Shown here piece by piece: positions 1-28,209 of a stretch of 28,209 nt of DNA. The stretch spans positions 1-28,209 of IMG/VR virus record IMGVR_UViG_3300038673_000236; one strand, 5' to 3'. Position numbers and translations under genes: made by a program. Each line of letters starts with the position of its first letter. Position 1 is the stretch's first letter. Under the pieces are notes generated by a model that ran no database searches, was not told the origin of the DNA, and was given only the letters and a program-made list of their open reading frames with translations. The DNA comes from a virus. Taxonomy: Duplodnaviria; Caudoviricetes.

Positions 1-1
1 G

Positions 2-244
2 AGGAGAGCAGGAATCACCAGGCGCATGCGCCAGTACGATTTGCGACACATGGCGGCTACCGACATGCTCGAACCAAGAGCCGACCTCAAAAGCGTTTCG
101 GAGATCCTCGGGCACGCCTCGCCAGACATGACCCTGCGGCAGTATCAACACGTCAACACTGCACAGCGCCGGGCCGCGGTCGAGGTGCTTGGTAAGCGCT
201 TACCAGATTACCAGAAAAACGAGAACGAAAAAACGGCGGGATAG
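2..244 (+). CDS. int: Tyrosine recombinase/phage integrase, C-terminal part (5' truncated by window)
   Basis: Frame open from base 2 (RRAGITRRMRQYDLRH...); YDLRH (H/Y-x-x-R), LGH and downstream catalytic Tyr (LRQY) motifs; abuts a tRNA-derived att core. Confidence 0.93.
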   Translation, partial: RRAGITRRMRQYDLRHMAATDMLEPRADLKSVSEILGHASPDMTLRQYQHVNTAQRRAAVEVLGKRLPDYQKNENEKTAG

Positions 245-263
245 ATGCTGAATTCCCGCCGTT
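228..263 (-). terminator. Intrinsic terminator for leftward transcription, overlapping int stop and att core edge
   Basis: AACGGCGGGA (232-241) / TCCCGCCGTT (254-263) 10-bp stem, with a T run on the minus strand. Confidence 0.6.
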
Positions 264-306
264 CGGGACGCTGGGGTCGGAGGTTCGAATCCTCTCTTCC
301 CGACCA
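260..306 (+). other. 3' half of tRNA-Pro(CGG), the att common core; not a complete tRNA
   Basis: CG-TTCGGGA-CGCTG anticodon loop, GGAGGTTCGAATCCTCT T-arm, acceptor 3' strand ending CCGACCA; no D-arm or 5' acceptor strand upstream. Confidence 0.92.
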
Positions 307-354
307 CTTAGAGCACATTGCTATAAAAAATGCTTACCAATGCTTACCAAGAGG

Positions 355-641
355 TCAGATGCTTACCCATTTATTTGATACCGCAAGGAGTTTAACGACG
401 CTATTACCGGACAACGCGTATGTAGCTGATCCGTCAATTGTTTGCCCACCAGCAGCGGCAATTGTGTGCGCGTTTGTATCCGTAGCCTTAAATGTGAATG
501 TTATACCATCTGAGTCGCTATCTACTGTTGGCAGGGTTTGAGTTGTCACGGATGTTTTTAGCAGGACGACTCTAGCTTAGCAAACAGCTTCGCGCCAACC
601 GGATTAATAGGAGCAGCACTTGTATCAATATTCAAAGTCAT
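355..641 (-). pseudogene. Internally deleted or frameshifted tail-fibre/tail-spike-like gene remnant
   Basis: RBS+ATG at 641 gives 27 aa (MTLNIDTSAAPINPVGAKLFAKLESSC*). Another frame from ~576 reads VVLLKTSVTTQTLP...AAGGQTIDGSATYAL...KW, resembling a C-terminal beta module of phage fibre proteins, with no RBS. Confidence 0.55.
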
Positions 642-643
642 AA

Positions 644-802
644 TCACCCCTTCTTAACGGCAAAAAGTTGCCCATCAACTTTTACAAATTGCCCATCAAC
701 CTTTAGCCACTCATACCCGCTCGGCGGACTATTAGACGGCATCCCCATCGGACTATGCACAGCAGGCTTAAACGGCGTATGTACCACCCTAGCAATCCCC
801 AT
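644..802 (-). CDS. 52-aa hypothetical protein with a KVDGQ x2 repeat (not in the ORF track)
   Basis: MGIARVVHTPFKPAVHSPMGMPSNSPPSGYEWLKVDGQFVKVDGQLFAVKKG*; start overlaps the upstream stop (TGATG); its end supplies the RBS for the next ATG. Confidence 0.65.
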   Translation of the reverse strand: MGIARVVHTPFKPAVHSPMGMPSNSPPSGYEWLKVDGQFVKVDGQLFAVKKG

Positions 803-1002
803 CACACCCCCCTATATCCAGCAGATTTATGGACAGCCTCGACAATGCCGATCAGCACGTTGGCCAGGTCGTAACCGGTAATCCCGGACAACTCAATCTC
901 AGCGGAAAATTTGATCTTCACGGCGATTACTCCTTGTTGGCAAACGACACGGTTCAGTTTCGATGGGTCAACTGTTGATGCCATCTTGCTTCTCGGCTGC
1001 AT
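802..1002 (-). CDS. Hypothetical protein (alternative GTG start at 921 with AAGGAG RBS)
   Basis: Tightly packed after the endolysin and translationally coupled to the next ORF. Confidence 0.55.
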   Translation of the reverse strand: MQPRSKMASTVDPSKLNRVVCQQGVIAVKIKFSAEIELSGITGYDLANVLIGIVEAVHKSAGYRGV

Positions 1003-1005
1003 GGT

Positions 1006-1350
1006 CTACTTGGCCCCTTCGTGTTCCAGGCTGTAGTGGTTTCCATCCTGGAACCTACCTCCCCACACGCCTCCTTGCTTTTCCCACCAAAGGCCAAGCG
1101 GTAGGTGGTCACTCGACTTGTCGAGATACTTTCCATCGCGGAAAAGGTTCAAGTCGATAGCCAGGCGTAGCTTGTGGCAGCTCCTTGCAGCCCCGTAGCC
1201 GCGTTTCTCCCCAAACGGACCAAACACCCTGCCGTCCCGGTAGGCGTCGCCTAGCGTCACCTCAAAGCCCATGGCGTGCGCCTGATCGATAAGGCGGGCA
1301 ACCATGCGGGCAAACCGCCTCTGCTTCTGGCCTAATGTTTCATCGCTCAT
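1006..1350 (-). CDS. Endolysin, M15-family Zn peptidase
   Basis: S-x-H-x-x-R-L-A-I-D and WGGRF-x-D-x-x-H motifs; position after the tail tip genes. Confidence 0.9.
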   Translation of the reverse strand: MSDETLGQKQRRFARMVARLIDQAHAMGFEVTLGDAYRDGRVFGPFGEKRGYGAARSCHKLRLAIDLNLFRDGKYLDKSSDHLPLGLWWEKQGGVWGGRFQDGNHYSLEHEGAK

Positions 1351-1760
1351 TGATCCCTCCTCTCGCCTTTTGGAGTGGGGGAAAACTCGTGCCTCCTCCG
1401 GTCGAGACGTACAAACATTGCCTGGACATCTTTCTGTGTCTCTCCGTGAAGCGCTGCGATGACTGCAAGCTCTGTCCTGATCGACTCCAGGTGTCCGGCG
1501 CTGCGCAGGGCGTGCTCGTCAATCGCATGCTTGACGGCGTGCTGAACAATCTCTTTGATATCTGATTTTAGAGTGGCCTGGCATTTTGATTGATCGCGCT
1601 CAAGGGTTGAAACATCGCTTTTCAGGGTGGCAATCTGCTGCTTGACTGACTCCAGCATCCCCCGCGACACCCACCCTCCGACGGCTGCCCCACCAAGCAT
1701 AGATCCGATGATGCTAAGGCCCCATCGCCACCATCCGAAATCGTTTGTCGGATAGCTCAC
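1347..1760 (-). CDS. Membrane-anchored coiled-coil protein, putative holin/antiholin
   Basis: N-terminal hydrophobic segment followed by a coiled coil; directly upstream of the endolysin. Confidence 0.6.
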   Translation of the reverse strand: MSYPTNDFGWWRWGLSIIGSMLGGAAVGGWVSRGMLESVKQQIATLKSDVSTLERDQSKCQATLKSDIKEIVQHAVKHAIDEHALRSAGHLESIRTELAVIAALHGETQKDVQAMFVRLDRRRHEFSPTPKGERRDQ

Positions 1761-1761
1761 G

Positions 1762-2085
1762 TTACGCTCCCGATTGATTGGTATTTGCGTTTTCTCGTTT
1801 CGACTTGAGCCAGGTGCGTGTCAGTGACGTGACCGTAGACAACAGGGTAAGCGCCCAAGCGCTTCCGGCTCCCGACGGCCTGGCTACCTCATGGCCGGTT
1901 GCCTGCTGCACTGCCTGCGCAACCTGTCCAACCTGATCGGTTGGCAATTGAGAAAGAGTAGCGTCAGTGAGCACTAAGAGCAAAACTTGTTTGACGGTTG
2001 CCCCATCTACCCCGAGCATGTGCATGCCGATGATTACCACAACGGCAATGGCTAATTTCAGCTCCCTTCCTTTTTCACCGTTCAC
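1762..2085 (-). CDS. Putative holin-like membrane protein
   Basis: Two to three hydrophobic segments and a basic C-terminus; lysis-cassette position. Confidence 0.55.
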   Translation of the reverse strand: MNGEKGRELKLAIAVVVIIGMHMLGVDGATVKQVLLLVLTDATLSQLPTDQVGQVAQAVQQATGHEVARPSGAGSAWALTLLSTVTSLTRTWLKSKRENANTNQSGA

Positions 2086-5000
2086 CCTGACACCTCCAGT
2101 TCTGCGCTGAACACAAGATCAGCAATGTTTTGGTAGTAGGCATTCGTCGCCGCGACTTTGAAATAATGGGCGTATGGAGCGGTCAGGTCTACCGCTACCG
2201 TAGCGCTGAGATTTGCCCCGCTGTAAACCAGCGTTCCTTCTGTTACCGGGTCAAACCCCTCTTCTTCTCCAAGGTAAAGCCGATATCCTGTCGCTCCGGT
2301 TACCGCACCCCAAGAGAGAATCACTGCTCCGGTAAGCACTGATTGAAGAACCGGACCGGAAGGCGCCGACAATGCCGACACGGTGATGTCTTGAATCGCC
2401 CACAGACCAAGTTCAGCCCCCATGACAGCCGCGACTCGCACGGTGAACGCCGGCCATGGGCCACCAGCCTGTTGCAGGTCGGAGAGGGCGATGGTTGCCG
2501 ATTCCTCGGTGACGTATCGTAGCCCTTTCGATTCATCTGCAACGAGTATCTCTACGTTATAGCCAATCGCCCCGGTTACAGCGGTCCATGTGGCTGTGAT
2601 TTGATCGGCACCTGCCGTCACGGAAAGCCCTGTGGGAGCTGGTGTCACTGTGATTGTCGATGTGAGAGCCTGAAGGGTGATTAGCTCACCGTTATAGTAG
2701 GGAGTCACCTTTACAGTAATCGTGGTTGCATCCACCGCCTCGAACGATTTGGTGAACGCCTGAAACAGGTCTTCAATGATGGTGTAACCCGACCCAAGGT
2801 TGACCTCTACCCGGAACACCGTTGAAGATCCTGACCACGAAGCCCGATACTCATCGTCACCAACAAGGAGCAGGGAGACCGATGCAAGAGGGCTTCCGGG
2901 CGGGTATGGCTCTGGCCGCGATGGGGCCGCTCCCGGAATATCGTAAGTTGAGTCGTCGATGATGGTTCCAAACAATTTTACTTTGTTCCGTGCCTGCGGC
3001 TGGATACCCATCAAGCGAATATAGAGCGGCTCTCTGCTTGCCGGTCCGAACAGGAACGATGATGCCTTGATATCGTCATCCTGCAATGTCTTGAGTCCGA
3101 TAATTGCCCCTGCTACGCAATGCGGATTACCGGTCTTTGTGACCGTGTAAGGCCCTCCTGTTTCCCCGTCTGCCTCAGATATGTACAGTTTTCCTGTGGT
3201 CTCGATTCCGAAGTCAACCGGTTCTGATAGCCAGATCAAACCGGACTCAACGGCGGCAATCTTCCCGCTCTGCCCCCAATCGACATGGGTAGCACCGATA
3301 GCCAGCTTCTTGAAGAGTGACGGGATGTGTCCCTTCAACCCTGTGGTGAACTCAACCACCACCCCGTTGTTCATCGTGTCGTTGTAAAGGTATGCAGCAT
3401 ATTCATACGCCTGTTGCCTGCTCAAACATCCATCAAGTGTGGTCTCAAGAGTGATTTCTTCGCTTCCCCGGCTGTCGTAGTAGACGACGTAATCGTCTTG
3501 CCATGTCACTGGATTCAGGAAGTTGACCCGAACGCATGTAGGTGAGTCGGGGGAGGCGAGCGAGTAGGTCATTTTCAACGACCCTTCATCGATATCGTCG
3601 TCGGTGTAGGTGACCGCTGGAAGGGCCTGGTAATCGTCACGCACCAAACAAAACTGACCGCCCGGGAGATACGGTACCATGCGGGAACATTGCGCGGCCT
3701 TCTTGACTGCATCCATCACCGACTCCTGGCCGGTGAACGCATAATTAAACGAATGGCCGAGGTATTCGACCGTTGTTTTCAGAGCGTGGATAATCTCCCA
3801 CTTGAGGAATGAAGATGGCTGGCGCCCGCCATTCTGACTTGTGACGATGTAGGCTATTGCGTCAAAAATTGATGTGGTCGCCACCATTGACGTGCCGAAC
3901 CCTGAATTGCCTACAGGATAAAGCATCCGCGTTGCTACCACGTTGATCTTGTTGACTACTTCTCCGTTTAGGCGCTCTGTGGCTCGAACTCGACCTTCTA
4001 TACAGGTAACATCTCCATAATACGGGTGCTCTGGTCCGTAGCCGCGCAGCCCAGTCACAATCACATTGTCTGAAATCTTCTCGCTCGCGCTTTTTGCGCT
4101 TGTTCTTCTTACTCTGAATTGATAGCGGCCGGCACCGAAAGGAACTGCCACCTTGTTCGAATATCGCAACGGGCTGATAGATGCCGCTACGTAAGTCCTT
4201 CCATGGATTTGTGCCCAATCTGTCAACGCTGTCCCGTCATCATCAACAAGCCTAGCCTCTGCAACCACTGTCACCATACAGGCAACACGTTCTCCCTCTC
4301 CGTTGAATCCAATAAGAGCCTGAAAGAGTACGTCATATTCGATTTGCTCGACCGATGTTCCTCTTGCCGAGACGATGGCTGTTACCCAGTCCTGGCTTAA
4401 CTCTTGGCCGCTTATTTCCTGGCTTGTCCAAACAACACGGGGCACAATTGTCGGGATGCTTTCGTAATACCTTCCGTCAGCGAGCAATGTCTGCCCTGGA
4501 GGAAGAATATTGTAAGCTGCGTCTGCGTATTCAGAAATCGGTGTTTCGCCGATGTAGATGCCGTGAATAGAGTAATGGCCTACACCAACAATCATGTAAA
4601 AATAAAGGAATTGCTCGTTGTTCTCTATGCTCACATAGGATAGCTGGACAAGATCAGGAAACCGCTTGAAGTAACCAAAGCATTCTGCGAATGGTTGCCC
4701 GATGCGCAGCGCGTTTCCACCTGCATTGATCGAGTAAATCTTGTTCGGCTGGCCTTGGTCCTGTTGCGTTGTTGAGTCTGATCCGAAAAACATATTGAGC
4801 AGCAGCGAACCAGCGATAAGCACGCCGGCTTGTACTGCCGCCCCGGCAACGCCCCCCAATGCTGCGGCAGCTATGCCGCCCGTGTACACCGACGCGACAA
4901 TCAAGGCGATGGTTGCGATGATTTGCAGGGGGTTACTTCCCCCGCCTCCACGCGGCAATTCGACAAAGCGCACTGTCGCACCGATCGGCACCGGGCAATC

Positions 5001-5180
5001 CCAGTCTTTGCGCGACCAATACCCGCCGCCTTCTCGGCTTTCAACGAGACAAAGAACCCTGCGAGTGAACACCAACCGGTATTCCCTGATCAGCTCGTTT
5101 GGTGACAGCCCTTCAATCACGCCAAGGAATTCCTTGTCGTGATCGAGAACTATCGGATTCCAGGATTCTCTAAGCTGCAT
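2082..5180 (-). CDS. Tail tip/host-specificity protein (lambda gpI+gpJ-like) with C-terminal FN3-like domains
   Basis: 1032 aa; PRGGGGSNPL followed by a Gly/Ala hydrophobic segment (gpI-like); N-x-x-R-I-G-Q-P-x-x-E-x-F-G...PDL J motif; WTAVTGAIGY and WGAVTGATGY FN3-like repeats. Confidence 0.9.
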   Translation of the reverse strand: MQLRESWNPIVLDHDKEFLGVIEGLSPNELIREYRLVFTRRVLCLVESREGGGYWSRKDWDCPVPIGATVRFVELPRGGGGSNPLQIIATIALIVASVYTGGIAAAALGGVAGAAVQAGVLIAGSLLLNMFFGSDSTTQQDQGQPNKIYSINAGGNALRIGQPFAECFGYFKRFPDLVQLSYVSIENNEQFLYFYMIVGVGHYSIHGIYIGETPISEYADAAYNILPPGQTLLADGRYYESIPTIVPRVVWTSQEISGQELSQDWVTAIVSARGTSVEQIEYDVLFQALIGFNGEGERVACMVTVVAEARLVDDDGTALTDWAQIHGRTYVAASISPLRYSNKVAVPFGAGRYQFRVRRTSAKSASEKISDNVIVTGLRGYGPEHPYYGDVTCIEGRVRATERLNGEVVNKINVVATRMLYPVGNSGFGTSMVATTSIFDAIAYIVTSQNGGRQPSSFLKWEIIHALKTTVEYLGHSFNYAFTGQESVMDAVKKAAQCSRMVPYLPGGQFCLVRDDYQALPAVTYTDDDIDEGSLKMTYSLASPDSPTCVRVNFLNPVTWQDDYVVYYDSRGSEEITLETTLDGCLSRQQAYEYAAYLYNDTMNNGVVVEFTTGLKGHIPSLFKKLAIGATHVDWGQSGKIAAVESGLIWLSEPVDFGIETTGKLYISEADGETGGPYTVTKTGNPHCVAGAIIGLKTLQDDDIKASSFLFGPASREPLYIRLMGIQPQARNKVKLFGTIIDDSTYDIPGAAPSRPEPYPPGSPLASVSLLLVGDDEYRASWSGSSTVFRVEVNLGSGYTIIEDLFQAFTKSFEAVDATTITVKVTPYYNGELITLQALTSTITVTPAPTGLSVTAGADQITATWTAVTGAIGYNVEILVADESKGLRYVTEESATIALSDLQQAGGPWPAFTVRVAAVMGAELGLWAIQDITVSALSAPSGPVLQSVLTGAVILSWGAVTGATGYRLYLGEEEGFDPVTEGTLVYSGANLSATVAVDLTAPYAHYFKVAATNAYYQNIADLVFSAELEVSG

Positions 5181-5565
5181 GCGTCCAATAACTGTTAATT
5201 TTCCACCCGTTCAGAGCAAGATCGGTGATGTCTGACACTACCATGCCAACCCCTTCCAGGGCATGGATGATATGCATTTTACCACCGGGAAAGATTACCA
5301 TTCCAAGGTGGTGGGCCTCTTTCCCTTGAGACATAAAAACACCGTCACCTTCCTTAGGGGTATTCGTCTCTTTGTAACCAAACATCTCAAGGATGTTCCC
5401 GCGCATGACTCGCACTGCGCTGGCCAGTAGCCGCTTGTGATCGATCAGGTTGCAATGCGGAACGTCGATATTGAATTGCTCCTTACTGATAACCCGAAAC
5501 CAGTGTAAGCAGTCCTCTTTGTCTGACCACTTTGCACCGCAATACTTTTCAGCCCAATGCTCCAT
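5170..5565 (-). CDS. NlpC/P60-like tail tip protein (gpK-like)
   Basis: DC, HHLG and IIHA Cys-His-His pattern; lies between the gpL-like and J-like genes. Confidence 0.8.
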   Translation of the reverse strand: MEHWAEKYCGAKWSDKEDCLHWFRVISKEQFNIDVPHCNLIDHKRLLASAVRVMRGNILEMFGYKETNTPKEGDGVFMSQGKEAHHLGMVIFPGGKMHIIHALEGVGMVVSDITDLALNGWKINSYWTHAA

Positions 5566-5568
5566 GAT

Positions 5569-6492
5569 TTATACCCTTGCCCCCGGTAAAATAGTGGTGG
5601 TCATCAGCCGGCGCGGAAATTTCATCGCGGTCAGCATCGGGAAACTGGCGTTTATCGTGGCGCCAAGCGCCGTCTGTTCAACGCTGGTGACATCGAGCGG
5701 AATAGGGTAATGGGCGTCTGGCTCCTGATTCGGTCCAAGGTACTGACGCCAGTAGACAGTGACCTTTCCCCTTGACCTGCACGTTTCCAATATCCAGAGC
5801 TGCGCAGACAGCGGAAGGAAATCAACAGTGATTTGCATCACCCCAACAACCCCGCCTTCTGTCTCTGGATGCTTGCAACCGAACTTGCATGGAATGAATG
5901 TACCCTGCGGAGTCTCAAGCTCTTCGTCGGAATGGACCACAAGAATCTTGTCTCCAGATACGGAATCAGAGAACTCCAGGGTGTCGTAAAACGTGTCGTC
6001 TCCAGGCTCTGCATACGCCTCGGCGATAGCCTGATCTAGCGTGATCGGCATCGGCTGGTCTGTTGCATAGATCGGCCTGGTACCGTTCAGAGTAAGCGAC
6101 TCTTGAATTGAGCATGAGAACACGAAAACGAATACAGCCGCGAATATTGGCGGCCCGTACCGTGTAACCTCGATATCGATCAGTGCCGATGTCATCGCGG
6201 GAATTATCATTCCCTCGGAAACACCTACAACATTGATACCGCTTGTTTGCGAGTAGATGATATCAGCAACCGATGCGGATGATCCGGTTCCATTGTAAAG
6301 GAATACGCGCCTGAAAACGCTTATATCTGCAACATATCCAACATCGTCAATATGATATTTGAACGGTGTGTGACCAACTGCCGACATGTTTGTCATCCGC
6401 TCCGATAGCCCGGCAAATGGCACATGTTCTGATGGGTAGATTACTCCTGCCGCCATCAGAGCCTCGTCAACAGGAGCCCGCACCGCCGCCAC
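5569..6492 (-). CDS. Minor tail protein: N-terminal extension fused to a DUF1833/gpL-like domain (from MPITLDQAIAEAYA)
   Basis: C-terminal ~170 aa shows the EAYA...DTLE...FP signature; GTG start lacks an RBS and is probably the continuation of 6456-6743. Confidence 0.75.
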   Translation of the reverse strand: MAAVRAPVDEALMAAGVIYPSEHVPFAGLSERMTNMSAVGHTPFKYHIDDVGYVADISVFRRVFLYNGTGSSASVADIIYSQTSGINVVGVSEGMIIPAMTSALIDIEVTRYGPPIFAAVFVFVFSCSIQESLTLNGTRPIYATDQPMPITLDQAIAEAYAEPGDDTFYDTLEFSDSVSGDKILVVHSDEELETPQGTFIPCKFGCKHPETEGGVVGVMQITVDFLPLSAQLWILETCRSRGKVTVYWRQYLGPNQEPDAHYPIPLDVTSVEQTALGATINASFPMLTAMKFPRRLMTTTILPGARV

Positions 6493-6743
6493 GGGTCAAG
6501 TAGGTCAAAAGGTGGCGCTCCGGTAACGGTCCATGAAACGACTTCGATCGGGCCATTGTCGGTCATCAGTCCAGCCAGCATTGGTGGGGTGTCTGCGATA
6601 TAGGGAACATCGGCATCCCAATCGAACCCTGGATAGTTGTGCTGCTCAACGGAGTTGGTCGCTCCAGAGAACGCAACCGGATCGCTCTGATAGATGACTC
6701 CGTAAATGGTGCCATGGAGCAGGAGAAGGTCGCTTGCAGGCAT
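6456..6743 (-). CDS. Tail-associated hypothetical protein; probable N-terminus of 5569-6492, split by a 1-nt frameshift near 6493-6495
   Basis: Adding one C to GAC CC|GTG gives continuous FDLLDPVAAVRAP. Confidence 0.55.
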   Translation of the reverse strand: MPASDLLLLHGTIYGVIYQSDPVAFSGATNSVEQHNYPGFDWDADVPYIADTPPMLAGLMTDNGPIEVVSWTVTGAPPFDLLDPWRRCGLLLTRL

Positions 6744-6746
6744 GGG

Positions 6747-7072
6747 TTACGCTCGCAGCAATTTCCACGGGTACGACCGTCCGGTGCCAGCCGTCTGCGT
6801 AATGGTGGCTATGATCTCCACGTCGACCGGGATGGCGTCCGACCGCCAATCAGGCACCGACTGCGCCCCGGAGAGCGTCACTTCCTGTGTGACTTTCGAT
6901 GTGCTCCCGGACAATACCTTGTTTTTGAGACGAATCACGGTAGTGTCGCCCGATGTCATGGCCGAAGTGTCCACCATGAGCACATAGAACCGACGCCGGT
7001 TTGCTGCGTCAGCGAGTGCTCTGTACTGATTGTTGCGGCTTGTGTGCCGCTTGCCGCTGCTACAACGCCCAT
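6747..7072 (-). pseudogene. Small beta-rich virion protein split by a 1-nt frameshift near 6986-6990
   Basis: RBS+ATG at 7072 gives MGVVAAASGTQAATISTEHSLTQQTGVG and then stops at 6956; the adjacent frame continues YVLMVDTSAMTSGDTT...YPWKLLRA*. Confidence 0.7.
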
Positions 7073-7082
7073 TTCCGCCCCC

Positions 7083-7850
7083 TTATGCGCTCAGTTTGAA
7101 CAGCAAATCTCTTGATCCAGATACCAAATACCCAAACGGCATTACCAAGTAATCGACTCCGCCGATTGGAATCGTTTCCTCGGGTACATACACGTTCCCA
7201 GCGTTGATCCTGTATAATCCAGGGGCAACCCCGATAGGATGCAGTAACGTCGTCACCGTGTTGCAAACGAAAATTGTTACAGGTATCGGCATGATGGCAG
7301 CGTTCAATTGGCATGGCTGTTTGTCGGCGAGCGCCGTATCCTGCGCTATACTGCCCTTGATCGCCCCAGCAACCGGAGAAGCCCCGAAATATGACCACGC
7401 TCCGTTCCGGTACAATGTCGCTTGAGTATAGGCGCTTGCAGAAAAAAAATTTACTGACGTGGACGAAACACCATGCACCATCGCTCCACCGGACCACGAC
7501 CCTATTTTGTCGACAACATTGATCAGCCCCCCCCAGTTCCACACAGAAGAATAGACCCGACCAATGTACAGGGTAGTACCGCATGAGACGAACATATAAG
7601 GCTGTCCAACGGTCAGTTGGTCGATATACACCGATGATGCATTGATAGTGCCCCCAGATGGAGTGGCATATAAACGGATCGACGATGCGTTTTGGTAGTC
7701 GATCCGAAATATCGTACCGCCCTTGGCCATCTCAACTCTTGTCGAGGTTTTTGTGCTAATGCTCCATCCGTTGGCCGTCCCAAACGCGGCCAGATTGCTC
7801 AAGAGTGTGGCAACGTCAACGAATGTGTATTTCTGATAAAGTGCCATCAA
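7083..7850 (-). CDS. Virion structural (tail-associated) protein
   Basis: F-x-x-A-NGW N-terminus and IGGVDYLVMP C-terminus; paralogous pattern to 7847-8707. Confidence 0.7.
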   Translation of the reverse strand: MMALYQKYTFVDVATLLSNLAAFGTANGWSISTKTSTRVEMAKGGTIFRIDYQNASSIRLYATPSGGTINASSVYIDQLTVGQPYMFVSCGTTLYIGRVYSSVWNWGGLINVVDKIGSWSGGAMVHGVSSTSVNFFSASAYTQATLYRNGAWSYFGASPVAGAIKGSIAQDTALADKQPCQLNAAIMPIPVTIFVCNTVTTLLHPIGVAPGLYRINAGNVYVPEETIPIGGVDYLVMPFGYLVSGSRDLLFKLSA

Positions 7851-8707
7851 TTCAACCTCAATGCACAGAAATCGCCGTTCCCGACCCTGTAAATATCGGG
7901 AAAAGCCATGTAGTTCACCCCGTCAACCGTGATGATATTTTCCGCTGTCTGCTGGTAGCCGCTGACCCGAAAGATGCCATCGATCCCGATGTATGTGTTT
8001 ACCGCTGCCAAATCAACAACGTATACCTGTTCCGGCTTGTACTCCCCTGTTGGGGCGTTGAGGATATTGGCAATTTGTATGAAATTTTCGCAAACTGACT
8101 TGAGTGTCGGGTTTAAAGCGCTGGATTGCGTGGTGCCAATCGAACCCCATACACCGCCAGGAAGCCTTAGACGACCACAGCATGCCCCACTGTAGCCAGC
8201 ACCCCAGAACGCACCAATATTTGCGTTGCCCACCGAATATGCCTGCGCTTTGGTTGTTCCACAACCACCTATTAACAATGGGTACGGATACTGTGCATCG
8301 GTGCCAACCGGGAGTCCTAGCCCAAGATGGACAAACTGGTATGTCGTCCCCACCTTGGCAACCACGATGATGCGTCTCGGATTGGCAACCATCCAATATG
8401 GAATAGCGGCGTTCCAGAAATAGGTGAACACTTTATCATCTCCGCTGGAGAGCGGGTGCATGTGTGGCTCTCTCCCGGAGCGCCACGACACCGATCCAAA
8501 CAGCTCCCAGTTGTAGTAGCCGTTCGAGGTGTCTTCGTAGGTCTCGACTCCGCAAAATATCTCGTCGGTCCCGGCAAGGCCCGTGCCTTTCAGGTACACG
8601 CGGTTCGTGGTCTGTTCCAGAATGCTCCACCCGTTTGCCGCGGCAAACGTGGTCATAATGGCAAGCAGGTCTTTATAGTTTGATGCTGTTCCGCTGGTGA
8701 AAGCCAT
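7847..8707 (-). CDS. Virion structural (tail-associated) protein, recalled as B3/YuA-like type
   Basis: MAFTSGTA...AAANGW...IPYW...RRIIVVAKVGT...YPYPLLIGG...ENIITVDG pattern. Confidence 0.75.
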   Translation of the reverse strand: MAFTSGTASNYKDLLAIMTTFAAANGWSILEQTTNRVYLKGTGLAGTDEIFCGVETYEDTSNGYYNWELFGSVSWRSGREPHMHPLSSGDDKVFTYFWNAAIPYWMVANPRRIIVVAKVGTTYQFVHLGLGLPVGTDAQYPYPLLIGGCGTTKAQAYSVGNANIGAFWGAGYSGACCGRLRLPGGVWGSIGTTQSSALNPTLKSVCENFIQIANILNAPTGEYKPEQVYVVDLAAVNTYIGIDGIFRVSGYQQTAENIITVDGVNYMAFPDIYRVGNGDFCALRLN

Positions 8708-8713
8708 TCGTCG

Positions 8714-9133
8714 TTACCATCCCTCTGGCGGCCAGGTGACATCTTCAGGGCACGCCGATGATTTTTTGATGAGTATCCTTAAGGAAACGTCGGCATATCT
8801 CTTGCTTTCAGATGTTATCGATGGGAATCCCTGTATTTTTCCCTTGTGGTCACTGTAACCAAGGTCGTTCGTTATCCATGGAGCAGAAAACCAGTTCACA
8901 CCATTGCAAAGTGTTGATCGATAGAATAATCTGAAAATGGCCAGCATGTCAATTCCGTCTCGTCCCTTGAAAAGCCTCAGAGTTGCCTTGATGCTATCAT
9001 GGGCACCTGAACCGTACCGTACTGTCTCCCTTCTTCCTGACTGCGTTGTTCTGTTCAGTGCGTTTTCTCCCATGACAACGCTCATTCCGCTGGAAAGAGG
9101 CGCAGGGAGCAATGCGGGCCACTCAGCCATCAA
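8714..9133 (-). CDS. Distal tail protein (gpM/Dit-like), paralog 2
   Basis: WPxxLPAP N-terminus; F..FY...L.NGVNWF. Confidence 0.7.
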   Translation of the reverse strand: MMAEWPALLPAPLSSGMSVVMGENALNRTTQSGRRETVRYGSGAHDSIKATLRLFKGRDGIDMLAIFRLFYRSTLCNGVNWFSAPWITNDLGYSDHKGKIQGFPSITSESKRYADVSLRILIKKSSACPEDVTWPPEGW

Positions 9134-9516
9134 CTTTCTCCGTAGGTGATATCACCTGATTCGTCTACAGGCACGCCAGCAATGATCAACACAGAGATTG
9201 ATATGTCAAATCTCCTCTGGTTCCTGGTTGCCGATGGCGGTTCGATGAACTGGCAAAAGTGATGGTCGAATCCTAATGCAGGCAACCATGGCGCCGAAAA
9301 AGGCAAGCGCTGGTTCAGGGTCGTGTCATAGAAAGTCCTCATGGCCTGGAACTGGGAAACAGAACATTGCCTGAACTGAAACTTTCCTTCGTGTTCAGGG
9401 TAGGTTCTGGTGCGAACCTGACTTAGATCATCGTCGACAGAAGAAACCCCGGCGACCTGCTCTATCGAGTAATTTCTGTATGGGGCTTGCGGCAATGTAG
9501 ACGGCCATGCGTTCAT
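9130..9516 (-). CDS. Distal tail protein (gpM/Dit-like), paralog 1
   Basis: WPSTLP N-terminus; FY..TL....F; immediately after the tape measure gene. Confidence 0.7.
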   Translation of the reverse strand: MNAWPSTLPQAPYRNYSIEQVAGVSSVDDDLSQVRTRTYPEHEGKFQFRQCSVSQFQAMRTFYDTTLNQRLPFSAPWLPALGFDHHFCQFIEPPSATRNQRRFDISISVLIIAGVPVDESGDITYGES

Positions 9517-12500
9517 ATCATCGGACCCCGCTTGCCTACTCCCTGCCTGCCTTGGTTTATCCGGCTCTGCATTTTTTGCTCAACCATGTCGACAATAACG
9601 TCCCAACTCATGCCATCTTGCGACTGCTCAACCCTTGCCGATGCCTGTGCTGAAGAGTTATTGTTCACTGTCACATTGATGTTTGGAGAAGATGATTGCG
9701 CCTTAACCCCAAGGTCTCCTCCAGGCATCCTTGTCAATGGCATGATAGCCTCTGATCCTGCTTCGCCCATGAGTCCAATACCCTTGGCGAACGGGAAGAT
9801 GGTCGGTGAGGAAACAACCGTGTTCGAGTATGCAGACAGGCCAGGTGATGCGTAAACGTTGCCTTGAGCGTTTGCTGTGAACAGCGACCCGAGCAGGCTT
9901 CCTATCCCTGTGGCCATTGATCCTTCGCCACCTGATGCGCCAAGCGTGCCCATTATTGCCATTTTCACCGACAGAGCGGTCAAATCCTGAAGAATGTCGA
10001 ACACGACATCGCTAATCGTTTTCCCTAGATTTTCCCACGCCTCCGAAAGGCTCATGTTGCTTTCTGCCGCGTTCCTGGCGAACTTTCCCAGCGCATCACT
10101 CGATTGGTCAATGGCTTTCGGCAGCACGTCTTCGTAAAACTTTACCGCCTCATCCCTCATGTTCGATTGGTACGATGAAAGGCCGACATCCATCAACGCC
10201 CCGACGCTTCCGGTCTTCTCGTACTGGTCTGCTGCAAACGCTCTCCTGTACTCAAGCATTCTTTCCGAGAAAAGGCGGTACGCCAGCTCCTTGTCGCCAG
10301 TCGCTTGGATGAAGTTGAATTTCTCGGCTTCTTCATGGGCGGTTATCAGGGAAAATGTCTCCTCAGACACCCGGCCAATTTCGTGATAGGCAGAAATCAG
10401 CGCATCGTATTTTCTCTGAGCGGAAAGCTCTTGCTCAAGCTGATCTCGCGAAGTTATGCGGCCGTTCGCTTCAAGATCGAGTAGCTTTTGATAAATAACG
10501 GTCTGCTCTTTAAGCGACTCTCCGAGGCGCTGATGCTGATCTGCAAGCTCGCGCACCTTGTTGGAGTCCTCAACGCTCGATCCAGCCGTATTCCTACTGA
10601 GATTTCCTTGAGCTTCTCCAAGCTGCGCACCGACCGCCTCGTACCACGCCTTGGTATTTTCAGCCTGCTCCTTTGCTTCAGCCAATCGGGCATTGAACTT
10701 GTCGATTTCGTCTCCACCTTCCTGGAGCTGCCTTCCCATGTCATAGGCTGCCCTGCCGAACTCACCGAGTCCAGACATGGTTATTTCATCGTTTAGGCGA
10801 GTCATGGCATCAATCGTGTCCTTGGCGCTCTTGTTCCACTCGTCGCTGATCTCTGCTGCGTTTCTCGCTTCTGCCACATACCCCTTGATGGTGGCGTTGA
10901 GCTGCTTCAGCTCTTCTCGCTCTCCGCGCATTGCCGCCGTGCGCCCTGACCTGGCCTCCCGCTCGTCTATTTCGGCAAGCTCTTCGTTCAGCTTCGCCTG
11001 GGCTTTGAGCATCAAGTCAGATCCTGGGGCCAAGTATTTCGTCATCTCGTCGAACTTGGCGATGGCCGATTCCTTGGCTGTCCGAACATACTCTTCCGCC
11101 GCTTTGTTTGCCTTGTCGGCGGCCTTCTGCATCTCCTCGATTTTTTTATCGAGCATCTCTTGCTCGTCGGCGCTCACCTTGATACTGGGCGACCACGTTG
11201 CTTTTGATGCTGTACCCTTCAGCCTTCCCTCAAGGTCTTTTAACTGGGATTCAGTCGCCTTGATATCGTTCTGGATAGCCTCCGGCTCCCTGTCTCCGAA
11301 TATCAAACCGGTTATGGAGTTTTCCTTTACAGATAGCTCTTGCTTGAGACCCTTGATCTTCTGTTTGAGCCTGTCGACGGCCAACTCTTCAGCGGTGGCA
11401 TTTACCAGGTCACCCTTGCTGTCCCTTTTCCCTGACCATTCGTCATTCAGCTCTGACCATTTGAGATTTACCTGCTTGGCGCCGTTGATCATGGCTCCTG
11501 GTATATCCCAAGGCTTAGGGATGTCGACACTGATTCCGGTCAGGCTCTTTATCTCTTGAATGGCAACCTTTGCCGTCGAGACCACATTTCCCAGCAACGT
11601 CAAAACTTGGTTTATCCCGTCAAGCGATTGCAGCGCCGCCCATCCTGCAGCATCGAACATGGCGCCTATGGCATCCTTGTTGCTCGACACCAGGTCTACA
11701 AGGCTTTCTATGGTATCCCTTACCTTCTCTATTCCTTGCTGATACTCAGGGTTCCATTCAAGAAGGCCTGTCTCCTTGTTTATTTTTGCTATCCCCTGTT
11801 GCCAGTCATACAGGCCATCTCTGATGGCTTCGAAAAGAGGATCAGTGGCCTGGGCAGATACCTGCTGAAGAACGTCAACAGTGTTCGATGCCACACCACT
11901 CCATGTCTTTTGCAGTTGCTCGCCAAACGCCTTGTAGGCGTCTAGTTTCGACATGAGGAAGTCGAACAGGCCCTGAATGTCTCCCTGGTACCTGGCTATA
12001 TCCTGGTTGGTGATGCCAAGTGCCGTGGCGATGCGGGTGTTTTTCGGATTGATCCCACCGGTGAGGATAGAACGCATTTCCTCTCCCATCTGCCCGATCA
12101 GCATGCCGGTTGTATCTACTGCTCCGGCCGCCTGCATCATGGCAACGGTGAACTGCTCAACCTGATCCTTATTGAACCCCTTCGACAGCGCTACCGGCGC
12201 AGCCTCCTGGTACGCTTTGATCAATTGATCGAGAGTGGCGATTGTTTGCAGGTTCGAAGCCTTCAACCTTTGGATAACGCTATCCGCATCATCCATTGCC
12301 GCGCTCATGGCCTCTTGCCCGCGCAGAACCTTGCCGGTTATCTGGTCGGTGTACTCACCGTTGTTGAGGAATGCGGCAGCAATCCCCATTGTGGCAGTCT
12401 CTACTGTGGCGTTGAAATCGAAGGCAACAGCATTGATGATGCGCTGAACAGAATAGGCAGCCTGCTCAAGAAGTAGGAATTTACAGGCAGCCATAGCGAC

Positions 12501-13007
12501 AGACCCACCGAAAAGGTCCATGCGCTTTTTGCTTTTCTCGACAACACCATCAACCTTTCCAAGCGACGAAACAACCCTGTCTACCCCTGACGTTGATATG
12601 TTGAAGTTCGACCCGAGGTCGCGGATTTCTTTTTCGGTAAGATCGAGCTGCTTGGCTAGGCGTTTTAGCGCTGCCTCCTGAGCGTTTGCCGCTTGAGTCT
12701 TCAGAAGGCGAGATTGCAGGGATGCAAACTGCTCGTCAGTAAGTCCGGTGATCTTGCGCAGTTCTCCGAGGTCGACGCCAATCTGGCTGAACACCTTGCC
12801 AGACATCTTCGACGCACGCTCAAGCGTTGTGAATTGGCGAACAAGAGAATCGATGTTGTTGCGAACAGAGGAAGGGGAGAGCGCATTGTTCAGAGCATTC
12901 GATATGCCGGTTGCCTGATTGGTGACAATGGCCTTGGCCTCTTTGAGGCTCTTTTCGAGTGCGCTGTAGTCGCCCTTGATCGGGACGTAGATTCCAGGTA
13001 GAGACAT
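9513..13007 (-). CDS. Tail tape measure protein
   Basis: 1164 aa, helical Ala/Lys/Glu-rich; lambda-type C-terminal NAQGNVY...GLMGEAGSEAIMPL. Confidence 0.95.
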   Translation of the reverse strand: MSLPGIYVPIKGDYSALEKSLKEAKAIVTNQATGISNALNNALSPSSVRNNIDSLVRQFTTLERASKMSGKVFSQIGVDLGELRKITGLTDEQFASLQSRLLKTQAANAQEAALKRLAKQLDLTEKEIRDLGSNFNISTSGVDRVVSSLGKVDGVVEKSKKRMDLFGGSVAMAACKFLLLEQAAYSVQRIINAVAFDFNATVETATMGIAAAFLNNGEYTDQITGKVLRGQEAMSAAMDDADSVIQRLKASNLQTIATLDQLIKAYQEAAPVALSKGFNKDQVEQFTVAMMQAAGAVDTTGMLIGQMGEEMRSILTGGINPKNTRIATALGITNQDIARYQGDIQGLFDFLMSKLDAYKAFGEQLQKTWSGVASNTVDVLQQVSAQATDPLFEAIRDGLYDWQQGIAKINKETGLLEWNPEYQQGIEKVRDTIESLVDLVSSNKDAIGAMFDAAGWAALQSLDGINQVLTLLGNVVSTAKVAIQEIKSLTGISVDIPKPWDIPGAMINGAKQVNLKWSELNDEWSGKRDSKGDLVNATAEELAVDRLKQKIKGLKQELSVKENSITGLIFGDREPEAIQNDIKATESQLKDLEGRLKGTASKATWSPSIKVSADEQEMLDKKIEEMQKAADKANKAAEEYVRTAKESAIAKFDEMTKYLAPGSDLMLKAQAKLNEELAEIDEREARSGRTAAMRGEREELKQLNATIKGYVAEARNAAEISDEWNKSAKDTIDAMTRLNDEITMSGLGEFGRAAYDMGRQLQEGGDEIDKFNARLAEAKEQAENTKAWYEAVGAQLGEAQGNLSRNTAGSSVEDSNKVRELADQHQRLGESLKEQTVIYQKLLDLEANGRITSRDQLEQELSAQRKYDALISAYHEIGRVSEETFSLITAHEEAEKFNFIQATGDKELAYRLFSERMLEYRRAFAADQYEKTGSVGALMDVGLSSYQSNMRDEAVKFYEDVLPKAIDQSSDALGKFARNAAESNMSLSEAWENLGKTISDVVFDILQDLTALSVKMAIMGTLGASGGEGSMATGIGSLLGSLFTANAQGNVYASPGLSAYSNTVVSSPTIFPFAKGIGLMGEAGSEAIMPLTRMPGGDLGVKAQSSSPNINVTVNNNSSAQASARVEQSQDGMSWDVIVDMVEQKMQSRINQGRQGVGKRGPMI

Positions 13008-13010
13008 TGC

Positions 13011-13430
13011 CTATTTCCCCATAGCGCTGATGCGCTGTGCAGCGTAGACCTTTCCTTTTTCAACGGCAGGGCGCATGTACGGCTTAGGGGCAACCCGGCC
13101 ACTGGTGCGCTTTCCCCACAAGACCTTGACGTGTCCGAATTCAACAAGCCAGGCGTGGAATCCTCTCGCGCTAGTAGCCCCTTCACCGCGATTCCTGCCG
13201 GTGGCCTTGACGATGTACCCGCCGCGAACGAACTTCGATTTTCGCATGCCAATAGACTTGCGGAGGTTTCCGGTCCTGTCGATGAAGGCTGCTGTGCTTT
13301 TGGCGTCGTCACGGATGTGCGCGGCGACATCGCGTAGAAACTTATCTATCTCCTCTTCGTTTTTCCCCATCTGTTGGGAAAAACCGCTGGCGATATCTTC
13401 GACAACCACGCTTCCAATCGCGATAACCAT
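13011..13430 (-). CDS. HK97 gp10-like neck/tail-completion protein
   Basis: DRTGNLRKSI, HAWLVEFG and PKPYMRPA motifs. Confidence 0.88.
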   Translation of the reverse strand: MVIAIGSVVVEDIASGFSQQMGKNEEEIDKFLRDVAAHIRDDAKSTAAFIDRTGNLRKSIGMRKSKFVRGGYIVKATGRNRGEGATSARGFHAWLVEFGHVKVLWGKRTSGRVAPKPYMRPAVEKGKVYAAQRISAMGK

Positions 13431-13433
13431 GCT

Positions 13434-13781
13434 TCAGTCCTTTTTCCTCATGGTCTCAAGGGCTGCGCTCTCCATGATCCGCACCCCATCGAAAACTTCC
13501 GATCGATCTTCGCCTTCGATCTTCCGCAAATCAAACACCATGGGAAGGACGTTGTAGTCGAGACCTACGGCTCCGGCCGCCCCTGTTCGCCACTGCGTCA
13601 TGATGTCCACGAACACCATCACCGTTCTAGCGTTGTCCGGGTATATGCTGGTTTCGTCTTCGCCGAATCCCTCGGCATCCATTATCAATTCAACCGGGAC
13701 GCCGAGGCGCTCTGCGCTTTGCTGGGCAAGCTCTTCTCTATCGCCGCCCACCAGCGCAGCGGCGATAGATTTCAGTTTTTT
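13434..13781 (-). CDS. Tail assembly chaperone -1 frameshift extension (gpT/DUF1799-like)
   Basis: -1 frame from the slippery site reads KKLKSIAAALVGGDRE...TQWR...GLDY...MESAAL. Confidence 0.85.
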   Translation of the reverse strand, partial: KKLKSIAAALVGGDREELAQQSAERLGVPVELIMDAEGFGEDETSIYPDNARTVMVFVDIMTQWRTGAAGAVGLDYNVLPMVFDLRKIEGEDRSEVFDGVRIMESAALETMRKKD

Positions 13782-14083
13782 ACGCGACTTGCGTACAGTT
13801 CGCGGTAGTACGCGGCAATGATTTCGTTGCCTGCGCGGACATGGTTTGCCAACATCAGGGTAATGTTTTCAGGCGTGCATTCAACATCAAACCCTTCCCA
13901 ACCTTTGATGATATGGGACAGAGCCTTATCGGTTGGCTCGTTCTTCACCATCTCTCCAAAGGCGATGAGCTGGTCTTTGGTTTGATATTTGAACGTGATC
14001 TGGACCGTTACCGTTCCCGGCTTTCCGGGAACGGACAGTTCGACGTCGGCGGTGAATACCGGATCCGGAGTTATTTTGAACAT
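13772..14083 (-). CDS. Tail assembly chaperone (gpG-like)
   Basis: MFKITPDPVF...GW; lies between tail tube and tape measure; ends in the slippery heptamer. Confidence 0.88.
   Translation of the reverse strand: MFKITPDPVFTADVELSVPGKPGTVTVQITFKYQTKDQLIAFGEMVKNEPTDKALSHIIKGWEGFDVECTPENITLMLANHVRAGNEIIAAYYRELYASRVKN
13775..13781 (-). other. Programmed -1 ribosomal frameshift site A AAA AAC
   Basis: GTA AAA AAC TGA at the end of the gpG-like ORF, with an open -1 frame into the gpT-like ORF. Confidence 0.88.
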
Positions 14084-14110
14084 GGTTTCCTTGGTCTTTA
14101 TCGCTATTTA

Positions 14111-14755
14111 TCAGGATGCGTAATAGGTCGGCGTCCCGTTCATGGTGATGACTGCATTCGTGGTGACAAGGTTTTGGGCTTGGCCACCTGGGAGCATGGT
14201 ACAGCCGACATATCCGGCGAAATAGAGAATTTTTCCGCCGCTGCCGAACTGAAATTTGAACGCACGTTTCGCCTGGATATCGGATGCTGCCTTCATTGCG
14301 AGCAATCCAGCATCAGCAGCATCCCACCGGTTTTCAAACTGGTAGGAAATAGCGCTCGGCATGCCAGGCATCTGTTTTTTCGTGGTGTCGTGGATGGTTG
14401 TGTCGTCGATGAAGTCGAACTCGCCACCGCTGGCGTTCATGGTGCGTGCGGTGGTGATTGAGTGCCCGAACGTGACCTTGCTCGCCGTTCCGCTCGAAAA
14501 GGTCTCGAAATTGGTGGTGTCAACCCCTTCAAGCTCGAATGTGTCGGCAGTCTTGTTGGCCACTCGGACAACTTTATCGTCAAGCTGGTGCATGCCATTG
14601 ATGCTCAACAGTACGATGTCGCCGTTGTTTAGGCCGTGGGCTGTTGCTGTTACGACACCAGGATTTGCCTTGGTAATCCCGATGATGGTGTCGGCAGCAT
14701 CGAGCGCAGATTGCATGGATACAGAAACGCCTTTCCAGATAATTCCTTGAGCCAT
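14111..14755 (-). CDS. Major tail tube protein with an inserted beta domain (FCCH-like)
   Basis: GGE..FIDDTT...KQMPG and YFAGYV tube motifs; ITKANPGVVTATAHGL..GD insert. Confidence 0.9.
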   Translation of the reverse strand: MAQGIIWKGVSVSMQSALDAADTIIGITKANPGVVTATAHGLNNGDIVLLSINGMHQLDDKVVRVANKTADTFELEGVDTTNFETFSSGTASKVTFGHSITTARTMNASGGEFDFIDDTTIHDTTKKQMPGMPSAISYQFENRWDAADAGLLAMKAASDIQAKRAFKFQFGSGGKILYFAGYVGCTMLPGGQAQNLVTTNAVITMNGTPTYYAS

Positions 14756-14782
14756 TGTCTTTTCCTCTTTGGTGGTTACGGC

Positions 14783-15136
14783 CTATTCGGCCCAAATCTG
14801 AAACTGGGTTATGTATTGATAAGTCTTGTCGATTTCGCTGTATTCTCCAACTGAGTGAAACACCAGCACACCGGCAAGCGTTGAGCTTTCAATCGCAGTC
14901 TTTATTGCACCGAGCGCAAGCCCCTTTGCCTGCTCTGGAGTTTTGGCGAAAATGTCTATCTGGTATTGATGGTTTGTCGCCCCGAGATATTCGGTTATTC
15001 CATTTTCAGGGACTGCTGAAATCTCATAAAACACCACATACGGTATGGTGATCGTCGGTAACGTGTTGGCCACGTTATGACAACCTCCGGCAACGAGCGG
15101 GCTGATCAAACTCTTGAGCGTTGTTTCGATCGACAT
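14783..15136 (-). CDS. Tail terminator (DUF3168-like)
   Basis: PYVVF and QIDIFAKT motifs; immediately upstream of the tail tube. Confidence 0.8.
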   Translation of the reverse strand: MSIETTLKSLISPLVAGGCHNVANTLPTITIPYVVFYEISAVPENGITEYLGATNHQYQIDIFAKTPEQAKGLALGAIKTAIESSTLAGVLVFHSVGEYSEIDKTYQYITQFQIWAE

Positions 15137-15138
15137 TT

Positions 15139-15474
15139 TTAACCCTCGCTCGCCCCGGTCCTGACCATGATATCAAGTTCTCTCCGCTGCTCGTTGACAT
15201 CGACGACAGCAGTGATATCGTAGTATTTTCCGTCGTATGAAATGCGCATGTCCTGAGTGACTCCAGCTCGATAAGCGATGTTGAATACCCCGATCATTTC
15301 GTTGTGCGCTGCGCTCGCAGCTATGAAGTCACGGCCTCGCAACATCCTGATTCGCGCCCACGCCTTTGCGAACTCGCTCCAGGTAAAAATCTGGCCACCA
15401 TCCTGATCGGTAGCCGGCGTTTTCTGTTGCACGATAACAAGGTGCCTTCTGCTCGATTTCTGCATGGGCATCAC
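15139..15474 (-). CDS. Head closure/stopper protein (SPP1 gp16-like)
   Basis: W...WA.I..L.GR..., MRI.YDGK.YDI motifs. Confidence 0.88.
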   Translation of the reverse strand: MMPMQKSSRRHLVIVQQKTPATDQDGGQIFTWSEFAKAWARIRMLRGRDFIAASAAHNEMIGVFNIAYRAGVTQDMRISYDGKYYDITAVVDVNEQRRELDIMVRTGASEG

Positions 15475-16283
15475 AACACCATTGCCAAATCGTAAGCGAG
15501 CCAGTGTGAGACGGCTTGCTCGTTATCGTTTCGCCCTTCTTCGTACCTGTCAGATATCGAGAGAAGCATGCCGATCATGGTGCTTTCTGGCACAATGCCG
15601 ATGAACATGTTGCCGCTTCCTGCTGAGGTGATATCGACAGCTCCACCACCAGATGTTTCTGTCAGCTTGAATGTATTCCCGCTGACATCACGGACGAAGT
15701 AGTCTTTCTGCTCAACCAGCCCGCCCGGTAGCGATCCGCCAGACACCGACAACCTGACTATTTCACCATCGGTAAATGGATGGTTGATGGCGGTAATCAA
15801 GTCGGTCGATGTTGCAACGGTGAACGGGACGACGTAGCCGGCCTTGAATCTGATCTGGATAGGGTTTTTGCTGGCTAGTTCTGCGTCTGGCCACTCTTTA
15901 TCGTTACCAAGGACGATTCGCCCCGGAGTGCTGTTCAAATCCACCGCGTAGTTTTCTGCCGAGAACGTTGTGGTGGTCCCTTCTGAGTCGGTGTACTTGA
16001 CGAAATCGACCGATCTCAGTGGAGAAGATGGTAGCTCGATCTCATCACTGTATGGCCACCCGTCAAGGTAAAGGTCAAATACCTGCAAAACCAGCGTCCT
16101 TCGCTGGTACGTTTCCGCCTGTACCCTGGCCCCGGAAATGATTCTCGACAGGATAGGGTCGTGATGTCCGCAATTCGTCGTGGCGTCTGCGGCATCCACC
16201 GCGAGGCGAAGGTGGATTTTCGCCTCGGTGAGGTGGATGGGCTCTGCCGTTGGCGGAGTATGCAGGGACAGGCGGTAGCTCAT
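15471..16283 (-). CDS. Head-tail adaptor (HK97 gp6/SPP1 gp15-like) with an ~80-aa inserted FCCH-like domain
   Basis: EPI.L.EAK.HLR, AE.Y..R and IRFKAGY; then an insert NHPFTDGE.V...LPGGL...YFV...FKL; then the MLL.I.DRYE helix. Confidence 0.85.
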   Translation of the reverse strand: MSYRLSLHTPPTAEPIHLTEAKIHLRLAVDAADATTNCGHHDPILSRIISGARVQAETYQRRTLVLQVFDLYLDGWPYSDEIELPSSPLRSVDFVKYTDSEGTTTTFSAENYAVDLNSTPGRIVLGNDKEWPDAELASKNPIQIRFKAGYVVPFTVATSTDLITAINHPFTDGEIVRLSVSGGSLPGGLVEQKDYFVRDVSGNTFKLTETSGGGAVDITSAGSGNMFIGIVPESTMIGMLLSISDRYEEGRNDNEQAVSHWLAYDLAMVL

Positions 16284-16292
16284 TTTCTTGAC

Positions 16293-16805
16293 TTACTCTG
16301 CCTCGATAACGTAGGTCAAAATCACATCAACATGCGTTGCCGTGGCCAAGTTGCTTCCACCGGACTGCTTGCTGACGGAAACCGACGTATTGGCGTCGTT
16401 GGCCACGAACGAGGCTCCATCGGCCAATACAGAGACGTTTGCCGAATTCGGCTTGACCACTGCCGACCTGGTAAGGGCGGCAACTAGGGCGACGATTGGA
16501 CGCACAGCGCTCCCGCCTTGGGTCGAAACTATATCAACAGATGTTGCAGTTGCCGCGTTACCGCCAATGGCAATCATGGTAACGTCGACAATCCTGTACT
16601 TGTATCCGGACAGTGCAGGAAGAAGCTCAAGCCCTGCATTCACCTGCGCTGCTGTCGCTCGGACTCGCTTGTTGAGGGCCATCCCGGTCACTATCGATCC
16701 GGATTGTGCATCAAGTTTTCCGCCACTGTTGACTTGCAGGGTTCCACCTGAAGCGATGACTTTTTTGCCTCCGCCCTGTTCTGTGTAAACTTTTGTATTG
16801 CTCAT
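16293..16805 (-). CDS. Putative head decoration/fibre protein
   Basis: Ala/Gly/Val-rich beta protein between the capsid and adaptor genes. Confidence 0.55.
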   Translation of the reverse strand: MSNTKVYTEQGGGKKVIASGGTLQVNSGGKLDAQSGSIVTGMALNKRVRATAAQVNAGLELLPALSGYKYRIVDVTMIAIGGNAATATSVDIVSTQGGSAVRPIVALVAALTRSAVVKPNSANVSVLADGASFVANDANTSVSVSKQSGGSNLATATHVDVILTYVIEAE

Positions 16806-16822
16806 TTGTTCCGCTCCTTGAA

Positions 16823-16856
16823 ATCCATGGGCGCCAAGGTGTAGACGCCCATGGAT
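16823..16856 (-). terminator. Intergenic stem-loop (weak terminator or mRNA stabiliser)
   Basis: ATCCATGGGCG / CGCCCATGGAT 11-bp stem with a short U tail. Confidence 0.55.
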
Positions 16857-16866
16857 GAATCAGCTA

Positions 16867-17310
16867 TTATGCCGCCTCGTCGGGCGAAATCAGTTGCGTG
16901 GATTTCAGCAGGCCGGCGTTTGCATCTGGACAGATTCGCCCTGAATACCTGATAGCGGTTATCCCGAGAATGACTGCATTCTGAGTCGCCGGGGTAATGT
17001 TGCATTGCAGGTATCGCTTATTGGGCCGGAAGACATCGACGACAATTGCCGACTTCGCAAGGGCGGCGTTCGCTGCGGTGACAGTGTGGGCAGTGGTCGT
17101 CGCCAGGCGCGCCATTCCGGAAGTTGAATTTTCCGTATTTTGCTCAACGAAAACGTCGACTGTTCCATTTTCGATAATGGTGCCAAGCTCGGCGATAAAC
17201 AGAACTCCATCGTAGTTGGCCATGTCGATGATATCGCTGGTGCGCTTCGTGGTGCCGGCCGCATAGTAGCCAAGCACCTGGTCAATCTTTACTCTTTGCA
17301 GTAGGTTCAC
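16867..17310 (-). CDS. Putative capsid decoration protein
   Basis: IDM..YDGV.F...G and KRYL motifs; directly after the major capsid gene. Confidence 0.6.
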   Translation of the reverse strand: MNLLQRVKIDQVLGYYAAGTTKRTSDIIDMANYDGVLFIAELGTIIENGTVDVFVEQNTENSTSGMARLATTTAHTVTAANAALAKSAIVVDVFRPNKRYLQCNITPATQNAVILGITAIRYSGRICPDANAGLLKSTQLISPDEAA

Positions 17311-17354
17311 GGCTGTTCCTCTCGTGTTGATTGTGCTTTATGCCAAACGGCTGG

Positions 17355-18578
17355 TTACGCGGTTTTGATACGGGCAAACGCCTCGGACAGCACCGGCATT
17401 CCGTCGGTTTCCTTGTCGAAAATGAAACCGACCTCACTGGTAAGGGCGTACAGCTCGTTAAGTCGTTTTACGCGAAGGGCGAGGCTGTCTGCGATCCAGT
17501 ACCAAGAGAAATCGGCGAACATTCCCACGTACTTACCTGTGGTGAACGTGTTCGGCACATACTCAGACATCATGAGCGGCCGGCCCATGAGATTATCAAG
17601 GGCGCCTGGGGTATCGGTCATCTCGAAGATGTATCGGCCCTCACCGTCTTTGAGCAGGGCGATCTTGGCCACACCGTCACGATGGAAAAGCCATGAAGCC
17701 TTACGCATGTACTGCGCCTTGAGGCTGTACTTGACCAGCTTCAGATTGTCTGCGGTGAATCCATCGGCTGCGCCAGAGCTAACGTCTCGATCAGTGTAAA
17801 GTCCTTGGCGGGAAGCAGTGAAAAGCCCGAGCGGCTTTTTGTCTCCATCTCCGGTCAGATACGCCTTTTCTTCGGTGATGCCGAACTTGTACGCTGCCCT
17901 CGCCATGATGATCGATTCGGGGCTGATCCCGTCGGACCGGAGCAGTTTGTCGGAAGCCTTGACCAGTTTTTTCAGGGGATTGGGCTTCAGTTCACGCTTG
18001 CCGAACTTGAGCGCCTTGTCCTCGGCAAACTGCTTGATTTCAGTCGACCACTCGCCATCATCCAGGTCGTTGTCGAGCGACGGAAAGCCAAGGCCATTGG
18101 CATTGCTCGTCGAAAACTTGGTGGCGATGGGGCGGATAAAGACCTGATCGTCGATAGCCTGGATCAGGTTTCTGACGAACTCCTGCGGAGTGGTCAGGAA
18201 TCCGGCTGCCGTATCCTGGCCTGCGGTAAGAGTCCGGTACTCTTCCGGTGTCAACTGCTCTCCGTTGGCGATATCGAGAGTGAGCAGTTTTCGAAACGCC
18301 TTGCTTCTCGCTTCGGCTTCTGGAGCCTGCTTTCCTTTTCCTGCCTGCTCGGCTTCTCTCGATGCGATCTCGGCAAGCGACCGCTCTTCTTCCATGAGCT
18401 TGGTCAGGCGGTCGATATCTTCACGGAATTCTGTCGCGTCTTTGAGGTAGGTATCGGACTGGACCTTTTCTTCGGCGGTCATTGACCGTTTTTCGGATTC
18501 GGCCTTGTCAAGAATTGCTCTTGCCTCGGTTACCGCCTTGTTTCGCTTCTCTTGAAGCTCTCGTAATTTTGCCTGCAT
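17355..18578 (-). CDS. Major capsid protein, HK97 fold with delta domain
   Basis: Coiled-coil N-terminus; GDG..KPLG, LKDGEGRYI, LMGRP and FADFS motifs. Confidence 0.97.
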   Translation of the reverse strand: MQAKLRELQEKRNKAVTEARAILDKAESEKRSMTAEEKVQSDTYLKDATEFREDIDRLTKLMEEERSLAEIASREAEQAGKGKQAPEAEARSKAFRKLLTLDIANGEQLTPEEYRTLTAGQDTAAGFLTTPQEFVRNLIQAIDDQVFIRPIATKFSTSNANGLGFPSLDNDLDDGEWSTEIKQFAEDKALKFGKRELKPNPLKKLVKASDKLLRSDGISPESIIMARAAYKFGITEEKAYLTGDGDKKPLGLFTASRQGLYTDRDVSSGAADGFTADNLKLVKYSLKAQYMRKASWLFHRDGVAKIALLKDGEGRYIFEMTDTPGALDNLMGRPLMMSEYVPNTFTTGKYVGMFADFSWYWIADSLALRVKRLNELYALTSEVGFIFDKETDGMPVLSEAFARIKTA

Positions 18579-18625
18579 TTTCTTACCTCGTTGCCCGATG
18601 TGGGCGCTGTGAGCTATCGGCTCGT

Positions 18626-19246
18626 TTAATATGCGGCTTCCAGCTCTAAGCGGAGCCGACGCATAGCAATTTCATCATCATTTACTGGCGGAATCTCGGA
18701 CGCCTTAACTGCATCAAGCGAGCGCATGGCACAGTCGGTTTCAGTGTATGCAGGGTAGGTGACAGGCGACACGTCGAAAACCCTTTCAATTTTCGATATC
18801 GTTCTGGTCCAGTTTCCGCTCCCATCAGGATCTCGATCCCACCTCTGGCCTCCATCGGCGACCACAAAGCTGTAAGACATCTCCTTAATGTCTCCTCTGC
18901 GCATGGAAACCTCTATGTCCCTCGCAAAAGACGTGTCGGGTAGGTCTATTTCTATGGCCAGACCAGATTCGTCCTCTTTCATGCGCAACGTCCCGGCTGA
19001 TTTCCTGCCGATAACGATATTCGAGTCGTGGTTAAAAAGAGCCCTGGTGTCGAAGCTGTCAATCGCCTCTGCGAACGCTCCGGGGAGGATTATTTCCCTA
19101 AAGCATCCTCCGAGCAGTTCTGACGGCGAGTTGAAAACGGCGGCATGCCCCCTGATACATGGGGCTTTTTCATTTTCGTCCTTCGCCCTTATCTCTACAG
19201 GAATTGACCTGCGCTCAAGGTTTGGAATTATCGGCTTAATTTTCAT
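18626..19246 (-). CDS. HK97-family prohead protease
   Basis: GHAAVFN, ALFNHD, MSYSF and DVSPVTYPAY motifs. Confidence 0.96.
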   Translation of the reverse strand: MKIKPIIPNLERRSIPVEIRAKDENEKAPCIRGHAAVFNSPSELLGGCFREIILPGAFAEAIDSFDTRALFNHDSNIVIGRKSAGTLRMKEDESGLAIEIDLPDTSFARDIEVSMRRGDIKEMSYSFVVADGGQRWDRDPDGSGNWTRTISKIERVFDVSPVTYPAYTETDCAMRSLDAVKASEIPPVNDDEIAMRRLRLELEAAY

Positions 19247-20556
19247 GCGTTCGACTCCTTTTTTACAGCCGGCTTCATCCCGGCAATGCTCGCCGGCATC
19301 ATGCCGCTTTGCAGGTACAGCTTTTTGCCCTCTTCGGTACCGGTCGGATTCTCACCCTCATACAGTCGAACATCATCAGGCGTCATGCTGGCCATCTCGA
19401 ACCGGCTCTTGAGATAGGATGCCCTTGCGGACACGTCACCGCGCATCAGGCTATCCATATCCATATCGACCTCGTACCTGCCAATCTCAGACTGAAAAAG
19501 AAGGTCACGGTTGAGGGCGCTTTCCCATCGAGTGACGTTTGGAGACATCGTGTTTACTCGAAACAGAGTCATGAACTGCTCGGCGCTTGCAAACGTAGGC
19601 GCCTTATCTCCTGCAGCACCGAGCATAAGCGGCACTTTGAAAATCCTGAAAATATCCTCGACCTGAAATTTTCTGGTCTCCAGGAACTGGGACTCTTCTG
19701 ATGTCATCCCGATCCTAGAAACGTCCATTCCTTCTTCGAGGATGATCGTCTTGTGGGCATTCGAAGATCCTGCGAATTCCCCTCCGGCGTTCAAAGCCTC
19801 CTTGAGGTTGGCATGAGCTGCCGGGCTGAATCGCTTCGGATGCCTGAAAACAGTGCTCAATTGGGCACCGTTCGAGAAAAGTTTCCCTCCATGCTCCTCG
19901 GCGGCCATAGAGAGGCCGATAGCCTGATACGCTGCCCACCTGACTGGACTGATCCCGACTATTCCATTTATCGTGTACCCCTTGACGTGCACGACCTCTG
20001 AAGCGCTCAGATATTCAGTCTTCCCGTCGGAACTGGTGTGCTGATACCAAAGTTTTGCCCCGGCCGGAGGTGGGGGAGATGTGTCATTAAGGTACAGCGC
20101 CGTCCCGTCTGCGGTGACAACGAACGGCCAGACGGTATCTGGGTGAAGCGGAACAATCTCATTGAGCATCGTTCCGGGGTGGTACAGGATTTTTCCGTAG
20201 GCGTTCCCGCGCAAAAGCCTGTGGCCTTCCATCATTTCGAAAAACTCGAAAGATGATTGCCATCGGTTCGGCCTTGAGTTAATCAATCGATAGCACCGGT
20301 GACCGCTTGCTATGTCCTTTCCGCCATCGCTCCTGATTGACTTGATGTGCTTCGGAAACATGGCCAAAGTTTCGGAAAGGATCGAAACGCAACAGTAGAC
20401 AGCCGATGTCCGGAGCGCAGTGTCAGGCGTTACATGCTGCCCGGATGCGCTCGCCCTTGCCCCACCGAACAGTTCAATGGTTGCCGGGTCTTTCAACGAC
20501 CACGATCCGGAAACCCTTGATCTCCTTTCTATGGCAGAAGTCAGGAATCCCATCAC
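19243..20556 (-). CDS. HK97-family portal protein
   Basis: SAVYCCV, LLRGNAY, GISP and QFLETRKFQVEDI motifs. Confidence 0.97.
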   Translation of the reverse strand: MMGFLTSAIERRSRVSGSWSLKDPATIELFGGARASASGQHVTPDTALRTSAVYCCVSILSETLAMFPKHIKSIRSDGGKDIASGHRCYRLINSRPNRWQSSFEFFEMMEGHRLLRGNAYGKILYHPGTMLNEIVPLHPDTVWPFVVTADGTALYLNDTSPPPPAGAKLWYQHTSSDGKTEYLSASEVVHVKGYTINGIVGISPVRWAAYQAIGLSMAAEEHGGKLFSNGAQLSTVFRHPKRFSPAAHANLKEALNAGGEFAGSSNAHKTIILEEGMDVSRIGMTSEESQFLETRKFQVEDIFRIFKVPLMLGAAGDKAPTFASAEQFMTLFRVNTMSPNVTRWESALNRDLLFQSEIGRYEVDMDMDSLMRGDVSARASYLKSRFEMASMTPDDVRLYEGENPTGTEEGKKLYLQSGMMPASIAGMKPAVKKESNA

Positions 20557-20780
20557 TGACCGTCGCTCTTGCTCGCCTTTCTAGGCGTTGCCAAAAAAAC
20601 ACCACCGAAAAGCATGATTGACCCGACAACGAGGCAACACCAACCGGTTCCAAACAACAAAAAAAGACCGTACCCAATTAGGGCAAGGCCAATCAGAGCG
20701 ATGATATCGAGAACGTAGCTCACATCTTCAGCGCTATTCGCAAAAAAAATAGGGTTAAAACCAAATCTATTCGGTTCCAA
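20553..20780 (-). CDS. Small membrane protein upstream of portal (start may be GTG 20723)
   Basis: Two hydrophobic segments; stop overlaps the portal start. Confidence 0.6.
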   Translation of the reverse strand: MEPNRFGFNPIFFANSAEDVSYVLDIIALIGLALIGYGLFLLFGTGWCCLVVGSIMLFGGVFLATPRKASKSDGQ

Positions 20781-20869
20781 CCCTACGCGAATATGCGAAA
20801 CTGCTCAACACTGACCGACTATATAGTCTCCTGTGTCAATATAGTCTTTTTTTTACGAATATCAGGTCA

Positions 20870-21070
20870 TTAAACTATGATCCTCGCCTTTATCGTCGGC
20901 TCTATGGTGCTCTCTATCACCCTGATGCACCTCTTGTTCAATCGAACTCCTTGAAGTGGTACTTCAGGGTTCGATAGCATGCGAATTATGGTTTTCTCTG
21001 ACACGGAAAACCGTTTTGCCACGATAGATACCTCTATAAGCCTCTCCGCTTTTTCCATTTTTCTCCTCAA
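20870..21070 (-). CDS. Small excisionase/MerR-like helix-turn-helix protein
   Basis: V..VAKRFSVSEKTI.R...G.R.....IRV pattern; coupled to the terL stop. Confidence 0.75.
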   Translation of the reverse strand: MRRKMEKAERLIEVSIVAKRFSVSEKTIIRMLSNPEVPLQGVRLNKRCIRVIESTIEPTIKARIIV

Positions 21071-22740
21071 ACGAACAAAGGTCCTCTTGTTTCGTAAATT
21101 GATCGCCCATTCCTGGCCTCCGGATTCATGGCCATCAAAGCAACAGCCATGAACGTGGCAATGAGCGGGTCAATTTTCCCTGTTCCGCTCGCCTGCTTGG
21201 TGATCAGCACGGCGTTACCCTTCTGTTCGCATCTTGCATTCCCCACACACCAGTTCATTATCGGTTGCCCACCGTGCAACAGGTGGCCTTCGGCTACCCG
21301 GCGCTCAGTGGCCTTTATCGCTCCGTTGAGCCTCCACCCTTGGGAGATACCCACAACCCTTTCATGCTCAATTCCTGCTTCAACAATGGCGTCAACGATG
21401 TCACCTATGCCGGCAGGGTCAACAGCTATCCTGTCAAGAAGTCCGGAATCCTCGCATTGCTTTATGATGTCGCAAAACTGCTCGATATCTTCGCCAATAT
21501 TCTTGACGATTACCAAGTCGCCGGCCCGTTCAAAATCCCTGTATTTCGATTCTTCGCTCTTTCTGCGCTCAAGTGCTATCGGATGACACCACGCCTTGAC
21601 CCACAAGCGCCAGATGCGCGGATCCTCTGCGTCTCTCCCGAGCAGGGCTAGACCAAGAAGGTCGTCAAGTCCTCCACCGTCTCCTCCAGCCGTGATGACA
21701 TCAGATTTCTCGATGATTTCATCGAGCGTGACGCCTTTGCTCTGCTGCTCCCAAAAATCGGCGCCAGGCCACCGGTCGGAACGGAGATTCAGTCCAATTT
21801 CAACATTGAGATGCTTGGCAAGAAACTGTTGAAACGATCCATCGGTCTTTGTTTGGTTTTCGATCAACTTGTCTTGCAACCACTCAGCGTCAACCGATCT
21901 CCCTATGTTCGGGTTGGTGATGTAGAAATTTTCAGGAAGCAAGTATCCCTGATCTTCAACCATCTTTCCAGGGAACTCGTACAGTATGCCAAGGGCCTTT
22001 GGGTTTGAAATTATTCCGTCGCGTACATTGCGGAAATAGTCGAGTTTGTCCTTGAACACCCCGGCAGGAGGCTCGTCGCTTTGAGTTGTAAGGTAGATGA
22101 CCCAACCTTCAGGCCTGCTGATCTGGCCGCCAAGCGCCTCCATGAACATGGAAACAGCGTTTGCCTTCTTGCCGAATAGCCAATGCTCGTCAACGAGAAC
22201 ACGGCCAGACTTCTTCCCAGATACGGTATCGGTATCGGCGGCGACAACCTTGAGCGAGGCTTTCGTGTTGCGATGGGTGATTGTGCGAATGTGATCCTGG
22301 ACATGAAAAAGATCGGAAAGCTCTTCGTCTGCACGGACCATCCCTGCCGCAGGTTTGAAAGAGTTGTCGGCTACTTCCTTGGTCGGGGCAAGGATAAGGT
22401 GTTCCTCGTCTTCCCTCCAACAGATGATCACCGCGGTCAACATGATTCCGGCCGCTATGGTCGACTTGGTATTTTTCTTTGAAATGAGTAGGTAGAATTC
22501 CCTTATGAGTTGCCGGCCGGTCTCTTCGTCGTATGCCCCGAATATTGCTGACACGAAATCGAACACCCACTGTTCGGAACATTCTCCGAATGTTGGCTTC
22601 CCTGGGAGGTCGACTACCCTGAGCTGCTTGAAGATGTTCAGCGCGTACTCTGCCGTTTCCGGGAAGATCGGTGGAGGAATGATCGATTGACGGTTTGTCA
22701 GGCGTTGTTCCCAGTCAGGGCAGGCTGTCGACCAGTTCAT
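21067..22740 (-). CDS. terL: Terminase large subunit
   Basis: ISKKNTKST (variant Walker A), VLVDE (Walker B), DGGGLDDL and GKIDP nuclease motifs. Confidence 0.96.
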   Translation of the reverse strand: MNWSTACPDWEQRLTNRQSIIPPPIFPETAEYALNIFKQLRVVDLPGKPTFGECSEQWVFDFVSAIFGAYDEETGRQLIREFYLLISKKNTKSTIAAGIMLTAVIICWREDEEHLILAPTKEVADNSFKPAAGMVRADEELSDLFHVQDHIRTITHRNTKASLKVVAADTDTVSGKKSGRVLVDEHWLFGKKANAVSMFMEALGGQISRPEGWVIYLTTQSDEPPAGVFKDKLDYFRNVRDGIISNPKALGILYEFPGKMVEDQGYLLPENFYITNPNIGRSVDAEWLQDKLIENQTKTDGSFQQFLAKHLNVEIGLNLRSDRWPGADFWEQQSKGVTLDEIIEKSDVITAGGDGGGLDDLLGLALLGRDAEDPRIWRLWVKAWCHPIALERRKSEESKYRDFERAGDLVIVKNIGEDIEQFCDIIKQCEDSGLLDRIAVDPAGIGDIVDAIVEAGIEHERVVGISQGWRLNGAIKATERRVAEGHLLHGGQPIMNWCVGNARCEQKGNAVLITKQASGTGKIDPLIATFMAVALMAMNPEARNGRSIYETRGPLFV

Positions 22741-23099
22741 TTATTGATATTCACAACCTTTGGCCCGCTCATAGCGCCGAACCTTCCTTTTCCAGCCTCT
22801 TTTGCTGCTGCTTCCCTTTCCTGCTTCTTTCCGCCTTTTTCTCCAGCCTTGGGATGGCAAAAAGGAGCTGCAAGAGCTGCCATTCTATCACGGCGATCCT
22901 TCGGCTGTGTTTCGTCACGCATGACACTGAGCATGTATTCGAGCGGGGAGATATCTGAAGATGAAACAGCGCTCAAGACCTCCTGTTTTATCTCTTCATT
23001 GGTTGTCGGTTGAGTGTATTTTACCTTGTCCTCTGGAAACCATTTTGGTTGCTTCCCCTTCGGGCGGCCAGATCCTGGTCTATACCCACCTCTTGGCAT
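22737..23099 (-). CDS. terS: Terminase small subunit
   Basis: MPRGGYRPGSGRP N-terminus, PLEYMLSVMRD; coupled to terL. Confidence 0.85.
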   Translation of the reverse strand: MPRGGYRPGSGRPKGKQPKWFPEDKVKYTQPTTNEEIKQEVLSAVSSSDISPLEYMLSVMRDETQPKDRRDRMAALAAPFCHPKAGEKGGKKQEREAAAKEAGKGRFGAMSGPKVVNINK

Positions 23100-23112
23100 T
23101 TGATTGCACCTC

Positions 23113-23256
23113 TTTTTGATTATTTTTGATTATTCAAATCAATCATAACGTGCCATTTTGCAAGGTTGTTTATCAAAAACAGAGAAATAATCTGCGCGTG
23201 AGGGGCGCGGCGGTCTCCGGGTGCTCAAAGTTGCAGAGATTGACACCGCCCCCCCT
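23113..23256 (-). other. Putative cos packaging region
   Basis: Between HNH and terS; minus strand G-run ... GACCGCCGCGCCCC (23215-23202) resembles HK97-type 3' cos; tandem TTTTTGATTA at 23113-23132. Confidence 0.55.
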
Positions 23257-23276
23257 TCCTGACTGTGGCCTGGCGG

Positions 23277-23594
23277 TCAGGAAGGATTGCACCTTTCAAG
23301 TCGCTCCAGATCGCTCTTTGACCGGTGACACGCCTTGCATAACGATTGCAGATTGTCCTCTGCATCCGATCCACCACGGTGCAACGGCTCGATATGGTCG
23401 ACCTCTACAGCACGCACCACAAGCCCCAGCTTGGCACAGTTCTGGCACAGATACCCGTCGCGCTCCAACACTCTCGCCCTCTTGCGCATCCATGGCCGGC
23501 CACGATCCCGATTGACCACCGGCACAGCTCCAGCCCTTGCCGTATCGATCGTCCTTACCCTTGTTGTCTTGATGCACTTTATCTTTTTTGCCAT
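23277..23594 (-). CDS. Terminase-associated HNH endonuclease (HK97 gp74-like)
   Basis: W...R..VL.RD..LC..C, EVDHI.PL..GG, NLQSLC..CH..K. Confidence 0.95.
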   Translation of the reverse strand: MAKKIKCIKTTRVRTIDTARAGAVPVVNRDRGRPWMRKRARVLERDGYLCQNCAKLGLVVRAVEVDHIEPLHRGGSDAEDNLQSLCKACHRSKSDLERLERCNPS

Positions 23595-23614
23595 GTTGCA
23601 CAGATTTCTCTTTG

Positions 23615-23646
23615 AGATAACACGACTTTTGAATATCGTGTTATCT
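23615..23646. repeat. 11-bp perfect inverted repeat (operator or + strand terminator)
   Basis: AGATAACACGA-N10-TCGTGTTATCT followed by a T run. Confidence 0.6.
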
Positions 23647-23651
23647 TTTTG

Positions 23652-23966
23652 TCATAACTCTACTTTAGCGATCAAAACGATCCCGTCACAATCGCCGCTG
23701 CACTTAAACCTTGAGCCACACATTGAGCATTTCTCGGGCCACCAGCGACGCCAAAGCCAGTAACTCAGCCAGTCCCTTGCGCGGTTGTGTCGCGTGTCGC
23801 CAATCATGTCGCCATAGCTCACGCACTCGCCACAGTGCATGCACGTTGCGTAGTCTGGCGGCGCGCTATCCTGCGGGTGTTGCTCGCACCCGAACCACCA
23901 GCACCGCAGCCGCATGCCCGCTAACTTTACGGTCAAGGCGACTGCCAAAAGCTGCGCTTTTGTCAT
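23652..23966 (-). CDS. Cys-rich hypothetical protein (cassette 1)
   Basis: CWWFGC, CMHC and CSMC; GGAGG RBS and ATG both lie inside the attC. Confidence 0.7.
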   Translation of the reverse strand: MTKAQLLAVALTVKLAGMRLRCWWFGCEQHPQDSAPPDYATCMHCGECVSYGDMIGDTRHNRARDWLSYWLWRRWWPEKCSMCGSRFKCSGDCDGIVLIAKVEL

Positions 23967-23987
23967 CCCCTTACCTCCACGTTAGCC
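23919..23987 (+). repeat. attC site 1
   Basis: R'' CGCTAAC, 5-nt spacer, L'' GGT(C)AAGG, inner stem CAAAAGC/GCTTTTG, L' CCTTACC, 5-nt spacer, R' GTTAGCC. Confidence 0.88.
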
Positions 23988-24326
23988 TTCCATCGCCAGC
24001 TTGATAGCCCGGCGCACTCTTTCAAAATCGCCACGCGAAAACAGCACCCCGCCGTAATCATCGTCCCGACAGTCCATCTCCGCATCCAGCCAGCGCAATG
24101 CCTCCAACATTTCAGGGGCGGAGGCAATCAACTTGGCGTTGGCTTCCATGATCGGCACTCGGCCTTGCACACCACGAGCAGAAATCGCGCATACCGGGTT
24201 GCCGCTGCAATCCTCTACGATTAACCGGCCTTTCTTGTCTGGCGCGATTCCGGCAGTCACAGACCACGGGCCGGAACTATGCACCGGGTAATCTTTCCCG
24301 CTGTAGGCTGTCTTGTTGTCGTTCAT
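23982..24326 (-). CDS. Phage early-region hypothetical protein (cassette 2)
   Basis: HSSGPW...EANAKLIASAPEMLEAL motif common in phage accessory genes; TAA lies in the R' core. Confidence 0.8.
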   Translation of the reverse strand: MNDNKTAYSGKDYPVHSSGPWSVTAGIAPDKKGRLIVEDCSGNPVCAISARGVQGRVPIMEANAKLIASAPEMLEALRWLDAEMDCRDDDYGGVLFSRGDFERVRRAIKLAMEG

Positions 24327-24583
24327 ATCGTCTCCCTTATTTCCTCAATGAGTGTTTCCAGGTCCGAGCATTCTTGCTCAAGTGCTTTATGCAGTGCTTT
24401 ATTCTTGTGTGCACCTTGCATTTCCGAATATAACCTCCCGAGCAACGACGCTTCCAGGTACAGCAACGTCCGTCTTAGTAGTTCGCCGCGCAACAAATTT
24501 TCAGCAACCTGCTTCTCTTGGTGATTTTTCATCAGGCAAGAACCGCAAATAATATTCTCGCTGTGGTTACAGGAGGTTATCAT
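24323..24583 (-). CDS. Hypothetical protein (cassette 2)
   Basis: Coupled to both neighbours (TAATG and ATGA overlaps). Confidence 0.7.
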   Translation of the reverse strand: MITSCNHSENIICGSCLMKNHQEKQVAENLLRGELLRRTLLYLEASLLGRLYSEMQGAHKNKALHKALEQECSDLETLIEEIRETI

Positions 24584-25017
24584 TACAGAAGCCCCTCCTT
24601 ATCAAGTCCGTCTTGCACAAAGTTCAAAATCGCCTCTTCCGCTTTCTTGTCACGGTCAATGTAAAACCGGTACAGCAATTCCTCTGCCTTCAAAGCTCGT
24701 TGGTACATATCTTCTGCGTGAGCCTTTGCGTGTGCCGCCGAACGATCCGGATCAATGAATTTGCCCAACGGTTTCCACTCCATCGGCATTTTTGAAAACG
24801 GGTTCCAGGCGTGCGGCTTCCATTGCATGGTTCCGCCGCACCGCGAACACATCACGCAGGGGTCAATCGCAACTTTGCCGTCATCGTCAACAATGGCAAT
24901 CTGATATACCCACCGGTAATTATCCGCCTTCGTCCTGATTACAATCTCGTCGCCTTTGTACTTCGCCAACGGAAAACGAGCATCATCTATACTTATCCAT
25001 CCGTTTTGGTCAGACAT
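24583..25017 (-). CDS. Hypothetical protein with DUF551-like WISI N-terminus (cassette 2)
   Basis: NGWISIDD start and CxxC; begins 20 nt from the attC. Confidence 0.7.
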   Translation of the reverse strand: MSDQNGWISIDDARFPLAKYKGDEIVIRTKADNYRWVYQIAIVDDDGKVAIDPCVMCSRCGGTMQWKPHAWNPFSKMPMEWKPLGKFIDPDRSAAHAKAHAEDMYQRALKAEELLYRFYIDRDKKAEEAILNFVQDGLDKEGLL

Positions 25018-25036
25018 AAACCATCCAATAAACCAC

Positions 25037-25096
25037 GGCTAACCAGCGGGTCAAGCGGACGCGAAACAGCCGCGCCGCTTACCCTTGGCGTTAGTT
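25037..25096 (+). repeat. attC site 2
   Basis: R'' GGCTAAC, L'' GGT(C)AAGC, GG(A)CGCG/CGCGCC, L' GCTTACC, R' GTTAGTT; extrahelical G and T on the bottom strand. Confidence 0.92.
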
Positions 25097-25321
25097 TTTC
25101 AGATAGCCTTTGTATCCCAAGTCCCCTTTCATTTGGGCATCCAATAAATGCAGAACATCACTACCAATCAGCCCAAATTCATAAGCACGGCCCAAGTGAG
25201 CATCACACCAGGACAAGAAAACTTTCCGAAAAAGAAAGATAACTACCTTGTCCACCACCCTGCTTTTTCTCGAATCTTTCACAATCCGAACAGATTTTTC
25301 AACATCATATGCCATGATCAA
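25091..25321 (-). CDS. Hypothetical protein (cassette 3)
   Basis: AGGAG RBS; TAA in the R' core; fills the cassette. Confidence 0.75.
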   Translation of the reverse strand: MIMAYDVEKSVRIVKDSRKSRVVDKVVIFLFRKVFLSWCDAHLGRAYEFGLIGSDVLHLLDAQMKGDLGYKGYLKN

Positions 25322-25338
25322 ATCTCCTATAAAACCAA

Positions 25339-25426
25339 AACTAACAATCCAATAAACCCGACAAGAAATCGCCTGGTTCTCAACTCTGGTTGCCCGCTGG
25401 CTTGCGGGTTATTTCTGCCGTTAGGC
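25339..25426 (+). repeat. attC site 3
   Basis: R'' AACTAAC, L'' AAT(A)AACC, CG(A)CAAG/CTTGCG, L' GGTTATT, R' GTTAGGC. Confidence 0.88.
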
Positions 25427-25651
25427 GCTTACCCACTCAGCGTTGCCCACCGGCTCCATTTCTTCCCACTTTGCGCGGTAGTAAGCCTGCCCTCCCGGCT
25501 TGCCGTCTTCGCCAAGTGCCTGCACATACCCTTGCGCACCGAATGCTTTAGGCTCGGTCACAACCATGATGCAGGCCGCAAACATTGGGTTAGCCACCGT
25601 CTCGGGGTTAAGTTGCACAAGTTGCCCCTCTTTAAGTTCTTGCTGTTTCAT
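25421..25651 (-). CDS. Small SH3/KOW-like hypothetical protein (cassette 4)
   Basis: AAGGAG RBS; LKEGQLVQL start; TAA in the R' core. Confidence 0.8.
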   Translation of the reverse strand: MKQQELKEGQLVQLNPETVANPMFAACIMVVTEPKAFGAQGYVQALGEDGKPGGQAYYRAKWEEMEPVGNAEWVSA

Positions 25652-25676
25652 GGTCTTTCTCCTTTGGTTGTTCCGT

Positions 25677-25739
25677 GCCTAACATTTGCGTCAACGCGGA
25701 CGCTCCGCAAGCGTCGCGCCGGTTACGCCAGCGTTATTC
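25677..25739 (+). repeat. attC site 4
   Basis: R'' GCCTAAC, L'' CGT(C)AAC, CGG(A)CGC/GCGCCG, L' GGTTACG, R' GTTATTC. Confidence 0.88.
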
Positions 25740-25740
25740 C

Positions 25741-25968
25741 TCACCGGCAATTGCTATTTACGTAATCTCTCCAAGCGTAGAGCACTCTTTTGGCCAAATC
25801 TTGATCGGTAAATCCAATCGCCTCTTCCCTCGGGTAAGACCCTTCGCCAGCTCGATCAGATTCGTCAAGACACCATTCCCTTTGCCCATCTGTCATTGGA
25901 GAAATATATCGCCCCTCCGAATATGCTCTCAAAACTCGCTCGTTGTGGCCACATAGGCAATCGGCCAT
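25741..25968 (-). CDS. Hypothetical protein
   Basis: Co-oriented 75-aa ORF ending next to the last R' site. Confidence 0.65.
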   Translation of the reverse strand: MADCLCGHNERVLRAYSEGRYISPMTDGQREWCLDESDRAGEGSYPREEAIGFTDQDLAKRVLYAWRDYVNSNCR

Positions 25969-26091
25969 GTATCAAATCGTGCGCCAAACGCTCTGTATTC
26001 GATTTTTTATTCAAAACGTCCCGACCTACGTGCATGGTCTTAAAAATAGAACCAGCGGCGCGACAGGTGGCTAGAATGAGTTGTTTTGGAT

Positions 26092-26508
26092 TCATTGCGC
26101 TGTGGCCGTGTTGAAGTTTTCATTCATTGACCGGAAAAACGATCCTCCGCTCCGCTTGATCTCCTCTCCTTTGCGCTCGTATTGGGCCGCTTTTCGCTCC
26201 ATAAGCATCTGCACTCCTCCTTTCTGTACCACTCCCCACACTACCCGCCCATCTCCGTCTATGCGGTCCGGGTAAAAACCTCGTCCTCGAAGATCGCTCA
26301 GAATACGGGCTACCTCTGCTCGCATCTCCATGGTCCAGCTCTTGACTGCTTTTTCAAACTCCTCTGGCCCCTTTGTCCGAATAGTGGCAGAGAGAAACCG
26401 CTTCAGCATCTCCATTTCCTCGAAGCTGCATAGGTCGCACGGTTGCAGGTCAACCGAAAACATCGGCGGCAAATTCATCGTTGCTCGTTCACTGTGATGG
26501 TGCTGCAT
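26092..26508 (-). CDS. Hypothetical protein downstream of the replication initiator
   Basis: Co-oriented and overlaps the rep 3' end; start uncertain. Confidence 0.6.
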   Translation of the reverse strand: MQHHHSERATMNLPPMFSVDLQPCDLCSFEEMEMLKRFLSATIRTKGPEEFEKAVKSWTMEMRAEVARILSDLRGRGFYPDRIDGDGRVVWGVVQKGGVQMLMERKAAQYERKGEEIKRSGGSFFRSMNENFNTATAQ

Positions 26509-27415
26509 TCGCTATCCTCTCCGTTTTCTCTCGCTCTTTACGCTCACTCTCTGCCCTTGCGGCTTTAATCTTGCGCAGCCACTCGGCCTGTTCCGCCTCT
26601 GTTGGCGCTGTTGAGTCGCTCACCGGAGAGGATCTGCCATTGCGAGCGAGTTGCAGGTAGCTCTCGAACTTTGTTCCGAACAAGGTTTCAGGCCGCAGGA
26701 AGGCACACATCTTGGCATCAGTTGCCCACTCTTCATGCTTCGCACGTATAACCGCCTCAAAATCCGGCAACCTCCAACCTTCATTCCATCTGGCTTTTAT
26801 GTGCCGCCTCGTGGCTTGCGAATCGGCTTTGAACTGGCACCCACAAACTTCGTTCAGTTTGGAAACGATAGCAGCATAAGGAACAGGGGTGGAAGGGGTC
26901 GGGCTATCTTGCCCGACAGAAGACCGAAGGTCTTCTTTATATTCCTGCTCCTGCTCCTGCTCCTGCTCCTGATAAGGCATACTCTTCCCGAAGTCTTTCG
27001 GTAAGGCTTTAACAAAGGCTTTCCCAAGGCTTTCGGCACACTCGCAAGCTGCCGTTATTGCTTGATAAAGCAGATTGCACTCTGGAAGGTTGTCAACGCT
27101 ATTTACCCACGCTTTTACAACATTTGGCGACTCCGGCCGGTTGTACTTCATGAAGTTCGGGAGCCAGAAAAATGAAGCCTCCTCATCATGCTTTGCCATG
27201 CCCTTCGACAAGGCTTCGCGAAAGGCTTCGCGAAAGGCTTTCTCTGTCCATCCTATTTCTGCGGCAAGCCCTGGGATAGTTCCGCGCATCGCGCCCAATG
27301 CCGTGGTGTTTGGGTGTGTAAGCAGGAAGAAAAAAACGAGTTTTCCGTCATCTGAAAGCCCCCTGAATTTCGCATCATTCCAGATTCTTGGGTCAACCTT
27401 TCGATACTTGGCCAT
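26489..27415 (-). CDS. Phage replication initiator with conserved C-terminal domain (Phg_2220_C-like)
   Basis: YRKV.P.IW.D.KF N-terminus; QEQE linker; IKARW.EG....DF..VI...W..D.KM..FLRPETLFGTKFESYL; GGAGG RBS. Confidence 0.88.
   Translation of the reverse strand: MAKYRKVDPRIWNDAKFRGLSDDGKLVFFFLLTHPNTTALGAMRGTIPGLAAEIGWTEKAFREAFREALSKGMAKHDEEASFFWLPNFMKYNRPESPNVVKAWVNSVDNLPECNLLYQAITAACECAESLGKAFVKALPKDFGKSMPYQEQEQEQEQEYKEDLRSSVGQDSPTPSTPVPYAAIVSKLNEVCGCQFKADSQATRRHIKARWNEGWRLPDFEAVIRAKHEEWATDAKMCAFLRPETLFGTKFESYLQLARNGRSSPVSDSTAPTEAEQAEWLRKIKAARAESERKEREKTERIANAAPSQ
27003..27240. repeat. Iteron-like AAGGCTT repeats within rep (putative origin)
   Basis: AAGGCTTT at 27003, 27015 and 27026; AAGGCTT at 27210, 27222 and 27234. 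Confidence 0.55.
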
Positions 27416-27431
27416 TATGTGAGAACCTCCG

Positions 27432-28161
27432 TTACCTACTCAACATTAACCACGCGGCTGCCGCTTGGATCGGCACTTGCCCGTTGCCACACGCTTTAAC
27501 GCGCGCTCCTTTGGTGCATCCGTCCATCTGAGTGGCCACCCCATCCACCATTCCGCAAATTCCGGCGTCAGGCGGTGACCAACTGTATGTGCCAGTGTAT
27601 CCCGCAGCGGCTTGGATCGTTTCAGCACTTGCTTTTGATAGCCCGCCTCGCTGTGTGGCGATTTGTAGTCGCTGGCGCAGAGCGTCGGCAGGCGAAATAA
27701 AGCACCAGTCAGTTTGTAATTTCCCCGACTGTCCCTTGAATTTGGTCCACCGTGATCGGCATCCGATGACAGCAATGTCGGTAGCAAATGTTTCATCGCC
27801 CCGGGTAGGCGAGACATTGTTTTCGGTGTGACCTTCGCACCTCCAGAACGCTTGCTGTCCACGCTGCAAAGAGTGGGCAGACGTTTCAATCGTGTTGCCA
27901 GACCATCCCCACTCTTCTCTCCGCTGCCTTTCCTGTTCCAGTTGCTGGTGACCGTCAAGGTTGGCAGCGAGCAACCACCAGCGATCACGCTTGTGACCTG
28001 CTCCGACAGCAGCAGCGGTAAGCGTTCCGTCTTTCCAGGAATCGGCAACAGGATTCTTCCCACTCGACGGCGAGCACTGGCCGGTGTCCGAGGATGAGGT
28101 CTGCGAGCAATCCGCCGCCAGCTCCGGCGAATAGGTGAGCTGTGCGTAATCCTCCATTCAA
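27432..28161 (-). pseudogene. C5-cytosine DNA methyltransferase alpha-type gene with an out-of-frame internal deletion
   Basis: TTG 28161 frame gives LFAGAGG...AVE (motifs I-II) and stops at 27985; motifs VIII (VGAGHKRDRWW) and X (KACGNGQVP) are in another frame; no PC or ENV motif seen. Confidence 0.85.
27446..28063 (-). CDS. Overlapping-frame C5-MTase beta-type polypeptide (4 LPTL TRD-like repeats plus motif IX), probably 5'-decapitated
   Basis: LPTL x4 and RLTPEFAEWWMGWP..WT. Confidence 0.75.
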   Translation of the reverse strand: MGRILLPIPGKTERLPLLLSEQVTSVIAGGCSLPTLTVTSNWNRKGSGEKSGDGLATRLKRLPTLCSVDSKRSGGAKVTPKTMSRLPGAMKHLLPTLLSSDADHGGPNSRDSRGNYKLTGALFRLPTLCASDYKSPHSEAGYQKQVLKRSKPLRDTLAHTVGHRLTPEFAEWWMGWPLRWTDAPKERALKRVATGKCRSKRQPRG

Positions 28162-28208
28162 AACAACCTCCCTTGCACCGGCTTTTCCCCTTCTTTCTTC
28201 TTGACCGA
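28158..28208 (-). CDS. 3' end of the upstream gene (...KPVQGRLF*), truncated by window
   Basis: Open frame whose stop overlaps the MTase starts. Confidence 0.4.
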   Translation of the reverse strand, partial: SVKKKEGEKPVQGRLF

Positions 28209-28209
28209 T

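Follow-up and report, generated by a model that had tools for sequence, protein, structure and literature searches.

Introduction

Clusters of at least two attC sites with no nearby integron integrase gene (CALINs) are known from phages. Qi et al. (2023; PMC9892861) listed 17 of them in 10,705 phages, including TJE1, H101/PH101, and P12002L, and found IntI1 to be active on five of six sites. The chemistry is that of the bacterial integron, where, according to the available text of PMC5027507, IntI cuts the folded bottom strand of attC within 5'-AAC-3' and this strand selection is explained as keeping cassette genes facing Pc. Loot et al. (10.1101/2022.09.11.507474) described insertion of cassettes by IntI at short GWT sites outside the platform, together with SALINs; the available text deals with standard cassettes in bacterial chromosomes and mentions neither coupling to stop codons nor phage arrays.

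The array considered here lies in a 28,209-base viral record, referred to throughout as the window, and resembles the CALINs of Qi et al. in being a phage attC cluster without intI that carries small accessory genes. What distinguishes it from a classical integron is its polarity. Rereading of the cultured phage H101 places its four sites at about 75.9–78.0 kb with the folding strand the same as the annotated gene strand, so that H101 too is reversed; in TJE1 the genes lie on the strand that does not fold, which is the classical arrangement. The text of Qi et al. does not separate these two kinds of array, though its figures and Dryad annotation may show polarity, and as far as that text goes it contains neither a phage IntI clade nor a comparison of cassette boundaries. 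PubMed Central and bioRxiv, to which the literature search was confined (subscription journals lay outside its scope), yielded no account of reversed polarity as a rule in phages or of a phage IntI clade, and the available part of PMC13366799 added nothing on the subject. The array described here belongs to a reversed class of phage cassettes and works like an integron array seen from its opposite strand.

Results

The phage and its gene order

The window is the whole of a record recovered from the metagenome of a bioreactor, and its completeness is put at 57%; partial relatives occur in wastewater. From 1 to 28 kb every annotated gene is on the minus strand, in blocks that comprise tail, head, portal, terminase, HNH, the array, small genes, a replication initiator, and a DNA methyltransferase. 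The replication initiation gene (26489..27415, minus strand) lies upstream of the array. The first gene downstream is an HNH endonuclease (23277..23594, minus strand), with the terminase genes next; in complete reversed integrons the position of this HNH gene is held by intI. The terminase is 64–70% identical to terminases of Burkholderia and Bordetella phages, and on that account a betaproteobacterial host may be guessed. The C-terminus of a tyrosine recombinase at 2–244 and a tRNA-Pro at 234–306 point to a temperate phage.

Comparison of positions 23100–28209 with 50,697 GenBank phages by blastn gave low-complexity matches only. Among terminase relatives (68–79% identity) there was no attC match in the 52 loci searched out of 80, and 4 of the 80 gave a site with a strict scanner, in each case a single weak one. 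Since these relatives are nearly free of attC, the array does not characterize this head lineage.

Anatomy of the attC sites

An earlier note on this DNA had described four attC hairpins, with the plus strand as the top strand of each. Both claims are borne out. A covariance model was trained on the bottom strands of 66 bacterial attC sites, none of them with the motif common to attC1 and attC2, and it matches the window at exactly four places, all on the minus strand: attC1 (23919–23987; 40.1 bits), attC2 (25037–25096; 53.3 bits), attC3 (25339–25426; 40.5 bits), and attC4 (25677–25739; 39.5 bits). The next best score is 11.9 bits. A rule-based scan also recovers all four, against 0.515 chance hits per window at its looser L-box score and 0.025 at its stricter one in 200 order-1 Markov controls. 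Every site has an R'' box of the RYYYAAC type, an R' box of the GTTRRRY type, L'' and L' arms, and spacers of 5–6 nt. In all four the L'' arm, the left arm on the plus strand, contains one extra base, which identifies plus as the top strand and minus as the folding strand.

The folding energies are uneven. The bottom strand of attC1 folds at −17.4 kcal/mol and its top strand at −11.0, with a z score of −5.1 against shuffled sequences; the corresponding z score for attC2 is −2.8. In attC3, which is 88 nt long with a long terminal stem, the attC fold is not the best structure by energy alone (z −1.8), and in attC4 the fold is present but weak, no better than that of shuffled sequences (z −0.7; 41/200). 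An Rfam search gave no relevant match, and a repeat search with exact seeds did not group the four sites because what they have in common is structure rather than sequence.

The attC anatomy and the extra bases are those of classical integron sites, as are the purine-rich unpaired spacers (0.62–0.67 versus 0.64) and the matching of cassette ends. Two of the four reversed sites of H101 are among those shown to be active with IntI1 and attI1 (PMC9892861, available text). By analogy with them, the sites of the window may be IntI substrates.

Cassettes, genes, and borders

The sites divide the array into units of 317, 1109, 330, and 313 bp, as the earlier note had proposed. Its end-matching holds fully for the three internal units (3/3). 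In unit 1 the match extends over 6 bases, because a T occupies the position of the G and this core is T|TTAGCG rather than G|TT.

Cassette 1 (23665..23981, plus strand; 317 bp) has the ends TTAGCG/CGCTAAC. Its gene (23652..23966, minus strand) encodes a Cys-rich protein of 104 aa with a weak match to the Fer4 motif and 74% identity to a homologue in locus L378. The gene probably starts inside attC1, where GGAGG stands 8 nt before an ATG, and reads through the left core; the L378 relative has its stop just ahead of the core. Cassette 2 (23982..25090, plus strand; 1109 bp) contains three minus-strand genes: a (24583..25017; 144 aa), a member of a viral cluster with a weak match to phrog_23180; b (24323..24583; 86 aa), with no family match; and c (23982..24326; 114 aa), which matches phrog_1273 and has its TAA stop in the core of attC1. 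Cassette 3 (25091..25420, plus strand; 330 bp; ends GTTAGTT/AACTAAC) carries a minus-strand gene of about 76 aa (25091..25321) with no family match, whose TAA stop lies in the core of attC2. Cassette 4 (25421..25733, plus strand; 313 bp; ends GTTAGGC/GCCTAAC) carries a 76-aa minus-strand gene (25421..25651) that matches phrog_19062 and stops on a TAA in the core of attC3. In cassettes 2, 3, and 4, then, the last gene terminates on the TAA of the neighboring core.

All six open reading frames are on the bottom strand, co-oriented with the phage operon, in agreement with the earlier note. Three of the six match PHROGs (E values of 7e-10, 4.5e-3, and 1e-24), and the two long plus-strand frames have no match. 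The cassettes are therefore not of the classical kind read from Pc, with the gene on the top strand and attC at its 3' end. Pfam, PADLOC, and Atlas yielded no function for the cargo. A defense-family search with seven proteins gave one match, at E 0.007, and none that was strong; the cargo does not appear to consist of anti-phage defense cassettes.

At the right, the junction falls within R' of attC4 (25677..25739, plus strand) and reads G|TTATTC, 7 nt past the stop of the upstream phage gene. The left junction (23646..23670, plus strand) is not supported as an attI: it scores −11.9 on a matrix of phage attI candidates, which is at background level (mean −16.3, sd 7.4), other types of attI being outside the matrix. 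It resembles the right arm of attC1, a resemblance noticed post hoc and equaled by 19 of 8050 background positions, and is likely to be what remains of the right arm of a collapsed attC, not an attI. It is plausible that a deletion took away the platform end of the array. Just to the left lies an AT-rich inverted repeat (23614..23646) with a stem of 11–12 bp and a fold of −9.7 kcal/mol. It has no covariance-model match and is not an attC, and its hairpin pattern had no matches in the viral contigs searched.

The array is not a complete integron, for there is no intI beside it and no recognizable attI at its first cassette; with four clustered attC sites and no nearby intI in a contig that is 57% complete, it is a CALIN.

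Movement of cassette 2

If the cassettes are mobile, relatives should differ at the G|TT boundaries. The 144-aa gene gave relatives in 10 viral and 21 metagenome loci, which with L120 makes 32 loci. Homology reaches the left end of cassette 2 in 15 of these and stops at 23980/23981 in 13, with 12 distinct flanks; it reaches the right end in 11 and stops at 25093/25094 in every one, with nine distinct flanks. The left-end exceptions extend 10–20 bases further (to 23961 in L464 and 23970 in L470), and the match in L469 begins at 24035, 54 bases inside the left end. In L459, L470, and L476 the unit is covered by a single alignment at 85–93%. In an independent study, one contig of 22,571 nt contains 23980–25093 with four differences in 1114 nt and other sequence on both sides; so close a copy amid different neighbors indicates recent movement. 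In public runs, loose ends at 23980 occur in two further studies and loose ends at 25092–25093 in one or two further studies, plus a possible source sample. Cassette 2 moves as a unit bounded by G|TT, and its recurrence with the same cut points beside other neighbors supports the earlier proposal that attC recombination shuffles phage accessory genes.

A homologue of the cassette 1 gene in L145 occupies an end-matched 313-bp cassette with a different attC, and the one in L378 adjoins an attC. Sites like attC1, attC2, and attC4 are found beside other genes in the public runs. Over 22 loci with relatives of the cassette genes of the window, 42 of 42 covariance-model matches lie on the coding strand. 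One locus of 29 (L099) has an attC ahead of the cassette 4 gene, which in the other 28 is an ordinary attC-free operon gene.

Genes within cassette 2 are also swapped among relatives without attC, so other recombination must act too. In three relatives (L461, L464, and L479) a hairpin, possibly an IS-like insertion, stands in place of the rest of attC2. The eight public runs used, out of 21 (the other 13 having small shares), contained no joint expected of a cassette circle or an empty site, and their contigs drop rare variants. In several public runs depth over cassette 2 is very high compared with the flanks; this was set aside as evidence of copy number or expression, since all the data are contigs and the runs labeled RNA are probably DNA.

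Reversed arrays in other phages

One attC pattern was found in 121 viral stretches and, among about 770 stretches from bacteria or archaea, in 132. About 80 loci per set had flanks and were analyzed, and 29 further loci were added to the viral set. A first measure of orientation, from long open reading frames within 1.2 kb, was too noisy and was replaced by calls limited to the cassette and by a PHROG test. With one caller and duplicates removed, the viral cassettes (n = 206) have their genes on the bottom strand in 163 cases and on the top strand in 15, with 28 uncalled. The cellular (bacterial) cassettes (n = 231) give 29 bottom, 161 top, and 41 uncalled. By array majority, some contigs being counted twice, the viral set gives 59 bottom, two top, and three tied (n = 64), and the cellular set three bottom, 49 top, and nine tied (n = 61). 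End-matching is alike in the two sets (141/206 viral, 163/231 cellular). The PHROG test, which takes the longest frame on each strand of a cassette and is independent of frame length, was applied to 70 cassettes drawn at random from 127 end-matched viral ones; at 1e-6, 25 bottom-strand frames matched and no top-strand frame did. The reversed layout is thus a widespread class of phage cassette and not a quirk of one contig.

The cargo of these arrays is that of ordinary early regions. Seven of the 25 matching frames are DNA methyltransferases; the others include Lar-like proteins, HNH, RNA ligase, radical SAM, PAPS reductase, and queuine tRNA-ribosyltransferase. The arrays sit at the far end of early operons (82/146 candidates scanned). 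The 40 upstream neighbors include 14 recombination exonucleases or annealing proteins and five methyltransferases; integrases, helicases, HNH, and terminase are found among the downstream neighbors.

Of 140 bottom-strand end-matched cassettes, 58 have a gene that stops on the core TAA, 44 stop before it, 35 read through, and three have no nearby stop. Where there is read-through, AAC is in frame in 33 of 35 (p 4e-8). A ribosome-binding motif and start within the bottom strand occur in 70 of the 415 viral sites and in 24 of the 312 bacterial ones, a modest excess.

Phage integron integrases

The contig, at 57% completeness, contains no integron integrase. The recombinase fragment at 2–244 scores 26 bits against an integron-integrase cut-off of 265, which is weak evidence, since it is a fragment. 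An IntI above the family cut-off is present in three of 50 array-bearing viral records and in one of the 14 near-complete ones; bacterial genomes with arrays have an IntI in 26 of 36 cases.

A search with the three viral IntI sequences found 314 viral relatives, of which 80 were kept. In 43 of the 80, attC lies upstream of intI on the opposite strand, the classical platform geometry seen in bacteria, and in none does it lie upstream on the same strand. Four loci have only a downstream attC and 33 have no detected attC, many of these loci being cut short. Cassette calls at these loci are 49 bottom, 11 top, and 15 uncalled. The direction of intI is accordingly that of the cargo, which it follows. 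In 30 loci (29 distinct) a candidate attI lies no more than 200 bases from intI, and its ending is often of the TGT-CGTTGAA-TTTAA-G|TT type. With a matrix made from the 29, 23 exceed the background maximum when left out. Some viral contigs carry a complete reversed integron, with intI, a conserved attI-like site, and cassettes.

In a FastTree phylogeny of 107 IntI sequences, 46 of the 63 viral ones form a clade with support of 0.994 that includes none of the 44 bacterial ones; the other 17 viral sequences fall outside it. The viral sequences were picked as best matches to clade members, and sampling favors the clade. The bacterial sequences include the closest ones from 401 genomes of one proteobacterial class, other classes being barely sampled. 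Loci without a full motif-bearing frame and three loci from unpublished genomes (G382, G125, and G394) were left out of the tree, and these three were counted only in the tally of 117/401 bacterial genomes. The best identity to a bacterial IntI is 60–66%, and that to a viral one is up to 82%.

Discussion

The observations are best explained, with a probability that we put at about 0.8, if the array is an integrase-less, reversed, phage-type array of four cassettes that are moved by IntI acting in trans and whose genes are read from a phage early promoter. Each attC precedes its gene, and the strand that folds is also the one that codes. It is likely that the integrase on which this CALIN relies is supplied in trans, by another phage or by the host, and excises and inserts the cassettes. 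The earlier note had offered a host IntI or the phage's own recombinase. The second option fares poorly, for the contig's own enzyme is a non-IntI prophage integrase fragment 23 kb away; the host option stands, and a phage-clade IntI appears at least as likely a source.

Cleavage would presumably occur at AA|C of the folded bottom strand, as in bacteria. Because that strand is also the sense strand, the joint would read TAA|C or an in-frame AAC. An incoming cassette would therefore fall between genes, or the upstream gene would extend into attC; in either case the operon would be unbroken. The attC would become the leader of the new gene and often supply a stop, a ribosome-binding site, or a start. 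Transcription would come from a phage early promoter upstream of 28 kb, a position suggested by geometry only; a promoter scan gave seven sites versus 3.5 ± 1.8. The array has probably lost its intI/attI end, or has grown by attC × attC recombination and insertion at secondary sites. The right junction, with its G|TT in an intergenic gap, and some copies of cassette 2 that lack a neighboring attC would fit the insertions described by Loot et al. The bottom strand of the first core has AAA where AAC is expected; this change would fix the left border of cassette 1, and cassettes 2–4 would stay excisable.

It is possible, though unlikely, that the array is a relic, in which once-mobile cassettes are now spread by homologous or illegitimate recombination and the attC cores serve as short shared linkers. 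The lack of intI and attI in the contig, the decayed left junction, the weak folds of attC3 and attC4, and the mosaic interior of cassette 2 are all consistent with such a history, as is the lack of IntI in most array-bearing phages. However, the homology ends on the core and gives way immediately to unrelated sequence, and the attC sites at the two flanks are unlike in sequence, so that no homology is left for recombination to use; the near-identical copy of cassette 2 between other neighbors is also difficult to reconcile with a relic.

Movement by a phage tyrosine recombinase that is not an IntI, either the phage's own integrase or a Xer-like enzyme, is less probable again. The contig does carry a tyrosine recombinase fragment, such enzymes adjoin some IntI-less arrays (L127, L153, and L169), and a second attI-like junction is common to several arrays of this kind. 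The fragment, however, abuts tRNA-Pro 23 kb from the array, as a prophage integrase would, and the four sites score as standard IntI-type attC. Prophage integrases normally end early operons, as in the lambdoid layout, which explains their adjacency to arrays.

Backward insertion of ordinary bacterial-type cassettes through top-strand (R'') recombination, or inversion of a piece of a host integron, is the least probable account and is largely refuted, for although top-strand recombination does yield inverted insertions (PMC5027507, available text) and would likewise place the gene's stop beside the GTT core, it flips gene and site together and would put the extra bases on the other arm, whereas here they are canonical relative to the plus strand, the bottom-strand model scores all four sites on minus, the sites of IntI-bearing phages face away from intI as usual with the genes toward intI, and the cargo is phage-type.

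The reading of the array as an integrase-less client of trans-acting IntI may be extended to a system that mirrors the bacterial one. It is rather more probable than its contrary that a virus-specific IntI clade, with its own attI, shuffles reversed cassettes of ordinary early genes that are traded among unrelated phages, and that arrays such as this one are its clients. The cargo of such a system would include anti-restriction methyltransferases and Lar-like proteins, and insertion would take place at stop or Asn codons. Its likeness to classical integrons would lie in the anatomy of attC and in the intI-attI-attC geometry of IntI-bearing phages. In contrast to classical integrons, the bottom strand carries the gene, attC is at the gene's 5' end, transcription from a Pc cannot read the gene, intI is co-oriented with a cargo of phage early genes (methyltransferases, Lar-like proteins, HNH), and the newest cassette would be distal to the promoter.

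In many phages, then, the same chemistry appears to be used for the opposite layout, and the polarity of gene to site would therefore be set when the cassette is made and by selection, not by the enzyme. The findings suggest a precise, homology-free route for the exchange of phage accessory genes, and integrons of the host might be acted on by an integrase that phages encode. They also point to a rule of design by which genes could be inserted into operons. Genes such as that of cassette 4, attC-free in 28 loci and cassette-borne in one, provide before-and-after pairs for the question of how cassettes are created. If the mirror-image system proves true, it would be the phage counterpart of the bacterial banks of defense cassettes, and the making of new cassettes could be followed in it.

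Flanks of the Cassette Array

At the very start of the window (positions 2–306), the C-terminal part of a tyrosine recombinase (+ strand) runs into a tRNA-Pro(CGG) gene, and this arrangement is likely to represent a prophage integrase together with its attachment site. A close relative of the phage (approximately 95–99%), found in the wastewater study P2, covers 21365–23586 and 26677–28042 of the window; it departs from the window at 23586, immediately before the array. Between the array and the start of the HNH gene lies an AT-rich inverted repeat (23614–23646) with the ends GATAAC/GTTATC, overlapped by a weak sigma-70-like site on the + strand. The repeat is possibly a regulator site for the late genes, or else the remnant of an att site.

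Changes in and around Cassette 2

Among relatives of the three-gene cassette 2 (23982–25090), genes have been gained, lost, or swapped inside the cassette without involvement of attC in L462, L464, L473, L478, L479, and L486. The points of change lie in short segments of shared sequence close to start codons, at approximately 24314–24322 and 24590–24597. In L461, L464, and L479 a different hairpin, which presumably resembles the end of an insertion element, takes the place of attC2 (25037–25096), starting after the R'' core; a loose end at 25027 in the public sequencing run X3 has an end similar to this hairpin.

Other Viral Arrays and Their Cargo

Several viral arrays that have no integron integrase (IntI) have in common, at their left junction, a second attI-like junction: L137, L151, L153, L159, L165, L127, L184, L110, and L180. 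A GTCTA-type box lies 5 bases upstream of G|TT, often with a further GTT core approximately 28 bases upstream, and the junction may be the mark of another integrase lineage. A different geometry is seen in L405, L425, and L445, where the attC sites lie downstream of a viral IntI and on the same strand; the integrases of L405 and L425 fall outside the main viral clade.

Reversed arrays can be long: a single 61-kb contig carries two (L113 and L124) of at least eight sites each, and L175 and L146 have 10–11 sites. DNA methyltransferases are abundant in the cargo of reversed viral cassettes, where genes for Lar-like proteins and queuine tRNA-ribosyltransferase are also present (examples are L112:2954–3757, L137:3158–3928, L180:3894–4634, and L132:7337–7579). 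This content suggests a role in counter-defence.
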